This document shows positions 1 through 64,000 of a stretch of 64,000 nucleotides of DNA, piece by piece. Position numbers and translations under genes: made by a program. Source of the stretch: Phycisphaerae bacterium (GTDB lineage: Bacteria; Planctomycetota; Phycisphaerae; UBA1845; Fen-1342). How positions within the stretch are numbered: the first letter of the stretch is position 1; every line of letters begins with the position of its first letter. Location: assembly GCA_050115495.1 (NCBI GenBank), contig JASFQK010000007.1, positions 1 through 64,000 on the forward strand. Reading direction: 5' to 3'. Below the pieces are notes generated by a model that saw only the letters and a program-made list of their open reading frames with translations, was not told the DNA's origin and did not search any database.

Positions 1-316
1 CCAAAAACAAAGGCCACGGCAAGCTGAAACGCCCCAGCAAGCTGCCCACCGCTCCACCACCACGAGCAAACACCAAGAAACGAGCCGCGTGACAAGGTTA
101 GTACCATTGGGCAGAGCCCGCCCTACCGCCGCCGTCAACGGATGATCGACTACAGCCGGCGCGGCGAATGTCGCGGAGTACCGCACCGGTTTGTCGCCCA
201 TGCAGGCCGGCGGGCCTTTTCACGATCTGAATCAGCGGTTATGTTTGCGGGCCACCCTGGCCACGCTCGTCCGCCGCGGCCAGGACGTGATCCCGCATTC
301 ATCCACGCGAGGGTAG

Positions 317-3226
317 ATGATGTCCGACGCGCCCCAGCCGACCAAATTCCCCGAGAATGCCTACCGAGAGCTGAAGCCCGGCGAGAAGTACGTGCCGATG
401 GTGCCGCCCACCATGCGCGTGCCCGAGCTCACCAGGCGCATGTTCGTCTTCGGCCTCATCATGAACATCGTCTTCTCGGTAGCGGCCACCTTCCTGGCCC
501 TCAAGGCCGGCCAGGGTATCGAGACGGCCATTCCCATCTCGATCCTCGCCGTCGGCCTCTCAGGCTTCCTCCTCAAAGCCGGCGGTCGGGCCAGCTCCAT
601 CCTTGAGAACATGTACGCCCTGTCGATCAGCACCACGTCAGGGTACGTCGCCGGCGGCACGTGCTTTACGATGCCGGCGATCTACATCCTGAAGCTGAAC
701 AGCAACCTGGAGATGAGCAACCTGGCGCTGTTCCTTCAGATCACGCTGGTGCCGTTCCTCGGGGCGATCCTGGGGGCGCTCTTCCTGATCCCCTTCCGCC
801 GGTACTTCGTGAAGGACATGCACGGCAAGCTGCCCTTCCCCGAAGCGACGGCGACGAACGAGATCCTGGTCACCGGGGCATCGGGCAGCATCACGCAGGC
901 CTGGATCCTGATCTACTCCTTCGTGCTCTCGGCAATCTACACCTTCGCGGCGACCGCGCTGAAGCTCTTCAGTGACACGTTCACGACGGGCGTGGTCAAA
1001 CTGGAATCCGCCGGCCGCGAGGCCCAAGCGCTCGCCTTCGGCGCGTCGGGGGTTTTCGCGACGCTGACGACCAAGGTGAAGGCGGTCTTTTCGATGGGCG
1101 CCGGGGCGTACTACCTCGGCCTGGGCTTCATCATCGGCCCGCGCTACGCCTCGATCATCTGCGCCGGCTCGTTCCTCTCCTGCTTCGCCATCATCCCGCT
1201 GATGAGCGGCATGAACCTCACGCAGCTCCGGGACCTCAACCCGGCCTGCACGGCGCACAGCGGCGAAGCCGAGGAAGCGGCCCGCTTCACACTGCCCATG
1301 ACGTTTGACGCCGCGCTGAATTCGTTCGACGAAGAGAAGACGCCGGCGGTCCCCGAAGCCGTCACCGCCGGCCGCGCTCAGGCGACGACCAGCTTCAAGG
1401 ACCACGAGATCGAGCTCTCCGAGGACGCCAAGTTCATCCTCTGCGAAACGGACCGCGTCTGGAAGATCCTGGACGGTGACGAGACGTACGCGCTCACGCT
1501 GTCCGGCACGGACATCGCGGTAACGACCGAGGAGAAGGAAGAGGCCCTGTTCACGCTCCCGGCGACGTTCACCGCGACGCTGGCCGCCGTTCTGCCCGAG
1601 CAGGAAGCCCACCGCCTTCAGATTCGGAAGGCCTTCGCCGCTCAGGAGATCGAGCTCATCGACAACGCCACCTTCGGCGCCCGGGAGCTGGGCCGCGTCT
1701 GGGAGGTCGGCAACGGCCGCAAGAATTACCTGCTCACTCTGGGCACCGAGCAGATCGACGCCACGGTCATCGACAAACAGGAACCGGGCTTCACGTTGCC
1801 GGTGACGCTCGCTGCTGCGCTCGATGCAGCGCTCTCACCGCAGGATCGCACTCGCAGCGAGATCGGCATCGCCTTCGCGGCGGCGGCTCATCCGTTCGAG
1901 AAGGCTGGCGTCGAGATCACCGTGGAGCCGGAGGGCAAGTGGATCCTCAAGGACAAGAAGCAGACCTACGAGCTGCGAACACTGGAGGAACAAGCCGGCA
2001 TCGCCGTCTTCGCCCGCAAGGCCAGCGCCGACGAAATCTTCGGCAACATCCCCAAGAACATCGGTATCGGGGCCATCTTCACCGCGGGTCTGATCTCTAT
2101 CCTGAAGATGATGGGCGTGATCGTCACCGCCCTGCGACAGGCCCTCGGCAGCCTCTTCCGCAAGGGTACGGGTGCTGCCACCGATCGCACCGATGAGGAC
2201 ATCAGCTACGCTTGGGTCTTCATGCTGGGCATCGCCGTCGTCGCCATCATGGCGGTCTTCTTCCGGACGGTGGTCTTCGCCGGCATGGACAACGCCACCT
2301 GGCTGACGTTCATCTCCGTGGTTCTGGCCCTGGTGATCACGTTCCTGTTCACGACGGTGTCGGCCTGGGCCATCGCCATGATCTCGGTGACGCCCATCTC
2401 CGGCATGACCGTCACCACGATCATCATCACTGCCGTACTCATGATCGCCTCCGGCCTCGAGAAGGGCGATCGCGGCATGCTCGCCGTGCTGCTGGTCGGC
2501 GGCGTGGTGTGCACCGGCCTGTCGATGGCCGGCGGCCTGATCACCAACTTCAAGATGGCCTACTGGCTCGGGGCCAGCCCGAAACGTGTCACCTGGAACG
2601 CCCTCTTCGGCTCGCTGATCTCGGCCGTCTTCGTCTGCGGCACGATCATGGTCCTGGCCTACAACCCCGGCTACACGTCGGGCGATCTGGCCGCACCGCA
2701 GGCCAACATGATGGCCAGTGCCCTCGAGAGCTTCCTCGGCACCGGCGCTGTGCCCTGGCTGCTCTACGGCGTGGGCGTGATGATCGCCCTCACCGTCCAG
2801 CTCATCGGCATCCCGCCGCTGGCCTTCGGCCTGGGCATGTACCTGCCCATGTACATCAACACGCCGATCCTGCTGGGGGCGTTCGTCTCCACATTGGTGA
2901 AGAAGAGCACCAAGGATCCCAAGCTCTCCAAGGCCCGCAGCAACAAGGGCATCCTGTTGGCCTCCGGTCTCATCGCCGGCGGTGCCATCATGGAGGTGCT
3001 CATCAGCTTCACGACCTCCCTGGACGACCTCGTTTTCGGCAAGGTCGTCATGCCGTTCCTCGACCTGGGCGGTCGCATGGCGGGGGCCACCGACGAAAGC
3101 GCCGTCGCGCTGGCCCGCACGCAGAACTGGCTCGGCCTGATTCTGTTCCTCGCCCTGTGCGTCTTCGTCTACTTCGACTGCCGCCGGGCGAAGCCGGAAC
3201 TCGCCGAGGGTGGCGAACTGGGCTAA
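317..3226 (+). CDS. OPT-family oligopeptide transporter with a large internal soluble insertion
   Basis: OPT motifs (PELTRR, LKAGQGIETAIPISIL, SILEN, LPFPEATA, TPISGM, APQAN, PPLAFGLGMYLP, ASGLIAG) and many TM segments; hydrophilic insert of about 270 aa. Confidence 0.9.
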   Translation: MMSDAPQPTKFPENAYRELKPGEKYVPMVPPTMRVPELTRRMFVFGLIMNIVFSVAATFLALKAGQGIETAIPISILAVGLSGFLLKAGGRASSILENMYALSISTTSGYVAGGTCFTMPAIYILKLNSNLEMSNLALFLQITLVPFLGAILGALFLIPFRRYFVKDMHGKLPFPEATATNEILVTGASGSITQAWILIYSFVLSAIYTFAATALKLFSDTFTTGVVKLESAGREAQALAFGASGVFATLTTKVKAVFSMGAGAYYLGLGFIIGPRYASIICAGSFLSCFAIIPLMSGMNLTQLRDLNPACTAHSGEAEEAARFTLPMTFDAALNSFDEEKTPAVPEAVTAGRAQATTSFKDHEIELSEDAKFILCETDRVWKILDGDETYALTLSGTDIAVTTEEKEEALFTLPATFTATLAAVLPEQEAHRLQIRKAFAAQEIELIDNATFGARELGRVWEVGNGRKNYLLTLGTEQIDATVIDKQEPGFTLPVTLAAALDAALSPQDRTRSEIGIAFAAAAHPFEKAGVEITVEPEGKWILKDKKQTYELRTLEEQAGIAVFARKASADEIFGNIPKNIGIGAIFTAGLISILKMMGVIVTALRQALGSLFRKGTGAATDRTDEDISYAWVFMLGIAVVAIMAVFFRTVVFAGMDNATWLTFISVVLALVITFLFTTVSAWAIAMISVTPISGMTVTTIIITAVLMIASGLEKGDRGMLAVLLVGGVVCTGLSMAGGLITNFKMAYWLGASPKRVTWNALFGSLISAVFVCGTIMVLAYNPGYTSGDLAAPQANMMASALESFLGTGAVPWLLYGVGVMIALTVQLIGIPPLAFGLGMYLPMYINTPILLGAFVSTLVKKSTKDPKLSKARSNKGILLASGLIAGGAIMEVLISFTTSLDDLVFGKVVMPFLDLGGRMAGATDESAVALARTQNWLGLILFLALCVFVYFDCRRAKPELAEGGELG

Positions 3227-3487
3227 TCGCGCGAGCGTAATTCACGGCCGGGCGTACGCATCTCGCCGCGCCCGGCCGTGTGTCGATACTTGTAGGGCTA
3301 CGTCGTCGGGGCTGCTGTCGGGCTGGCCGCCAGCAGCCCCGATGGCTATCGTTAGTGCTTTCGGGGCAATCGCCGTCCCGCAGCAGCGGACATGGGCAAT
3401 GAAACGGCACGCCCTCCTGGCTGACTTCGGCCGGCCGACATGCCATCTGTACATACCGGAAACTGCATGCAGCGCGAAAGGAACACC

Positions 3488-6400
3488 ATGATGCCACGAC
3501 CGTTTCTCCGCGGCGCCGTCCTGCTGATGGCGCTCGCCTTCGTCGCCACCGTCTCCGCCGAAAGCCATCTCATGCGTATGGCCGACGTGCACGAGGACCA
3601 GATCGTCTTCACCTACGAGGGCGATCTCTGGCTCGTCAGCACCGACGGCGGCCTAGCTCGCCGACTGACCCGCGATCCGGGCATCGAGGTCTGGGCCAAG
3701 TTCTCCCCCGACGGCACCCGCATCGCCTTCGCCAGCCAGTACGACGGCGGACTCGACATCTACGTCATGCCCACCGTCGGCGGCGAACCCCAGCGCCTCA
3801 CCTATCACCCCGGCATGGAACGCGTCGTCGCCTGGTGGCCCGATGGCCGCAGCATCGTCTTCCGCTCCAATCGCGTCTGGCCCTTCCGCGGCGAAGAGCT
3901 GTACCGCGTCAGCGTCGACGGCGGCATGCCCGAACGCCTGCCCGTCGACCGTGGCGGCCTGTGCGCCGTCTCCCCCGACGGCACCCGCATCGCCTACAAC
4001 CGCATCAGCCGCGAGTCCGCCACCTGGAAGCGCCATCGCGGCGGCACGGCCCAGGACATCTGGATGGGCAGCCTCGCCGCCCAGGACTACCACAAGATCA
4101 TTGATACCGACTGGACCGATAACTACCCCATGTGGCACGGGGACAGCATTTACTTCAACTCCGACCGTGAAGACGGCACACTCAACATCCATCGCTATGA
4201 CGTGCCCACTGGCGAGACCACCCGCCTGACGCATTACACCGACTACGACGTGAAGTACCCCTCGATCGGCCCGCGGCACATCGTCTACCAGAACGCCGAG
4301 TCGCTGCACCTGCTCGACCTTGCGACCGGTCAGACGCGCGAAGTGCCCGTCGAGATCCCCTCCGACATGATCCAGATGCGGCCCAAGCTCGTCTCCGTCT
4401 CCCCGACCACCGGCTCGTTCCGCCTCTCGCCCAGCGGCAAGCGCCTCCTGCTCGAAGCCCGTGGCGAGATCCTCAACTACCCCGTCGAGGATGGCGAGCC
4501 GATCAACCTCACCGAAACCTCCGCCTCGCGCGAGAAGAACGCCGCCTGGTCGCCCGATGGCCGCTGGGTCGCCTTCATCTCCGACAAGACCGGCGAAGAG
4601 GAACTGTACCTGGTCGACCAGAAAGGCGAGCAGCCCTGGCGGCAGCTCACCACCGGCGGCCTCGGCTTCCGCATGCAAATCGAGTGGTCACCCGACAGCA
4701 AGAGCCTCATCTTCTCCGACAAGTTCATGCGGCTAAACCTGATCGATGCCGACAGCGGCGAGCTCAAGGTCCTCGACCAGTGCGAATGGGACGACGCCTG
4801 GGAGCGCTGGGGCATCCAGGACTACGTCTGGTCCCCCGACAGCCGCTGGATCGCTTATACGAAGATGGAGCAGAGCATGTACGACTCCATCTTCCTCTAC
4901 TCGCTCGACGAGGGCAAAGTCTATCGACTGACCAGCGACGAGACGGAAGACTGGAGCCCGTCCTTCGATCCCGACGGCCGCTACCTGTACTTCCTGTCGA
5001 ACCGCACGTTCTCGCCGATCATGGGCCTGGTCGACCAAAACCACGTCTTCCTGGACATGACCCGGCCGTACATCGTGCTGCTGCAGGCTGACGCCGAGTC
5101 CCCCTTCGCTCCAAAGGACTCCGAGGAAGCCGTGCCTGAGGAGGAGAAATCCGAAGAAGCCGCCGAGGAGGGATCCGAAGAGAAGGCTGAGGAAGACGAC
5201 GGTTTCCGCATCGACCTCGACGGGCTGGAGCGGCGGATCGTCGCCGCCGACGGCGTCGGCGCCGGCTCGTACTTCCGGCTGGAGGGAACCGCGAAGGGCT
5301 TCCTCTACATCGAGAAGCCCGAGCATGAATTCAGCAAGTACGGCGTGGTCACCGACGGGACCGGCGGCCGGCTCGACCTGTGGCACTACAACCTCGACGA
5401 CGCCAAGGCGACGAAGGTGCTCGGCGGCATCGCCAACTACCACCAATCCGCCGACGGAAAGAAGCTCGTCTACCGCGCGGGCCGCACCTACGGCGTCGTG
5501 GACGTCGGTTCCAAGGCCAGCGTCGGCGACGGCAAGGTCGATCTCGGGGATCTGCGCATCCGCGTCGACCGTAGCGACGAATTCCTTCAGATCTTCAACG
5601 AGGCCTGGCGCATCCAGCGTGACTGGTTCTACGACGCCCACCTGCACGGCGTCGACTGGGAGGCCGAGGGCGCCAAGTACCGCCGCTTCGTCCCCTTCTG
5701 CGGTAACCGCAGCGATCTGAACTACCTCATTGGCGAGATGATCGGCGAGCTCAACATCGGCCATACGTACGTCTACGGCGGCGACGTCGACGACGACGCC
5801 CGGCACGTTTCGGTCGGCCTGCTCGGCGCCGAGTTCGCGAAGGATGAGGGTGCGCCCTACTACCGCATCAGCTACATCGTGCCCAACACGCCGGGCGATC
5901 CCGGCGAGCGCAGCCCGCTCGACGAGCCGGGTTGCCCGATCAACGTCGGCCATTACCTGATCGCCATCGACGGCAAGGAAGTCGGCACGAACGACAACGT
6001 CTACCGCTTCCTCCAGGACAAGGCCAACCGTGTCGTCACCCTGACCTACAACGACCAGCCCACGGCCGAGGGCGCCCGCCAGTGCCGCGTCCGCACGATC
6101 GGCAGCGAGCGGGGCATCCGCTACCGCGCCTGGGTCGAGGGCAACAAGGCCTACGTCACCAAGGTCACGAACGGCGAGATCGGCTACGTGCACATCCCCA
6201 ACATGGGCGCGAATGGCCTGTGCGAGTTCGCCCGCTACTGGTACCCGCAGTACTACAAGAAGGGCATCATCATCGACGAGCGCTACAATGGCGGTGGCTT
6301 CACCGGCGACATGATCATTGACCGCCTTGAACGCCGCGTCTGGGCCATGACCCAGCCGCGCGAGGGCCAGGTCTGGCGCGATCCGGAGCGCGTCTTCGTC

Positions 6401-6778
6401 GGCCCGCTGGCCGTTCTGGTCAACGAGGATACCGGCTCCAACGGCGAGTTCTTCGCCGAGGCCATCAAGATCAAGAAGATCGCCCCCGTCATCGGCATGC
6501 GCACCTGGGGCGGGGCCATCGGCATCGAGCCGCACCAGGACACGGTCGACGGCGGCACCATCACCCCGCCGCAGTTCGGCCTCTACGGCCTGGATGGTAA
6601 ATGGCTGATCGAGGGCCGCGGCGTCGAGCCGGACATTGAGGTGCAGAACATGCCCGGCGACGTCGTCGCCGGCCGTGACGCCCAGCTCGATGCGGCGATC
6701 GAGAACCTGCAGAAGCGGATGGCGACCGAGGGCGTGACCCTGCCGCCGCCGCCGGCGTATCCGGACAAGAGCAAGTAG
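3488..6778 (+). CDS. Tricorn-like S41 peptidase (PD40/beta-propeller repeats, PDZ, S41 catalytic domain), secreted
   Basis: Signal peptide; repeated WSPDG/FSPDG motifs; IGYVHIP, IIDERYNGGG, GSNGE (catalytic Ser region), GMRTWGG; RBS GAAAGGAA before ATG 3488. Confidence 0.93.
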   Translation: MMPRPFLRGAVLLMALAFVATVSAESHLMRMADVHEDQIVFTYEGDLWLVSTDGGLARRLTRDPGIEVWAKFSPDGTRIAFASQYDGGLDIYVMPTVGGEPQRLTYHPGMERVVAWWPDGRSIVFRSNRVWPFRGEELYRVSVDGGMPERLPVDRGGLCAVSPDGTRIAYNRISRESATWKRHRGGTAQDIWMGSLAAQDYHKIIDTDWTDNYPMWHGDSIYFNSDREDGTLNIHRYDVPTGETTRLTHYTDYDVKYPSIGPRHIVYQNAESLHLLDLATGQTREVPVEIPSDMIQMRPKLVSVSPTTGSFRLSPSGKRLLLEARGEILNYPVEDGEPINLTETSASREKNAAWSPDGRWVAFISDKTGEEELYLVDQKGEQPWRQLTTGGLGFRMQIEWSPDSKSLIFSDKFMRLNLIDADSGELKVLDQCEWDDAWERWGIQDYVWSPDSRWIAYTKMEQSMYDSIFLYSLDEGKVYRLTSDETEDWSPSFDPDGRYLYFLSNRTFSPIMGLVDQNHVFLDMTRPYIVLLQADAESPFAPKDSEEAVPEEEKSEEAAEEGSEEKAEEDDGFRIDLDGLERRIVAADGVGAGSYFRLEGTAKGFLYIEKPEHEFSKYGVVTDGTGGRLDLWHYNLDDAKATKVLGGIANYHQSADGKKLVYRAGRTYGVVDVGSKASVGDGKVDLGDLRIRVDRSDEFLQIFNEAWRIQRDWFYDAHLHGVDWEAEGAKYRRFVPFCGNRSDLNYLIGEMIGELNIGHTYVYGGDVDDDARHVSVGLLGAEFAKDEGAPYYRISYIVPNTPGDPGERSPLDEPGCPINVGHYLIAIDGKEVGTNDNVYRFLQDKANRVVTLTYNDQPTAEGARQCRVRTIGSERGIRYRAWVEGNKAYVTKVTNGEIGYVHIPNMGANGLCEFARYWYPQYYKKGIIIDERYNGGGFTGDMIIDRLERRVWAMTQPREGQVWRDPERVFVGPLAVLVNEDTGSNGEFFAEAIKIKKIAPVIGMRTWGGAIGIEPHQDTVDGGTITPPQFGLYGLDGKWLIEGRGVEPDIEVQNMPGDVVAGRDAQLDAAIENLQKRMATEGVTLPPPPAYPDKSK

Positions 6779-6807
6779 CCTCCGGAAACCAACCGGGCGC
6801 AAAGCAA

Positions 6808-6845
6808 GCGGCCGGGGAAGCGCCAATCGGCGCCTCCCCGGCCGC
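6808..6845. terminator. GC-rich hairpin between convergent genes, likely bidirectional terminator
   Basis: GCGGCCGGGGAAGCGCC-AATC-GGCGCCTCCCCGGCCGC inverted repeat between the stops at 6778 and 6870. Confidence 0.6.
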
Positions 6846-6869
6846 AGTGTTTTCACTGCTGCTCAGCCC

Positions 6870-9710
6870 TTACGGCTCGAGCAGGATCGTGATGAACGGC
6901 GAGATGTCGAAGTTGTCGACGCTCCCGTCACCGTTGACATCAGCCAGCGTGTGGTCACAGCCCGGATACTGAGCGTAGTACTCCGCGTAGTCCGGCGGAG
7001 TGCTCGTCAGGGCCAGCACAAACGGGGAGATGTCGAAGTTGTCGACCAGCCCGTCGCAGTTCATGTCGCCGAGTTCGTACGAACACACTTCGCTGATCAC
7101 CAGCGGGATGGCCTTCACGTCGCTGCGGCCCAGCGAATCGGTCACCGCGAAGCGCGGCTCAAACGTGCCGAACTCCGCCGGCACGCCGTGCAGCGTTCCG
7201 TCCGCGTCGAGCACCACGCCGTCCGGCAGGGGTACCGGCTGCACGAACTCGTGCGAGTTCGCCCAGGTCAGGCTGCCAGCGCCGTCGTAACTCGACAACA
7301 GGTAGTGCACCCCGTCACCGGCGGAGATGCCGATCGTCGGCGTCAGGCCGATGTTTCCGGCTCCGTAGTTGAACTGGATGCTGCCGTTGTTGAACAGCGT
7401 GCAGGAGAAGGACAGCGGGTTGCCTGAGCAATCCCACTTGTAGACCGTGCCTACCCAGCGGATGGTCACCTGGCCCGCGACAGATTCGTCGATAAAGATG
7501 TCGTCGCCCGAGTTGCAGTTGGTGCGGATGTCATCCCACAGCGGGGCGATACGCTTGTTGGCGATCAGCTCCGCGGTGGAGTTGTCGTACTCGGAATCGC
7601 CGCCGTCAAAGTCGATCAGACCGTTGCTGGAGACGTAGACGGTGTTGTAGGTCGAGCCGAAGTAGGGGAAGCTGAACGGCAGGTCGTACGTCCAATAGCT
7701 GTCGTCGGCGCGCCAGCCCTGGGCCACGCCCACCGCGGCGAACTGGCTGCTGCCCATGTCCAACTCGAGGTACTCGTCCGTGACCATGGTCCACACCAGT
7801 TCCGGCTGGCCCTGATCCGCTTCGAGCTGAACCGGCCCGTAGGCCCGACCCAGGCACCCTTCCGGCAGCGTCTCCGTTGCGATCGTCGGCGGCCCGTACA
7901 GCACGACAACGTTGACCGTCCCGAGGTCCGAGTCACCACCGTCCGGCGGCGTGCCGCCGTCATTCGCCACGAAGGTCAGCGTGTCGTTGCCGTAATAGGC
8001 TCCGGCCGGCGTGTACAGCAGCTCGTTGCCGTTGTTGACCAGCGTGTAGGGCAGTTCGCCCGCCAGAATCACGTGGCCGTTGCCCGCGTCCGTCAGCGTG
8101 TTGCCGGCGGCCGGCAACGACACCACCTTGAACGAGATCGGCAGCGGTCCGCCGTCATAATCCGTCGCCTGCAACTCCACCGTCACCGGAACGCCCACCG
8201 GCGTCTCGTAGTATCCGTCGTACACGCGCGGCGGGTTGTCGCCGCACATGGCCAGCGCCAGGTTGACGGCCTCGTAGGCGTCGACCAGACCATAGCCGAA
8301 GTCGTTGTCCTTGCCCGTCGGCCCGAGGTCCAGAGCCGTGTCGAACATGATCTGCTTGACGTCCTGCACCGACAACTCCGGGCAGGCTTCGAGGATGAGC
8401 GCCGCCACGCCGTTGATGTGCGGCGAAGCCATCGACGTGCCCGTCTTCTGGCCATAGCTACCCGGAATCGAGGAGCGTACGCTCACCGCCGGCGCGGCGA
8501 TTTCCGGCTTGATGGCCGCTGCGCCCGTCGGCGTGCAGTGCGTCGGACCGCGCGACGAGCTGTTGTACACGACCCAATTCGGCGGGTTGTTCGCGTCGAT
8601 GCCGCCGACGGCCGTGATCTGGTAGTCGTTGTAAGCCCGATCGCCCGGCCGGCGCAGCGATTCGGCGGACGGACCTTCGTTGCCCGCCGAGAAGAAGACG
8701 ATGGTGCCCGCCGCCTCGCAGGCGTCGATGTAGCTCCAGAACGAATCATCGCACGGGGCGTTGTACGGCGGCACGTTGTGCCAAGAGCCGATGCCCCACG
8801 AGTTCGAGTTGGTGTGCGGCACGTCCCAGACGGTGTTCGGGTTGCCGTCCGGATCGATCAGCCATTGATAGGCCTCGATGGCGTCCTCGCACGTATCCAG
8901 CAGGCTAACGCGATCGACGACCGCGGCGTGAATCCACTGCGCGCCAGGCGCAACGCCGACTTCGTCGCCGGGGGCGCCGCCGCAGACCGTGCCCATCGTA
9001 TGCGTGCCGTGCGACGCACTGTCCTGCGGGAAGGTCCAGCCCGTTACGGGATCGAAGAACGCCCACTCCGGGTGGCCGGCATAGCGCGGGTCGGCCACGC
9101 CACGCCAACGGCTGGCCAGCGCCTCGTGGCTGCCGTCCACGCCCGTGTCGAGCGTCGAGACCAGCACGCCAGCGCCGGTGAAGCCCAGCGCCCACACTTC
9201 CGGGGCACGGACAGCCTGGAGGCCGACTTCCGGCGTCCGGGCGCCGCCCTGCACCGGTCCTTCGTCGATATCCTTGATCGACTCAATCGGGTAGTTGAAG
9301 TAGATCGTGCCCACGCTCGGATGCGCGGCCAGCGCGGCAACCTCCGAGGCCGGTAGGTCCACGCGGATCAGGTTCGTGATCCAGTAGGCCCGGAAACTCT
9401 CGACCTGCCCGGCGACCGTGAGCCGCTTCAGGTGATCGACCAGCGGCCCCTGCGTGGACTCCGCCTTCTCCTGCAGCGTGCGCACGACGACTTCGTGCCG
9501 CACCTGCCGCGAGGCCCGATCTTGCTCCAACATCTCGTTCAGCAGGTTGATGTCCACCCGGTCTTCCAGGTAGACGAGGACGGACACCGTGTCGCCCGGC
9601 GGCGTGATGTCCAGAATGGCCTCCAGCGCGGGATCGATCGTCCCCGCCAGGGCGGGCAGTGCCGCTGTGCACAGCAGCCCCGCCAGGATGCCCAACACGC
9701 ACTTCCTCAT
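6870..9710 (-). CDS. S8 subtilisin-like serine peptidase (bacillopeptidase F-like) with Ig-like region and C-terminal dockerin-like domain
   Basis: Catalytic motifs LDTGVD, HGTHTMGT, GTSMASPH; signal peptide MRKCVLG...; RBS AAGGAGG upstream of 9710; two C-terminal DxNxDGxVDNFD repeats. Confidence 0.93.
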   Translation of the reverse strand: MRKCVLGILAGLLCTAALPALAGTIDPALEAILDITPPGDTVSVLVYLEDRVDINLLNEMLEQDRASRQVRHEVVVRTLQEKAESTQGPLVDHLKRLTVAGQVESFRAYWITNLIRVDLPASEVAALAAHPSVGTIYFNYPIESIKDIDEGPVQGGARTPEVGLQAVRAPEVWALGFTGAGVLVSTLDTGVDGSHEALASRWRGVADPRYAGHPEWAFFDPVTGWTFPQDSASHGTHTMGTVCGGAPGDEVGVAPGAQWIHAAVVDRVSLLDTCEDAIEAYQWLIDPDGNPNTVWDVPHTNSNSWGIGSWHNVPPYNAPCDDSFWSYIDACEAAGTIVFFSAGNEGPSAESLRRPGDRAYNDYQITAVGGIDANNPPNWVVYNSSSRGPTHCTPTGAAAIKPEIAAPAVSVRSSIPGSYGQKTGTSMASPHINGVAALILEACPELSVQDVKQIMFDTALDLGPTGKDNDFGYGLVDAYEAVNLALAMCGDNPPRVYDGYYETPVGVPVTVELQATDYDGGPLPISFKVVSLPAAGNTLTDAGNGHVILAGELPYTLVNNGNELLYTPAGAYYGNDTLTFVANDGGTPPDGGDSDLGTVNVVVLYGPPTIATETLPEGCLGRAYGPVQLEADQGQPELVWTMVTDEYLELDMGSSQFAAVGVAQGWRADDSYWTYDLPFSFPYFGSTYNTVYVSSNGLIDFDGGDSEYDNSTAELIANKRIAPLWDDIRTNCNSGDDIFIDESVAGQVTIRWVGTVYKWDCSGNPLSFSCTLFNNGSIQFNYGAGNIGLTPTIGISAGDGVHYLLSSYDGAGSLTWANSHEFVQPVPLPDGVVLDADGTLHGVPAEFGTFEPRFAVTDSLGRSDVKAIPLVISEVCSYELGDMNCDGLVDNFDISPFVLALTSTPPDYAEYYAQYPGCDHTLADVNGDGSVDNFDISPFITILLEP

Positions 9711-10172
9711 TACTGACCTCCTTGTGAAAACCACTCTTCAGCACACTCGTTGACCGGCCGGCGCCGCTCGGTTCGCCTGGCTTTGGTGCACACCGTCCGC
9801 GCAGGCTCGGGTGGCAGTGCTCTCGGGCCAGCACTCCTCGCCCGGCCGCACCGCGCACGCCAACACTGCCCTCGTGACTTCATGCGCACACTCGCCCCCC
9901 AGGTTCCCAGCGTTTCGCCGACCCAGCCTCCAGACTGACCCGTTAGTGTCAGGCTAGCAGCCCGGACTGGCCAAGTCAAAACAATTGTCCCACGGCTCCC
10001 CCTGCGCGCAGGAAAGCCGCACGCGTTCGGCGGCCGAACGCTTATCGGACAATAATCTGCTTCACGGGAAGCCGACGCGGCCCGGCGCAAGGCCGGTACC
10101 GACGCCGGCAACAGGCGCGTCGTCTCGCGGGCCGCCGGCCGGCCCTTCATCCGCCGCCGCCGGCCCGCCCGC

Positions 10173-10550
10173 TTAGCCCTTCAGCTTCGACTTCAGGATC
10201 GTCAGCAGCGTGTTATTGTCGATCGGCTTCTGGAACACGCCGGACAGGCCGAGTTCGGCGTAGTCGGTGCTGAGGTTCAGGTTGTCGCCGACCGAGCTCA
10301 GCATGTAGATCGGCGCCTGGTTGCCCAGCGCCTTCAGCTCTTTGACGAAGGACGTACCGGCGTCGACCTCTTCCATCATCAGGTCGACGATGAGCAGGTC
10401 GGGCTGCGACGCCTTATAGGCCTTCAGCCCTTCCTCGGCACTCCGCGCTTCCAGCATCTGGTACCCGTTCTTTTCGAGCACCACGCGCAGCGCGTACAGA
10501 ATGTCCTCATCATCGTCGATACAGAGAATCACGTGTTTGCCAGCTTGCAT
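10173..10550 (-). CDS. Single-domain response regulator (receiver only)
   Basis: ILCIDDD, LLIVDLMM (phospho-Asp), LSS, QKP motifs; no output domain. Confidence 0.88.
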   Translation of the reverse strand: MQAGKHVILCIDDDEDILYALRVVLEKNGYQMLEARSAEEGLKAYKASQPDLLIVDLMMEEVDAGTSFVKELKALGNQAPIYMLSSVGDNLNLSTDYAELGLSGVFQKPIDNNTLLTILKSKLKG

Positions 10551-10552
10551 GG

Positions 10553-11074
10553 TCAAACCCCATTGGCGTCCGACAGTTCAACTGCATCTTCAGGCGCCGC
10601 GCCAACCTCGTCAAATACGCCGCTGCGCAGCACGCCTTCCAGGAAGGCGGTCGCCGCGGCCAGGTTCGCCCGGGCCTGCTCGCTCAACTCCTCCCCGAAT
10701 CGATCAAACGCATAACCGCGAATGCCGAGCACATAGCCGGTCGTCCGGGCCCCGAACAGCTTGTGAGCCACCGCCATCACGCCGGCCGGCTCCACGCTGT
10801 GCGTGCTGAACCCCAGCTCCGCCTTCTCAGGCACCCGCAGCCGGCGGAAGAAGAACGGCTCGCTGCCGCGCAGCGCCGCGTCGGCGAAGATCACGACGTC
10901 GTGCTCCGCCGCCTGGGCGCCGTCTTCCACCGACAACTGGTAGTTGGCCTCCACCGTCACATCCCGCAGGGCCAGCTCTTCCAGCCACGCCGCCAGCGCC
11001 GGACCCAGACCGTCATCCAGACGACCCGGGTTGCCGTAGCCGATAACCAGCACTCGCCGGCGGCTCGCGCTCAT
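10553..11074 (-). CDS. hoxW: Hydrogenase maturation endopeptidase (HoxW-like)
   Basis: VLVIGYGNPGRLDDGLG, VIFADA, STH motifs; directly follows the large subunit. Confidence 0.85.
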   Translation of the reverse strand: MSASRRRVLVIGYGNPGRLDDGLGPALAAWLEELALRDVTVEANYQLSVEDGAQAAEHDVVIFADAALRGSEPFFFRRLRVPEKAELGFSTHSVEPAGVMAVAHKLFGARTTGYVLGIRGYAFDRFGEELSEQARANLAAATAFLEGVLRSGVFDEVGAAPEDAVELSDANGV

Positions 11075-11077
11075 CCG

Positions 11078-12520
11078 TTACCCTCGCGTCCGGCGGTCCA
11101 GCAACTGGCCGTCGGCATCGAAGAGCTCCACGATGAGCGGCATCTGCCCCATCGCGTGCGTCGCACACGACAGGCACGGGTCGTACGCCCGAATCGCCAC
11201 CTCGACGTGGTTCAGCAGCCCTTCGGTGATCTCTTTGCCGTCCAGGTACTCGGCACAGACACGCTGCACCGCCCGGTTCATCGGCTCGTTATTGTTCGTC
11301 GTCGAGACGATCAGGTTCGCCATGGTCACCTGGTCGTTCTTGTTCACGCGATAGTGGTGGAAGAGCGTGCCGCGCGGCGCCTCGATCAGGCCGACGGCCT
11401 CTTCCCGGCGCTGACCCTTGACCACCAAGTCCGTGCCCTGGAGATCCTTGTCGTGCAGCAGCTCCTTGATCTTCTCGATCGAGTGCAGCAGCTCGATCAG
11501 CCGCGCCCAGTGGTAGGCCATCGAGATGTTGCAGGTCTTGCCGCCGGTCGCCTGGCGGAACTCCTTCAGGGCCGCGTCCGCCTCGGGCGTGTCGATGAAG
11601 TCCGCCGTGTTGATGCGGGCCAGCGGGCCGACGCGGTACCAGCCCGTCTCCGGACCGAGCGACTTGATGAAGGGGAACTTCATGTACGACCAGGGCCGCA
11701 CTTCCTCGACGATGTGGTCGAGGTACTTCTGGTAGTCGACCTGGTCGAAGATCTTGCCGCCGTCCTTGTCGATAGCCCGCAGGTTCCCGTGGTACAGGTC
11801 CATCGCCCCGTCCGCCCGGATCAGCGACAGGTGATTCGAGTCGAACGAGCCGAACGAGGCCAGCTTGTCCAGGTGCTCGAGCGTGTAGTCGCGGGCGAGC
11901 TTCAGCGCGCTCTGCGACCAGGCAACCATCTGGTCCAGGTCCTTCAGCAGGAAGTCACGCTCGTCGACGCTCACGTTCTTGTTCACGCCGCCGGGAATCG
12001 CTCCGGTGCCGTGGATCTTCTTGCCGGCCGTGATGCGGATGACCTCCTGCCCGTACTTGCGCATCATCACGCCCTGTACGGCCAGGTCGGGGAACTTCGC
12101 CGCCACGCCGATCACGTTGCGGATCGCCGGATCGGCGTCGAAGCCGAAGAGCAGGTCCGGCGAAACCAGGTGGAAGAAGTGCAGGGCGTGCGACTGGAAC
12201 GTCTGCCCGTAGTGCATCAGGCGGCGGACCTTCTCAGCCGTCGGCGTAAGCTTCTCGCCGCCGACGATGCGGTCCATGGCCTTGGCCGCGGCCAGGTGGT
12301 GGCTGACCGGGCAGATGCCGCACAGGCGCTGCACCAGGACGGGCGCCTCCCAGAAGGGCCGTCCCTGGATGAAGCGTTCGAAGCCGCGGAACTCGACGAT
12401 GTGCAGCCGGGCCTGCTTGACCCGGTTCTGCTCGTCCAGCAGGATCGAGACCTTGCCGTGTCCTTCGACGCGGGTCACCGGCTCGATGGCGATTCTCTTC
12501 AGGCCGTTCGCAGTTACCAT
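11078..12520 (-). CDS. hoxH: [NiFe] hydrogenase large subunit, NAD-reducing bidirectional (group 3d)
   Basis: TRVEGHG, L1 RLCGICPVSH, EAPRGTLFHHY, L2 DPCLSCATH followed by a cleavable C-terminal tail. Confidence 0.95.
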   Translation of the reverse strand: MVTANGLKRIAIEPVTRVEGHGKVSILLDEQNRVKQARLHIVEFRGFERFIQGRPFWEAPVLVQRLCGICPVSHHLAAAKAMDRIVGGEKLTPTAEKVRRLMHYGQTFQSHALHFFHLVSPDLLFGFDADPAIRNVIGVAAKFPDLAVQGVMMRKYGQEVIRITAGKKIHGTGAIPGGVNKNVSVDERDFLLKDLDQMVAWSQSALKLARDYTLEHLDKLASFGSFDSNHLSLIRADGAMDLYHGNLRAIDKDGGKIFDQVDYQKYLDHIVEEVRPWSYMKFPFIKSLGPETGWYRVGPLARINTADFIDTPEADAALKEFRQATGGKTCNISMAYHWARLIELLHSIEKIKELLHDKDLQGTDLVVKGQRREEAVGLIEAPRGTLFHHYRVNKNDQVTMANLIVSTTNNNEPMNRAVQRVCAEYLDGKEITEGLLNHVEVAIRAYDPCLSCATHAMGQMPLIVELFDADGQLLDRRTRG

Positions 12521-12551
12521 GGTTCCTTTCTCCAACGCCGCAGAGCCGGCA

Positions 12552-13097
12552 TCAGTCGTACTTGATCAGTTCGTAAGGCAGGGCCACGGGCTTGTCGGTC
12601 AGCAGGGCCACCAGGGCCTCCCACAGCGTGTCCGCCGGCGGGGGGCAGCCCGGCAGGTGATAGTCGATCTTCACCACCTCGTGGCAGGGATAGACCTTGT
12701 TCAGCAACAGGGGGATCTCCGGATCGTCGGGGATCTTCCCGGACGGGTTGTGCACGCTCGGCCCGTTGAGGTAGGCCTCGTCGAGGCATTCCTTCAGCGG
12801 GATCGTGTTGCGCATCGCCGGGATGCCACCCATGATCGCGCAGTCTCCGACGGAGATGAGGATGTCGCAGTGCTCGCGGAACGACTGGAGAACGGCGACG
12901 TTCTCCTCGTTGGCGCAGCCACCCTCGATCAGCCCGACCGCGCAGCGGCCGGTGAACTTCTTGATGTCGTCGACGGGCGACTTGTCGAAGTCCACCAGCT
13001 CGACCAGCTTCAGAATCCGCTCGTCGATGTCCAGCAGCGACATGTGACAGCCGAAGCAGCCGGCCAGCGACGTCGTCGCAACTTTCGGTTTCGCCAT
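12552..13097 (-). CDS. hoxY: [NiFe] hydrogenase small subunit
   Basis: GCFGCHMS, EGG, GDCA, PGCPP; 181-aa single-cluster subunit. Confidence 0.93.
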   Translation of the reverse strand: MAKPKVATTSLAGCFGCHMSLLDIDERILKLVELVDFDKSPVDDIKKFTGRCAVGLIEGGCANEENVAVLQSFREHCDILISVGDCAIMGGIPAMRNTIPLKECLDEAYLNGPSVHNPSGKIPDDPEIPLLLNKVYPCHEVVKIDYHLPGCPPPADTLWEALVALLTDKPVALPYELIKYD

Positions 13098-13108
13098 GGT
13101 CCTCTACC

Positions 13109-13819
13109 TCACTTCGTTCTTGCCGCCTCGATGTCCGAGCCGATCGGCTGGTGGTCGTATTCCCGCTTCCCGATGGGCACCGCGTAGCCGACGCGCTTCT
13201 TCAGAATCGCGCCGACCGGGCAGATGTCCGCCGCCTTGTCCCGCAGGTCCATGTTCGTGTCCGCCAGGCGGGCCTCGGCGTTGACCGCCACCTTCTTCTC
13301 GGGCCCGCGGCCCACGAACTGGAAGACGTTCTTGCCGTCGATGTCCCGCGAGGCCCGCACGCACCGCGCACACAGCACGCAGCGGTTGTGGTCGATGAAG
13401 ATGTCCGGGTGCGAGGCGTCCACGTCACGCTTCTGGAACATGTACGGATACTTCGGGGCCGTGACGCCGAAGCGGTAGGCCAGGGCCTGCAGTTCGCAGC
13501 GCCCGCTCTTCTCGCAGAACATGCAGAAGTGGTTGCCCTCGACGAACAGCATCTCGATCAGATTCTTGCGGAAGTTCGTAACCTTCTCGCTGCTGTTCTC
13601 CACGACCATGCCCGGTGCCGCCGGCTGCGTGCAGGCGGCCGCCGGCCGGCCGTTCACCAGCACGGTGCACACCCGGCAGCTCCCGAAGGGCACCAGGTCC
13701 TTGTGGTAGCACAGCCGCGGGATGTAGATCCCCGCCGCGTCCGCCGCCTGGAGAATCGTCTGGCCCGGGCTGGCCTGGACCTCGACGCCGTCGATCATGA
13801 ATGTAATCGTCTGGCTCAT
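13109..13819 (-). CDS. hoxU: Diaphorase Fe-S subunit (NuoG N-terminus-like)
   Basis: IPRLC, GSCRVC, HFCMFCEKSGRCELQ, RCVLCARCVRA, CPVGA. Confidence 0.93.
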   Translation of the reverse strand: MSQTITFMIDGVEVQASPGQTILQAADAAGIYIPRLCYHKDLVPFGSCRVCTVLVNGRPAAACTQPAAPGMVVENSSEKVTNFRKNLIEMLFVEGNHFCMFCEKSGRCELQALAYRFGVTAPKYPYMFQKRDVDASHPDIFIDHNRCVLCARCVRASRDIDGKNVFQFVGRGPEKKVAVNAEARLADTNMDLRDKAADICPVGAILKKRVGYAVPIGKREYDHQPIGSDIEAARTK

Positions 13820-13831
13820 GACACTTCCCTT

Positions 13832-15652
13832 CTATTCGCCCACGGCGTGGACTGACTGGCGGCCGGCGATTCCCTCCGCATCGCTCACCGCTGCCCGAAT
13901 GTCAAAACTCGGCTGCCGCCCGCTCTCCGGCTCCTTCACCAGAGCCTCGTACGCCCCACGGAAGTTCTTCAGCGTGGTCAGCACGGGGTTCGGCGAGGTC
14001 TGCCCCAGACCGCAGCGGCTGGTGACCTTCACCGTCTCCGCCAGGTCCTGGAGATAGGCCAGGTCCGCCGGCTCGCCGCGACCGGCCAGAATCTGCTCCA
14101 GCCGCTCCTTCATCAGCACGTTGCCCACCCGGCACGGCGTGCAGTAGCCGCAGCTCTCTTCGACGAAGAACTCCAGGAACGAGTTCGCCACTTCCAGGAT
14201 GTTCCGATCCGGCCCGAAGACCATCACCGAACCGCCCGTCGCCAGGTCGTCGTAGCAGATCGTCCGCTCGTACTCCGCCGGCGAGACCATCTGCCCGCTC
14301 GCCCCACCGACCTGCACGGCGATGGCGTCTTCCGCACCGGCCAGCTTCAGCAGCTCGCTGAGCTTCACGCCGAACGGCAGCTCGTACACGCCCGGCAGCT
14401 TGCAGTCGCCGGAGATGCTCAGCAGCTTCGTGCCGCTGCTGCCCTTGCTGCCCCACTGGGCGAACCAGCCGGGGCCCTTCTCCAGGATGCGGGCCACGCA
14501 GCAGAAGGTCTCCACGTTGTTCACCACCGTGGGCGATTCCAGGTAGCCCTTCTGCGCCGGGAACGGCGGGCGGTTCTTCGGATCGCCGCGCTGGCCCTCG
14601 CAAGAGCTGATCAGCGCTGTCTCCTCGCCGCACACGTACGCCCCGGCACCCATCTGAATGCGGATGTCGAAGTCGAAGTTCTCCCGCCCGCAGATCTTGT
14701 TACCCAGCAGGTTCCGGTTCCGTCGCTCGTTGAGCACGTGCTCCAGATACCGACGCAGGTAGGCGTACTCAGCCCGCAGGTAGAGGATGCCCGTCTTCGC
14801 CCCGATGGCGTAGCCGGCGATCGTCATGCCCTCGAAGAGCAGGTCCGGACACTCCGTCAGGACGACCCGGTCCTTGAACGTCCCCGGCTCACCCTCATCC
14901 GCGTTGCAGATGATGTAACGCTGAGCCCCGCTGGCCGCCCGCGTGAACTCCCACTTCATTCCCGTCGGGAAGCCCGCCCCGCCGCGGCCCCGCAACCGGG
15001 CCGTCTTCACATCGCGGATCACCTCGACCGGCGTCATGGCCAGCGCCTTGCGCATCGCCTCACCCGCATTCATGTCGGCGAAGATCACCGGACCTTTCTT
15101 GCGGATGTTGTTGTTCACCATCGCCTGCACCATCTCGTTGGCGTTGTTGCCATCGCCCAGCCGGTGCACCAGACGCTGCGGATCCATGTGCTCACGCAGC
15201 TCTTGCACAATCTGCCGCGCCGTGCTGCGGTGCAGATCGGGCACCACCACATCGTTGATCAGCGCCGCCGGCGCCTGGTCGCACATGCCGATGCACGGCG
15301 TGTGTTCGAGCGTGATGCGCCCGTCCGGCGTCGTCTCGCCGAAGCCGATGCCCAGCTCCTCGCAGAAGACGCCGCCCACTCGGTCGGCCCCCTGCATGCG
15401 GTCGATGATGTCGTTGCACAGGCGGATTACAACCTTGCCCTTCGGCCGCGAGGACAGATAGGCGTAGAACGAGACCACGCTCTCCACCTCGACCCGGTGC
15501 GTCTTCACCAGCCGGGCGATCAGGTTCATCGCCGCGCCGTCCACGCACCCGAATCGTTCCTGTACGCCGCGGACAATGTCCATCATCCGCGTCCGGCTGT
15601 TGCCGTAGGCCTGGCAAATCTGCTTGATGGCCAGTTCATCTGTGGCGCTCAT
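13832..15652 (-). CDS. hoxF: Diaphorase flavoprotein subunit (fused NuoE-like + NuoF-like)
   Basis: CIGMCDQAPA; LRGRGGAGFPTGMKW; CNADEGEPGTFKDR; GAGAYVCGEETAL; ESCGYCTPCRVG. Confidence 0.94.
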   Translation of the reverse strand: MSATDELAIKQICQAYGNSRTRMMDIVRGVQERFGCVDGAAMNLIARLVKTHRVEVESVVSFYAYLSSRPKGKVVIRLCNDIIDRMQGADRVGGVFCEELGIGFGETTPDGRITLEHTPCIGMCDQAPAALINDVVVPDLHRSTARQIVQELREHMDPQRLVHRLGDGNNANEMVQAMVNNNIRKKGPVIFADMNAGEAMRKALAMTPVEVIRDVKTARLRGRGGAGFPTGMKWEFTRAASGAQRYIICNADEGEPGTFKDRVVLTECPDLLFEGMTIAGYAIGAKTGILYLRAEYAYLRRYLEHVLNERRNRNLLGNKICGRENFDFDIRIQMGAGAYVCGEETALISSCEGQRGDPKNRPPFPAQKGYLESPTVVNNVETFCCVARILEKGPGWFAQWGSKGSSGTKLLSISGDCKLPGVYELPFGVKLSELLKLAGAEDAIAVQVGGASGQMVSPAEYERTICYDDLATGGSVMVFGPDRNILEVANSFLEFFVEESCGYCTPCRVGNVLMKERLEQILAGRGEPADLAYLQDLAETVKVTSRCGLGQTSPNPVLTTLKNFRGAYEALVKEPESGRQPSFDIRAAVSDAEGIAGRQSVHAVGE

Positions 15653-15772
15653 GAGCTACCTCTATCACGGTTTCCTCGGCCGCGCCGGCCGGTTCTCCCG
15701 GCGACGGACCCGCCGGTCCACTCTTGAGCAGCGACCAGGCAGCCGCGCCGCCCGTCCGCCCGCTCCCGCACG

Positions 15773-16474
15773 TCATCCTCCAGACCCGGGCTGCGACCCG
15801 CCGGCCGCACCGGCCTGGGCCCGCACCCGCTCGGCCCGCTGCGTCCGCAGCCAGCCGAGCCATTCATCCAGACCCTGTCCCGTCTTCGCCGACATTTCGA
15901 TTAGCGGGGCTCGCGTGTTGATCCGGGACAGATCATCCCGCACGCGACCGCGGTCATAGTCGAGAACGCCCACTAAATCCACCTTTGTCAGCAGAATGGC
16001 GTCCGCCGGCTGGAACAGCGTCGGGTACTTGGCGACCTTGTCGTCCCCTTCCGGCACGCTCAACAGGGCCACACGCACGTGCTCGCCCAGGTCGAAGCCC
16101 GCCGGACAGACCATGTTGCCCACGTTCTCGATAAACAGAAAGGCCACCTGCTCCAGCGGCAGGCCCTTGAGCCCCTCCGCCACCTGCGTCGCCGTCAGGT
16201 GACAGCCGCTGCCGGTGTTGATCTGCGTCGTGTGCGCGGCCAGGTCGCCCAGCCGCTCGGCGTCCCGCGTCGTCTGCAAGTCGCCGACCAGCACCGCCGA
16301 CAGATACTCGCTTCCGAGTGCCGGAATCGTCTTCTCCAGAAGCTTCGTCTTCCCGCTGCCGGGAGCACTCATCAGATTCACGGCCAGCAACCGGGCCGCG
16401 CTCAGCCGCCGTCGGTTCTCTTCGGCGACGGCGTCGTTCGCCTTCAACACACTTTCGACGACGTTGATTTTCAT
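15773..16474 (-). CDS. hypB: Hydrogenase nickel-incorporation GTPase
   Basis: SAPGSGKT, GDLQT, TGSGCHL, IENVGNMVCP, EGDDKVAKYP, TKVD; ATG overlaps the hypA stop (ATGA). Confidence 0.93.
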   Translation of the reverse strand: MKINVVESVLKANDAVAEENRRRLSAARLLAVNLMSAPGSGKTKLLEKTIPALGSEYLSAVLVGDLQTTRDAERLGDLAAHTTQINTGSGCHLTATQVAEGLKGLPLEQVAFLFIENVGNMVCPAGFDLGEHVRVALLSVPEGDDKVAKYPTLFQPADAILLTKVDLVGVLDYDRGRVRDDLSRINTRAPLIEMSAKTGQGLDEWLGWLRTQRAERVRAQAGAAGGSQPGSGG

Positions 16475-16836
16475 GATGGCGACGAACACTCCTGCGTCTG
16501 ACAAACGACCGTCCGCAAGACGATGTCCTTGCCCGCGAGAATGCGCACGTCGGCCTCGCCGCATTGCGGGCACTGGTAGCTATCCAGCGCCGCCGCGAAC
16601 TGCTTCCCGCACGCCCGGCACTCCGCCTCGACGGGCACCTCGCGAATCCGCAGCCTCGCGCCCTCGGCCAGCGTGCCGGCGGTGACCGCCTCGAAGGCCA
16701 TGTGCAGCGCCTCGGGCACAATCTGCTGCAGCACGCCGACCTCGACCTCGACTTCCTCAATCCGTACGACGTCGTGGCCTGTCGTGGCCGTCAGCAAATT
16801 GTCGATCAGGCTCATCGCGATCGACATTTCATGCAT
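16471..16836 (-). CDS. hypA: Hydrogenase nickel metallochaperone
   Basis: N-terminal MHEMSIA; CRAC...CPQC Zn motif. Confidence 0.93.
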   Translation of the reverse strand: MHEMSIAMSLIDNLLTATTGHDVVRIEEVEVEVGVLQQIVPEALHMAFEAVTAGTLAEGARLRIREVPVEAECRACGKQFAAALDSYQCPQCGEADVRILAGKDIVLRTVVCQTQECSSPS

Positions 16837-17159
16837 ACGCGCCCGACTCCTCGACCTGTGGCAGGCGGTCGCAGGCATAAGCCGCGCCGCGCAGTTTTCG
16901 GACGTCGCGTGGAGAAAGCCTCTCGTGTGCCCACGCTTCCGCGGATTCCGTGGCAATCCACGGGCCACTCACAAACCCATACTGTTACGGTGGTAACAGC
17001 TCGCGTTATGCGTCGCACAGCATCGCCAACGTACAATTTTGGCGACGCCAATGCAATCGGCCTTGCGCACTATTCCGCATCATTGCGGCAACCGACACGG
17101 TGCGCAACACGTTTCAGACAAGTGATTTACTTATCAATCAAGTCCGGACCGATACGTGT

Positions 17160-17738
17160 TCAGCCGTCCAGACCACACACCCAAACGGGGATCTGCCATA
17201 CCCGTTCCGGTGTCGACGCCGGCCCCACGACCGCCGTCTGCGGCGCCTTCGCCACCAACCCGTCCAGATCCTGGAAGTCCCATTCCTCACGCTGCACGGG
17301 GCGACCGCGCCCGTCGCTCACCGGACAGCCGTACTCGCCCACCAGCACCCGCGCCGCGAAGCGGTCGCACCGCGACTCCTTCCGCCGCGGGCTCCGACCG
17401 GCGAGCTTGACGAGGAAATGATACAGCTCGTGCAGGTAGACGAACAGGGCGACCTGGTACGCGTCAGCCAGCCGCACGCGGTACGTTTCCCGCCACCAGT
17501 GCGTACGGTTCGACTGCGCCCGGGCGATGTGCGTGCCCATCTCGTACGGAAAGCGCAGGTGCCTGCCCAGGTTCACAAAGATCCGCCCGTCGCCGTAGTA
17601 GCAGGTCCCCGAGAAATCCGCCCCGCGGCTGTACCGCACGCGAACACGCAGGGCGTCGTGCCGGTAGGGCAGCGTATGTCGGACGAAGAGCCGTTGCAGG
17701 TGGGCGCTGTCCAGTGCAGTGGCGTTACTGAAATCCAT
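17160..17738 (-). CDS. Hypothetical protein with HExxH zincin-like motif
   Basis: VYLHELYH followed by E..CDRFA; plausible globular composition. Confidence 0.6.
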   Translation of the reverse strand: MDFSNATALDSAHLQRLFVRHTLPYRHDALRVRVRYSRGADFSGTCYYGDGRIFVNLGRHLRFPYEMGTHIARAQSNRTHWWRETYRVRLADAYQVALFVYLHELYHFLVKLAGRSPRRKESRCDRFAARVLVGEYGCPVSDGRGRPVQREEWDFQDLDGLVAKAPQTAVVGPASTPERVWQIPVWVCGLDG

Positions 17739-17899
17739 CCTTGATCCCATCCCTGGGCGTTGCGGCCTATCAGACCAGCGCACGCCGCAAAAAGCAACCG
17801 TCGCCGGGGGGCCGAACGCGCTGGCGAGCGGCGTGGCTGAGGGCTACCATGCATTCGGCGGCGCCGCTTCCCGGGTGGTGGCGCGGCAGGGGCCCGGCC

Positions 17900-18946
17900 A
17901 TGCCGAATGACCGTGAGCAGTTCTCGCCCAGCGAACTGGCTGTCGTGCTCAGCCATTACGACCTCGGCGTGATTGCCAGCGCCAAGGACTTTCCCCGCGG
18001 TTCGCGCAAGTCCCCCAAGCTCGTCCTGCGGACCGCCGACGACCGTCAATTCATGCTGAAACGCCGGGCGGCCGGCCGCGACGACCCCTACAAGGTGGCC
18101 TTCGCCCACGCCCTGCTCAACCACCTGCGTCAGCGCCGCTTTCCCGTGCCCGCCCTGGTCGGCACGCGGGCCGAGCAGAACTCGATGCTGCAACTGGACG
18201 GGGCCACCTACGAGCTGTTCGAGTTCGTTCGCGGCGAGCGGTACGACGCCTCGCTTGAGCAGACCACCCACGCCGGCAAAACCCTCGCCCGCTTCCATCG
18301 AGCTGTTCAGGACTTTGAAACCGAGTGGGTACCGCCACACGGCAGCTACCACGACTCCCCCGTCGTCCGCCAGGGGCTCAACTCGATCCCCAGCACGACG
18401 GCCAGCCACGATTCGGTCTCCGGCCACGAGGCGGAGCTGCTCAGCCTCACTCAGGATCTGTACGAGCGGTACGACGAGGCCGCGGAGGCCGTCAACGCCG
18501 CCGGCTGCCGCGAGTGGTCCCAGGCCATCATTCACGGCGACTGGCACCCCGGGAACATGCTGTTCCATCGCAAGCGCGTGGTGGCCGTGCTCGACCTGGA
18601 CGCCGCCCGGCGTCAGCCGCCCATCCTCGACGTGGCCAACGGTATGCTGCAATTCTCGATTCTGCGCGGCCGCAGCGCCCCCTCCGAATGGCCCGACTTC
18701 TTCGACGAGACCCGCATGCGCCGCTTCCTGCTGGGCTACCAGTCGCAGGTGGCCCTGCCCGCTGCGCAGCGCGGCGCCATCCCCCACCTGATGATCGAGT
18801 CGCTCGTGGCCGAGTGCGTCTTCCCCATCGCCGCCACGGGCTCCTTCGGCTGGCTGCCCGGGTTCGGCGTCCTGCAGATGGTGGCGCGCAAAGTGCGCTG
18901 GCTGACGGACGCGGTTGAGCGACTTCGGGCGTGGATGACGGATTGA
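17900..18946 (+). CDS. Phosphotransferase (APH / type II homoserine kinase-like)
   Basis: FMLKRR, IIHGDWHPGNMLF, VLDLD motifs. Confidence 0.85.
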   Translation: MPNDREQFSPSELAVVLSHYDLGVIASAKDFPRGSRKSPKLVLRTADDRQFMLKRRAAGRDDPYKVAFAHALLNHLRQRRFPVPALVGTRAEQNSMLQLDGATYELFEFVRGERYDASLEQTTHAGKTLARFHRAVQDFETEWVPPHGSYHDSPVVRQGLNSIPSTTASHDSVSGHEAELLSLTQDLYERYDEAAEAVNAAGCREWSQAIIHGDWHPGNMLFHRKRVVAVLDLDAARRQPPILDVANGMLQFSILRGRSAPSEWPDFFDETRMRRFLLGYQSQVALPAAQRGAIPHLMIESLVAECVFPIAATGSFGWLPGFGVLQMVARKVRWLTDAVERLRAWMTD

Positions 18947-19114
18947 TCGAATCAGGTGTGAGAAAGTGTAATTGCGACAACCTCAGTCGCTTGACAGTGT
19001 CTATAATGCTTATAGGTTGGGCTTGGACTGGGTGGGGCTGGTGCCGGGTCTCGCAACAGAACCCGGTCGCCGCGTTCCCTGGCAGATTACGACTGTAGGA
19101 AGAGGCAGCGCCCG

Positions 19115-20839
19115 ATGGACACCGCAACGCACCCCGCCGCCGCACCGACCGCTCCGCTCGCCTACGCCGCCGATCCTCCCCGCACGCATTCCCGCCGGCG
19201 GACCGTCCTGCTGACCGCCGGCCTCGCCCTGGTCGCGTTGATCCTCCTGGGTGCCTGGAATGCGAACCGGCTGTTCGGCGGATGGCTGGGCAGCGACGAG
19301 GGGAACCCGACCGTCTATACCGTCAAAGAGGTGGACCTGAACATCACGCTCAAGGAAGACGGCGAGCTCAAGCCGAAGAACTCGGTCGACATCAAGTGCG
19401 AGCTCGAGGGCCAGAGCACCATCCTCACCGTCGTCGCCGAGAGCACCAAGGTCAGGAAGGGCGACCTGCTGGTCGAGCTGGCCTCCGACGCCATCAAGGA
19501 ACGGCTGGAGTCGGAGGAGATCGAGCTGCGCAAGATCGAGTCGTCCCTCGAAGCCGCCCAGCAGAACCTGTCCATCACGCAAAACGAGAACGCCAGCAAC
19601 ATCAAGAAGTGCGAAATCGACCTGGAGCTGGCCGAGCTCGAGCTGCGCCGCTACCTCGAAGGCGACTTCCAGAAGAGCCTCAAGGCCGCGCAGATCAACA
19701 TCAAACAGACCCAGATGGACATCGAGCGCAAGCAGGACGAGCTCGAGAAGAAGACCGAACTGAAGGAGAAGGGTTTCGTCACCCCGACACAGCTTGAACA
19801 GCTCGAATTCGAGCTCGAAAAGGCCGAGATGCAGCTCGAACAGAACGAGCTGCAGATGCGCATCCTGCTCGAATACGAGAAGCCCAAGAACGAGACGCAG
19901 AAGACCGCCGCCGTCGATCAGGCCACGCAGGAGCTCGCCCGCGAAAAGCAGCGGGCCGAATCCCGCGAACGTCAGGCCGTCGCCAAGGTCGCCGAGCAGC
20001 AGGCGCTGCTCGCCGTCCGCTCCAACCGCGTCCAGCGCCTCCGCGAGCAGTACGACAAGTGCAAGATTTACGCCCCTGTCGACGGCATGGTGCAGTATCC
20101 CAGTGAGGAGATGAGCTGGAACTTCGGTGGAAACCGCATCGCCCCCGGCGAAAAAGTCTACGAGGGCCAGACTCTCGTCGTCCTGCCCGACACCAACCAG
20201 ATGGTCGTCACCACGCGCATCCACGAGGCCGACCGGCACAAGGTCCACGAGGGGCTACCCTGCCTCGTCAAGGTCCCTGCTGTCCCCGGCCGCACGTTCA
20301 CCGGCCGCATCGCCCGCATCGCCCAGTTCGCCGACAGTGCTAACCGCTGGCTCAACCCCGAGCTCAAGGAGCACACGACCGAAGTCCTCCTCGATGAAAC
20401 CGGCGCCCCCGTCTCTCCCGGCGATTCCGCCGAAATCAAGATCCTCGTCGAGGAAGTCCACGGCGTCCTGGCGGTCCCCGTGCAGTGTGTCTTCGCCCGC
20501 GGCCCGAAGAACTACGTCTTCGTCCGCCGGGGCGGCAGCACCGAGTTCGCCGAGGTCGGCCTTGGCCGGGCCAGCACCACTATGGTCGAGATCACCAGCG
20601 GCCTCAGCGCCGGCGACGATGTCCTGCTGCACGCTGACGCCGACCTGCTGGCCATGCTGCCCAACCCGAGCACCATCCCCACCGAAACCTTCGAGCAGGT
20701 GACGGAGAACAACATCGAGGCGAAAGCAGAAGCCGCCCCGACAACTCAGGCGGTCGCCGAGAACCAGCCCAACGAGGAATCGGCCCCCACACCCGCCGCC
20801 ACGCAGCCGGCTACGACCCAGCCGGCCACCAGCGGCTAA
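19115..20839 (+). CDS. HlyD/MacA-type efflux membrane-fusion (periplasmic adaptor) protein with long coiled coil
   Basis: N-terminal TM; VRKGDLLVEL and IYAPVDGMV lipoyl halves; VLAVPVQCV, VEITSGL. Confidence 0.88.
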   Translation: MDTATHPAAAPTAPLAYAADPPRTHSRRRTVLLTAGLALVALILLGAWNANRLFGGWLGSDEGNPTVYTVKEVDLNITLKEDGELKPKNSVDIKCELEGQSTILTVVAESTKVRKGDLLVELASDAIKERLESEEIELRKIESSLEAAQQNLSITQNENASNIKKCEIDLELAELELRRYLEGDFQKSLKAAQINIKQTQMDIERKQDELEKKTELKEKGFVTPTQLEQLEFELEKAEMQLEQNELQMRILLEYEKPKNETQKTAAVDQATQELAREKQRAESRERQAVAKVAEQQALLAVRSNRVQRLREQYDKCKIYAPVDGMVQYPSEEMSWNFGGNRIAPGEKVYEGQTLVVLPDTNQMVVTTRIHEADRHKVHEGLPCLVKVPAVPGRTFTGRIARIAQFADSANRWLNPELKEHTTEVLLDETGAPVSPGDSAEIKILVEEVHGVLAVPVQCVFARGPKNYVFVRRGGSTEFAEVGLGRASTTMVEITSGLSAGDDVLLHADADLLAMLPNPSTIPTETFEQVTENNIEAKAEAAPTTQAVAENQPNEESAPTPAATQPATTQPATSG

Positions 20840-20866
20840 TCCCCCCGGATCTCGCCGAACGAACCC

Positions 20867-22156
20867 TTACTCGCCCGCCTGCCGGGCGTAGCACACGTCG
20901 CCCCCCACGAGCGTCATCACCGCCCGCCCGCGCACTTCCCACCCGTCGAACGGCGTGTTGCGGCCCTTCGAACGCATGGCCTCGGCGTCGACCGTCCACG
21001 TGCAATCCGGGTCGATGATCGTCACATCCGCCGGCTCGCCGATCCTCAGGCTGCCGCCCGGCACGTGCAGCAATTCCGCCGGCCTCGTCGACATCGCCGC
21101 CACCAGCGCCGGCCATTCGATGACGCCCGGCTCGATCAGCGCTTTGATGAACAGAGCCAGCGACGTCTCCAGCCCGATAATGCCGAAGGGCACTTCCTGG
21201 AACTCGTGCTCCTTGTCCTGCCGCCCATGCGGAGCGTGATCGCTGACGAGGCAGTCGATCGTCCCATCGGCCACGCCCGCCCGGCAGGCCTCCATGTCCG
21301 CCGGCGTCCGCAGCGGCGGGTTCATCTTGCAGTTCGGGTTGTACGTCGCGCAGGCCTCGTCCGTCAGCAGCAGGTGATGCGGGCAAACCTCGGTCGTCAC
21401 CCGCCGGCCGGCCCGCTTGGCCTGCCGTACCAGCTCCACCGTGCCCGCCGTCGAGACGTGGGCCACGTGGTAGCGCACGCTCGTCTGCGCGGCCAGCGTG
21501 ATGTCCCGCTGCGCCATGACCTCCTCGGCGATCGCCGGCATCCCCGGCAACCCCAGCCGCGTGGCCAGCGGCCCCGCGTTCATGCACCCGCCCCGCGTCA
21601 GCGTCTTCTCTTCACAATGCTGGATGAACAGCCGGTCGAACATGCTCACATACTGCATGGCCCGCAGGCACACGGCACCGTCACTGATCCCGTCGCCGTC
21701 GTCACTGAAGGCCACCGCCCCCGCCCGGATCATCAATCCGACCTCGGCCAACTCCGCCCCGCCCCGCTGCCGCGTAATCGCTCCGATCGGATACACCCGG
21801 CTGTGTGCGCTGCGCGCCGCTTGCCGCAGCACGAACTCGATCTCCGCGTCCGAGTCCAGCGGCGGATCCGTGTTCGGCATGCAGGCCACGGCTGAGAACC
21901 CTCCGGCCACCGCCGCCGCGGTACCGGTCTCGATCGTCTCCTTCTCCTCGCCGCCCGGCTCGCGCAGGTGCACGTGCATGTCGATCAGCCCGGGCGTCAC
22001 GATCAGCCCTCCCGCCTCAATCACCTCGTCGGCCGCCGGCACGCTGCGACCCACCGCGGCAACCCGCCCGTCGGCGATCACCACGTTCGTGACTTCGTCG
22101 ATTTCCTGGGACGGGTCAACCACCCGTCCACCACGGATCAAAATGCTCTTGCTCAT
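20867..22156 (-). CDS. pyrC: Dihydroorotase (type I)
   Basis: PGLIDMHVHLREPG, MPNT, EVCPHH, KMNPPLR, SDHAPH, NTPF. Confidence 0.93.
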   Translation of the reverse strand: MSKSILIRGGRVVDPSQEIDEVTNVVIADGRVAAVGRSVPAADEVIEAGGLIVTPGLIDMHVHLREPGGEEKETIETGTAAAVAGGFSAVACMPNTDPPLDSDAEIEFVLRQAARSAHSRVYPIGAITRQRGGAELAEVGLMIRAGAVAFSDDGDGISDGAVCLRAMQYVSMFDRLFIQHCEEKTLTRGGCMNAGPLATRLGLPGMPAIAEEVMAQRDITLAAQTSVRYHVAHVSTAGTVELVRQAKRAGRRVTTEVCPHHLLLTDEACATYNPNCKMNPPLRTPADMEACRAGVADGTIDCLVSDHAPHGRQDKEHEFQEVPFGIIGLETSLALFIKALIEPGVIEWPALVAAMSTRPAELLHVPGGSLRIGEPADVTIIDPDCTWTVDAEAMRSKGRNTPFDGWEVRGRAVMTLVGGDVCYARQAGE

Positions 22157-22280
22157 TACCGGGGTCCTGCGCCGAACCGTGCCGCGTCCTCGTCGACCGG
22201 GCGTGGGCCCGGTCCCAACCGTCGACGCTATCATACTGTGCCGGCCGGCCGCGCACAGACCCGGCCCACGGAGAACGCCC

Positions 22281-23189
22281 GTGACCACGTCCGCCGCGCT
22301 CCTGCAACGGTTCCTCGCCGACGACCCCGTCATTCTGGACGGAGCCACCGGCACCGAGCTCGAACGCCGCGGCTTCGTCACGCGACTGCCGCTGTGGTCC
22401 GCGGCGGCGCTGACCGACGCCCCCGACCTGGTCGAGACCATCCATCGCGAGTACGTCGCTGCCGGCGCCCGCCTGCTCGTCGCCAACACGTTCCGCACGA
22501 ACGTCCGGACACTTCGCGCCGCCGGCCGACTCGACGACGGCCCCGCCCTCAACCATCAGGCGGTGGAGCTGGCCCGCCGCGCGGCCGCCACAGCCGACGA
22601 TGTCCTCGTCGCCGCCAGTGTCGCCCCCGTGGAGGACTGCTATCACCCGGAGCGGACGCCGGGCGCGGACACGCTCCGGGCAGAACACGAGCAGATGATG
22701 ACCTGGTTGCGGGCGGCTGCCCCGGATCTCGTCTGGATCGAGACGATGGGCACGATCCGCGAGGCCCGCATCGCCGCTGCCGCCGCCGCTGAGGCCGGCC
22801 TGCCGCTGGCCGTCTCCTTCATCACGCGGGCAGATGGCACTCTTCTCGGCGGCGAGCCCCTCGCCGACGCCGTCGACGCCGTCGAGCCCTGTGATCCCGT
22901 CGCCATCGGGTTGAATTGCGTGCCCCCTACCGGGCTGACCGCCAACCTCGCCCGCCTCCGCCCGCTGACCAGCCGCCCCCTCGCCACCTACGCCCACATC
23001 AACAATCCCGTGCCCACGCCCGGCTGGACGTTCGCCGAGTTCGCCTCGCCCGACGAGTACGCCCGCCACGCCCGCGACTGGCGGGCCCTCGGCGCCCGGC
23101 TCATCGGCGGCTGCTGCGGCACGACTCCCGCCCACATCGCCGCCCTCCGCCAGGTCGCCACTGATCCCGCCGACGAAGCCGCGATTTGA
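22281..23189 (+). CDS. Homocysteine S-methyltransferase family protein
   Basis: ILDGATGTEL, GLNC, IGGCCGTTPAHI; GTG start after GGAGA. Confidence 0.9.
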   Translation: MTTSAALLQRFLADDPVILDGATGTELERRGFVTRLPLWSAAALTDAPDLVETIHREYVAAGARLLVANTFRTNVRTLRAAGRLDDGPALNHQAVELARRAAATADDVLVAASVAPVEDCYHPERTPGADTLRAEHEQMMTWLRAAAPDLVWIETMGTIREARIAAAAAAEAGLPLAVSFITRADGTLLGGEPLADAVDAVEPCDPVAIGLNCVPPTGLTANLARLRPLTSRPLATYAHINNPVPTPGWTFAEFASPDEYARHARDWRALGARLIGGCCGTTPAHIAALRQVATDPADEAAI

Positions 23190-23244
23190 ATTCCGCGCCC
23201 AATCTTCGGTGGAGCGTCCCCGCCGCCCGTGGTATCACCGAGAC

Positions 23245-24303
23245 ATGCGTGATCTCCCCGACGAACGCGCGATGTACCGGGCGGTCCTCCGCCGCGACGC
23301 CAGCTACGACGGCGTCTTCTTCGTCGCCGTGCGCACGACGGGCGTCTTCTGCCGGCCGACCTGCCCGGCCCGCAAGCCCCTTCGGGAGAACACCGTCTTC
23401 TTCGTCTCACCCACGGACGCCTTGCAGGCCGGATTCCGCCCCTGTCGGCGATGCCGGCCGCTGGCCATGCATAGCCGCCCGCCGGCCTGGGTCCATCAAC
23501 TCATGGCGCGGCTCGACGCCGAACCCGGGCGGCGTCTCAGCGACGCCGACCTGCGTGCCGCCGGCATCGACGCCACGCGCGTCCGCCGCCATTTCCAGGA
23601 GCACTACGGCATGACCTTCCATCACTACCAGCGAACCCGCCGACTCGGCCGCGCTCTGGCCGACTTGCGCCAGGGCGACGACATCACCGCCGTCGGACTT
23701 CGCCACGGCTTCCAGTCCACCAGCGGCTTCCGCGACGCCTTCCAGCGCGTTTTCGGCCAACCGCCCGGCGGCGGTCGCGATCTGCCTTGCCTGCTCGCCT
23801 GTTGGGTGGACTCACCGCTCGGCCCGATGTTCGCCGCGGCCGACGACGACGGCCTCTGCCTGCTCGAGTACATCGACCGCCGCAACTTCGACGGCCAACT
23901 GGTCACGCTGTGCCGCCGATTCAAGACCAACATCGTCCCCGGCAACAACGAGCACCTCGAACGGATCATGCACGAGATGGAGCAGTACTTCGCCGGCACG
24001 CTCACGGAGTTCACCGTGCCCGTTGTGCTCCGCGGCACGCCCTTCGAGCTCAACGTCTGGCGGCGGCTCCAGCAGATCCCCTACGGCACCACACTCTCCT
24101 ACGCCCAACTGGCCATCGACATCGGCCGCCCGGGAGCCCAGCGCGCCGTCGGCCGCGCCAACGGTGTCAACCGCCTGGCGATCATCATCCCCTGCCACCG
24201 CGTCGTGCGGGCCGACGGCACGCTCTGCGGCTACGGCGGCGGCGTCTGGCGCAAGCAGCGCCTGCTCGACCTCGAACGCGAGGTCGCCGCCGGCGGATCC
24301 TGA
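23245..24303 (+). CDS. ada: Bifunctional Ada transcriptional activator / O6-methylguanine-DNA methyltransferase
   Basis: TTGVFCRPTC...PCRRC Zn site, AraC-type HTH, IIPCHRVV active site. Confidence 0.93.
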   Translation: MRDLPDERAMYRAVLRRDASYDGVFFVAVRTTGVFCRPTCPARKPLRENTVFFVSPTDALQAGFRPCRRCRPLAMHSRPPAWVHQLMARLDAEPGRRLSDADLRAAGIDATRVRRHFQEHYGMTFHHYQRTRRLGRALADLRQGDDITAVGLRHGFQSTSGFRDAFQRVFGQPPGGGRDLPCLLACWVDSPLGPMFAAADDDGLCLLEYIDRRNFDGQLVTLCRRFKTNIVPGNNEHLERIMHEMEQYFAGTLTEFTVPVVLRGTPFELNVWRRLQQIPYGTTLSYAQLAIDIGRPGAQRAVGRANGVNRLAIIIPCHRVVRADGTLCGYGGGVWRKQRLLDLEREVAAGGS

Positions 24304-24442
24304 GCCAATGCGTTGAACCCCATCCACGCGTCCGGTAACATGCCCCCGAAGGCGATGTCGAACTCGGCAACGGGCGCCCTCACCCGCCGCTGGGACCGCC
24401 GCCGGCGGGAGGTGGGGGGCGCTGGGGCCCGCGTGTGAAGCC

Positions 24443-25312
24443 ATGAACGACGCCCTGCTCGAAATCCGCGACCAACCCTATCTGACCGACGGCCGCATGA
24501 TCCTGGCTTTCACCGGTTGGATGGACGGCGGCAACGTCTCGACCGGCACCGTCGAATGGCTCGTGCGCGCCCTCGACGTTCGCCGGACCGGGGCCATCCT
24601 GCCCAGCAACTTCTATCTCTACAACTTCCCCGGCTCGATGGAAGTGGCTGCCCTCGTTCGCCCACACGCGCGCATCGAGCAGGGCATGGTCCAGAGCTAC
24701 ACCATGCCCGAAAACACGTTCTATTGCTCTGCCGAGCAGCGCCTGGTGCTCTTTCACGGCCGCGAGCCGAACTTGCACTGGGACGAGTTCGCCGAGTGCA
24801 TCTTCACCTACGCCGCCCAGGCCGGCGTCTCCACGCTCTATTTCGTCGGCAGTTTCGGCGGTACGGTACCGCATACGCGCGAGCCGCGCCTCTGGTCGGC
24901 CGTCTCCGACGCCGGCATCCGCGACACGCTCGAGTCCGCCGGTCTCGGCTTCACCGACTACGAGGGCCCGGCCAGCTTCTCGACGCACCTGCTGGCGCAC
25001 GCCGGTGACCACGGTCTGCGCATGGCCACGCTCGTCGCCGAGATTCCGCCGTACATCCACGGCCCCAACCCGCTGTGCATCGAGGCCGTCGTCCGCAAGC
25101 TCGCCGGCCTACTCGCTCTGCCCGTCAACCTCGACGACATGCGCCTGCTCCGCACGGCGTGGGAAGAGCGCCTCAACGAGATTCTGACCGAACGCACCGA
25201 CCTCGCCGAACACATCCAGAAACTGGAAGAAGACTACGACAACCAGGTCTTCGATACGCAGATGGGCGATCTCAAGCAGTGGCTCGAACAGCGCGGCATC
25301 CGCGTGGACTGA
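24443..25312 (+). CDS. PAC2 family (proteasome assembly chaperone-like) protein
   Basis: AFTGWMDGG, GREPNLHW, VPHTR, YEGP, IPPY, LEEDYD pattern typical of PAC2. Confidence 0.8.
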   Translation: MNDALLEIRDQPYLTDGRMILAFTGWMDGGNVSTGTVEWLVRALDVRRTGAILPSNFYLYNFPGSMEVAALVRPHARIEQGMVQSYTMPENTFYCSAEQRLVLFHGREPNLHWDEFAECIFTYAAQAGVSTLYFVGSFGGTVPHTREPRLWSAVSDAGIRDTLESAGLGFTDYEGPASFSTHLLAHAGDHGLRMATLVAEIPPYIHGPNPLCIEAVVRKLAGLLALPVNLDDMRLLRTAWEERLNEILTERTDLAEHIQKLEEDYDNQVFDTQMGDLKQWLEQRGIRVD

Positions 25313-25767
25313 GCAGGGGACAGCGCCGCATCTTCCTCAGCATACCTGTCTTGCGACGAGTACCCATGCGATGACAAGATCCATGTTGCAGACTATTGAT
25401 GTACACTCGGAACCCCTCCCGGTTCTTCTCGCCGTTCATGTTCTGTAGCCTGTGGCAGGAATTGTAGAGCATTTGCCCTAACCACAACTGCTCGGTATCT
25501 GCTATACTTACTTGTCGTCCGCCGCGAGCGGCGCACTTGGCCCTGACTGCGCGACCGTGGGGCGCGCGGCACCACGTCCCATCGGCAGTTTGAATCAGTA
25601 TCCGCGCTTTGCACTCGGCAATCTGCCGACGTGATTTGGCGCGCGCCATTGTACGCGCTGGCTGCGCGGCGCGACGGGCTCCGAAAAGAAGGCCGCAAGT
25701 GTCTGCGGCCTGATAGTCATGCGCCAGCGTCTCACGCCTCGGCGCCCATGAGAAGGGAGGTCCCACC

Positions 25768-28032
25768 GTGTATCGCGAATGCGGAAATCTCGCAGTTGTC
25801 TTGCTGGTCGCCCTGACTTCGGCGGCCGCAATCGCCGACCCGCCAACCGCCGCGCCACCCGCCAATGCCGCCGGCATCGCCATCCAACGCGCCGCCGCGT
25901 CCGACACCGCCGTAAGCGGTACCGTACCGGCGGCCGACCGCGACTGCTGGGGCTACGCCACGTACCTCAACTTCGCGGACCGGGGCTGGCCCGGTGGTTG
26001 GTACGTCGCCAACACCACTGGCTCCGGTCTCGACATCGCCGACGATGTCCGGGTCACTAAGCCAGGTGGCGCGACAATCCACTGCGTGTCACTCTGGAGC
26101 TACTGCACCACCGGCAGTGCTCCACCGTACGACCTCACAATCGAGTTCTGGGACGCCTGCCCACTTGCCGACGGGGCGCACCTGCTGTGGACGCACACTT
26201 GGCCCAACAACCAGCCCCGGGGCTGGCTCAAGCTGGAGACGACGATGAACGTCGTCGTTCCGGAGACGTTCTGGTGCCGGTATCTCACAGATACGCCCGA
26301 GTCCGGCGTCCAGCTCGCTTTCGAACCGGAACTGGGACACACCGGCAACTTCGTAGGGCTTCCCGCAGACCCGCCGGAGAACTACACGTGTGGTGTGCCG
26401 CTGTGCATCCACCTCTATGACGGTCTCAGCCTTCACTTGTACACTAACGAGGAGCCGCTCGGCGCCTGCTGCTTTGATACGATGGAGCCGCCGCAGTGCG
26501 TTGATGGTTGGGATGAGATCTCATGCCTTGAGCTCGGCGGCTCACGCTGGTTTCCCTACGGCAGGTGCGAAGACTTCTTCCCGCCCTGCGGCCAAGCCGG
26601 TGCCTGCTGCCATCCGGACTACACGTGCGTTATCGTCGGTTCGGATGATTGCGTTGCTCCGAGTGTGTGGCTGGGCGGGGGGGTCGCTTGCGACGAGTGC
26701 CCGCCCTGTGTCGTGGAGTACCCGGCCGGTGGCCAACAAGAAAGTGAACTGTGCGGCACGTCAGCAAACAACGGCTGTGGCGCGACTCCGGAGGCATTCG
26801 AGGACGCTGCCTGCGGCGCGATCATTTGCGGCACTTGCTGGGCCGACGGCGGTGGGCGCGACGAAGACTGGTGGAAGATCGTCTTGGCCGAGCGCAAGAG
26901 CGTCACGTTGACCGTCGAGGCCGAATTCCCGCTGTTCATAGGTTTCTGCTGCTTTGACCCAGAAGGTTCGGCAAACTGCGACGACTTTACGGGCTACATC
27001 GGTCCATATGTAACAACCGACGAAATCTGCGCGTACCACACCGTTACCAAGACCTGCGACGCGGGGACGTATTATTTGCGCATCGCGCCATGGATTACAG
27101 ACGGCATGCCCTGCGGCACTGGGCCCGGACCAGACGGTGAATGGACCTATACGGCCGTCATCGCGTGCGATACGCCACCGCTGCCGCCCTGCGCGCCAGA
27201 CCCGCTCTACGTCAACCAGCCCGACCTCACGTCGTTTGCCTCCGGGTTGCCCTCGCAAGACTATCTGGACGGCAACCACTCGGCCGCGGCTGACGACTTC
27301 GTAATCTCAGGTCGTGCTCTTACCAGCACGGGGACCGTCCACTGGGCCGGCTTCTGCAGAACGGACGCTTACTTCCCTGTCGGCTGGGAGATTCACTTCT
27401 ACGACGATGACGGCACGGGCAGTAGGCCCACCGGCAACGGCATGGATGACCCGCGCTCAACCGCCATCTACAGCTACGTGTTTGCCGATGGCGAGGTGGC
27501 CACTACGCAACTGTATCCCGGGAACTACTGGTACGAGGCCGATCTTCCGCTTCCCGCAGTACTGCAGACTGGGACGAAGTACTGGGTCTCGATCATGGCC
27601 GACATGGCGCGAGAATCCCCATATGTGGACGTACCGCCTTCCGTGTATCCTCCTCCCCCGCTACCTTATCCAGAACCGGTGTGGCACTGGGCGAATCACG
27701 GGACGGCGTACGGCGCCGCAGCCGTGCGCGGCGTGAGCGGGTCCACAACGTGGCCCTACTGGACACCACGATCTTCTACGAGCATGTTCTTCTGCCTCAT
27801 GCCGTACATCCCGCCACCCTGCCCGGCGGGCATGACCGGCGATGTGAACGGCGACGGCACAGTGGACAACTTCGACATCAACGCGTGTGTCTACGCCCTT
27901 TCGCACACGGCGGGCGAGTTCGCATGGGCCTACCCAACCGGATATTACCTGTGCGCCGACTGCAACTTCGACGGCGTCGTGGATAACTTCGACATTGCTC
28001 CTTTCGTCGGTCTCCTCACCGGCGGCAAGTAA
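25768..28032 (+). CDS. Secreted Cys-rich multidomain protein with C-terminal dockerin-like domain
   Basis: RBS GGGAGG plus GTG; signal peptide; two GACC repeats; DEDWW pre-peptidase-like segment; AADDF domain; GDVNGDGTVDNFD...DCNFDGVVDNFD. Confidence 0.8.
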   Translation: MYRECGNLAVVLLVALTSAAAIADPPTAAPPANAAGIAIQRAAASDTAVSGTVPAADRDCWGYATYLNFADRGWPGGWYVANTTGSGLDIADDVRVTKPGGATIHCVSLWSYCTTGSAPPYDLTIEFWDACPLADGAHLLWTHTWPNNQPRGWLKLETTMNVVVPETFWCRYLTDTPESGVQLAFEPELGHTGNFVGLPADPPENYTCGVPLCIHLYDGLSLHLYTNEEPLGACCFDTMEPPQCVDGWDEISCLELGGSRWFPYGRCEDFFPPCGQAGACCHPDYTCVIVGSDDCVAPSVWLGGGVACDECPPCVVEYPAGGQQESELCGTSANNGCGATPEAFEDAACGAIICGTCWADGGGRDEDWWKIVLAERKSVTLTVEAEFPLFIGFCCFDPEGSANCDDFTGYIGPYVTTDEICAYHTVTKTCDAGTYYLRIAPWITDGMPCGTGPGPDGEWTYTAVIACDTPPLPPCAPDPLYVNQPDLTSFASGLPSQDYLDGNHSAAADDFVISGRALTSTGTVHWAGFCRTDAYFPVGWEIHFYDDDGTGSRPTGNGMDDPRSTAIYSYVFADGEVATTQLYPGNYWYEADLPLPAVLQTGTKYWVSIMADMARESPYVDVPPSVYPPPPLPYPEPVWHWANHGTAYGAAAVRGVSGSTTWPYWTPRSSTSMFFCLMPYIPPPCPAGMTGDVNGDGTVDNFDINACVYALSHTAGEFAWAYPTGYYLCADCNFDGVVDNFDIAPFVGLLTGGK

Positions 28033-28172
28033 CCGCCACGGGCCGCAACGCCGACACACAGCGGAAGGAGGTCGAGCCGCAATCGGCCCGGCCTCCTCCC
28101 GTCGTCTGAACCAAGCTGCACGATGCCTGCCGCAGCGAGCCGACGCCACCTGACTCGCGGACAGCCAGCCGT

Positions 28173-28748
28173 CTACCTGACCCGCTCGCCCTTCCCCGTC
28201 ATCTCAATCGTCTTCATGAGGCCCTGGTACTCCGCGAACTCCCATTCCATGTGGTTCGCATCCGGGAAGTGCATCGAGCCCTTGCTTGTAGACTTGCCCC
28301 ACGCCCCAAACGACGTCCCCTTCATGTGCCACGTGCTCGTCTCCTCGTCGTAGCGAGCCTCGCCGACGCCGAATGAGCCCATGGTGTCCACCCAGGTCGA
28401 CCGGAACTTCTTCGCCTGGAGATCGTACGTCCACATCTCCATGCCCTTCGACTCGCCGAAGGGCTCCATCGTGAACGTGCCGTTCCCGACGAGGTACCAC
28501 CGATCGCCCTCCCACTTGTACTCGCTGTGCCCCGTCATCGTCAGTGAGTCGCGATCGGCGAGCATGTCCATCTTCGCCTCGCCGGTGAAATCCCAGTTCC
28601 CAACGAACATGTCCAGCAGGTCCAGCTCCGCCGGTCGCTGCGGCATGTGGGCTTTCATCTCCTCGACGGTCATCTTCGGCATGCAACCCGTCAGGCTGAG
28701 GGCTGCGGCGGCAATGACGATAGTACAGATCGTGGCTGCTCTCGACAT
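28173..28748 (-). CDS. Lipoprotein, DUF1579-like beta-barrel
   Basis: Lipobox LTGC; LDMFVGNW, TYD...STWVDTMG. Confidence 0.7.
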   Translation of the reverse strand: MSRAATICTIVIAAAALSLTGCMPKMTVEEMKAHMPQRPAELDLLDMFVGNWDFTGEAKMDMLADRDSLTMTGHSEYKWEGDRWYLVGNGTFTMEPFGESKGMEMWTYDLQAKKFRSTWVDTMGSFGVGEARYDEETSTWHMKGTSFGAWGKSTSKGSMHFPDANHMEWEFAEYQGLMKTIEMTGKGERVR

Positions 28749-28872
28749 GATGGTCTCCTATCTGAGAATTGACGCTCAACCGCGTGCGCAGCGTACCGCA
28801 CCGCGGCCAGCGCGGCAATCACTGCCGGGCCGACCTGGCGACGGCGACGGAAGGCACCGTCCCTCGCTCCAA

Positions 28873-29928
28873 CTACACGCTGCTGCCCCGCCCCAATTCG
28901 TGCCCCACCTCATACATCGCCACCACATTCTCCGGCGGGCTCACCACCTGGATGTTGTGGCACGGCGCCAGGATGTAGCCCCGCCCGCCGCTCAGCAGCT
29001 CGATATTCTCCGCCACCTCGCGCCGCACATCTTCGACACTGCCGAACGCCAGCGTCTGCTGGTTGTCCATGCCGCCGTGAAACACGATGCGCTCGCCGAA
29101 ATCCCGCCGCAGCGCCGCTCGGTCCATCCCGCGGCAACGCCACTGAATCGGGTTCAGCACATCCGCCCCCATCTCCAGCAGATCCGGGATGATCGGCCCA
29201 ATTGCCCCATCGCTGTGCGTAAACACGAACGCCCCCGCCGAATGCACCAGCCCCGCCATCCGCTTCATCCGCGGGATGAACACCTCGCGGATCACCCGCG
29301 GGCTGAACAGCAGCCCCTCCTGCGACCCGAAGTCCTCGGCGACGTAGCTGAACACGACCTGCCCCCGCAACTGCTCGTACAGCCGCGACGTGTGCTCATA
29401 GTCGATCGCCACAATCCGATCGAGGCAATGCTCAACCAGTTCGCGATTGACCAGCAGATCCTTGCACGCCCGCTCCAGCCCGCGCAGTTGTGTATACAGC
29501 AGGAACGGCTCCGACCCGCCGGCCTGCACCGGATACTCCTCGTGGCCGGCGACCTGCGCTCGCACCGCCGAGTAGTCCAGCTCATCCAGCCGCGGCCACC
29601 GGTAATGCGCCTCCACCTCCGCGACGGTATCAAAATCCGCCAAAGGGTGCTCGACGCATTCGAGATACGTGCCGCCGCCGTAAGACACCCGCCGCAACGT
29701 GTACCCCCAGTGTGGATCCCGTCCCTCTCGTCCCGACCCGCCCCATCCCGGCGGATTCACGCTCAGCACGCGGTCGATGTGCAGTCGCCGATACATCGCC
29801 CACACATCGGCACAACCCAGGTGGCGCAACAATTGCGCCGTCGCCTCCCCCGTCGCCCAGTAGTCCATGGGCAACCGATCCGGCCGCTCGCCGCGCAGCA
29901 CGGCCAGCCACCGTTCTCGCGGCGTCAC
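28873..29928 (-). CDS. Uroporphyrinogen decarboxylase / MtaA-CmuA family protein
   Basis: TPRER...PDRLP, EDFGSQ, HSDG, LNPIQ, GGMD, ILAPCHNIQ; GTG overlaps the upstream stop (GTGA). Confidence 0.87.
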   Translation of the reverse strand: MTPRERWLAVLRGERPDRLPMDYWATGEATAQLLRHLGCADVWAMYRRLHIDRVLSVNPPGWGGSGREGRDPHWGYTLRRVSYGGGTYLECVEHPLADFDTVAEVEAHYRWPRLDELDYSAVRAQVAGHEEYPVQAGGSEPFLLYTQLRGLERACKDLLVNRELVEHCLDRIVAIDYEHTSRLYEQLRGQVVFSYVAEDFGSQEGLLFSPRVIREVFIPRMKRMAGLVHSAGAFVFTHSDGAIGPIIPDLLEMGADVLNPIQWRCRGMDRAALRRDFGERIVFHGGMDNQQTLAFGSVEDVRREVAENIELLSGGRGYILAPCHNIQVVSPPENVVAMYEVGHELGRGSSV

Positions 29929-30620
29929 GGGCGATTCCGCGCCGCCGGTGGACGCTTGCGCGCCAGCACGAGCCCGTCGCCGATCGGAACCACGCTCGCC
30001 GTCACCCGTTCGTCGTGACAAATCTCCCCATTCAGTCGGCGATGCGGAACCGCTTCCGCCGGCACCGACTCATCGGCCACCCGCCCGCCGTGAAACGCGT
30101 TATCGATCGCCACTACGCCGCCGACACGCAGCAGCTTCAGCGCCCGCTCGTAGTACGCCGCCGTATTGACCTTGTCGGCGTCGATGAAGACGAAGTCGTA
30201 CGCCCCAGCCTCCGGTGCACCCGCCCCGCCGGCGAGAATGGCGTCCAACGTCGGTAGCGCCGGCCCGATCCGGAGATCGATCCGCTCGGCCAGCCCCGCC
30301 TCCCGCCAATACCGGCGAGCCACGGCCGTCCATTCCTCGCTGACGTCACAACAGATGAGCCGCCCGTCCGCCGGCAGCGCACTCGCGATACACAGCGCGC
30401 TGTACCCCGTGAACGTGCCGATCTCCAGCGCGTAGCGTGCCCCGATCAGCTCCACGAGCAGGCGCATGAACTGCCCCTGCTCCGGCGATATCTGCAACTC
30501 CGAGTCCGGCAGCTTCGCCGTCTCGTCCCGCAGCCGCCGAAACACCTCCGGCTCAACAACCGTCTGCTCAACGAGATAGGCATACAGCGCATCCGTCAGC
30601 GCAATCGTCCGCCGCGACAT
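29925..30620 (-). CDS. SAM-dependent O-methyltransferase (caffeoyl-CoA/MdmC type)
   Basis: ISPEQGQF, LEIGTFTGYS, FIDADK, IDN. Confidence 0.92.
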   Translation of the reverse strand: MSRRTIALTDALYAYLVEQTVVEPEVFRRLRDETAKLPDSELQISPEQGQFMRLLVELIGARYALEIGTFTGYSALCIASALPADGRLICCDVSEEWTAVARRYWREAGLAERIDLRIGPALPTLDAILAGGAGAPEAGAYDFVFIDADKVNTAAYYERALKLLRVGGVVAIDNAFHGGRVADESVPAEAVPHRRLNGEICHDERVTASVVPIGDGLVLARKRPPAARNRP

Positions 30621-30674
30621 GACTCAAACCACCTCTTCACTCGGAAGGACGAATCTGGGGCTGGCCGGGACAGT

Positions 30675-30730
30675 GTGGATCGGGCGTCCCGCCCGACATC
30701 TCCAGTTGGCGGGCGAGACGCCCGCCTCAC
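30675..30730. repeat. REP-like inverted palindrome pair
   Basis: GTGGATCGGGCGTCCCGCCCG ... CGGGCGAGACGCCCGCCTCAC in an intergenic region. Confidence 0.6.
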
Positions 30731-30778
30731 CCATACACCACCCCACTCAGTTGTCCCAGACAACCTCTCAAGCCGCCG

Positions 30779-31747
30779 CTAGAACCACCACGCCTGCCCG
30801 GCGCCTTGCGTGATCATCACGTTGCGCAGGTAGGCGACGGCCTTCTCGAAGCCTTCCTGCACGCTCATGTACGAATCCTCGTGCTCGATGCTGATCACGC
30901 CGTCGTAGCCCTTCATCCGCAGCATGCTCACGAACGGCTTCCAGAACTCGTCGCCGTGACCGTAGCCGCACGTGCGGAACACCCACGAGCGGTTGTGCAG
31001 GTCGCCGTAGTTCTTCGTGTCCAGACCGCCGTTGACCGCCATGTTCCGCGGGTCGATCCCGGTGTCCTTGCCGTGCACGTGGAAGATGCAGCCGGCGTCG
31101 CCCAACACGCGGGCCGCCTCGACCGGGTCGATCCCCTGCCAGAAGAAGTGCGACGGGTCGAGGTTCGCCCCGAGCGCCGCTCCGCACGCCTCGCGCAGCC
31201 GCAGCACCGTCTCCGGGTTGTAGACGCAGAAGCCGGGGTGCGCCTCGAAGGCGATCTTCACGCCCTCGGCCGCCGCCTCCTTCGCCTTCTTCGTCCAGAA
31301 CGGGATCAGCACCTCGTCCCACTGGTATTGCAGGATCTTCTCGTACTCCGGCGGCCAGGCGCAGGTGACCCAGTTCGGCATCTTGTCGTCCGGCGAGCCG
31401 CCCGGGCAGCCCGAGAACGTGATCACCACGTCCGTGCCGAGCTTCGGGGCGAGCTTCACCGCCGTGTTGTGGTCGTGCACGTGCTGCCGGCGGATCTTGG
31501 GAATCGGGCTGACCGGGTTGCCGTGCACCGCCAGGCCGATGATCTCCAGCCCGCGTTTCTTGCAGTCGTTCTTGATGCGCTGCTGGGCCTTGGGGTCCTT
31601 CAGCACGGCGTCCGGATCGAAGAACGGCTTACCCGGATACGCCCCGACCGGCAGCTCGATCGCGTCCAGCCCCACCTTCTTGCAGTAATCCAGCGCCTTC
31701 TCCCAACCCATGCCCCCCAGACCGGCTCCCATCACTCCGAGTTTCAT
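30779..31747 (-). CDS. Sugar phosphate isomerase/epimerase (xylose-isomerase-like TIM barrel)
   Basis: FEAHPG, NLDPSH, HVHGKD, SIEHED metal ligands. Confidence 0.9.
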   Translation of the reverse strand: MKLGVMGAGLGGMGWEKALDYCKKVGLDAIELPVGAYPGKPFFDPDAVLKDPKAQQRIKNDCKKRGLEIIGLAVHGNPVSPIPKIRRQHVHDHNTAVKLAPKLGTDVVITFSGCPGGSPDDKMPNWVTCAWPPEYEKILQYQWDEVLIPFWTKKAKEAAAEGVKIAFEAHPGFCVYNPETVLRLREACGAALGANLDPSHFFWQGIDPVEAARVLGDAGCIFHVHGKDTGIDPRNMAVNGGLDTKNYGDLHNRSWVFRTCGYGHGDEFWKPFVSMLRMKGYDGVISIEHEDSYMSVQEGFEKAVAYLRNVMITQGAGQAWWF

Positions 31748-31843
31748 CGCGCGTGCTCCTCGCTTTCGAGCCTGACATCTGCCGAAAGACCGCTGCCAGG
31801 AATCTATCGCCCGCATCGAGCCCCGACAAGATCCGCCGGCCGA

Positions 31844-32758
31844 TTACCGGCTTTGCGGCATCTGCCCGTGACGGTCCGCACTCTCGTCGCAGGCCCGAGC
31901 CACGGCTCGGTAGGTTCGCACGACCAGGACGAGCAAGGACACCGGCGCCACCGGGCCGCCCATCATCAACGAAACGACCCCGGCCATGACAAGCCCCTCG
32001 CTCCGCCCGGACACCCAGGGTAGATAGTCGCCCGCACACAAGCAAACGAACGCAAGGCCCACGACGAACAGGCCCGCGGTCGGCAGAAGGGCCGCATCTC
32101 TTCGACGCCTGCCGCCGCGGTCGAGGAGGTACTCCATGTACCAGCAGGCTGCCATGGCCATCGCCAGACAAGCGAGGACGGCCGCTACGAGCAGCCCCCC
32201 CGAAACCCCTTGATACGGAGGCACCCATACAGACCACCTCGTATCGTACAGCGCCGCCGCAACGCCCAGCGCCAGCGCTGCCCACATCAGCGAGCGGGCG
32301 ACCCGCCGCGTCCACCCCGGCCGGCGAATCGGCTCGACCGGTTCCCGCACCGTGAGCAGGAGCGTCCCGAAGCACGCACACACGGCACTACCCGCCCCGA
32401 TCGCCGGCGCGAGCCCGATGAGCAACTCAACGAACGACAGACTGGACGCAATACCCATTAGCGCGGCAAGCAGTAGGAGCACAACCAGGAACAGACCCGC
32501 GCAGGCCGCACCCGCGACGGCCGTCAGCAGCACCAACCCACCACGAACCATGCGAAGCCACCGCCGGTCAGCGCAGCGCAGATTCTCACAGAACAGCGAA
32601 TCGCCCACCGGTAGCGCGCACTCTGGGCAGTTCCCGGCCGGCTCCAACCCACGCAGGTTGTAGCCGCACCGGCTGCAGCGCCGATCCTCGGCCAAGCGCC
32701 CGTCCTGATCCAGCGCCGCCCCGCGAGCATCCAAACCACCATCAGCTTCCGACGCCAT
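31844..32758 (-). CDS. Zn-ribbon multi-TM membrane protein, array copy 1
   Basis: CSRCGYNLRGL...CPEC, LRCADRRWL, then about 6-7 hydrophobic segments. Confidence 0.8.
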   Translation of the reverse strand: MASEADGGLDARGAALDQDGRLAEDRRCSRCGYNLRGLEPAGNCPECALPVGDSLFCENLRCADRRWLRMVRGGLVLLTAVAGAACAGLFLVVLLLLAALMGIASSLSFVELLIGLAPAIGAGSAVCACFGTLLLTVREPVEPIRRPGWTRRVARSLMWAALALGVAAALYDTRWSVWVPPYQGVSGGLLVAAVLACLAMAMAACWYMEYLLDRGGRRRRDAALLPTAGLFVVGLAFVCLCAGDYLPWVSGRSEGLVMAGVVSLMMGGPVAPVSLLVLVVRTYRAVARACDESADRHGQMPQSR

Positions 32759-32875
32759 GTTCTCCACTCACTCCCCGACGGCCGAGCCTCGAACTTCCGC
32801 ACCACGACCGCTCACCGCAGGCCGCCGCCAGCAATCCTATGCCTCGTCCCGCCGTCCACAAGACCCAGCGGTCGA

Positions 32876-33790
32876 TTACGCGTCTGGCGGCGTCCGCCCG
32901 TGGCGCTCCACACCGTCGTCGCAGACCCTATCCACGACCCGGTAGGTTCGCACCGCGAGGACCAACACGGCGATGGGCGTCACCAGACCACCGATCATCA
33001 GCGATATGGCCCCGAGCACAGCAAAGCACGCCATTGGGCTGGATGCCAGCGGGTAGTGCGTGGCCGCACACCAGCAGACGACGGCGATGCCCACGAACAA
33101 CGCGCCCGCGAACGGCACAAGAGTCACGTTCTTCTTGCGCCAGCTGCTACGGTGGAGGAGGTGCCCCATGTAGTGACAGGCGACCACGACCATCGCGAGG
33201 CCGGCGAGTACAGCCACCGCGCATAGTCCCAGCAGAAGCCTGCCGTCGACAAACACGTCCACAGACCACGCCGCGCCGAGCAACGCCGCCGCGATCCACA
33301 GCGCCACCACCACCCACGTCAGCCGGCGGGCCACGAGCCGCGCCCGTACCGGCGGGCGCACTCGCTCGACCGGCTCAAGCGTGGTGAACAACAGAATCCC
33401 TATGGACGCACCCACGGCACTCCCCAGGGCAATCACCGGCGCGAGCGCGACGGTCGGCTCAATAAACGGGGATTCGTTCCTGGCATCCAGTAACGCACTG
33501 ATGAATGCAAGCATAACGAGGAACAGCCACGCGCAGATCGCGCCTGCCGCCATCGCCAACAGCACCAATCCGGTCCGAACCGTGCGGAGCCACGGCTGGT
33601 CCGCGTGGCGCAGATCATCGCCGACCAGCGAATCGCCCACCGGCGCCGCGCACTCCGGGCAGTTCCCCGTCGGCTCCAGCCCGCGCAGGTTGTACCCGCA
33701 CTGAACGCAACGATGATCGTCCGCCAAGCGCCCCTCCTGATCGAGCGGCGCTCCGCGAGCAATCCCACCATCATCCGGTCCCGACGCCAT
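32876..33790 (-). CDS. Zn-ribbon multi-TM membrane protein, array copy 2
   Basis: CVQCGYNLRGL...CPEC, LRHADQPWL, TM segments. Confidence 0.8.
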   Translation of the reverse strand: MASGPDDGGIARGAPLDQEGRLADDHRCVQCGYNLRGLEPTGNCPECAAPVGDSLVGDDLRHADQPWLRTVRTGLVLLAMAAGAICAWLFLVMLAFISALLDARNESPFIEPTVALAPVIALGSAVGASIGILLFTTLEPVERVRPPVRARLVARRLTWVVVALWIAAALLGAAWSVDVFVDGRLLLGLCAVAVLAGLAMVVVACHYMGHLLHRSSWRKKNVTLVPFAGALFVGIAVVCWCAATHYPLASSPMACFAVLGAISLMIGGLVTPIAVLVLAVRTYRVVDRVCDDGVERHGRTPPDA

Positions 33791-33843
33791 GCTCTTCACT
33801 CACTCCCCAACAGCCGAACCTCGACTCTCCCTACCGCTGCCGA

Positions 33844-34737
33844 CTACCCGGCCGGCGGCGTCCGCCCGTAGCGAACCGGATCGTCGCGCCAGGCCTGGTC
33901 CACAACACGATAGGCTTGCAGCATGACGAGGAACAGGACGCCCGCCGTCGGCGGCATCAGCCCCACCAGCAGCGCGAGGGCCAGGACGAACACCCAGTCG
34001 CTCGGGCCACGATCGGGACTGACCGCGAAACAGATGCCTAGCAGAACGCCCGCCGCGACCACCAGCGCGACCACTGAGCCGGCCAGGCTGTCCCCTTCAG
34101 CATCACCGCGCTTGATGAGGTACCCCATGTGCACGCTGGCCGCGCCGATCGTCGCCAGGCCGACGAGGAGGGCCGCCGCGTCAGCGACCAGCGTGCCCAG
34201 AGAACCCACCGGCCCCAACGCCCCGCGATCGAGCAGAATCACGACGACCCCGATCACCGCCAGGCCACACGTCAGGATGCGTGCCCAGCGCCGGGTCCGT
34301 GCCGGCTGGCCCTCCCGCTCGTTCGGCTCGCACGCTGTGAACAGCAGCATCCCACAGAACGCGAGCACGGCGCTGCCTACGCCGCACACGATCGCTACCC
34401 AGGCGACGAAGAGGTCGAGCGAGAGGCTCCGCGTTACCACCGCCATGAAAAGGGCCAACGCCATGGCCAGCACGCAGGCGAAGAAGCTTACCGCCGCGAC
34501 GAGCAGCAGCAGCAATCCCAGCCGGACCTTGCGCAGCCACCGCCGATCCGCGTAGCGCAGTTGGTTGCTGACGAGCGACTCGCGCACCGGCTGCGCGCAT
34601 TCCGGACAATCCCCCGCCGGCTCCAGCCCGCGCAGGTTATAGCCGCAGCGGCTACAGCGCCGATCCTCAGCCAAGCGCCCGTCCTGATCCAGCGGCGCTC
34701 CGCCGTCGCTCCCGCTGCCGTCGTCTTCCGATGCCAT
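33844..34737 (-). CDS. Zn-ribbon multi-TM membrane protein, array copy 3
   Basis: CSRCGYNLRGL...CPEC, LRYADRRWL, C-terminal WRDDPVRYG. Confidence 0.8.
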   Translation of the reverse strand: MASEDDGSGSDGGAPLDQDGRLAEDRRCSRCGYNLRGLEPAGDCPECAQPVRESLVSNQLRYADRRWLRKVRLGLLLLLVAAVSFFACVLAMALALFMAVVTRSLSLDLFVAWVAIVCGVGSAVLAFCGMLLFTACEPNEREGQPARTRRWARILTCGLAVIGVVVILLDRGALGPVGSLGTLVADAAALLVGLATIGAASVHMGYLIKRGDAEGDSLAGSVVALVVAAGVLLGICFAVSPDRGPSDWVFVLALALLVGLMPPTAGVLFLVMLQAYRVVDQAWRDDPVRYGRTPPAG

Positions 34738-34856
34738 GCTCCCCAAGCACTCCCCGACCGCCGGTCCGTCACCTTCCGGCGACGCATCTACTCACCGAAC
34801 CGCAGTCACAGGGATTTCAACGCCCCGCCTCGCCGTCGGCAAGCGCCGCCGGCCGA

Positions 34857-35759
34857 TTACCGCAATCCCAGCGCCTCCCTGTAGCGGTCCGGGTCGTCGC
34901 GCCAGGCACGATTCACAGCGCGGTAAGCTCGTGCCGCAAGAACCAACAGTGCCGCCAGCGTTGCCGGCGTGGCTCCCACGAGCACCATGGCCCCTGTAAC
35001 CCAGATGCCGTCGACCACGTCAGCCGCCGCCGAGACGGCGATAGCCACGCCCCAGCAGGCGAACCACCCACCAACGGCGAGCACTCCCGCCGCCGGAACA
35101 GCACCCAGGCCCCCTCGGGCCGAGCCACTGCGACCCGTGAGGTTCTCCAGGTGCCAGAGAACCGCGGCGGCCATGACGAGACCGACGACGATGGTCGCCA
35201 GAATGAACGTCACCTGAACGCCGCGGCCCACGGACGGCAACAGGGCGAGCAATGCGGTTGCGTCCGCCAACACCACCAGGACCCACAGCAGACGGCGCGC
35301 CGCGACCCGCACCGACGCCGGGCGGCCGGGACACTCGCCCGTTTCGCACGCCGTGCACAACAACACGCCGACGAACACGGATACGACAGCGCACGCGCCG
35401 ATCGCCAGTGCGGTCAGGGTGATCACTTCGCTCGCCAGGGCACGGCCCGTCCCTCCCAGAACCTTGAGGACGCGCCCAACGTGGAGCGAGAGCACACTCG
35501 CACTGATCCCCCCGGCCCCGACCAGTAGTAGCATGAGTCCTCGGCGAACCTGGCGAAGCCACCGCCGGTCCGCGTAACGCAACTGGTCACTGACGAGCGA
35601 TTCTCGCACCCGCTGTGCACATTCCGGGCACTTCCCGGTCGGCTTCAGTCCGCGCAGGTTGTAGCCGCAGTGGCTGCAGCGCCGGTCCTCCGCCAGACGA
35701 CCCGCCTGATCCAGCGGCGCCCCGCGCGTGCTCCACTTGCTGTCGCCTTCTGCCGACAT
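34857..35759 (-). CDS. Zn-ribbon multi-TM membrane protein, array copy 4
   Basis: CSHCGYNLRGL...CPEC, LRYADRRWL, WRDDPDRY. Confidence 0.8.
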   Translation of the reverse strand: MSAEGDSKWSTRGAPLDQAGRLAEDRRCSHCGYNLRGLKPTGKCPECAQRVRESLVSDQLRYADRRWLRQVRRGLMLLLVGAGGISASVLSLHVGRVLKVLGGTGRALASEVITLTALAIGACAVVSVFVGVLLCTACETGECPGRPASVRVAARRLLWVLVVLADATALLALLPSVGRGVQVTFILATIVVGLVMAAAVLWHLENLTGRSGSARGGLGAVPAAGVLAVGGWFACWGVAIAVSAAADVVDGIWVTGAMVLVGATPATLAALLVLAARAYRAVNRAWRDDPDRYREALGLR

Positions 35760-35862
35760 GTTCGCTGCTCACGCCCCAGCGGGAAAACCTGCACGCTCAG
35801 ACGTTGCACCTGTTCACCGGCTCTCCGCCACGAGGACTCCAACGCCTCGCGCCGCCGGCCGA

Positions 35863-36768
35863 TTACTCCGGCGGCGGCATGCGCGGGCAGTGGTCCGGAC
35901 CGTCCTCGCAGGCCTGGTCCACGACGCCATGCGTCCGCCACACGAGCAAAAGCAGAACCACCAGCGCCACCGGGGCGATCCCCACCACCGGTATGGCACT
36001 GTTGGTGAAGACACCCCCTCCTACAAGGGCCGAAGACGACAGGGAGTGGGTCACGAACCACCATAAGAGCAACGCCCCCAACGCAAGCACGTTCACGATC
36101 CCGAGCATGGCCAGGTCGCCCCCTCCGGCGAGGCTGCGCTCGTGAAGGCTCCCCATGTACAGGCTGCCGGCGAACGCCAGCGCCAGACCGACAACGACGT
36201 CCGCCACGACGAACACCGACGAGACCCCGGAGCGCCAGGGCGCCGGCATGAACGACGGAACGATGAACAGCACGGTCGCGCCCCCGAGCACCGCCAGGGC
36301 CCACATCAGGCCCCGCGCCCAGCGCCGCGCCAGCACCGGCCAGCCGGCCCACTCACCCGGTTCAGGCGTCGTGAACAGGAGCATCCCCACGAGCCCGACC
36401 GCGCTGCCGCCCAGGCAAACCAACAGGGCGAACACGTCACCGGCAAGTCCACCAAGTGTCATCACCGGTCGCCCGGCCAGAGACGCCGCCATGAGGCGGA
36501 AGGCACTCACGCCGACCAGGCCGACGGCGACAAACAGCAGCAGCAACCCGCCGCGCACCGTGCGCAGCCATCGCCGATCCGCATAGCGCAGGCTATCCAG
36601 CAGCAGCGAGCGCCAGACCGGCAGCGCGCATTCCGGGCATTCGTGCTCCGGCGCCAGGCCGTGCAGGTTGTAGCCGCAACGGCCACACCGGCGATCCTCG
36701 GCCAGGCGCCCCTCCGCATCTAGCGCCGTCCCGCAGATGCTATGGCCGCTATAGTCTTCCGCCGACAT
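35863..36768 (-). CDS. Zn-ribbon multi-TM membrane protein, array copy 5
   Basis: CGRCGYNLHGL...CPEC, LRYADRRWL. Confidence 0.8.
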   Translation of the reverse strand: MSAEDYSGHSICGTALDAEGRLAEDRRCGRCGYNLHGLAPEHECPECALPVWRSLLLDSLRYADRRWLRTVRGGLLLLFVAVGLVGVSAFRLMAASLAGRPVMTLGGLAGDVFALLVCLGGSAVGLVGMLLFTTPEPGEWAGWPVLARRWARGLMWALAVLGGATVLFIVPSFMPAPWRSGVSSVFVVADVVVGLALAFAGSLYMGSLHERSLAGGGDLAMLGIVNVLALGALLLWWFVTHSLSSSALVGGGVFTNSAIPVVGIAPVALVVLLLLVWRTHGVVDQACEDGPDHCPRMPPPE

Positions 36769-36887
36769 GCTCGCCGCTCACACCCCACCGGCCGAGCCTT
36801 CATGTCCCGGCGACGCGCCCGTTCACCGAATTGCCTACAGGATTATTGCAGCGCGCCACGCCGCCGTCGACAAGACCCGGCGGACGA

Positions 36888-37790
36888 TCACCGCGATCCC
36901 GGCGTCTGTCCGTAACGGTCCGGGTTGTCACTCCACGCCTGATTCACGACGCGATAGGTCCGCAGCACAAGCAGAAACGAGACCGCCAGCGTCGCCGGCC
37001 CGATCCCCAGATGTACTACAGCCCCGGTGACAAGAATGGCATCTGCCACACCGGGCGCTGCCAGAACGAAACTGGCGACGCACCAGCAAACGAGCGTCAC
37101 CCCCAGGCCAAGCAGTCCCGCCATCGCCAGCACCGCGATGTCCCCTCCCGCCGCGCCACCGCGGCCGATGAGACTCTGCATGTACCGGCAGGCCGCGATG
37201 GCCGTCGCCAGGCCGGCGACAACACCCGCCAGGATGAGCGCCACCAGGATTCCGACGCCCGCAAATGCCAGGAGGATGAGAAGGATCGTCGTGCCCCCCA
37301 ACACCGCCGCCGTCCAGAACAGGCAGCGCGCCGCGAGCCGCGCCCACACCGGCCGGCCCAACCGTTCGGCCGGCTCCTGCACGGTAAGCAGGAGCATGCC
37401 GAGAAACGCCGGTACAACGCTTACGATGCTGCAAGTCAGGGCAACGATCCACATTATGTCGCCGGCCGACCCGCCGCGCATCCGCGCCAGCGCACCGACG
37501 ATGGTCGCGGCCAGGAACAGCAGCACACTCGCACAGATACCCCCTACCGCCAACACCAGCAGCGCCAAACCGCTACGAACCTGGCTAAGCCACTGCCGGT
37601 TCGCGTAGCGCAGGTCATTCGCGACGAGCGAATCATGCACTGGCTGCGCACATTCCGGGCAGAGCTGTTCCGGCTCCAGTCCGCGCAGGTTGTACCCGCA
37701 CCGGCAGCAGCGCCGATCCTCGGCCAGCCGCCCAGCCGCATCCAGCGGCGCCCTGCCGTCGCGACCACCACTGTCAGCTTCCGCCACCAT
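36888..37790 (-). CDS. Zn-ribbon multi-TM membrane protein, array copy 6
   Basis: CCRCGYNLRGL...CPEC, LRYANRQWL, PDRYGQTPGSR. Confidence 0.8.
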   Translation of the reverse strand: MVAEADSGGRDGRAPLDAAGRLAEDRRCCRCGYNLRGLEPEQLCPECAQPVHDSLVANDLRYANRQWLSQVRSGLALLVLAVGGICASVLLFLAATIVGALARMRGGSAGDIMWIVALTCSIVSVVPAFLGMLLLTVQEPAERLGRPVWARLAARCLFWTAAVLGGTTILLILLAFAGVGILVALILAGVVAGLATAIAACRYMQSLIGRGGAAGGDIAVLAMAGLLGLGVTLVCWCVASFVLAAPGVADAILVTGAVVHLGIGPATLAVSFLLVLRTYRVVNQAWSDNPDRYGQTPGSR

Positions 37791-37817
37791 GCTTCCCACA
37801 CACTCCCCACCGGCTGA

Positions 37818-38717
37818 TCACCGCGATCCCGGCGTCTGTCCGTAACGATCCGGATCGTCGCGCCAAGCCTGATCTACAACACGGTACGCCCGCAGCACAA
37901 GCAGGAACAGGATGACCGCGGTCATCGGGATCATCGCCAGCAGCGGCAATGCGGAGACCAGGGCCAGGGCGCCTCCGCCGTACCCGGCCGCGTAGACGGA
38001 TACGCAGCAAACAAAGATCAACGTCCCCACGATAAGCGCCAACGCCGCCAGCGAGCCGGCCATCTCGCCCGCATCCGCCCCACCGCGCTCGATGAGGTGC
38101 CTCATGTACTGACTGGCCGTGACGAGCGTCGCCAGCCCGACGACCAGGCCCGTCGAAGTCACCGCCAGCGAAAACCACGTATCCACCAGCCCGTACGACA
38201 CACCGAGGGGCAGGATCAAGATACCCCCGAGCACCCCCAGGACGAGTGTCAGACCACGCGTCGCCCGGCGGCACGATGTCACCCGGCCGGTCTGCTCGGT
38301 GGGCTCACGCGCCGTGAACACGAGCAGACCGCCAAACATGAGCGCGGTGCCACCGAGGCCACCGAGCACCGTTACGCAAGCGACGAGACCGGCGATGGAC
38401 TCACCCGCCCGGCTCGTCGCGAGCGCGATGATCGTCGGCAACAGGGAGAGCAGACTCGCGCACAGGCTGCCCACGCCGACCAGCAGCATCAGCAGCCCGG
38501 CCCGAACCTTACCGAGCCACGATCGATCCGCGTAGCGCAGGCCGTTGGCGGCCAACGAGTGGCTGACCGGTGCCGCACACTCTGGGCAGTCCCCCGCCGG
38601 GTCGAGGCCGCGCAGGTTGTACCCACAGCGGCAGCAGCGCCGATCCTCGGCCAGCCGCCCGTGCTCATCGAGGGGCGCTTCGCCGACGTTCTCGACACTG
38701 TGACCTTCCGGCGGCAT
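37818..38717 (-). CDS. Zn-ribbon multi-TM membrane protein, array copy 7
   Basis: CCRCGYNLRGL...CPEC, LRYADRSWL, PDRYGQTPGSR. Confidence 0.8.
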   Translation of the reverse strand: MPPEGHSVENVGEAPLDEHGRLAEDRRCCRCGYNLRGLDPAGDCPECAAPVSHSLAANGLRYADRSWLGKVRAGLLMLLVGVGSLCASLLSLLPTIIALATSRAGESIAGLVACVTVLGGLGGTALMFGGLLVFTAREPTEQTGRVTSCRRATRGLTLVLGVLGGILILPLGVSYGLVDTWFSLAVTSTGLVVGLATLVTASQYMRHLIERGGADAGEMAGSLAALALIVGTLIFVCCVSVYAAGYGGGALALVSALPLLAMIPMTAVILFLLVLRAYRVVDQAWRDDPDRYGQTPGSR

Positions 38718-38744
38718 AGGCCCCATCCACTCCCCAACGTCCAC

Positions 38745-39659
38745 TCACCAGCTCCGTAGCATCCGCCCGTAACGATCCGGATCTTCGCGCCGGGCCCGAT
38801 TCACGGCGCGATGTGTCCGCCGCACCAGCATGAACAGCAGCACCAGCGTCGTCGGTCCGATCCCCAGCAGCAGCACCGCCCCCATGCGGAAAAGGTCCTG
38901 CAGGGGCTCAGGAACCGGCGGCGCAAAGAAAGCGATATACCAGCAGACGAACGACACCGCCGTGACGACCACCCCCGCCGCCGTCCAAAGGGCCAGGTCG
39001 GCGTCGGCCGCCCCGGCGCGGCCGACGAGGTGTCCCATGTACAGGCTGGCCGCAACGGCCAGCGGCAGGGCAACCACGATGTCCGCGATGATGAGCCACG
39101 GCGAGGCCCCATAGCGCAGGAACGCCGGCACAAACGACGGGCCGCTGAACAGCGCCGTGGTCCCGCCCAGCACCATCAGCGTCCACATCAGACCACGCGC
39201 CCAGCGCCGCGCCCGTGCCGGCCAGCCCGGCCGCTCCGCGGGCTCGCGCCACGTGAGCAGCAGTATCCCGAAGAACCCGGGCACGATGCTCGCCGTCACG
39301 ACCACAAGCGCAGAGATGGCGATCGCCTCACTGGCCGATCCGCTGTCCAACCCCGTGAAACCCCCAATGACGATCGCGGCGGCGAAGAGAAGCACACTCG
39401 CGCAGACGCCCCCGACCGCAATCAGCAGCAACAGCAGCCCGAGCCGAACCTTGCCGAGCCACCGCCAATCCGCGTAGCGCAGGTTGCCGCCGACGAGCGA
39501 ATCGCGCACCAGCAACGCACATTCCGGGCAGTGCTCCGCCGGCGCCAGCCCGCGCAGGTTATAGCCGCAACGGCAGCAACGTCGATCATCGGCCAACCGC
39601 CCCTCCTTATCGAGGGGCGTTCCGCAGATGCTCCGTCCACCGTGCCCGTTCGGCGGCAT
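38745..39659 (-). CDS. Zn-ribbon multi-TM membrane protein, array copy 8 (first transcribed)
   Basis: CCRCGYNLRGL...CPEC, LRYADWRWL, EDPDRYG. Confidence 0.8.
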   Translation of the reverse strand: MPPNGHGGRSICGTPLDKEGRLADDRRCCRCGYNLRGLAPAEHCPECALLVRDSLVGGNLRYADWRWLGKVRLGLLLLLIAVGGVCASVLLFAAAIVIGGFTGLDSGSASEAIAISALVVVTASIVPGFFGILLLTWREPAERPGWPARARRWARGLMWTLMVLGGTTALFSGPSFVPAFLRYGASPWLIIADIVVALPLAVAASLYMGHLVGRAGAADADLALWTAAGVVVTAVSFVCWYIAFFAPPVPEPLQDLFRMGAVLLLGIGPTTLVLLFMLVRRTHRAVNRARREDPDRYGRMLRSW

Positions 39660-40069
39660 GATCGCTGCTCACTCCCCAACGGTCGGACCGCGACGCTCCC
39701 ACACTACGTGTGCTCGTCGCGCTTCCGCGGCACTACTCCGAATTCCACGAATCGCTCACCCCGACACGCCCCGGCCCGTTATCGGTTCCGGCCATGCCGC
39801 CCCGCTCCATCACGAGTTTCATTTCACTCACCCGTCGTCACGCCGGCCGTGTCGCCGTGTTGAACACAGAATCTAACGCCGCGACCGTAAGGCGACAAGA
39901 TTCCCCCCGGGGCCGCAGGGAGCAATCCGGCAGCGTCATCGGAGCCGTCGGCGAGCGCGCAGACCCCGGCCGCCCCTCAGGCGCCAGTGGCGCCGGATCC
40001 GTGAGCCCGGCGCCACCGGATGGCCTGATGTTCCACGAACGCACTGCCCGCCGCAGCACGCGAACGCTG

Positions 40070-42271
40070 TTACGGTGTGCTGCTGCTCACGAACGGCTTC
40101 TGCTCCGGCGCCAGCACGAAGGCAAAAGACGCGTGAGCGTCGTACTTCCACAGGCGGCTCCAGCCGTTCGTCGCCGTCGCCCACACGTGCAGGTGTTCGC
40201 CGAACCCGGCGATCGAGCACTTGCCAAGCAGATCCACCACCGTCTGGGTGTTCGACTTCACGCCCGGCTCAGGGACTGCCGTGCCCTCGTCCGGCAGCGT
40301 AGGCGCGGAGCCCGGCGGCAGCGAAAGAACATGAACGCCGCGCTGCACCCGGAACCGGTACGTGGCGAAACCGTTCGGGTGGTTCGGCGCGTACGTCATC
40401 GTGACCGAACTCGAAGCCTTCGGACCATACTCCATCACGCCGCAGTCGTCGCCGGCGGGCACACCGTCCAGATTCGGCGCCGGGATGACCGCGCTGCACT
40501 CGTTGTTGTCGATGTGCAACATCATGACGAAGCTGTTGCCGACCACGAGCCCCAGGTCTGCTGCATCAGAGGTCTCGATGTCGCCCATGATGTCCCCCAC
40601 ATCAGGCACCCGGTACGTGATGCCCTTGGCCGCGATGTCCACCGGGTTCCCGCTCGCATCGAACAGGTCGATCTTGAGCTGGTACTTGCCGTGCTCCGCC
40701 GCCGGCGCCAGGTCCTCCGTGGGGAACTTCGCGCTCGACGTGTCCTCGACAACGTTCGGCAGGCTCCACCACCCCAGCGGCGGCGCCGCCGGCGGAATCT
40801 CGAACAAATCCGGCGTACCGTTGACAACGTGCGGCCCGAGCGGAAAGACCTCCAGCACCAGGTCATCGCCAACCTCATGCGTGTAGTGGCGCACCACCGC
40901 ACTCGACAGCGGAACGTACGCCGGCGTTGGAGCGGTCGGGTCGTTCGGCGCCTTCCGGTACGACACCCGGTAGTACTTCACGCCCAGCGTCTCCCGCAGA
41001 CTGCTGTCGAACTCGATCCGCGGACGCAGCAGGCCACCGAACGGAGCCCCCGTATCCGTCAGCCCGCGATTCTCGTCGGTCGTCGCGCCCTGGAGATCCT
41101 CGCTCGATCCGTGGATCCTGCTCAGCGGGTGATTGCCGATTGCCAGAACCAGCACCCAATCGGGCGGGGCGTTCACCGGCGGACACGGCGCACACGTCCG
41201 CGCCAGTGGGTGTCCCGTGTACAGCGTGACCTCCGTGCCGCACACGTAATTCCAGTGCGTGCAGCAGAACACCGGTTTGGGCTCGTAGATCATGATTGGC
41301 AGGAATTGCGGAATCGGCGGCCCGGGCACAATCGGCTGGTCCGAGTGGAAGATGAACTGCTTCGCCTTGAAATACAGATCCGGCTGGTCCGGATTGCCAC
41401 ACCCGCGGAAGAAGAGCGCCTTGAACTGCCCGCACGCGTCGGTCGTCGCCGTGGCCACCAGCCTCTTCGTGACCGGGTATTGCACCCAGCACAGCACAGG
41501 CCGCACAAACTCCGCATACGACAGCAGCTCCTGGCGGAATTGGCTTAAGCTCGCCGTCTGCGCCATGTACTGCAGCTCTGTCGGGATCGACCCCGACAAG
41601 GGCTGCGGCTCAACCGCCGGCAACGACAACGCCACTGACACTGCCGAGATCGACTTCATGATCGGGCCGGGATCGGGCCGGGGCCCTGGCTTCGGTGGAA
41701 CCCGCTCCAGCGGGAACGGCGGGAGTGGCTCCGGGAATAGCAGCCTGTGCCGGATCTTCTCGATGATGTAGTCCGGCAGCCGAGCCACGACGATCGGCCA
41801 GGGGTCGACTTCGTATACCTCCACGAGCGCATGACAGACCGGCAGGTCGACGTACGCGCCGTCCTGCTCGACCCGTTTCAGCAGCTTGCCGCGCACGGCG
41901 CACGCGCTCTTCACCCAACACAGCCACGACTCGGGGATTACGCGCATCTCCAGGACCAATTCACGCTTGTCCGACTCGACTCGCACAAACTGCCGCTCCG
42001 CCCCCCGGCGCTTCAGTTCCCCGACCGTGGCCGCCTCTTTCTCCACGCCGGGCCCCACCATCACCTGGACGCGTTGCGCGCTGTCCAGCGCCGGAAGCGT
42101 CAGCGCCGCGACCCCCTTCGCATCCACATCAGCCATGGCCAGCAAGCGCCCTCCGGCCGAGAACGCGTAGACCACGGCGCGCGGCACTTCCTTGGCCCCC
42201 TTCGACTCCATCAGGTCCACGTTGACCCGTAGTGACACCCCCCTGGAACCAGCCCCACTCTGTTCAGACAT
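40070..42271 (-). CDS. Hypothetical 733-aa Pro/Cys-rich protein
   Basis: Long ORF with RBS AAGGAGG and normal codon pattern; no family recognised. Confidence 0.75.
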   Translation of the reverse strand: MSEQSGAGSRGVSLRVNVDLMESKGAKEVPRAVVYAFSAGGRLLAMADVDAKGVAALTLPALDSAQRVQVMVGPGVEKEAATVGELKRRGAERQFVRVESDKRELVLEMRVIPESWLCWVKSACAVRGKLLKRVEQDGAYVDLPVCHALVEVYEVDPWPIVVARLPDYIIEKIRHRLLFPEPLPPFPLERVPPKPGPRPDPGPIMKSISAVSVALSLPAVEPQPLSGSIPTELQYMAQTASLSQFRQELLSYAEFVRPVLCWVQYPVTKRLVATATTDACGQFKALFFRGCGNPDQPDLYFKAKQFIFHSDQPIVPGPPIPQFLPIMIYEPKPVFCCTHWNYVCGTEVTLYTGHPLARTCAPCPPVNAPPDWVLVLAIGNHPLSRIHGSSEDLQGATTDENRGLTDTGAPFGGLLRPRIEFDSSLRETLGVKYYRVSYRKAPNDPTAPTPAYVPLSSAVVRHYTHEVGDDLVLEVFPLGPHVVNGTPDLFEIPPAAPPLGWWSLPNVVEDTSSAKFPTEDLAPAAEHGKYQLKIDLFDASGNPVDIAAKGITYRVPDVGDIMGDIETSDAADLGLVVGNSFVMMLHIDNNECSAVIPAPNLDGVPAGDDCGVMEYGPKASSSVTMTYAPNHPNGFATYRFRVQRGVHVLSLPPGSAPTLPDEGTAVPEPGVKSNTQTVVDLLGKCSIAGFGEHLHVWATATNGWSRLWKYDAHASFAFVLAPEQKPFVSSSTP

Positions 42272-42571
42272 GACCTCATCCTCCTTACCTCTTGGCGCAG
42301 GAACGCCGATGTGTAGGAAACAAACAGCGCAAGCGAGACGTGTTCGACGTGAGGTGCTTACGCTCCGGCCCTGATGATTTCCCGTATACGCAACAACGTC
42401 TCAACCGTCAAGCGCAGATCGCGGCATTCCACTGAATACCACGACACAATGCCCAGCGCGTCACCCACCCGGCCCACGGCATGGTCGTCGGCGCACGGTA
42501 TTACCTTGCGACCATATCGCCGCGCTGTAGTCTCAATGTGCTACGTTGTTGTTTTGTTGCTCGACCGGCGC

Positions 42572-44620
42572 CTACTGCTCAGACAACGGCCGGATCTTGA
42601 TGTTCCGATACCACACCTGGTCACCGTGATCCTGAAGCACGATGTGCCCTTCTTTCATCAGACCATAATTCGGCCAGGCGCTGAACTTGCTCTCCGCCAC
42701 GAGCTTCTTCCACTCGTCCGTCCACAACTCGCACTCGACCACCTTCACACCGTTGAGCCAGTGCTCGATGTGCGGCCCCTTCGCCACGATGCGCACTTCG
42801 TTGAACAGCCCCACCGGCCGCGTCACGTCCCGCGCCGGTGCGTACAGCGCGTAATTCGAGCCGGCCGACGTCAGCGCGTTGCGCCCGTCGGCATGCTCCG
42901 CGTTGTCCAGCACCTGCATCTCCGGCCCGGTGAAGAACGGCCAGTCGAAATCCTCGTTCACGCGGTAGAAGATGCCGCTGTTCCCGCCGGCACAGATCCG
43001 CCACTCCAGCTTCAGCTCGAAATCCTTGAACGAGTCCGTTGTGATGATGTCGCTCGCCGAGCCCACGCGCACCAGGCAACCGTCACGCACCGCCCAACCC
43101 GTGGGCATGGTCTCCTGCCGATACCCACGCCAGCCGTCCGTCGTCTTCCCGTCGAACAGCAGCTTCCACCCCTCCGCCTTCTCCGTATCCGTCAGGAAGT
43201 TCTGCGGTGCCGCCGCCGCCGGCGTCAGCACCTTGCCCGCCGGACCCTGCGGCAACTGCGTCAGCGTGTACCACGCCTCCGTGCTCCACGGCCGCTGCCC
43301 ATCTTCCGACACGCACGGCGGCAACAGCCGCAGGTACACCACATGCCCTGGCTTCAGCCCCTCCATCTCCACGAAAACCGTCTTCCGATCTGCTGACACC
43401 GACACCGACTTCACCGGGTACCGCACGCCGTCCCGCCGCGGCGGCCCCTGCTTCGTCACATCAAACGGCAACTGCTCGACGTAATACGAGTCCGCCTCCC
43501 ACCCGCACCGCGCATCCAGCGGCTTGGTGAACTCAATCTCGAACCCGTTCGACAGAGCCCGCACCGCCCGCATCTCGAACACATCCTGCCCGCTCGGCTC
43601 GATATAGTCCGGCTCCATTCCCGCCAGACCGGACGCCCTCGCCAGCAACACTCCCTTCGCTACCGGCGAAACACGGTGCCCCTCACCCGGGACGACAGCA
43701 AAGCGCAGAGCGCAACCAATCGTGCCAGTATCCGCCGATTCGCAACAAATGCGGTACAACTCGTTCGTCTTCGTACCCGCCGCCACGTACTGGCCGGCAT
43801 ACAGCCCTTCTCCGAGCGACGCTGTCGTGATCTCCCCCGGCGGCGTCGTGCACCACGGCAGCCAGACGAACGCCCCGGCCTTTCCGTCCGCCGCCTCGGC
43901 CCGTACGTCGATCGCCGGCGCCTCCGCGCCGTTCTGCCCCCGATCGCGGTCGTGAACCGTCGCCAGCTTGAACGCCGGATTCATGCCCGCCACCGGCGAA
44001 CCGTCGCCCGGCAAGCCGCGCCGCAGCGGCGGAATGATCGCCTTCCTGCCCCGCGCCGCTTCGAGCGACGCATCCGCCTCGTGGCTCAGCACGTCCGCCG
44101 GTATGACCGCATAGTCCGCGTTGGCTTTCCCGCCCAGCGTGCACCATTCCAGCCTAAGCGCCGCCCCGCCACCGCCCTGGAAATGCCGCACGCGCAGCGT
44201 ATGCGGCCCGGCCGCCAGCGCCACCTCCATACCCTTGGGCTCCGCACTGTGCAAGCCGTCATAGTCGATTACCAGCAGCCCGTCGATCCAGAGCTGGCTG
44301 CCGTCATCGCTGCTCAACCGCAATCCATACAGGCCGTCCTCACTGATATTGAAGAAGCCCGTGATCTCGGTCAGAAAACGATCCGACAGCGGGTCGAAAT
44401 CACCGCGCTCGCTGTCCAGGTCGATCGTCGGCACGACCTTCGCCACGCTCGGCGTCTGTCCCGCGGCCAGCTCCGGCAGGAAGTACATCGTCTCGCCGAT
44501 CTCGTAGAAACGTGCCACGAGCCCGGGAGCGGTCGCATCACCCGCCTGTACCGTCGTGAACACGCCACCGAAGCAGAGAACCAGAAGCGCCGCCGTCAGT
44601 GTGGTGCAATGTCTGTACAT
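42572..44620 (-). CDS. Secreted PA14 + DUF1080 (3-keto-glycoside processing) protein
   Basis: Signal peptide; PA14 SDDGSQLWIDG...DGLH; DUF1080 LFDGKT..GW, GNSGIFY, EMQVLDN, GHIVLQDHG.VWYRNIKIR. Confidence 0.87.
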   Translation of the reverse strand: MYRHCTTLTAALLVLCFGGVFTTVQAGDATAPGLVARFYEIGETMYFLPELAAGQTPSVAKVVPTIDLDSERGDFDPLSDRFLTEITGFFNISEDGLYGLRLSSDDGSQLWIDGLLVIDYDGLHSAEPKGMEVALAAGPHTLRVRHFQGGGGAALRLEWCTLGGKANADYAVIPADVLSHEADASLEAARGRKAIIPPLRRGLPGDGSPVAGMNPAFKLATVHDRDRGQNGAEAPAIDVRAEAADGKAGAFVWLPWCTTPPGEITTASLGEGLYAGQYVAAGTKTNELYRICCESADTGTIGCALRFAVVPGEGHRVSPVAKGVLLARASGLAGMEPDYIEPSGQDVFEMRAVRALSNGFEIEFTKPLDARCGWEADSYYVEQLPFDVTKQGPPRRDGVRYPVKSVSVSADRKTVFVEMEGLKPGHVVYLRLLPPCVSEDGQRPWSTEAWYTLTQLPQGPAGKVLTPAAAAPQNFLTDTEKAEGWKLLFDGKTTDGWRGYRQETMPTGWAVRDGCLVRVGSASDIITTDSFKDFELKLEWRICAGGNSGIFYRVNEDFDWPFFTGPEMQVLDNAEHADGRNALTSAGSNYALYAPARDVTRPVGLFNEVRIVAKGPHIEHWLNGVKVVECELWTDEWKKLVAESKFSAWPNYGLMKEGHIVLQDHGDQVWYRNIKIRPLSEQ

Positions 44621-44678
44621 GTTGCCTTTCCTCATTTCAAACCGCGGCCCGCCACCCAGCGCGCCGCAGGGGTTCTTC

Positions 44679-47276
44679 TCACGGTTCCGTCGAGAAGCGG
44701 AGCCCCGTCAGCGGCTCACCGTCCGGCCCGCGCACGCCGCACGAGAACCCCCAGCCGCCGTTGCCCTGCACAACCTTGAGCATGACCGTGTTCCAGCCCT
44801 GCTCGAGCGCGACCGGAACTTTGTCCTGCCCAATCGTGTGTGCCCGCGCCGCCTCGTTGCTGTGCACGAGCGCGCCGTTCAGCCACGCCCTCACCCCGTC
44901 GTCGCTGCCGATCTCCAGCCGCGCCGCCTGGGCCTGCGGCGAATACACCCGCGCCCGCACGTACAGGCAGCAGTTCTCGCACCAAGTCAGTTGCGTCAAG
45001 TCGAATGCCCACGGATTCTCCGTCGGCCCCGCCGGCAGCGCCTGCCACAGCAATCGCGCCTCACCCGCCTCCTCCGGCGGAAACGCCAGATCGAACATCT
45101 CCTCGTAGCTCTGCTTCTGACTCGTGAACGGGCCGGCGAAACGCCACACGCCGATGTAACCCTCGTACTGGTCGATGAGCTTCATGGCGTCGGTCACGCG
45201 CTCGCGCACCGTGTCCGCCCCCGGAGAGGACAGCACCTCTTCCATCGTCTTCATCGCCAGTTCGCGGTCCTGCCCGGCCAAGCCGCGGGCGACGTGCACC
45301 GCCGCCGCCGCCGCCTCATGACAGAGTGTCTTGTCACCCAGATACGGCCGAATCTCCTCCAGCGTCTCAGGCAAGATCACCTCGCCGAGTGCACTGAGCA
45401 CGAGCTTCTTCTCGTTGTCCGCCTGGGCCAGCTCCGCCGCCACGTGCAGCCGGGCGAGCGTATCCGCCGCCGCCCGGTCACTCGGCAGACGCAGCAAGCG
45501 CACGTACCCGCGCAGCGCCAGCACCCGATGCGTTTCCCGCTCACCCTCGCGCGCCAGCGTCAGCAGGTCCTCGAGCACGCTCGTATCTTCCCACCCGGCC
45601 AGCGCCCGCACAGCCGCGATCGCCACATCCTCATCACTGTCGTGCACCGCCTCGCGGATCGCCGCCAGCGCCGCCGCCCCCTGCAACCGGCCGAGCACCC
45701 GCACCAGCGAAGCCCGCGCCGCCCCTGTCGTCTCCGGCAAGGCCGCCAGCACCGGCTGCGCGCGTTGCTCGCGGTCAGCGCTCCGCTGACACACCGCCAC
45801 CACAGCGTCCTCACCCGCCCGCTGCACGTCCTCGTCCGTCTCCTTCACCAGGAAGGCGACCAATTGCGGCAACTGCTCGTCCGCCGCCAGCTTGGCCAGC
45901 GTTCCGTAGTTCGCCGTTCGCTCCAGCGCCCCCCAGCCGGCGTGCAACTCCATCAACCGCGGCACCGCTGCCCGGCAGTGTCGCGCCGCCAGCGCCCGCA
46001 CCAGCTCCGCCCGCGTCTCGGCCGCACTCGCCGAGACGATGTTCGTCATGAACGTCTCGTCCACGTCCGGCCCGTACAGCCGCGACAGGCACCACCGCGC
46101 GGCCTCCTGCTCCTCCCCGCTCAAGCTCGCCGCCAGCTCGGCCACCGGCACCACGTCCTCCGCCCCGCCCACACCGGGCAGCGACCGCAGCGCCGCGCCG
46201 CGTGCCTCCGCCGCTTCCACCGTCCGGTACATGTGCGTAACCGTCTCGCGCGCTTCCGCCTCCGGACGCTTCGCCAGCTCCTCGATAATCGCCGCCTGCA
46301 CTTCCGGCGTGGTGGTGTAGATGCTCTCGATCAACAGCTCCGTCACCGCCGGTCCGTCGATCCTCCCCAGCAACCGCACAGCGGTGATGCGCACTTGTGC
46401 GGCCTGCGCGAGACCGATCATCGGCGGCAGCTTATCGAGCATCGTCCCGTCGCTGGCCGCCACCGCGCCGCGCAGCGCCGCCAGTCGCGTCGTCCCGCGC
46501 AGCGCCGCCCCGTAAAGCTGGAAGTAGATCGCCACGGCCCCTTCCTCATCCCCCGCCGCCAGCAGCGTATCAGCGATGCGCAGCACCGCCGTCGCCGCCT
46601 CTTCACGCCGCGGATTGTCCGGCGACCACCACATTTCGTACAAAGCCCCCGTCGCCGCCTTGCCTCCGATGTCGCCCAGCGCCGCCACGGCCGCCCGCGA
46701 CACACCGTCATCCTCGCTACGTGTCAGCTCGATCAGCCGCGGCACACTGGCCTCATCCCGCCGCGCCGCCAGCGCGTTCACGCACGCGATCTGCCACACC
46801 GGCTCGTCCGTCTTGCCCAGTTCCGCCCGCAGGCTCACCGCCGCCGCTTCCGACGGATTGTTCTGGAGCGCCCGCCGCGCCGCCTCACGAATCAGCGGCT
46901 CCTCATCGCTCAGCAAACCCGTCAGTGCCGGCACGCATTCCCCACCGCCCACGTGGTCGAGCTGCCGCACGAGCCACTCGCGCGCCGCCAGCGGCGTCTG
47001 CTCGCCGAGGTGTCCCACCATCACCTCACACAGCGCCCGCCGCTCTTCCTCATGTCCCGGCGCAGCCGCGTGCAGACACAGGTCGTTCAGCTCCCGCTGC
47101 GGCTCGTACCGGTCGGTCACGACCTCTGCGGCCAGACCGTGAATGAGCCGACTGACCGCCTCTTCATAGTTGGCCGCCGTCCCCGCCGGCGCAGCCGGCG
47201 CCCCGCGATGCTGCACGCACGACGCCGACAGCAGCATGATCCCCGACAACACGAAAGCGATGATTACGCGCTTCAT
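44679..47276 (-). CDS. HEAT-repeat lipoprotein with C-terminal beta-sandwich (GSDDG) domain
   Basis: Lipobox-like SASC; many HEAT/PBS-lyase-like repeats; IGSDDGVRAWLNG...GWNTVMLKV. Confidence 0.82.
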   Translation of the reverse strand: MKRVIIAFVLSGIMLLSASCVQHRGAPAAPAGTAANYEEAVSRLIHGLAAEVVTDRYEPQRELNDLCLHAAAPGHEEERRALCEVMVGHLGEQTPLAAREWLVRQLDHVGGGECVPALTGLLSDEEPLIREAARRALQNNPSEAAAVSLRAELGKTDEPVWQIACVNALAARRDEASVPRLIELTRSEDDGVSRAAVAALGDIGGKAATGALYEMWWSPDNPRREEAATAVLRIADTLLAAGDEEGAVAIYFQLYGAALRGTTRLAALRGAVAASDGTMLDKLPPMIGLAQAAQVRITAVRLLGRIDGPAVTELLIESIYTTTPEVQAAIIEELAKRPEAEARETVTHMYRTVEAAEARGAALRSLPGVGGAEDVVPVAELAASLSGEEQEAARWCLSRLYGPDVDETFMTNIVSASAAETRAELVRALAARHCRAAVPRLMELHAGWGALERTANYGTLAKLAADEQLPQLVAFLVKETDEDVQRAGEDAVVAVCQRSADREQRAQPVLAALPETTGAARASLVRVLGRLQGAAALAAIREAVHDSDEDVAIAAVRALAGWEDTSVLEDLLTLAREGERETHRVLALRGYVRLLRLPSDRAAADTLARLHVAAELAQADNEKKLVLSALGEVILPETLEEIRPYLGDKTLCHEAAAAAVHVARGLAGQDRELAMKTMEEVLSSPGADTVRERVTDAMKLIDQYEGYIGVWRFAGPFTSQKQSYEEMFDLAFPPEEAGEARLLWQALPAGPTENPWAFDLTQLTWCENCCLYVRARVYSPQAQAARLEIGSDDGVRAWLNGALVHSNEAARAHTIGQDKVPVALEQGWNTVMLKVVQGNGGWGFSCGVRGPDGEPLTGLRFSTEP

Positions 47277-47289
47277 GATGAGCCTCGCT

Positions 47290-48582
47290 TCACGGATACA
47301 GGCGCCAGGGGGCCCGCTTCGGCCGGTCCAGCCAGCGTGCCGCCGCTTCATCGCCGATGATCTCCCGCCGCTCCGGATCCCACTTGATCGGCCGCCCCAG
47401 CCAACACGCAATGTTCGCCAGGTGGCACAGCGTGACGGAGCTCGCCCCGATCGCCACGTCGCAGATCGGCCGTCGCCGCCAGCGAACGCAGTTCAACCAA
47501 TCCTGCTGATGCCCGGGGCTGTCGTACAGGTGCAGCTCTTCCGGCCGCGTCGGCTCCCGGATGATCTCCTCGGGCCACGTCTTGAGGTACCCGCGGTTCA
47601 CCTCGATCTTGCCGTCCGTCCCGGTGAACAGAATCCCGTTCACCTTCCCACCCCGGTACAGACGCACGCCGTTCGCATACACCATCGTCAGCATGCTGCC
47701 TTCCGACCCGTCCGGCGGAATGAACTCCACCGGCCCGCTGCCGTCCATCCCCAGGGCCCACTGAGCGATATCGAAGTGATGCGCCCCCCAGTCCGTCGTC
47801 ATCCCGCCCGAATAATCCCGCACGTACCGCCACCCACCCGAGTAGTTCCCGCTGCACCGTTCCGGGTTGTACGGCTGCCACGGCGCCGGCCCCAGCCACC
47901 GCTCCCAATCGAGCCCCTCGGGCACCGGCTCCGGCTTGAACACCTTGTCCGTCGACGGCATGCCGATGTTGACGTGCACGGTCTGTATTCGGCCGATCCG
48001 CCCGTTGCGCACCAGTTCGCACGCAAAGCGGAAGTTCTCCGACGACCGCTGCTGGCTGCCCGTCTGGAAGACGCGGTCGTACCGCCGGGCCGCGTGCACC
48101 ATCTGCTCCGCCTCGCGGACCGTCAGCGTCAGCGGCTTCTCGCAGTACACGTCCTTGCCCGCCGCACACGCCGCCGTGGCGACCAACGTATGCCAGTGGT
48201 CCGGCACCGCAATCAGCACGACGTCGATATCCCGCCGCGCCAGCAGCTCCTCAAATTCGTTGTACAGCGCCACGCCCTTGAACCGGCCGGCGGCCGTCTC
48301 GGCGGCGTAATGCTCCTCGACGCGCTTCCCGGCCGCCTCCCGCTGCCACTGCTTCACGTCGCAGATGGCCACCACCTGCGTCTCTTCGTGGTTGAGGAAG
48401 TAGCCCAGGTGCCCACCACCCATGTTCCCAACACCGATGAAGCCCATCGTCAGCCGCTCGCTCGGCGCCCGCCGCACGCCGCGGCCCAGGGCCGTTGCCG
48501 GCACGAAGTACGGCGCCGCCAGCAGCGCTCCACTGACGCGGAGGAATTGCCGGCGTGTGGTCCGCTTTTCGCTGGACGTCAT
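47290..48582 (-). CDS. Tat-exported Gfo/Idh/MocA oxidoreductase
   Basis: TRRQFL twin-Arg; GFIGVGNMG; PDHWH; YCEKP; QTGSQQRS; DWGAHHFD. Confidence 0.93.
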   Translation of the reverse strand: MTSSEKRTTRRQFLRVSGALLAAPYFVPATALGRGVRRAPSERLTMGFIGVGNMGGGHLGYFLNHEETQVVAICDVKQWQREAAGKRVEEHYAAETAAGRFKGVALYNEFEELLARRDIDVVLIAVPDHWHTLVATAACAAGKDVYCEKPLTLTVREAEQMVHAARRYDRVFQTGSQQRSSENFRFACELVRNGRIGRIQTVHVNIGMPSTDKVFKPEPVPEGLDWERWLGPAPWQPYNPERCSGNYSGGWRYVRDYSGGMTTDWGAHHFDIAQWALGMDGSGPVEFIPPDGSEGSMLTMVYANGVRLYRGGKVNGILFTGTDGKIEVNRGYLKTWPEEIIREPTRPEELHLYDSPGHQQDWLNCVRWRRRPICDVAIGASSVTLCHLANIACWLGRPIKWDPERREIIGDEAAARWLDRPKRAPWRLYP

Positions 48583-48797
48583 ACCTGCTCTCCGATGACC
48601 TGCCCCTGTCCGACCGACCGCGCATACCACGAGCGGCGATCTCCGGAAAGGTACCGGCTGCACCGCTTTTCGTCATCCCGCCGGCCCCCGAATTCCCCCA
48701 GCCAGCCTTGGCCCAACCCCACCTCCACGGCACAATCTCCTCCAGGCGGGTCGATCGGCGAGCCACCCTCACCGACCCTGCCGGGAAAGGACGCCGC

Positions 48798-48968
48798 ATG
48801 AAACCCAATGGGTGCGAAAGCTGCCGCTTTCGGCGATACGCCGAGCAGCGCCCGACTTCGTGGCTGGCCCGTCTGTGGCGCTGGCACACCCGCTGGTGCC
48901 CAGGCTGGAAAGCCTACCAGAAGACGCTAGCCGAGAAGAACGAAGAGCAATCTGCGCCAAAGGACTAA
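48798..48968 (+). CDS. Small 56-aa Cys/Trp-rich protein
   Basis: RBS GAAAGGA; CESC...WRWHTRWCPGWKAY. Confidence 0.65.
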   Translation: MKPNGCESCRFRRYAEQRPTSWLARLWRWHTRWCPGWKAYQKTLAEKNEEQSAPKD

Positions 48969-48975
48969 CCGGCCA

Positions 48976-49059
48976 GTTGAAAAAGGGGACTGCCTCCGAC
49001 CCAGACGACGCCGACAACCGCGAGAACCGTAAGCCGAGGTGCCTGTCCCCTTTTTCAAC
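48976..49059. repeat. 84-bp element with perfect 15-bp terminal inverted repeats (REP/MITE-like)
   Basis: GTTGAAAAAGGGGAC (48976-48990) and GTCCCCTTTTTCAAC (49045-49059). Confidence 0.75.
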
Positions 49060-49079
49060 GGATCCGTCGAGCAACGCCC

Positions 49080-49553
49080 ATGAGCACACCGCGGCCACCA
49101 GGCAGGCTCCACACGCTCAAGCCGGCCGCTCCGGCTCGCGTCCACGTCCTGCTGGCCGCCCTCATGTGGACCGTCGTCGGCTCACTGCTGCTCTATTTTG
49201 GCGCCCGCTGGCTCCTGAACGCGGCCAGTCACGCCGCCTGGCTCTTTCTGGCGGTGGCCGTCATCGTCGGCGTCATCAAGGCTCGCTTCGTCCTCCGGCA
49301 AACGGCGACCCGCACGGTCCACCGCATCCGCACCCGCGGCGACGGGCGTTGCATCGGCGGCTTCCTCTCCGTCCGCACCTGGCTCGTCGTCATCGCCATG
49401 GCCGCCGCCGGCCGCCTGCTCCGCGGCAGCCCCCTGCCCCGCGCAGCCCTCGGTTTCATCTACGCTGCCGTCGGCTCCGCTCTGCTGCTGGCCAGCACCG
49501 CCATCTGGCGCGCCTGGAAACACTGGCCCCCCGACACATCCCCACCTCTGTAG
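49080..49553 (+). CDS. Hypothetical 4-TM membrane protein
   Basis: Four hydrophobic segments with a basic central loop. Confidence 0.7.
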   Translation: MSTPRPPGRLHTLKPAAPARVHVLLAALMWTVVGSLLLYFGARWLLNAASHAAWLFLAVAVIVGVIKARFVLRQTATRTVHRIRTRGDGRCIGGFLSVRTWLVVIAMAAAGRLLRGSPLPRAALGFIYAAVGSALLLASTAIWRAWKHWPPDTSPPL

Positions 49554-49747
49554 GGCAATCTCAACCCACCCACCACTCGGCGACGCCACGGTGTGCCACT
49601 GCTCTTGAGCAGTGCTGCCCGACAGCGCAACCCGCCCCCGTTCAGCCGAACGTATGATCAGGTCGTCGACAACCCGTGGGGCGGGTTCAACCCGCCGATC
49701 CCCCGCCCCTCAGCACAGCGCCGATTCGCACCGACCACCCGCCCCCT

Positions 49748-51247
49748 CTACTCTCCCCTCTCAGCTTTCTCGCGCAGCGCCGGCAGCACTTCCCGGCTGC
49801 GCATCGCCGACGGCAGCGGCCCCAGCGTCGTCATCGCGAACGTCGTGCAGTTCAACCGATTCAGCGAACCGTGCGTGCTCGCCATCCGCCGAATCATGAA
49901 ATGGAAGAACGCCGACCCGTGACACGCCCCGTCGCGCAAATTCACGACGACATCCGGCGGCTGGTCCACCTCGCCATGAAACGCATCCCACAACCGCTCC
50001 AGCGGGTCAGGGTAATAGTGTTCGAGCGTCGCCTGGAACAACGCCTCGCCATCAATCTCGCCCGCCGCCGACACCTTCCCGGCGGCGTGCAACTCCTCGA
50101 CGAACGGCTTCAGCCCGAGCGGATCGCTGGCTGCGCTGTCGTAGATGAACCCGCCGGCCCCCTGCGTGATGCGGGCCTGCCCCTCGCGGTCGACCACGAC
50201 CAGCGCCTCACCCGCGGGATAGCACGCGAACTCCACGTCCTCATGCTTCAGCAAACACTCGGCCACGCTCTTCGGCTCGCTCGTGAAGAACGCCGCATAC
50301 GTCACCAGCCCGTAGGCGATCGTCACCACATCCTTGGGCTTGCGCAGTCGATCGGTGAGCCGATAGCCGCCCTCCTTGAGCACGCGGTCGAACGTGACCC
50401 GCCGATTCTCCACCATGTTGTGCCCGTGGTCGGCGACGAGCGTCAGGTGTACCCGTCCGTGCCGCTCGTACATGAGCTGCGTGCACAGGCGGTCAAGCGT
50501 CAGCAGGTACTCGCGAATCGCCTCCCGCGATCCGCGCGTGCCGAGCCCCGCCGTCCCCACCGAATACGCCGCAGCCTCGCCCGACTCGATCTCGTGGAAC
50601 TTCCGCAGGATGCTGCCCAGCTCGTGGTTGAACACCGCCCGCGGATCGAGATACACCAGCACGTCCCACCAGAACGAGCACCGGTAGGTCATCTTCGCGA
50701 CCCACGGCGAGTTCGTGGCGTTCAGATACGTCGAGTTGCCGTCACGCCGCCGACCCGCCTCCCGGTCGTAATAGCACGCCTGGTACGCCTGGCAGTGCCC
50801 GGCGTGAAACAGGTCCGACAGGGCCAGATCCGTCATCGCCGGGAAGCAGCAGATCACCTTCGCCGGCGGATAGAAGCAACGGAAATGCCCCTCACGATAC
50901 AGCTCATCCACGATCTCGAACGGAACGCCATCGAGAGCGATGATGAAGTGCGGCCCGTCCTCCGGCCCGATCTCGTCCAAATCGACGCGCGGCCCCGGCT
51001 GACCCGCCCCGTCGGCGTACGCCAGCGCGTGTATGCGCCCGTCCGCCTCGCGATATTGCCAGAAGTCGGGCTTGCCGTCGCGGTTGGTGTCGTAAGCGAG
51101 CGACGTTTCCGGCCCGCTATCGTGGACGCTGAGCGGCTTCGGAAATGTCACCGGGCAACCGCACCCACTCAACAACCACATGCCGACGACTCCCACCGAT
51201 CCCGCCAGCCACCTCCAGCCCGCCCAAGCGCGCGACCGGCACGACAT
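49748..51247 (-). CDS. Lipoprotein, alkaline-phosphatase superfamily (nucleotide pyrophosphatase-like); start uncertain
   Basis: LSGC lipobox; IIALDGVP, FPAMT, LVADHGH, STHGSL. Confidence 0.72.
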   Translation of the reverse strand: MSCRSRAWAGWRWLAGSVGVVGMWLLSGCGCPVTFPKPLSVHDSGPETSLAYDTNRDGKPDFWQYREADGRIHALAYADGAGQPGPRVDLDEIGPEDGPHFIIALDGVPFEIVDELYREGHFRCFYPPAKVICCFPAMTDLALSDLFHAGHCQAYQACYYDREAGRRRDGNSTYLNATNSPWVAKMTYRCSFWWDVLVYLDPRAVFNHELGSILRKFHEIESGEAAAYSVGTAGLGTRGSREAIREYLLTLDRLCTQLMYERHGRVHLTLVADHGHNMVENRRVTFDRVLKEGGYRLTDRLRKPKDVVTIAYGLVTYAAFFTSEPKSVAECLLKHEDVEFACYPAGEALVVVDREGQARITQGAGGFIYDSAASDPLGLKPFVEELHAAGKVSAAGEIDGEALFQATLEHYYPDPLERLWDAFHGEVDQPPDVVVNLRDGACHGSAFFHFMIRRMASTHGSLNRLNCTTFAMTTLGPLPSAMRSREVLPALREKAERGE

Positions 51248-51288
51248 ACACCACACCTCCGCCCGCCGCTCCCCCGCTTGCTCATGAC

Positions 51289-53787
51289 TTACTGACCGGT
51301 CGCAACCAGAACCACGCCACCCACCGCCGGCACATGAACCGTCAGCCGGCCCTCCGCGTGCTGCGGCGCTCCGCCGTCGCCGAACGCCACCGTCCACGTC
51401 TGCGGCAGCCCCTCCGGCAACGGGATCTCCACGTCACTCACCGCATCCGAGGCATTCAGCACAACCAGCACATGCTCTGCCCCGTCGCTGCGCAGGAACG
51501 CCCACACATCCGTCGCGTCGTCCGTCAGCAGCGTCTTGAACGAGCCGATGCGCAGGGCCGGATGCGCGTTCCGCAGGGCGATCACCTGCCGGTAGAACGC
51601 CAACTCGTCTTCCATGACGAAGTTCTCTTCCGGCTTCTCGTACGGCTCGAGGTCTTTCCACAACATCGGCTTGCGGCAGGTCGGATCATCCGACCCCCAC
51701 ATCCCCACCTCGTCGCCGTAGTACACCATCGGCGCCCCCACGTACACCATCTGCAACAGCGCCACCAGCCGTGCCCGGGCGTACGTCCCCTCCGGCGGCT
51801 TGTTGTTGTCATAGTCCGGATTGTCGCTCTGCGGGCGGTTCTGCCGATCGTACTCGCGATCCGGATTCTGCGCCATCGACACCAGCCGATCGGTGTCGTG
51901 CGTGTCCACCAGGGTCTGCAGGGCGTACGTCGCCGCCGCCGGATACGCCAGCCGCAATTCGGCCAGCCGCGCCGCGGCATCGCTGGCGGTGATCTTCATC
52001 TTCTGATCGAACGCCCACTTCACCGCCACCTTGGCAAACTCGTAGTTCATGACCGCGTCGAAATGATGCCCATCGAGCCACTGGTCGGCGCGATTCCAGA
52101 TCTCCCCGGTGATCAGCGCGTCCGGGTTGATACTCTTCACGTACTTGCGCCACACCAGCCAGAACGGCCGCGGCACGTCGTTCGGCACATCCAACCGCCA
52201 GCCGTCGATCCCGTCGCTCGGGTCGCCGTCGCCGTTCGGGTCCATCCACCGCCGTGTGATGTTGAGAATGTGCTGCGTGGCGGCGGCGCTGGCCAGACCC
52301 TCGCGGCTCTTGCGGAACACCGGCATGTGTGCGAAGTCAGCCCAGCCCTTGTACGTGAACGGCTCCCACGACGTCACGTCGAACCAGCCGGCGAAACGTG
52401 ACTGCGCCCCGTTGCGCACCACGTCCTGAAACGCCGGATGCTGGCTGCCCACGTGGTTGAATACGCCGTCGAAAATGACCTTGAACCCCATCTCGTGCGC
52501 CTTCTTCACGAAGGCCAGGAACCGCTGGTCCGTTTCGGTCCACTGCCACGTCTGCGGGTCGAGCAGGTCTTCCTGGTCGGCCACGGCGTCGTAGTCACCT
52601 CGCGTCCCGAAGTGGTCATCGATGTGCACGTAGTTCTGCGTATCGTACTTGTGGTACGACGGCGCCTTGAAGATCGGGTTGAGATACAGCGCATTGACCC
52701 CCAACTCCTTGAGGTACGGCAGCATCTGCTCCAACCCTTGCAGGTCGCCGCCGTAGAAACGCTCGTACGCGAAGTTCGCATAGAACGTCTGCCCGTCGCG
52801 CCCTTCCCACGGCGACGGCGTGAACCACTCGCTCGTCCACGGCCGCACCGGATCCGGATCGTTACCCGGATCGCCGTTGCGGAAACGGTCCAGCATGATC
52901 TGGTACCACACCGCATGCTTGGCCCATTCCGGCGTCTCGAACACGCTGTCGTCGGTAAACGTGAACCGATAGGGGTACGGGTCGCTCACGCGCTGGTCCC
53001 CATCTTCAAGGACGAAGGTGTAGCCAATGCTGTGTACCCCCGGCGTACGGGCGTTCTCACGGACCGGGACGACGACCTGCGTCTCCCAGAACGTGAACAG
53101 TGGCCCCTCGGACACCGGCCGCATCTCGTGCAACGCGCCGCCGCGCTCCGCCAGCAAGACACGCTGCACGTCATGCGCGAACGTGCGATACCGCACCGAC
53201 AACTCATCCTCCGCCACCGGCTGCACGAACAGCGGCAGCGGCGGCCGGTGCGCGAGTCCGAGCACATCCACCTGCCCGTCGCCGAGCGTGGCTTTGGACT
53301 GGTGTACGCCCGCCAGCCGCCCGAGCCGAACGAACGAGTTGTAGCCCCCGAACCCGTCCGGCACCCGGTCCAGGTTCACCGGATCGTCCACCCACTTCTC
53401 GTCGTTGACCAGGAACTTGTACTCGTACACGCCCGTCGGCAGGGCCAGCTCCGTCGTCCACACGCCTTCCGCGTCCGGCCCCTTCATCGGGAACGCCTGC
53501 CGGTCCCAGCCGTTGAACGACCCGCACACGACCACCTGCCGCGCCGCGATCTTCGGCTGAAAACGGAACGTGCACTGCCACTGATCCTGCGGCAGCGGCT
53601 CCGCCGTGATCGAGTCCGGCAGCGGTGCCACGTCCTCCGCCGCCCGAACCGGTTGCAGCGGCGGCGCCGGCGGCCACTGCTCCTGTGCTGCCACCCATCC
53701 GACGAACAAACCGACGAGAACAGGAACGATCAAAAGGAACCGTGCCGGCCGGCACGCCGCGGTGATGACGTCTCTGCTCGCTTTCAT
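51289..53787 (-). CDS. Secreted GH13 alpha-amylase/neopullulanase-like enzyme with N-terminal CBM48-like domain
   Basis: Signal peptide; GSFNGW...YEYKF; GGDLQG, DGVFNH, GWRLDV, GEIW, THD. Confidence 0.9.
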   Translation of the reverse strand: MKASRDVITAACRPARFLLIVPVLVGLFVGWVAAQEQWPPAPPLQPVRAAEDVAPLPDSITAEPLPQDQWQCTFRFQPKIAARQVVVCGSFNGWDRQAFPMKGPDAEGVWTTELALPTGVYEYKFLVNDEKWVDDPVNLDRVPDGFGGYNSFVRLGRLAGVHQSKATLGDGQVDVLGLAHRPPLPLFVQPVAEDELSVRYRTFAHDVQRVLLAERGGALHEMRPVSEGPLFTFWETQVVVPVRENARTPGVHSIGYTFVLEDGDQRVSDPYPYRFTFTDDSVFETPEWAKHAVWYQIMLDRFRNGDPGNDPDPVRPWTSEWFTPSPWEGRDGQTFYANFAYERFYGGDLQGLEQMLPYLKELGVNALYLNPIFKAPSYHKYDTQNYVHIDDHFGTRGDYDAVADQEDLLDPQTWQWTETDQRFLAFVKKAHEMGFKVIFDGVFNHVGSQHPAFQDVVRNGAQSRFAGWFDVTSWEPFTYKGWADFAHMPVFRKSREGLASAAATQHILNITRRWMDPNGDGDPSDGIDGWRLDVPNDVPRPFWLVWRKYVKSINPDALITGEIWNRADQWLDGHHFDAVMNYEFAKVAVKWAFDQKMKITASDAAARLAELRLAYPAAATYALQTLVDTHDTDRLVSMAQNPDREYDRQNRPQSDNPDYDNNKPPEGTYARARLVALLQMVYVGAPMVYYGDEVGMWGSDDPTCRKPMLWKDLEPYEKPEENFVMEDELAFYRQVIALRNAHPALRIGSFKTLLTDDATDVWAFLRSDGAEHVLVVLNASDAVSDVEIPLPEGLPQTWTVAFGDGGAPQHAEGRLTVHVPAVGGVVLVATGQ

Positions 53788-53839
53788 GACTAAGTAGTGT
53801 AGCCCTCCCCGCCAACCTCCGCCATTGAATCCACCCGGC

Positions 53840-54048
53840 GCCACTGGTGGCTTGCCCCGCGTGCCACTGGTAGCTTGCCCACCAGTGCTCGCCCCCCTAA
53901 CCTCCCCCCCACACAACGCTTACCGACCCCCAACCGCCTGCCCACCAATACCCCCCGGGGGCGATCACACCCCCTTCGCCGGGTGCCACTGGTGGCTTGC
54001 CCACCAGTGCCCCCCCGGTGGCGACCACACCCCCTCGCCGGGTACCAT
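53840..54048. repeat. Cluster of CACTGGTGGCTTGCCCACCAGTG palindromes and a ~38-bp direct repeat
   Basis: Copies at 53840-53857 (partial), 53861-53888 and 53981-54010; direct repeat 53951-53988 / 54011-54048. Confidence 0.8.
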
Positions 54049-54086
54049 GGGCCGCCGCCGACTTCCGCCGGCGAGTGAGGCACGAC

Positions 54087-56132
54087 ATGGCAGACGACCG
54101 GACGGCCCCGCCGCCCGACGAAATGGAACTGGTCCGGCTCGACCCCTGGTTGAAACCCTACGCGCAGAAGCTGCGCGCCCGCTACGAGCGTTACGTCACC
54201 CTCCGCCGCCGGATCGAGGACGCCGCCGGCTCGCTCGCCGACTTCGCCCGCGGCCACGAATACCTCGGCTTCAACCGTGGCGAGCAGGACGGCCGACCCG
54301 GCCTCTGGTACCGCGAATGGGCCCCCCAGGCCCACGCCCTTTTCCTCATCGGCGACTTCAACCACTGGCACCGCGGTCGTCACCAGCTCCGCCGAACGGA
54401 CGGCGGCGTCTGGCAGATCTTCCTCCCCGACGATCAGCCCGACGACCGCATCCCCCACGGCACCGCCGTCAAGACACACGTCATCAGCGAACTCGGCCCG
54501 ATGGACCGCATCCCCGCCTACATCCGCCGCGTCGCCCCTGAGCCCGGCGGCCAGCACTTCGTCGGCCAGTACTGGGCCCCGTCTGAGCCCTACACCTGGC
54601 GGCACGAGCCGCCCGCCCCGCCGATCAGCCCGCGCATCTACGAGGCCCACGTCGGCATGGCCGTCGAAGCGCAGCGCGTCGGCACCTACCGCGAGTTCGC
54701 CGACCAGGTCCTCCCGCGCATCGCCCGTGCCGGCTACAACACCGTCCAGCTCATGGCCATCCTCGAGCACCCCTACTACGGCTCGTTCGGCTACCAGGTG
54801 AGCAACTTCTTCGCACCGTCGTCACGCTTCGGCACGCCCGAAGAGCTGAAGGCCCTCATCGACACTGCCCACGGACTCGGCCTCCGCGTCCTGCTCGACA
54901 TCGTCCACAGCCACGTCGTCAAGAACGTCCAGGAAGGCCTCAACCGATTCGACGGTACCGACTACCAGTACTTCCACGCCGGCCCACGCGGCCAGCATCC
55001 GGCGTGGGATTCGCTCCTCTTCGACTACGCCAAGTGGGACGTCCTCCGCTTTCTGCTCAGCAACGTCCGCTACTGGCTCGAAGAGTTCCGCTTCGACGGC
55101 TTCCGCTTCGACGGCGTCACCAGCATGATGTACCTCGATCACGGACTCGGCCGTCCGTTCACCGGCTACGACGACTACTTCCCCCCGCACGTCGACGAGG
55201 ATGCCATCGCCTATCTCCAAATCGCCAACGACCTCGTGCACACGCTCCGCCCCGACGCCTGCACGGTCGCCGAGGACGTCTCCGGCATGGTCGGCACGGC
55301 TCGCCCCGTGGCTGAGGGCGGCCTCGGCTTCGACTATCGCCTCGCCATGGGCATCCCCGACTACTGGATTCGCATTCTCAAGGAGCGCCGCGACGAGGAG
55401 TGGTCCCTCGCCGAGATCTACCACACGCTCACCAACCGCCGCCGCGGAGAGAAGCACGTCGCCTACGCCGAGTCGCACGACCAGTCCCTCGTCGGCGACA
55501 AGACCATCGCCTTCTGGCTGATGGACGCCGCCATGTACCACCACATGACCAAGGACGCCCAGCACGCCGTCATCGACCGCGGCGTCGCCCTGCACAAGAT
55601 CCTCCGCCTCCTGACCTTCGTCCTCGGCGGCGAGGGCTATCTCAACTTCATGGGCAACGAGTTCGGCCATCCGGAGTGGGTCGATTTCCCGCGTGCCGGC
55701 AACAACAATTCCTACCAGTTCGCTCGCCGGCAATGGTCGCTCGTGGACGACCCGCTTCTGCGTTACCACGATTTGGCGGAATTTGACCGGGCGATGTTGG
55801 CGATTGACGAACGTTACCACATTCTGGCGGAGTCCGACGTCGAGCTCCTGCTCTCCCACGAAGACCAGAAAGTCATGATCTGCCGCCGCGGCCCCTTCCT
55901 CCTGGCGGCCAATCTCCACCCGACGGCGTCCTACGCCGACTACCGCGTCGGCGTGCCCGCTCCCGCCGACTATCGGCTCGTTCTGAACACGGACGACCTC
56001 TTCTTCGGCGGCCACGCCATCGTCCGCACCGGTCAGGTCTACCCCTGGCAATCGGTCCCCTGCCACGCCCAACCGCAGAGCGTCCAAGTCTACCTCCCCG
56101 CCCGCACCGCCCAACTCTGGTCACCGAAGTAG
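54087..56132 (+). CDS. glgB: 1,4-alpha-glucan branching enzyme (GH13_8-like)
   Basis: YREWAP, EHPYYGSFGYQVSNFFA, DIVHSH, FDGFRFDGVTSM, AEDVSG, YAESHDQ, LNFMGNEFGHPEWVDFPR. Confidence 0.93.
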   Translation: MADDRTAPPPDEMELVRLDPWLKPYAQKLRARYERYVTLRRRIEDAAGSLADFARGHEYLGFNRGEQDGRPGLWYREWAPQAHALFLIGDFNHWHRGRHQLRRTDGGVWQIFLPDDQPDDRIPHGTAVKTHVISELGPMDRIPAYIRRVAPEPGGQHFVGQYWAPSEPYTWRHEPPAPPISPRIYEAHVGMAVEAQRVGTYREFADQVLPRIARAGYNTVQLMAILEHPYYGSFGYQVSNFFAPSSRFGTPEELKALIDTAHGLGLRVLLDIVHSHVVKNVQEGLNRFDGTDYQYFHAGPRGQHPAWDSLLFDYAKWDVLRFLLSNVRYWLEEFRFDGFRFDGVTSMMYLDHGLGRPFTGYDDYFPPHVDEDAIAYLQIANDLVHTLRPDACTVAEDVSGMVGTARPVAEGGLGFDYRLAMGIPDYWIRILKERRDEEWSLAEIYHTLTNRRRGEKHVAYAESHDQSLVGDKTIAFWLMDAAMYHHMTKDAQHAVIDRGVALHKILRLLTFVLGGEGYLNFMGNEFGHPEWVDFPRAGNNNSYQFARRQWSLVDDPLLRYHDLAEFDRAMLAIDERYHILAESDVELLLSHEDQKVMICRRGPFLLAANLHPTASYADYRVGVPAPADYRLVLNTDDLFFGGHAIVRTGQVYPWQSVPCHAQPQSVQVYLPARTAQLWSPK

Positions 56133-56390
56133 CTGACACCCTCGTATTCCACCGCCCCCCCACACCTTCATTCTCTAGCTTCAGCATGCGTCAATCCTGC
56201 TTGATTGATCCATTGGTACTCAGTAACATGTGGTTATCTCGTCCGATAAGTCTCACGCTCAGAAATACGCAACCATGACCCGCGGGACGCGTGAGGGACC
56301 GGCTTCTCGTCTCGGCGAAGCCGCAGGAAGCACCGCCCTTGTTCGAAGCGTTCGGTCCTCCATGCGCCACCCACTCTGAGGAGGACAGGT

Positions 56391-59300
56391 ATGCTCGGGC
56401 ACACCATGATGGAACAACGAATGTCGCGCCTGTGGCTGCTGGGTGCCATATTGCTCGGTTCACCTGTGCTGGCCGACACACTCCTCGTACCGAGCCAGTA
56501 CCCGACCATCCAGGCTGCGATCGACGCGGCATGGCCCGGAGACGCAGTCGAAGTTGCCGACGGCACATACACAGGCGACGGGAACCGGGATCTCGACACC
56601 GCCGGCAAGGCGATCACCGTCCGCAGTGCGTCCGGTGATCCCGCCCTGTGCATCATCGATTGCGAGGGATCATCGAGTGAACATCACCGTGGCTTCCATT
56701 TCCACAGCGGCGAGACAGCCGCCACGATAGTAGACGGCATCACCATCTGCAATGGATACAACCACGGCGGTGGCGGCGTCTGCTGTGCCGAAGCCAGCAG
56801 CCCGACGCTCATCAACTGCAGAATCACGGACAACACTGCGACGCAAGCAGCCGCCGGCATCTACTGCTACGACGACAGCAGTCCGACCATCACCGACTGC
56901 ATGATCGCAAATAACACCGCGGGCCATTCAGGCGGCGGCATCTGCTGCCAAGGCGCCAGCAGCCCCACCATCACCAACTGCACGGTAAGGGCAAACACGA
57001 CGGACGCCTCCGGCGGCGGGATCTATTGCTCCGACCACTGCCACTTGACCATCATCGACTGCACGATCAGCGACAACTCACTTGGCACCAGTGGTGGCGG
57101 TGTCCACTGTCAGCTCTATAGCAGCCTCACAATGACCAACTGCACGATCGCGCACAACGCTGCCAGCAATGCCGGGGGCATTAGCTGCAGCGTGCATTCC
57201 GAAATGATGCTCACCAACTGCCTGATCACAGAAAACACCGCGGACCAGTATGGCGGCGGCGTCTTCGCGTCCGGCGACTGCGTGCTGGCCCACTGCACGA
57301 TCGCGAGGAATACCGCTGCGGGCGGGGGCGGTGTTCGTTGTGGTGTCGACGGCGCCACCCTGCTCAACTGCGTCATAAGAGACAACACGGTAACAGGCAA
57401 CGGCGGTGGCGCCCTCTGTATCGACAGCGATGCCATGTTCATCAATTGCGCGATTACAGGGAACACGGCAGAACACGGCGGCGGCATCTTCAGCGAAGAC
57501 AACCCGAGCCCGACGTTCATCAATTGCACGATCGCGGATAACACTGCGGATGACGGCGGCCTCTCCTGCAGTTGGGACAGCACCCCGATATTGACCAACT
57601 GCATCCTCTGGGGCAACTTACCGACGGAGGTTTACGTGTGGACGGGAGCCCCGGTTCTGACCTACTGCGATGTGCAGGGAGGATGGGCCGGTGAGGGCAA
57701 TACCGCCGTCGATCCGGTGTTCGTCGACCCCGTAAACGGCGACTACCGGATTTCCAGAGAGTCGCCGTGCATCGACGCAGCCAACAACCACGCCCTGCCT
57801 CCCGATGCGTTCGACCTCGACGACGATGGCGACACGGAAGAGCCAATCCCCCTCGATCTCGCCGGCCACCCCCGCCTCTTTGACGATCCGAACACGCAAG
57901 ACAGCGGTCTCGGCGAACCACCGCTCGCTGACCGAGGCGCCTACGAGTACCAGGGGCCGTTGACGCTCAACGTTCCAGAAGACTATGACACGATCCAGGC
58001 AGCGATCGATGGGGCGATCAACGGCGACGTCGTCACCGTCGAACTCGGCGTCTGGAGTGGCCCCGGCAACCGAGACCTGGATTGCCGCGGTAAGGCCATC
58101 ACCGTGCGCAGCATCGTCGGAAGCCCGACACTGTGTATCATCAACTGCGAGGGGTCGTGGAACGACCCCCACCGCGGCTTCCATTTCCACAGCGGCGAGA
58201 CTGCCGACACGGTCATAAGGGGCTTCACCATCCGCAATGGAGAAGCGGAGTTCGGCAGCGGCATCTGCTGCGAGGGCAGCAGCCCGACAATCAACCACTG
58301 CACGATCAAGGAAAACGGTTCGCTCAACTACCCAGGCGGCGGGCTCTATTGCACGGCCAGCAGTCCTGCGTTGACCCACTGCACCATCAGCTCAAACACG
58401 GCCTACACCGGCGGCGGCATCTACGGCTCGCACAGCAGCCCTGCATTGCACGAGTGCACCATTATTGGAAACACGGCGTACGACGACGGAGGCGGCATCT
58501 GCTGGTCGAACGGCGGTCCTGCGTTCACCGATTGCAGCATCACGGGAAACGTGGCCGGAAGCAACGGCGGCGGCTTGTATGCCTACGGTGCCAACCTCTC
58601 ATTGACGGACTGCACGATCAGTGCGAATGAGGCCTACGCCGGCGGCGGTCTCTATTGCGAGCATGCCTACCCGACGTTTACCCGCTGTACGGTCAGTGAT
58701 AACTCCGCCGATTCCTACGGTGGAGGTGTCTACTGCCTCTTGATCCACCCCACCTTCACCGACTGCACGGTCCGCTCGAATAGCGCTGGTGTCATGGGCG
58801 GCGGCGTGTATTGCCGGCAAAATGGCAGCCCCACCTTCACCGATTCGGAGATCATCGAGAACACGGCCGGCGGCGGTATCGTCTGTGAGTATCACTCCGA
58901 CCCAATCTTCTTCAACTGCACGATCGCCAGAAACGTCGGCGCGGTTGGCGGTGGCCTACACTGTTGGGAAGGATCCAACCCGGAGCTCACGGACTGCGCG
59001 ATCGCGGAAAACACGGCGGAATACGACGGCGGCGGCGTCTTCTGCACAACGGGCAGCAACCCGGTACTCACCAACTGCACGATCGCCGCCAATGTTGCCT
59101 CCACCGGCGCCGGCGGCGCGCTCTCCTGTGTGGAAGAAAGCAGCCCGACGTTCATGAATTGCCTGATCACCGAAAACTCGGCGTCGTCCGGCGGAGCGCT
59201 GCACTGCTGGATGGCCGACCCGACGTTCACCAATTGCACGATCGCCCTGAACACCGCAGGCTATGGGGGCGGGCTGCTCTGCGAGGAAATGAGCAGCCCG

Positions 59301-59834
59301 GTGCTGACCAACTGCATCCTGTGGGCCGACTCGCCGCACGAGATCTTCGTCTACTCCGGTACACCCGCCGTGACGTACTGCGACGTCCAGGGCGGCTGGC
59401 CCGGCGGAGGCAACATAGACGCCGACCCGCTGTTCCTCGCCGGGCCGGTCGGCTACTTCTATCTGAGCCATACCGCAGCCGGCCAACCGTTTGACAGTCC
59501 CTGTATCGACGGCGGCAATGACACCGCCGAGCACTACGGCCTGGCGACGTCAACGACCCGCCGCGACGAGGCTGTGGACACCGGCATCGTGGACGTCGGC
59601 TACCACTACCCGGTCACAGGCCAGCCGTTCGTGCATGGCGACTTCGACTACAACGGCAACCTGGACATGGAGGACTTCGGCGAATCCGTCTCCTACGCAA
59701 CGGGCCCCGCCCCGGATCCCCCGCACTGGCCGCCGATGTACGGGAACCCCCGCGGCAACATCGTCGACTTCGACGACGACGGCGACGTCGACCTGTTCGA
59801 TTGGAGCTGCTTCCAGTCGGCGTTCGCGCCGTAG
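56391..59834 (+). CDS. Secreted right-handed parallel beta-helix repeat protein, two tandem modules plus C-terminal dockerin-like domain
   Basis: RBS GAGGAGG; VP..Y.TIQAAID twice; many GGG(I/L/V)xC...PT(I/F)TNC(T)I..N repeats; GDFDYNG...DFDDDGDVD. Confidence 0.88.
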   Translation: MLGHTMMEQRMSRLWLLGAILLGSPVLADTLLVPSQYPTIQAAIDAAWPGDAVEVADGTYTGDGNRDLDTAGKAITVRSASGDPALCIIDCEGSSSEHHRGFHFHSGETAATIVDGITICNGYNHGGGGVCCAEASSPTLINCRITDNTATQAAAGIYCYDDSSPTITDCMIANNTAGHSGGGICCQGASSPTITNCTVRANTTDASGGGIYCSDHCHLTIIDCTISDNSLGTSGGGVHCQLYSSLTMTNCTIAHNAASNAGGISCSVHSEMMLTNCLITENTADQYGGGVFASGDCVLAHCTIARNTAAGGGGVRCGVDGATLLNCVIRDNTVTGNGGGALCIDSDAMFINCAITGNTAEHGGGIFSEDNPSPTFINCTIADNTADDGGLSCSWDSTPILTNCILWGNLPTEVYVWTGAPVLTYCDVQGGWAGEGNTAVDPVFVDPVNGDYRISRESPCIDAANNHALPPDAFDLDDDGDTEEPIPLDLAGHPRLFDDPNTQDSGLGEPPLADRGAYEYQGPLTLNVPEDYDTIQAAIDGAINGDVVTVELGVWSGPGNRDLDCRGKAITVRSIVGSPTLCIINCEGSWNDPHRGFHFHSGETADTVIRGFTIRNGEAEFGSGICCEGSSPTINHCTIKENGSLNYPGGGLYCTASSPALTHCTISSNTAYTGGGIYGSHSSPALHECTIIGNTAYDDGGGICWSNGGPAFTDCSITGNVAGSNGGGLYAYGANLSLTDCTISANEAYAGGGLYCEHAYPTFTRCTVSDNSADSYGGGVYCLLIHPTFTDCTVRSNSAGVMGGGVYCRQNGSPTFTDSEIIENTAGGGIVCEYHSDPIFFNCTIARNVGAVGGGLHCWEGSNPELTDCAIAENTAEYDGGGVFCTTGSNPVLTNCTIAANVASTGAGGALSCVEESSPTFMNCLITENSASSGGALHCWMADPTFTNCTIALNTAGYGGGLLCEEMSSPVLTNCILWADSPHEIFVYSGTPAVTYCDVQGGWPGGGNIDADPLFLAGPVGYFYLSHTAAGQPFDSPCIDGGNDTAEHYGLATSTTRRDEAVDTGIVDVGYHYPVTGQPFVHGDFDYNGNLDMEDFGESVSYATGPAPDPPHWPPMYGNPRGNIVDFDDDGDVDLFDWSCFQSAFAP

Positions 59835-59898
59835 TGGGTGCGGCGGCCCGTGCCCGCCAATTCCCCCGGCACCCACCCGCGGGCACGGCCCGGCCTAC
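59831..59898. repeat. REP-like palindrome pair between convergent genes
   Basis: GGCGGCCCGTGCCCGCC ... GCGGGCACGGCCCGGCCTAC; related copies near 60599-60664 and 62153-62175. Confidence 0.65.
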
Positions 59899-60158
59899 TT
59901 CTTTGTGGTCCGTTTCGCCTTCGCTTTGGGCTTCGGCGGGTCGTCGATCAGTTCAAGCAGATTGCCGAAGTCGACACCGAGAGCGCGGCATATCTTTTCG
60001 AGGGTCGCAATCGTCGCGTTGTAGCCTGGCTGGCTTCCCATGATCTGCAGCGTGCCATGGGCGATACCGGTTCGCTCCGCGAGCAGCTTGTATGTCATGC
60101 GCTCGCCAGTTCGTCGCCGGTAAGCCTCCATAGCCTCCCTCAGCTTGATTGCGACCAC
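59895..60158 (-). CDS. XRE/Cro-C1-type HTH transcriptional regulator
   Basis: MTYKLLAERTGIAHGTL...TIATLEKICRALGVDFGNLLE. Confidence 0.85.
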   Translation of the reverse strand: MVAIKLREAMEAYRRRTGERMTYKLLAERTGIAHGTLQIMGSQPGYNATIATLEKICRALGVDFGNLLELIDDPPKPKAKAKRTTKK

Positions 60159-60205
60159 GTCTTATCCACCAAGAAAGAAATCATAGCTGATAATTAAGAT
60201 TCTGC

Positions 60206-60234
60206 TTGACACCGAGCAGACATAGATGTATAAT
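60206..60234 (+). promoter_or_regulatory. Perfect-consensus sigma70 promoter
   Basis: TTGACA (60206-60211), 17-bp spacer, TATAAT (60229-60234), in an AT-rich patch divergent from the HTH gene. Confidence 0.85.
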
Positions 60235-60240
60235 ACCGTC

Positions 60241-60545
60241 ATTAGCAGAGGCTCGGTAACCGCTCGCCGACGCGGGGTGTTAAAGACGCGCCCTACGGCG
60301 TGAACCTCGGACGGCCGGCGGTATATATGCCCTGGCAGGCAAACGGTCACTCCAGCAGGCACGCTTACAGCAACGGCGTGATGCGGGTTCATGCTCACCT
60401 CAGCCAAGGCAGCCTCGCCCGGGACAGTGTCCGCGCTTATCATAGCGGGCGCTGCCCGGTGCGCGGGGTCGCGAGGGTGAGCTTGACCGTTTGCCCGTGA
60501 CCTTTAGCGCATCGGGTGGCGCCCGTTTCCTTTTGGTGCCATCAG
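60241..60545 (+). ncRNA. Candidate structured non-coding RNA or long structured leader (family not recognised)
   Basis: Begins at the predicted TSS; nested stems 60277-85/60502-10, 60338-49/60484-95 (12 bp perfect), 60393-401/60473-82, 60419-34/60445-59; 3' hairpin 60515-23/60535-43; G-U pairs favour the + strand. Confidence 0.55.
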
Positions 60546-60720
60546 CTTTCGACGTTCCGCCGTCCCCAACGGCGTCGCCACCCCTGCGCGCCAATGCCGG
60601 GCGGGCCGTGCCCGCCAATCGCGAATCCGTCCGAACACCCGCGGCGGCCACGGCCCACCCTACATGGTGCGGAGGCAACGCCGCGGTCGAAGACCGGGGT
60701 CATGGCGTGGAGGAGTGCCC

Positions 60721-61254
60721 ATGCTCGACCGGATCCATACCCGCGCCGGCGACGGCCTGATGCTGACCTTCCCCTACGTCAGTGGCAACGACAACGTCCC
60801 CGCCACACTCGAATTCTGGACGGCCCACGTCGCCCGCGACCTCCTGCAACTCGCCGTCCACTTCCGCGCCCTCGGCATCCTGGGCGAAATCCCCGGCGGA
60901 GCCCGCTATCAAGGCCTCGACTACGGTCGCGGTAAAGACCTCCCCGAAAGCGCCCCCCCGTGCTTCTGGCTGCGCCCCGTCGACCGCCAGACGCGGTTGA
61001 ACGTTCTGGCCGAGTGCCTGCGGCGATTGAACGCACGCGAGGTGTTCACCCGCATTCGTGAAACACACGACTACCGCCCGCAGACGCTGCCGGGCAAGTG
61101 GACCGCCTACCTGGACCGGCACGCCGCGATTAAGGGCGGGTTGCTGACGGTGGTCGCCTGTTGCATCGACATACTGGTCGTCGAGCCGGGGTTGGAGGAA
61201 ATCGAGCTGCGGGCGACGTGGTGGCAACGGTGGTGGGCACACACGAACGAATAG
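60721..61254 (+). CDS. Hypothetical protein (177 aa)
   Basis: RBS GGAGGAG before ATG; no family recognised. Confidence 0.7.
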   Translation: MLDRIHTRAGDGLMLTFPYVSGNDNVPATLEFWTAHVARDLLQLAVHFRALGILGEIPGGARYQGLDYGRGKDLPESAPPCFWLRPVDRQTRLNVLAECLRRLNAREVFTRIRETHDYRPQTLPGKWTAYLDRHAAIKGGLLTVVACCIDILVVEPGLEEIELRATWWQRWWAHTNE

Positions 61255-61315
61255 GACGAGCCCACCAAATTCGTCGCCGAACCGGAGAAGCTCATCACAA
61301 CAGAGGACGAACACT

Positions 61316-62035
61316 ATGACCGCACCGACCACACGCCACGACAACGAAAACGCCGCAGAACGGGCCGTGCCCGCCGGCGGCGACACGCCGGAAACGCCCG
61401 GCCCTGCGCCGACCGACACGGACGCCTTCGCCCTGACGGCGTTGCTCCACGATCTCCAACCACACCCCGAACTCGACCTGCCGACGATGGCCTATCATCT
61501 CCATCAATCCGACGCCACCGCCGCCGACGGCTACGGCCACGCGGCCATCAACGAGGCCCGTTCCGCTCTCGAAGCCCTCATCGTCAGCATCGCCCGCACC
61601 ATCTGCCACGGCGTGACAGATAGCACCGGTCTTCGCCTCCGCGAACGTATCCAGGCCGGCAGCACGTTCCGCACACACCGCCGCTGTCTGATGGACGCCG
61701 GCTTCATCGACATCGACGAAAACGAACTGCTGCAATACGTCTACAGCATAGCCAGCGCCCGAGGCAGCCATTACGGCGTAACCGACGACGCCTGGACCCG
61801 CCTGGCCCGGCGAATCGTCTTCATCGTCGGCCAGCACTTCACACAGCGTTACACCATCTGGAAGCAAAACGGCCGCCAGCCGGCGTCGCTTCCCACCAAC
61901 CACCCCCAGCCGGCGTCACGCTCCTGGCCCGCGCGCCTCCTCGCCACCCTCCTGCCCCGCCGACAACCACCCCCAACGCCCCCCATCTCCACCAGGAGAT
62001 CAACCCGCCGCAAACGCGCGAACGCACGCACGTAG
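61316..62035 (+). CDS. Hypothetical alpha-helical protein, weak resemblance to HEPN/Abi_C-like domains
   Basis: RBS GAGGA; AAINEARSALEAL ... SIASARGSH pattern; disordered termini. Confidence 0.6.
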   Translation: MTAPTTRHDNENAAERAVPAGGDTPETPGPAPTDTDAFALTALLHDLQPHPELDLPTMAYHLHQSDATAADGYGHAAINEARSALEALIVSIARTICHGVTDSTGLRLRERIQAGSTFRTHRRCLMDAGFIDIDENELLQYVYSIASARGSHYGVTDDAWTRLARRIVFIVGQHFTQRYTIWKQNGRQPASLPTNHPQPASRSWPARLLATLLPRRQPPPTPPISTRRSTRRKRANART

Positions 62036-62049
62036 GGCGCCGCGCGGCG

Positions 62050-62494
62050 GTCGACGTCGGCCACGGGGGGCCGACGCTACGGGACGGCTGGCACGGAGAC
62101 CGGCCGCTACGGAAGACGTCCGACACGCCGCAAACGCGCGAATCGACAAACATAGGGCGGCCCGTGCCCGCCAATAGGCAACAGAACCCGCCAGAATCCG
62201 CCAGAACCTAGCATTCCTAGGATTCCCCTTTGCTTCTCTCCCGAAGCGCGTCTATCTTTCACGTGCTCACGCAGTTCCCGGGCCCGCCTTGACGGACCCT
62301 CGGCCTTCGGAGCCAGGACGTCGATCGAAACGTTGTAGCACGGCTAACCCCGTGTGGTCGGCGACCAAACCCCGAAGACGGATCGTCTCGTGACCCGTGC
62401 GTCGGCGGAGCACCTTGCCGATCGTCGTCGGCCTGTAGCGGCCGGTCTCCGTGCCGGCCGTCCGTAGCGTCGGCCCCCCGTGGCCGACGTCGAC
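62050..62494. repeat. Pair of ~60-bp inverted repeats built from GTAG-type REP-like units
   Basis: 62050-62110 is the reverse complement of 62435-62494 apart from one substitution and one indel. Confidence 0.85.
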
Positions 62495-62707
62495 TGCCGG
62501 CGACCGTTCACCTCGGTGAACACGGCAACGGTGCTCAGAGGACGTCGCTCGCATCGGCGAACGCCAGGACGCGGCTGCCTGCACGGAACCGCCCCCTCGC
62601 GGTCACTCAGCGCAGCACCGGAGCGGATCTTTGACAATCGAGTATGCCCCATTCGCCGCGCGGGCGGCCGATCCAGGACGCCCGCGCGCCAGAGCGAAAG
62701 CGGACAC

Positions 62708-62870
62708 AGGGGCAAAGGGGCAGAGGAGCAAAGGAGCAGAGGGAGGGCGATCGGCCCCCGACCGCTCTGCTGCCTCGGCACTCTGAGTGGAGCCGAAGGG
62801 GCTGCCTCCGGCTCAGGGCTCAAGGCTCACGGCTTGTGGCTGACGGCTGACGGCTGATGGCTGATGGCTT
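62708..62870. repeat. Short tandem repeats: 8-mer GG(G/A)GCA(A/G)A and 7-mer GGCTGA(C/T)
   Basis: ggggcaaa-ggggcaga-ggagcaaa-ggagcaga; ggctgac-ggctgac-ggctgat-ggctgat. Confidence 0.7.
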
Positions 62871-62914
62871 CGCGAAGACGTCCGGTATGGAGCTCGGACG
62901 CTACGGCGTTCGCC

Positions 62915-62944
62915 GCACTGGTGGACAAGCCACCAGTGGCACCC
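62915..62944. repeat. Further copy of the CACTGGTGG...CCACCAGTG palindrome
   Basis: GCACTGGTGGACAAGCCACCAGTGGCACCC is the reverse complement of 53981-54010 with one mismatch. Confidence 0.8.
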
Positions 62945-63010
62945 AGTGTTCGCCGGCGGTGGCACGCGAGTTGCCGAGCGCGCAACGCCTCGTTGCCTCG
63001 TTGCCTCCCC

Positions 63011-63640
63011 CTACTCAGCCCACAACCCGCCCGTCTCGCGCAGCCACGCCACAATGCAGTCGGCGGCGTCGGCGACGTTGTCGTGCGAAATGTCCAGCTC
63101 CAGCGTCGGCAGGAGCGAACTCGCCGCCAGTTGGCGGAGGGCCTCCTGCTCGGCGATGAAAACCGACAGATCGTCGTACTGCGACGGGCGGCCGGAGATC
63201 TTGAGGCGGGCGGCGCGGGCTGTCGGGAAGGAGGCCGGTTCGCGCGTGCAGAGCACCAGGCGGAAGCCCAGGGCCGAGAGCCGCTCTTCCAGCCAGGTGA
63301 AGTCGAACGCCGTATCGTGCACGCGCTGCTGGTAGGCCTGCGTGGACAGGTGGAAGCGATCGACAATCCACGAGTAATACGGCAGCAGCTCGAACAGGTG
63401 CAGCCACGTGCGGTACGTCTCCATCGCCCGCTCGGCCTCATCGGGGGCGAAGTTGATGAGGCCGCGGCCCCACGGCGTGTTCGTAAACCCGCACCACTCG
63501 GCGGACACCAGCGGCGAGTGATAGCGGTAACGGCGTGGCCCGACGAACCCCGGATGCTCGTTCAGGCGGAAGGCGATCTCCGTCTTGAGCGTCAGCCGCG
63601 TGCCTTCGAGGATGATCTTCGGGCAGAGTTTCGACCCCAT
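63011..63640 (-). CDS. Hypothetical protein, NMP/thymidylate-kinase-like fold with degenerate P-loop
   Basis: KIILEGTRLTLKT and WIVDRFHLS resemble dTMP-kinase motifs; directly downstream of glgP. Confidence 0.6.
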   Translation of the reverse strand: MGSKLCPKIILEGTRLTLKTEIAFRLNEHPGFVGPRRYRYHSPLVSAEWCGFTNTPWGRGLINFAPDEAERAMETYRTWLHLFELLPYYSWIVDRFHLSTQAYQQRVHDTAFDFTWLEERLSALGFRLVLCTREPASFPTARAARLKISGRPSQYDDLSVFIAEQEALRQLAASSLLPTLELDISHDNVADAADCIVAWLRETGGLWAE

Positions 63641-63647
63641 GGCCACC

Positions 63648-64000
63648 TCACCGCCGACTCGGCAGGTAATAATCCCGCACGTACTCGGCGACCATGTGGT
63701 GGGTGTTGAACTGGCCGCAGACGGTGCGCATCGAGCGCAGCATGCGCTGAATCCAGCGGCGGGGCAGGTTCTCACGGTCACGCTCGTAGAAGAGCGGGAC
63801 GATCTCGCGTTCGAGGAGATCGTATAGCGCGTCGGCGTCGGCGCGATCGCGGGCGGTCTTGCTCTTCGCCGGCCCGCCGACGATGGCCCAGCCGTTGGCG
63901 TGGTCGAACGCCTCGGGCCACCAGCCGTCGAGGATCGAGCAGTTGAGGCCGCCGTGCAGGGGCGGTTTCATGCCGCTGGTGCCGGAGGCCTCCTGCGGGC
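63648..64000 (-). CDS. glgP: Alpha-glucan (glycogen) phosphorylase, C-terminal part (runs off the window)
   Basis: EASGTSGMK PLP-lysine motif, LNCSILDGWW, NGWAI, FNTHHMVAEY. Confidence 0.9.
   Translation of the reverse strand, partial: PQEASGTSGMKPPLHGGLNCSILDGWWPEAFDHANGWAIVGGPAKSKTARDRADADALYDLLEREIVPLFYERDRENLPRRWIQRMLRSMRTVCGQFNTHHMVAEYVRDYYLPSRR

Follow-up and report, generated by a model that had tools for sequence, protein, structure and literature searches.

A structured RNA, lying between a conserved promoter and the gene ORF1 in a multicopy cassette, has two mutually exclusive folds, and both are kept by compensatory changes across 67 RNA copies: its segment 60446-60472 has two conserved pairing partners, of which only one can be used at a time. 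The window, a 64,000-nucleotide stretch of contig JASFQK010000007.1 (positions 1 to 64,000), carries at 59895..62035 one of the 15 RNA-bearing copies of this cassette in the Phycisphaerae genome GCA_050115495.1. The order of parts is a divergent small regulator, a sigma70-type promoter, a variable leader, an RNA of about 205 nt, a U-rich tract, ORF1, and usually ORF2. The hallmark of an attenuator, mutually exclusive conserved helices beside a U-rich tract and between promoter and genes, is present, and we propose, with about even confidence, that the RNA is a two-state transcription attenuator gating ORF1 and ORF2, the latter of predicted HEPN fold. In genome after genome the RNA is accompanied by the promoter, the regulator, and ORF1, so the regulated RNA-plus-protein module of the initial annotation is well supported, and gene homologues that are unlinked and without the RNA are not the pattern found when co-occurrence is checked. 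The same annotation described a self-contained locus with orphan ORFs; the cassette is multicopy and both ORFs have relatives.

The RNA and its two competing folds

The promoter TTGACA-17-TATAAT at 60206..60234 (plus strand) scores 12/12, as initially read, and is the only perfect match with a 17-nt spacer in this 5.97-Mb genome of 66.7% GC; the transcription start predicted from it is near 60241 (plus strand). Scores of at least 10/12 are reached in 28 of the 40 real copies with upstream sequence (shuffle mean, 7.3), after removal of the minus-strand row of C55, which is a mirror match; L036 was dropped from the promoter and fold comparison for its short 5' end. Back-to-back with the promoter, the gene at 59895..60158 (minus strand) encodes an 87-residue XRE/Cro-type HTH regulator with a basic C-terminal tail, and the match to HTH_26 (E = 2.5e-11) bears out the earlier assignment. 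The same family occurs upstream of 40 of 63 RNA copies, the remaining copies having other small proteins there, and its dN/dS against in-genome paralogues is 0.10-0.29. Folding and copy comparison show a copy-specific 5' leader with its own hairpin at 60241..60326 (plus strand), and the distance from the -10 box to the RNA varies from 25 to 155 nt. A leader peptide was rejected, because RNA lengths fall in all three frame classes, which indicates a non-coding RNA, and just one ORF, of 5 codons, in the leader of this copy is accompanied by an RBS-like site.

The region 60241-60540 folds at -148.8 kcal/mol (z = -3.72; 0/200 shuffles as good), which agrees with the folding of the roughly 300-nt RNA first described, but the conserved part is 60327..60534 (177-213 nt across copies) and the preceding nucleotides are the leader. 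No Rfam family matches at the gathering score in the window, and no relevant match appears at E <= 10 over 59800-63100. All RNA elements lie on the plus strand. Segment 0, the 5' arm of helix Pa (60329..60336), pairs with 60403-60410 and thereby crosses Pb; two-sided changes occur at 8/8 pairs of Pa, which is 95% paired. The nested fold (60338..60495) comprises the copy-specific stems Pb (60338-60349/60484-60495) and Pd (60393-60401/60473-60482), the variable hairpin Pc (about 60350-60389), and the conserved core hairpin Pf (60419-60459), which is extended by 60413-60418/60463-60468. Nested long-range stems had been seen initially, but not two competing folds. The second conserved fold combines the 5' helix Pa with the 27-bp helix Pe, in which 60446-60472 pairs with 60497-60525 around a 2-nt bulge, excluding Pf. 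Pe closes directly before the U-rich tract and is likely a terminator stem. The tract (60526-60534) is interrupted; in 55 of 58 copies T fills at least 5 of 8 positions, and the tract begins exactly where the long helix ends in 55/58; together with a marginal 5-bp hairpin it spans 60513..60534. The 3' extension (60535..60595) is common to most copies in the same genome, and its nucleotides 60576-60583 are able to re-pair the last arm of the RNA after read-through.

Over the 67 distinct copies, which are related and hence do not represent independent events, the nested fold has 96.0% of cells paired and two-sided changes at 16/38 pairs, in an alignment that had been fitted to this fold. For Pa plus the long helix, to which the alignment was unfitted, 98.0% are paired with two-sided changes at 19/35 pairs; 0/500 shuffles were as good and slid controls gave 38-43%. 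The small 5-bp hairpin is without any two-sided change. The 5' arm of Pf stays 93% complementary though it is partnerless in the long-helix state, which argues that both states are selected. G-U outnumbers A-C at fixed positions (157 versus 3, and 121 versus 2 in a second comparison), so the transcribed plus strand is the folded strand; this bias was counted on the fixed-position Pe only, the search for Pa, Pb, and Pd having allowed G-U. Pb and Pd are private to each copy (non-cognate pairing, 0.45 and 0.44, with a cognate value of 0.97 against the 0.45), and Pe and Pa are common between copies (non-cognate pairing, 0.95-0.99 and 0.58, respectively). Pd pairs at 0.93 per copy, in a table with the mis-anchored rows C51_588, L014, and L023, and at only 44% in alignment-based scores because MAFFT misaligns it.

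The two states of the window copy are calculated at -101.9 and -102.5 kcal/mol. When successive prefixes of this copy are folded, Pa forms first, the nested fold dominates over 60483-60520, by the end of the U-tract the long helix stands at P = 0.92, and the nested fold is back at 0.99 after read-through to 60605. Equilibrium folding of 59 copies gave 27 mixed ones, 28 on the side of the long helix (P > 0.9), and 4 on that of the small hairpin; L116 and L124 were left out of part of this U-tract and folding survey. In the off state of the proposed attenuator, 60446-60472 would pair downstream, and the 27-bp stem closing at the U-tract would stop transcription and release an RNA of about 290 nt. 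In the on state the same segment would pair upstream in the nested fold, leaving only the marginal hairpin at the tract and permitting read-through. Pa likely biases the choice by keeping the nested fold from closing, and control of the promoter likely falls to the divergent regulator. Candidate triggers are a finished sibling-copy RNA that acts in trans and a protein, for example ORF1. Because termination demands that the 15-bp Pf and Pb/Pd be dismantled while the polymerase is at the tract, which is kinetically demanding, we infer the polarity of the folds. The opposite polarity, with the small hairpin as terminator and the long helix as antiterminator, was rejected because the long helix pairs both arms and ends at the U-tract; the small hairpin alone has a mean of -3.9 kcal/mol versus -52 kcal/mol for the long duplex.

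Two contigs of a metatranscriptome correspond to the RNA regions of separate copies; one contig is identical to 60262-60404, which is weak evidence of expression as DNA carry-over is possible, and one continues about 45 nt beyond the U-tract. Run X1 had no cover of the three genes and cannot rank their expression. Points against an attenuator are the interrupted U-tract, the contig extending past it, the kinetic demand of termination, the small hairpin's lack of two-sided changes, the minority of copies that are mixed at equilibrium, and the copies without the RNA.

The proteins ORF1 and ORF2

On sequence grounds, ORF1 and ORF2 are real genes, because relatives exist and dN/dS against in-genome paralogues is low. 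ORF1 (177 aa; 60721..61254, plus strand; ribosome-binding site, 60709-60715) lies within 800 nt of the RNA in 42 of the 45 copies; two of the three copies without it (L078 and L124) have lost the last arm of the RNA. It has an all-helical core with an internal repeat, occurs in long and short forms, and has mainly hydrophobic conserved residues and a dN/dS of 0.49-0.75. Neither ORF1 nor ORF2 matches Pfam, PADLOC, NCBIfam, or PHROG, and PDB sequence profiles gave no match for the cassette proteins. For ORF1, the best VIA match (Z = 7.4) is on helical hairpins, Foldseek against PDB and viral structures gave none at E <= 0.001, and the Atlas, whose model of it is poor, gave no usable feature match. 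The ORF1-ORF2 complex prediction score of 0.00 is no evidence either way.

ORF2 (239 aa; 61316..62035, plus strand) is a stand-alone form of the C-terminal domain of proteins of 250-320 aa. Its core (residues 37-188) is modelled as HEPN/Abi_C-like, with AF2 pLDDT mostly above 90, and has a dN/dS of 0.14-0.33. Most top rows of the VIA search are HEPN domains (top Z-scores, 10.6-9.1), the best being 2hsb (Z = 10.6, RMSD = 3.9, 120 aligned), a Z-score that is within the range of helical bundles. The Atlas returned HEPN, DUF4145, and Abi_C rows, in which the Abi_C cluster feature score of 0.89 is a lead only, and Foldseek returned nothing at E <= 0.001. The models thus predict a HEPN helical fold, and at this level the HEPN/Abi_C-like pattern of the initial annotation holds; the position of the catalytic Arg is Ser147 instead. 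The motif is S147-A-R/K-G-S-H152 (S-x4-H), as against R-x4-6-H in HEPN RNases, and from its place before the last helix we infer that S147-H152 occupies the HEPN motif position. Position 147 is Ser in 53 of the 54 close relatives and in 34 of the 37 distant ones. The Abi_C profile (PF14355) matches 0/47 ORF2 relatives and PADLOC AbiJ matches one of the 37 distant two-domain relatives (E = 9e-5); ORF2 itself matches neither. With the canonical Arg absent, a toxic output is only putative; judging from the fold and distant relatives only, the controlled output would most likely be conflict or defence of the AbiJ/Abi_C type. The family would define a widespread S-x4-H branch of HEPN proteins with 210 representatives.

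A type III toxin-antitoxin or RNP system of the AbiF kind, in which excess short RNA would neutralise ORF2 (or ORF1) by direct binding until a phage depletes the RNA and frees the HEPN toxin, seems to us unlikely. The gene order is that of RCd22-abiF, the ORF2 core resembles HEPN domains as described above, and ORF2 has many invariant polar residues. The near-invariant RNA core could also be a protein-binding site, but its two pairing partners already explain this invariance. Of the 38 ORF2 loci that have 1300 nt or more of upstream sequence, 12 are without the RNA and 2 more have part of it (hand count), and ORF2 is not seen in 8 of the 33 RNA copies for which 1400 nt or more of downstream sequence is available; the RNA is linked more tightly to ORF1 than to ORF2. 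ORF1 and ORF2 stand behind the promoter without the RNA in L011 and L025, so some copies can do without it. Neither the abiF motif nor any other Rfam family was matched, and Ser replaces the Arg that AbiF requires for toxicity. The RNA-antitoxin/abortive-infection reading of the initial annotation is therefore supported in part only: the fold holds, and the strict RNA-antitoxin form is weakened by the occurrence of ORF2 without the RNA.

Copy number, cassette edges, and REP-like repeats

The RNA gene is also present in several other planctomycete genomes, two of which have about 10 cassette copies each, and 399 of the 401 sampled genomes of the class have none; the spread is burst-like, with 10-15 copies in three genomes. 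The RNA model found no match in 150 other genomes of the phylum. The plasmid and phage collections contain no cassette copy, and viral contigs contain no relative of ORF2 and two matches to one RNA pattern, neither of which scores with the RNA model, and none to a second pattern. Cassette neighbours are mostly unrelated host genes, with no phage genes near any copy, and no integrase, transposase, RT, or recombinase is linked to the cassettes (80 of 116 neighbour cluster representatives scanned); likewise no RT or recombinase gene had been recognised initially. Patchy multicopy spread would suit the earlier idea of a mobile-element remnant, but the copies are under purifying selection and not decaying.

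REP-like palindromes, which resemble the GTAG-type REP/REPIN repeats associated with RAYT transposases, sit at the junctions of cassette parts. One REP-like pair (59842..59898) forms the left edge of between-copy similarity, its GTAG foot overlapping the XRE stop codon, and an internal pair (60596..60663) lies between the RNA and ORF1. The right edge (62032..62175) consists of a GTAG over the ORF2 stop, a repeat with 184 copies genome-wide, and a REP-like palindrome (62152-62175). The palindrome is about 90-fold enriched in cassettes, which hold 27 of its 52 copies against 0.29 expected, and L045, L053, and L055 contain the core hairpin alone inside REP pairs. The cassette parts are mosaic (rank correlations between parts, 0.16-0.41).

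Pa, Pb, Pe, and Pd meet with 0-3-nt linkers and could coexist as one four-way junction, beyond the scoring of ViennaRNA. It is improbable, in our view, that one pseudoknotted RNA or ssDNA with this junction serves as ribozyme or scaffold for an element that propagates itself by means of ORF1/ORF2, or of a HUH transposase acting in trans, at the REP-like junctions. The short linkers, burst-like spread, REP enrichment, mosaic parts, and lone core hairpins would be accounted for, but no RT, recombinase, or transposase is linked: the three RTs and six Y1 transposases of the genome are at other loci, and none of the six Y1 genes has a cassette REP within 3 kb, in an assembly that is 92% complete. 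Moreover, the promoter and divergent regulator lie outside the transcript and would be lost in RNA-mediated copying, the conserved Pf excludes Pe so that a second state is needed, and the conserved residues of ORF1 are mostly hydrophobic. A retron was rejected, as no RT is linked and no base is conserved after the 5' repeat, and an HDV-like ribozyme was rejected by eye on grounds of topology, as the would-be P3/L3 region is a variable hairpin. We give low probability to a bolder reading, in which cassettes with REP joints, gated by an RNA that switches between the nested and four-way-junction folds, would form a new class and would spread to 10-15 copies in a genome with no integrase of their own. 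Shared arms would allow sensing between sibling copies, private arms would serve as copy barcodes, and the products released would be a protein of new fold and a HEPN effector with a non-canonical Ser-His motif.

Immunity of the P4 CI/P1 C4 type is quite improbable: a small RNA bounded by Pb would be cut from the leader RNA and act in trans on segment 0 and 60497-60525, so that resident copies would repress one another as well as any newcomer. One complementary site on either side of a central RNA, upstream and downstream, is the CI/seqA/seqC layout (PMC4825925, PMC5320573); the sharing of Pe and Pa and the privacy of Pb and Pd between copies fit, L035 keeps both flanking sites with the central core missing, and multicopy C4-like sRNAs are known in Acinetobacter. 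Set against this, the C4 and CI models of Rfam do not match, Pb varies at its 5' end whereas C4 is reported to have a GGW processing site, phage genes, integrases, and viral or plasmid copies are wanting as described above, and the antisense segment is already paired in the nested fold. A neutral repeat family, its pairing stemming merely from inverted-repeat origin, is largely refuted and very improbable: 21 of 27 cassette pieces reach contig ends, as repeats do, and REP-like repeats are embedded, but the copy-specific compensatory stems, strand-biased G-U pairs, conserved promoters, and low dN/dS are against it.

Comparison with known systems

No description of the RNA or cassette was found in the literature, that on Phycisphaerae included, although RNA-motif survey supplements could still list it. 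Outside Rfam, it is rare for a structured RNA family this large to covary so clearly; the cassette also adds two undescribed protein families. More than 60 natural variants of one two-state RNA make the switch directly testable by in vitro transcription, and the cassette poses the question of how a unit lacking a recombinase can build up 10-15 mosaic copies under selection in some genomes and yet be missing from most relatives.

AbiF/RCd22 is an RNA antitoxin with an Abi_2 HEPN toxin, the toxicity of which requires the Arg of an R-x4-H motif (bioRxiv 10.1101/2025.04.15.648962). It is a precedent, as is IsrK (PMC4825925, PMC5320573), for the order of promoter, ncRNA, terminator, and a gene reached by read-through, here a HEPN-fold gene. 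The cassette differs in having no abiF motif (RF03085) or Abi_2 match, an RNA of double the length that has two competing folds, ORF1 in between and a divergent regulator, Ser for the catalytic Arg, and 10-15 chromosomal copies that are not prophage-borne. The phage P4 CI RNA (seqA/seqC), P1/P7 C4 RNA, and Gifsy-1 IsrK share with the cassette a leader RNA with complementary sites (here Pa and Pe) flanking a central structured unit, alternative folds, and short and read-through forms, which are predicted for the cassette; C4-like RNAs can also be multicopy in one genome. In contrast, the cassette RNA shows neither sequence nor Rfam similarity to them and lacks a conserved GGW processing site, the genes downstream include no antirepressor, ash/kil, or phage gene, and the RNA was not found in the viral and plasmid collections. 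Among HEPN defence proteins of the AbiJ/Abi_C and solo types (PMC13043305), the solo HepS (9oik) has a HEPN-like helical core like that of ORF2 (VIA Z = 9.6, RMSD = 3.2 Å over 130 residues), whereas ORF2 has S-x4-H instead of R-x4-6-H, no N-terminal domain, and ORF1 and an RNA as partners. The palindromes share with GTAG-type REP/REPIN the GTAG foot and the GC-rich palindrome in inverted pairs, here at cassette junctions; they differ in that half of the REP copies are in cassettes and no cognate RAYT flanked by this REP was found in the 92%-complete assembly. In classical transcription attenuators and riboswitch expression platforms, mutually exclusive helices decide which stem abuts the U-tract. 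The cassette differs from these in having no conserved leader peptide, T-box, or known aptamer, and in that its putative terminator is a long-range 27-bp helix combined with insulated stems specific to each copy.

Cassette composition, copy number and surroundings

The promoter at 60206-60234, described as perfect in the initial annotation, scores 12/12, and no other perfect match with a 17-nt spacer occurs in the genome. Divergent to it, as had been proposed, lies an XRE HTH gene; the stretch at 60241-60540, taken there for a structured RNA, outperforms 200 of 200 shuffles in folding (z = -3.72). Both unassigned ORFs, ORF1 (60721-61254) and ORF2 (61316-62035), are present, and neither has a family match. 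A 1147-aa secreted-type beta-helix protein with a dockerin-like tail (by eye) lies directly to the left (56391-59834, plus strand). To the right is an inverted pair of a genome-wide repeat (62045-62112 and 62435-62499; ~380 nt apart with non-coding DNA between; 184 copies of one 25-mer), with more repeats up to ~62950, and a small protein (63011-63637, minus strand) with weak thymidylate-kinase-like (E 0.002) and PADLOC PDC-M51B matches.

The locus belongs to a multicopy cassette. Self-genome BLAST of the region returned ~14 more copies of 60400-60660 plus paralogues of all three genes, and a covariance model of the RNA, trained on 27 copies, finds 15 in this genome (14 of the 15 in the training set). 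In ten further genomes, all reached via ORF2 loci, the counts given by the model vary: G402 carries 10 full and 2 partial copies, G401 has 10, G407 and G408 have 3 apiece, and G404, G406, and G410 a single copy, while G403, G405, and G409 lack it. Across 401 evenly sampled genomes of the class, including the present one, the RNA pattern occurs in 2 and ORF2 in at least 4; a further 150 genomes of the phylum gave no hit with the model. The distribution is patchy yet high-copy, and the relatives come mostly from Phycisphaerae/Planctomycetota MAGs, plus one Dehalococcoidia MAG and one unclassified MAG.

Among 63 unique RNA matches, ORF1 lies within 800 nt of the RNA in 42 of the 45 with at least 600 nt downstream, and ORF2 is present in 25 of the 33 with at least 1400 nt. 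Because many loci were fetched via ORF2, a separate hand count was restricted to copies from the whole-genome RNA search, in which ORF1 accompanies 26 of 29. Viewed from ORF2, 38 loci whose upstream sequence extends for 1300 nt or more, including two pairs resembling duplicates, have the full RNA in 24 cases, part of it in 2, and none in 12 (hand count). The XRE family lies upstream of 40 of the 63 RNA copies, a second small-protein family upstream of 8, and other proteins at a few. The second, regulator-like family takes the place of XRE at L032:1265-1552(-), L028, L066, L069, L078, and L106, among others; one member searched against Pfam, NCBIfam, and PHROG had no match. Of 40 copies, 28 have a promoter of 10/12 or better located 25-155 nt upstream of the RNA, and the count rises to 34 at 9/12 or better; base shuffles give a mean best score of 7.3.

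The cassette parts are mosaic, as pairwise similarities of XRE, RNA, ORF1, and ORF2 correlate at just 0.16-0.41 over 24 complete loci; dN/dS is below 1 for all three genes. At L011:3100-3420, the promoter is fused straight to the post-RNA spacer known from sibling copies in the same genome, which is a clean loss of the RNA. The copy at L035:2277-2403 keeps the promoter, segment 0 (the 5' arm of helix Pa), and the last arm, lacks the central core, and retains intact ORF1 and ORF2; it may rely on sibling copies acting in trans. ORF1 genes stand in tandem at L041, L045, L049, and contig C60.

Similarity among the copies of this genome stops at the XRE and ORF2 stop codons. A REP-like palindrome is located where cassette parts join; 27 of its 52 copies fall within cassette spans drawn by hand (0.29 expected). 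It occurs in just 12 of 89 loci of other genomes, two of the 12 being duplicates, and is therefore not universal. A tandem pair of regulator-RNA units on contig C51 of this genome (1-2900) has a REP-like pair at its joint. In 80 of 116 cluster representatives scanned, the neighbours are largely unrelated host genes, together with a few defence-type genes (AbiTii, DarTG, N6 methylase, TPR proteins). Neither an integrase nor a transposase recurs; a DDE gene and a resolvase gene turn up once each. An AbiTii gene (L006:2007-2912) and a DarT-DarG pair (L014:342-2043) each directly flank a cassette, and three copies in this genome adjoin TPR genes. Elsewhere in the genome, a 347-aa RT gene (L100; C8:79323-79811, minus strand), possibly a retron or defence RT, has a strong promoter-like site ~1 kb upstream, near 80935. 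Contig C79 (L099), probably a contaminant, carries an open frame with an RT resembling a plant LTR-retrotransposon polyprotein.

Two folds of the RNA

The conserved unit (60327-60534) comprises, in order, segment 0, the Pb 5' arm, the variable hairpin Pc, the Pd 5' arm, the Pa 3' arm, a 6-nt joint, the core hairpin Pf, the Pd and Pb 3' arms, segment 3/4, and a U-tract. Stems Pb and Pd vary in sequence among copies, with cognate pairing of 0.97 and 0.93 and non-cognate pairing of 0.45 and 0.44, respectively. The nested fold (Pb, joint, Pf, and a small hairpin next to the U-tract) has 96.0% of cells paired and two-sided changes at 16 of 38 pairs in an alignment that was fitted to this fold. The alternative fold, Pa plus a 27-bp long helix (Pe; 60446-60472 with 60497-60525), played no part in the fitting; it is 98.0% paired, with two-sided changes at 19 of 35 pairs (8 of 8 in Pa), and slid controls reach 38-43%. 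Independently, a MAFFT alignment of 27 copies gives the same picture. These tallies count sequences of related copies, not events. Both folds are conserved. Because 60446-60472 is paired in both, Pf and the long helix are mutually exclusive, and this dual role accounts for the near-invariance of the core. At fixed positions, G-U outnumbers A-C (157 versus 3), so the folded strand is the promoter-driven one. Lone core hairpins inside a REP-like palindrome pair, possibly decoys or captured fragments, sit between RNA and ORF1 at L045:279-334, L053:691-746, and L055 (two; 1506-1561 and 1697-1764).

A possible attenuator

The small hairpin, flagged as a terminator, averages -3.9 kcal/mol, which is generally too weak for that role. 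The long helix (-52 kcal/mol) closes exactly at the U-tract, where 5 or more of 8 positions are T in 55 of 58 copies, and a duplex extending to a U-tract can release polymerase. In growing-prefix folding of the window copy, Pa forms earliest, the nested fold next, and the long helix takes over on synthesis of the U-tract (P = 0.92); the nested fold returns after read-through. On this reading, the long helix would terminate transcription and the nested fold would permit read-through. Against this, a stable fold must be undone fast for the switch, the U-tract is interrupted, and at equilibrium the long helix is strongly favoured in 28 of 59 copies and the small hairpin in 4, leaving 27 mixed. 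A further objection is that Pa, Pb, Pe, and Pd may all form at once, meeting in a four-way junction. Our preferred reading, at about even odds, is a two-state attenuator that controls a protein of new fold and a degenerate HEPN domain. Support for expression is thin: among the contigs of one wetland metatranscriptome, one matches 60262-60404 exactly (143 nt), and a second, at 60404-60580, extends beyond the U-tract with differences that by eye fit the minus-strand copy on contig C42.

Encoded proteins and known systems

ORF1 exists in long and short forms and is conserved chiefly at hydrophobic positions; it is well modelled (pLDDT 89), and HHalign detects a repeat within it at 94% probability. 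The ORF2 core (residues 37-188) gives a high-confidence model (mean pLDDT 81). The structures closest to it, among them HepS and the AbiA C-terminal domain, are mainly HEPN domains, at Z of 10.6-9.1, values that unrelated helical bundles also attain; Foldseek returned no significant match with this model. An Abi_C cluster stands at 0.89 among the Atlas rows for ORF2, as a lead. The weak HEPN-like pattern first ascribed to ORF2 survives at the level of the predicted fold. Abi_C matches none of 47 relatives scanned, AbiJ matches 1 of 37, and position 147 is Ser where HepS and AbiF have Arg. This Arg is reported to be required in HepS (PMC13043305) and AbiF (bioRxiv 10.1101/2025.04.15.648962), and ORF2 is therefore predicted to be a nuclease of non-canonical type or else a binder without catalytic activity. 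The profile search yielded 210 representatives; distant relatives have 250-320 aa, an added N-terminal part, and a retained S-x-x-G-S-H segment. P0089-P0210 form a broad family of this length, with an unnamed N-terminal domain, an S-x-x-G-S-H HEPN-like domain, and essentially no Pfam match, a candidate undescribed Abi family.

The RNA family and the cassette are real and undescribed. Supplements aside, we found no literature joining Phycisphaerae or Planctomycetes with RNA motifs. The cassette falls outside AbiF, C4/CI (PMC4825925, PMC5320573), and retrons. In its working it would most resemble leader attenuators such as RCd22-abiF (bioRxiv 10.1101/2025.04.15.648962) and IsrK/CI (PMC4825925).

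Follow-up and report, generated by a model that had tools for sequence, protein, structure and literature searches.

A two-state RNA with copy-specific guide and target segments, very probably an attenuator, ahead of a HEPN-like gene in a Phycisphaerae bacterium

The DNA analysed (the window) comprises the 64,000 nucleotides at positions 1-64,000 of contig JASFQK010000007.1, + strand, of the Phycisphaerae bacterium assembly GCA_050115495.1. It contains a module whose features are listed in Table 1. A sigma70-type promoter, from which a promoter scan predicts transcription to start at about 60241, stands back to back with the gene of a small HTH_26 protein, the likely regulator of that promoter. 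A structured RNA and two open reading frames, ORF A and the HEPN-like ORF B, follow downstream. This is the usual order in the copies of the module: a divergent regulator or small gene, a sigma70-type promoter, the RNA, one or two ORFs A and ORF B. Homologues of the HTH gene adjoin 10/15 copies of the RNA in this genome and 14/16 other aligned copies. The divergent gene in this genome is of the HTH_26 type in 10/15 copies, another XRE protein in two and a small ORF without Pfam match in three. A promoter-like site with at least 9/12 consensus positions was located upstream in 22/29 copies, against 4% of shuffled sequences, and the copies with such a promoter have a leader of 27-109 nt.

Table 1. 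Features of the module and its surroundings (positions in the window).
Feature	Position	Strand	Remarks
Short palindromic repeat flanking the module	59842..59861, 60600-60619, 62156-62175	+	repeat family D18
Divergent 87-aa Cro/C1-type HTH gene	59895..60158	-	Pfam HTH_26, E 2.5e-11
Inverted repeat across the -35 box, candidate operator	60201..60220		6-bp arms
Sigma70-type promoter	60206..60234	+	12/12 consensus, 17-nt spacer
Copy-specific 5' leader	60241..60327	+	z -1.10; no match in other copies
Guide module	60328..60411	+	closing helix 60328-36/60403-11; arms 60338-49, 60393-401; variable hairpin 60351-87
Antiterminator helix 60413-34/60445-68	60413..60468	+	occupies 5' strand of long hairpin
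Long hairpin 60445-73/60496-526, 29 bp, likely intrinsic terminator	60445..60526	+	loop 60474-95 = guide target
U-rich tract directly 3' of long hairpin, end of conserved RNA	60526..60534	+	at least 5 U in 9 nt in 29/30 copies
Segment able to pair with 60515-23 after read-through	60535..60543	+	mainly in copies of this genome
ORF A, 177 aa, helical	60721..61254	+	conserved in module, long and short forms (alignments A4, A5)
ORF B, 239 aa, predicted HEPN/Abi_C-like fold	61316..62035	+	51 homologues

Comparison with five genomes of the same genus placed glgB and glgP next to each other in G005, with glgP absent from the fetched stretch in the other four; here the two genes are separated by 7.5 kb containing the module. 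The gene of a 1147-aa protein (56391-59834, +) with a signal-peptide-like start and many beta-helix/PMP repeats (Pfam Beta_helix, Chlam_PMP) falls inside the same insertion and has no counterpart between glgB and glgP of G005. Also inside it, a 209-aa ORF (63011-63640, -) gave a weak thymidylate-kinase-like match (E 0.002). The D18 palindromic repeat flanking the module is presumably REP-like. Several short-palindrome repeat families, with 50-150 genome copies each, occur in the window at 62045-62950 and 53834-54015. Short palindromic repeats could be mobilised by Y1 transposases, for which six matches were found elsewhere in the genome; none lies beside a copy of the RNA in this genome.

ORF A gave no Pfam or PADLOC match and no usable Atlas or fold match; with its model (pLDDT 88.7) the best structural Z was only 6.5. 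In the fold search with the ORF B model (pLDDT 88.3), HEPN domains took VIA ranks 1, 3, 6 and 7, the top match having a Z of 9.5 (rmsd 4.5, 119 aligned), which is under the safe level for helical bundles. Foldseek returned HEPN at E 0.16, the Atlas search pointed to an Abi_C cluster (0.90) and no solved relative was found by sequence. HEPN ribonucleases carry the motif R-X4-6-H. In the 48 ORF B sequences compared, one His is invariant and is preceded by a consensus Ser at five and a consensus Lys at three residues; no Arg is conserved, and with the Arg missing the motif is absent from this set. The same 48 members gave no Pfam match to Abi_2 at E≤0.1. Neighbouring genes of the module are sometimes of defence type, namely PD-T7-1 (L036), AbiTii (C56) and ThsB TIR (L033), and many others are ordinary.

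An initial annotation, made from the letters of the window, had proposed an unrecognised multi-stem RNA at 60241-60545. On the + strand this interval folded better than shuffled controls (z -2.87, 1/100 shuffles equally good); the - strand gave z -1.23. The conserved RNA is 60328-60534 (z -3.10, 0/200 shuffles equally good). The core had been placed correctly and the 5' end set too wide, as the first 87 nt lie outside the conserved part and fold no better than shuffles. Because this leader is shuffle-like and absent from other copies, two of the proposed side hairpins (60289-300 and 60314-36) are unique to this copy and not conserved parts; the third (60360-80) occupies a slot in which 30/30 copies have a hairpin stable by 5 kcal/mol or more. 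The annotation had seen no hallmark of a known family, and no hit that would remove the novelty appeared: Rfam gave no match on the RNA in the window at gathering score, nor in 59850-60750 at E≤10, and across 16 loci the sole overlaps at E≤10 were sub-threshold miRNA hairpin models. A tRNA/tmRNA search found none. A surface-level search of the literature showed no earlier description of this RNA. The structured RNA is real, uncatalogued and selected on the + strand. Beside two other copies of the module (L004 and L006; G000:C8 and C25), Acido-Lenti-1 (RF01687) matches that pass the gathering score are clustered in either orientation and look like a repeat element.

Fifteen copies of the core RNA were counted in this genome and 17 further full copies elsewhere, the latter found by DNA profile within ORF B loci. 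The ORF B profile matched 28 metagenome loci and 4/400 genomes of the class, and one ORF B homologue was labelled Planctomycetes by its source. Of the 21 metagenome loci that extend 1400 nt or more upstream of ORF B, 15 carry a full RNA. A DNA search of 40 relatives did not find the RNA, giving one 27-nt downstream match only, nor was it found in 150 genomes of the phylum and 71 other genomes of the family (sets that overlap, with many incomplete genomes). It occurs twice in G279, a member of another family, and its spread is therefore patchy. None of 12 tyrosine-integrase matches in the genome lies beside a copy, the nearest on this contig being about 95 kb away. Genes for a Mu-like gpT head protein, an rve integrase core with its AAA partner and a resolvase lie at most 4 kb from three metagenome copies (L031:5989-6702, L045:4702-8027 and L046:3861-4277). 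Viral contigs contained no match for ORF B, the RNA scaffold or the target of this copy, and a scan of genome contigs with a single protein yielded one weak unrelated locus.

Pairing was assessed in alignment A3, whose 30 rows (several of them close kin) are 14/15 copies from this genome and 16/17 others; C32, cut by a contig end, and L032, also cut, were left out. All ten strings listed for the nested stems in the initial annotation were present where it had put them. In its 12-bp stem 60338-49/60484-95, 9/11 counted pairs change on both sides among the 30 copies. The stem 60393-401/60473-82 also stood, at least six Watson-Crick pairs being formed with the own partner in 19/23 copies (after removal of seven near-duplicate code types) and in 3.4% of the combinations with a partner from another copy. 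The inner stems are paired in 97-98% of cells in the 30 copies, though nearly invariant, and the antiterminator helix reaches the same 97-98% with both-side change in 1/19 pairs. Because they hardly vary, these inner helices are conserved and not proven by covariation. The G-U preference noticed on the + strand was recovered as 218 G-U against 11 A-C cells in one fold and 97 against 8 in the other. The proposed outermost stem (60277-85/60502-10) found no support, with a pair probability of at most 0.04.

Beyond those stems two switch helices were found. One is the closing helix 60328-36/60403-11, with both-side change in 7/9 pairs and pairing in 96% of cells; the other is the 29-bp hairpin 60445-73/60496-526, in which 99.3% of cells pair, five pairs vary on both sides and seven on one. 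A pseudoknot reading of the former was dropped as sterically unlikely. The idea of a switch or attenuator was right, and the helices said to alternate were the wrong ones: the alternative pairing with 60261-60270 had a pair probability of 0.00, and that with 60535-43 is likely (p 0.89) but only after read-through, with at least eight pairs in 12/30 copies, every one of them in this genome. What actually alternates are the nested fold already described (fold R: guide arm 1 with 60484-95 plus the inner helices) and a covarying fold with the 29-bp hairpin at the U tract (fold T: closing helix plus hairpin). Fold T is 98.6% paired, dropping to 37-50% when slid, and fold R 97.9%, in each case with 0/500 shuffles as high. 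Each surpasses every one of the 500 shuffles in covariation score as well as in percent paired, a control that ignores relatedness among the copies, and both collapse when slid. They exclude each other because strands 60445-68 are common to both. The energy gap between them is at most 5 kcal/mol in 18/30 copies and 1.5 in this copy; the largest gaps stem partly from forced pairs on misaligned rows. Conservation of the scaffold may be due only to pairing in the two folds. The RNA is very probably a two-state attenuator of one polarity or the other.

Two hairpins end at the U tract. The long hairpin has -59.5 to -69.1 kcal/mol across the 30 copies; a small one at 60513-25, using the same U tract, has -6.3 kcal/mol in 19, -7.3 in 1 and -2.3 in 10. 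Conservation stops at the U tract (60526-60534), which is often interrupted (4-7 U of 9). Given the far stronger long hairpin at that tract, fold T would be the terminated and fold R the read-through state. The arrangement with the small hairpin as terminator and the long helix as antiterminator was given up in view of the energies and the conservation pattern.

Transcripts were looked for in a wetland metatranscriptome run. One contig is identical to 60262-60404 (depth 6.8), and a second shows exactly the 11 interior differences that mark copy C42a, and runs past the U tract. In the same run the HTH gene and ORF A were uncovered and beyond ORF B only the repeat-rich end was covered, absence being no proof of silence. 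These two low-depth contigs from one run have neither ends nor a control region and, being unstranded as well, are taken as a hint only. They also bear on the proposal that the element is a single-stranded DNA structure for moving the module and not an RNA switch. The G-U bias would also suit a single DNA strand, where it reads as G-T, and the module is multi-copy and patchy. This explanation is nevertheless very improbable, since promoter-like sites precede the element in 22/29 copies and U tracts follow it in 29/30, it sits mid-module and not at the module ends, and contigs from an RNA library cover it.

Folding of growing transcripts was approximated by equilibrium folding of prefixes, not kinetics. 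The guide module and antiterminator helix form first, and the guide module folds alone (closing helix p 0.94). Once the target has emerged, guide-target pairing has p >0.5 in 30/30 copies, and shortly before the U tract in 27/30. When the guide was held unpaired, the long hairpin nucleated at its top and reached 0.99. Holding the target unpaired likewise gave 0.99, because the model cannot represent a rigid trans duplex; it is thus blind to which half acts in trans. In the full-length transcript the long hairpin already averages 0.67. On this model, transcription would read through unless the guide is occupied, in which case it would terminate. A leader peptide was considered and discarded, because stops or frameshifts break the frame in numerous copies and the AUG is missing from this one.

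With the opposite polarity or agent, the guide module would be a released small RNA that activates read-through in trans as IsrK does, or guide-target pairing would free a terminating hairpin at 60513-25. The independent folding of the guide module (closing helix p 0.94) suits such a role, the small hairpin with its U tract passes a terminator scan, the RNA contig of this copy spans leader and guide, and IsrK offers a precedent (PMC4825925). We regard this as quite unlikely, as the small hairpin has only -2.3 kcal/mol in 10/30 copies, no U tract follows the guide module for its release in any of the 30, and the guide already binds its target in cis, so that a trans activator would add little.

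Among the 14 co-resident copies aligned, scaffold identity is 0.91 and identity of the guide/target code 0.49, with a maximum of 0.71. Own guide-target duplexes average -31.6 kcal/mol against -17.1 for non-own ones, and 12/14 guides prefer their own target. The exceptions are C42a and C51a, in which guides mismatch targets (L002, G000:C42:897-1126, and L009, G000:C51:528-740). C42a and C10 have identical second guide arms, which points to recombination among copies. A given code turns up again in other samples together with the same HTH type. For the type sampled best, the code is 0.93-1.0 identical across samples and the hairpin between the arms falls to 0.55-0.70; for three other type pairs the values are 0.73-0.86 for the code against 0.59-0.63 for the hairpin. 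Being more constant within a type than the adjacent hairpin, the code is not a freely drifting helix. This argues for a code kept as a specificity group would keep it, though a strongly constrained cis helix could behave alike. Among co-resident pairs with similar HTH proteins 0/2 share a code, against 5/19 and 6/13 in the other comparisons (the rows throughout not being independent), a thin indication that co-resident relatives are pushed to different codes.

The only perfect genomic match of each target lies in its own leader. For this copy's target, the genome holds no second site at up to three mismatches, and no exact match was found in viral contigs. The guide therefore seems to be aimed at its own transcript. 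The U-turn motif is defined as YUNR; it is present in the target loop of 23/30 copies, this one included, a count with no chance control.

A cis-only attenuator would use the same folds, with the speed of the polymerase, a ribosome or one of the proteins ORF A and ORF B as the switch, and its codes would diverge solely by compensatory drift and recombination. In its favour, a single molecule could form all the observed pairs, the two folds differ little in energy and an AUG stands at the foot of the long hairpin in 26/30 copies. It appears unlikely in view of a code that is steadier within types than the adjacent hairpin, of co-resident copies no two of which exceed 0.71 code identity, and of an AUG whose frame is not kept and which this copy lacks.

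The reading we prefer, at somewhat better than an even chance, is an attenuator with default read-through, which a hairpin RNA released from its own transcript likely shuts off in trans. The guide module would fold first with its two arms exposed and would pair with the target (60474-95) as this emerges, preserving the antiterminator helix, keeping the 29-bp hairpin from nucleating and letting the polymerase reach ORF A and the HEPN-like ORF B. Terminated or processed transcripts would leave a hairpin RNA of about 85 nt with the target in its loop. This could bind the guide arms of new transcripts with the same code and free their target, after which the long hairpin would zip up to the U tract and transcription would stop. 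On entering a naive cell the module would be expressed in a burst and would then silence itself, each copy acting on itself alone, and co-resident copies would need different codes. The divergent HTH protein likely adds control at the promoter. No mobility gene that could account for such an arrival was found next to a copy. A wider reading is possible, though on the doubtful side: a family of small, phage-free chromosomal modules with self-encoded RNA passwords as immunity groups, in which ORF A and the HEPN-like gene are expressed once, upon arrival, and the module then locks itself by means of its own terminator hairpin RNA, the HEPN-like protein perhaps cutting the leader to set this RNA free.

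The linkage to ORF B, with a full RNA in 15/21 metagenome loci with at least 1400 nt upstream, could also mean an RNA antitoxin or guide for the HEPN-like protein, after the manner of AbiF or type III toxin-antitoxin systems, or a guide against foreign sequence. According to 10.1101/2025.04.15.648962, the AbiF RNA RCd22 has two conserved motifs and neutralises the toxin by binding it directly. On that account the systems are alike in a structured RNA tied to a HEPN-type gene, and defence-type neighbours occur here; they differ in the variable code and the pair of folds seen in the present RNA, and in the lack of an Abi_2 match for ORF B. Such a role is improbable, given targets whose only perfect genomic match lies in the own leader, a target in this copy with no exact match in viral contigs, 6/21 loci with ORF B and no full RNA, and ORF A placed between RNA and ORF B.

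In P4, seqA pairs with seqB in cis, and C4 RNAs have two short variable recognition segments. According to PMC4825925, the CI RNA of P4 is processed from the leader, is antisense on the same strand and causes termination via seqA and seqC. The present RNA likewise has complementary modules on one strand of one leader, with guide (60338-401) and target (60474-95) both +, and a similar predicted control by premature termination with a structured module upstream and a hairpin of about 80 nt downstream. P4 differs in having two flanking targets (seqA upstream, seqC downstream) against one target per copy here. The gene content of P4-like satellites is treated in PMC8628076; Pfam scans of selected neighbours of the copies named no such genes. 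The copies here have no P4 satellite genes or integrase beside them, would control ORF A and a HEPN-like gene, and have 15 co-resident codes.

C4 motifs are catalogued in PMC2864571 and PMC5737381. C4 (RF01695), c4-2 (RF02944) and c4-a1b1 share with the present RNA the same-strand antisense logic and the two variable recognition segments. What sets the present RNA apart from them is a target placed within a terminator-like hairpin of 29 bp, as its loop; nor was the RNA found in viral contigs. The best score in the genome was 20.8 bits for C4 (threshold 45) and 15.8 for c4-2 (threshold 41), both at no copy, and no copy matched either model at E≤10. Because there is no C4 or c4-2 score, one target instead of two and no satellite genes, the RNA is not a member of P4, C4 or c4-2; by analogy, a P4-like logic would be the best fit, which we hold with slightly more confidence than doubt.

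IsrK of Salmonella Gifsy-1 is a seqA homologue that activates its own long transcript (PMC4825925). It resembles the present RNA in that its 5' part is complementary to a stretch further down the same transcript, and in switching between two folds; it differs in its own terminator and in activating translation in trans, whereas here no U tract follows the guide in the 30 copies and the switch acts on a terminator-like hairpin. For the attenuation system of pIP501, PMC4981023 describes RNAIII, transcribed from the opposite strand, together with CopR. Antisense-controlled attenuation combined with a small repressor, a U-turn target loop and sequence-specific groups are common to both; RNAIII differs in its strand, and no replication gene follows here. 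A scan of 59800-60800 for the opposite-strand antisense RNA expected of a pIP501/pT181 attenuator found no minus-strand promoter-like site of at least 9/12, weaker promoters such as that of the HTH gene itself escaping it.

Immunity by same-strand antisense RNA has been described for individual systems in a few proteobacterial phages and satellites. Fifteen copies with a near-fixed scaffold and different codes in one genome offer a test matrix for the evolution of specificity and for action in trans. Because they are short and modular, the codes could serve as independent RNA regulators of transcription, and the fifteen would, if the wider reading is true, form a natural library of RNA transcription switches that work independently of one another. 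An RNA logic tied to an unusual HEPN-like gene with no phage raises the question of what spreads and keeps the module.

Some copies deviate from the usual layout. L009 and L010 (G000:C51:119-1500) are tandem HTH-promoter-RNA units with different codes ahead of one ORF A. In L092 (G279:C123, RNA at locus 1510-1700) the 3' strand of the terminator is cut off, and the RNA is overlapped on the other strand by a 518-aa AAA_15/AAA_21 ATPase ORF. Three loci (L044, L055 and L030) have a different XRE gene with ORF A and ORF B and no full RNA; L044 and L055 contained no RNA remnant and L030 a 3' fragment. Extra partial copies of the antiterminator segment alone lie between the RNA and ORF A at L049:1505-1760, L042:278-341 and L047:690-755. 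Translation of L042:5350-6013 gave one short peptide repeated several times, which suggests a CRISPR-like DNA repeat array.
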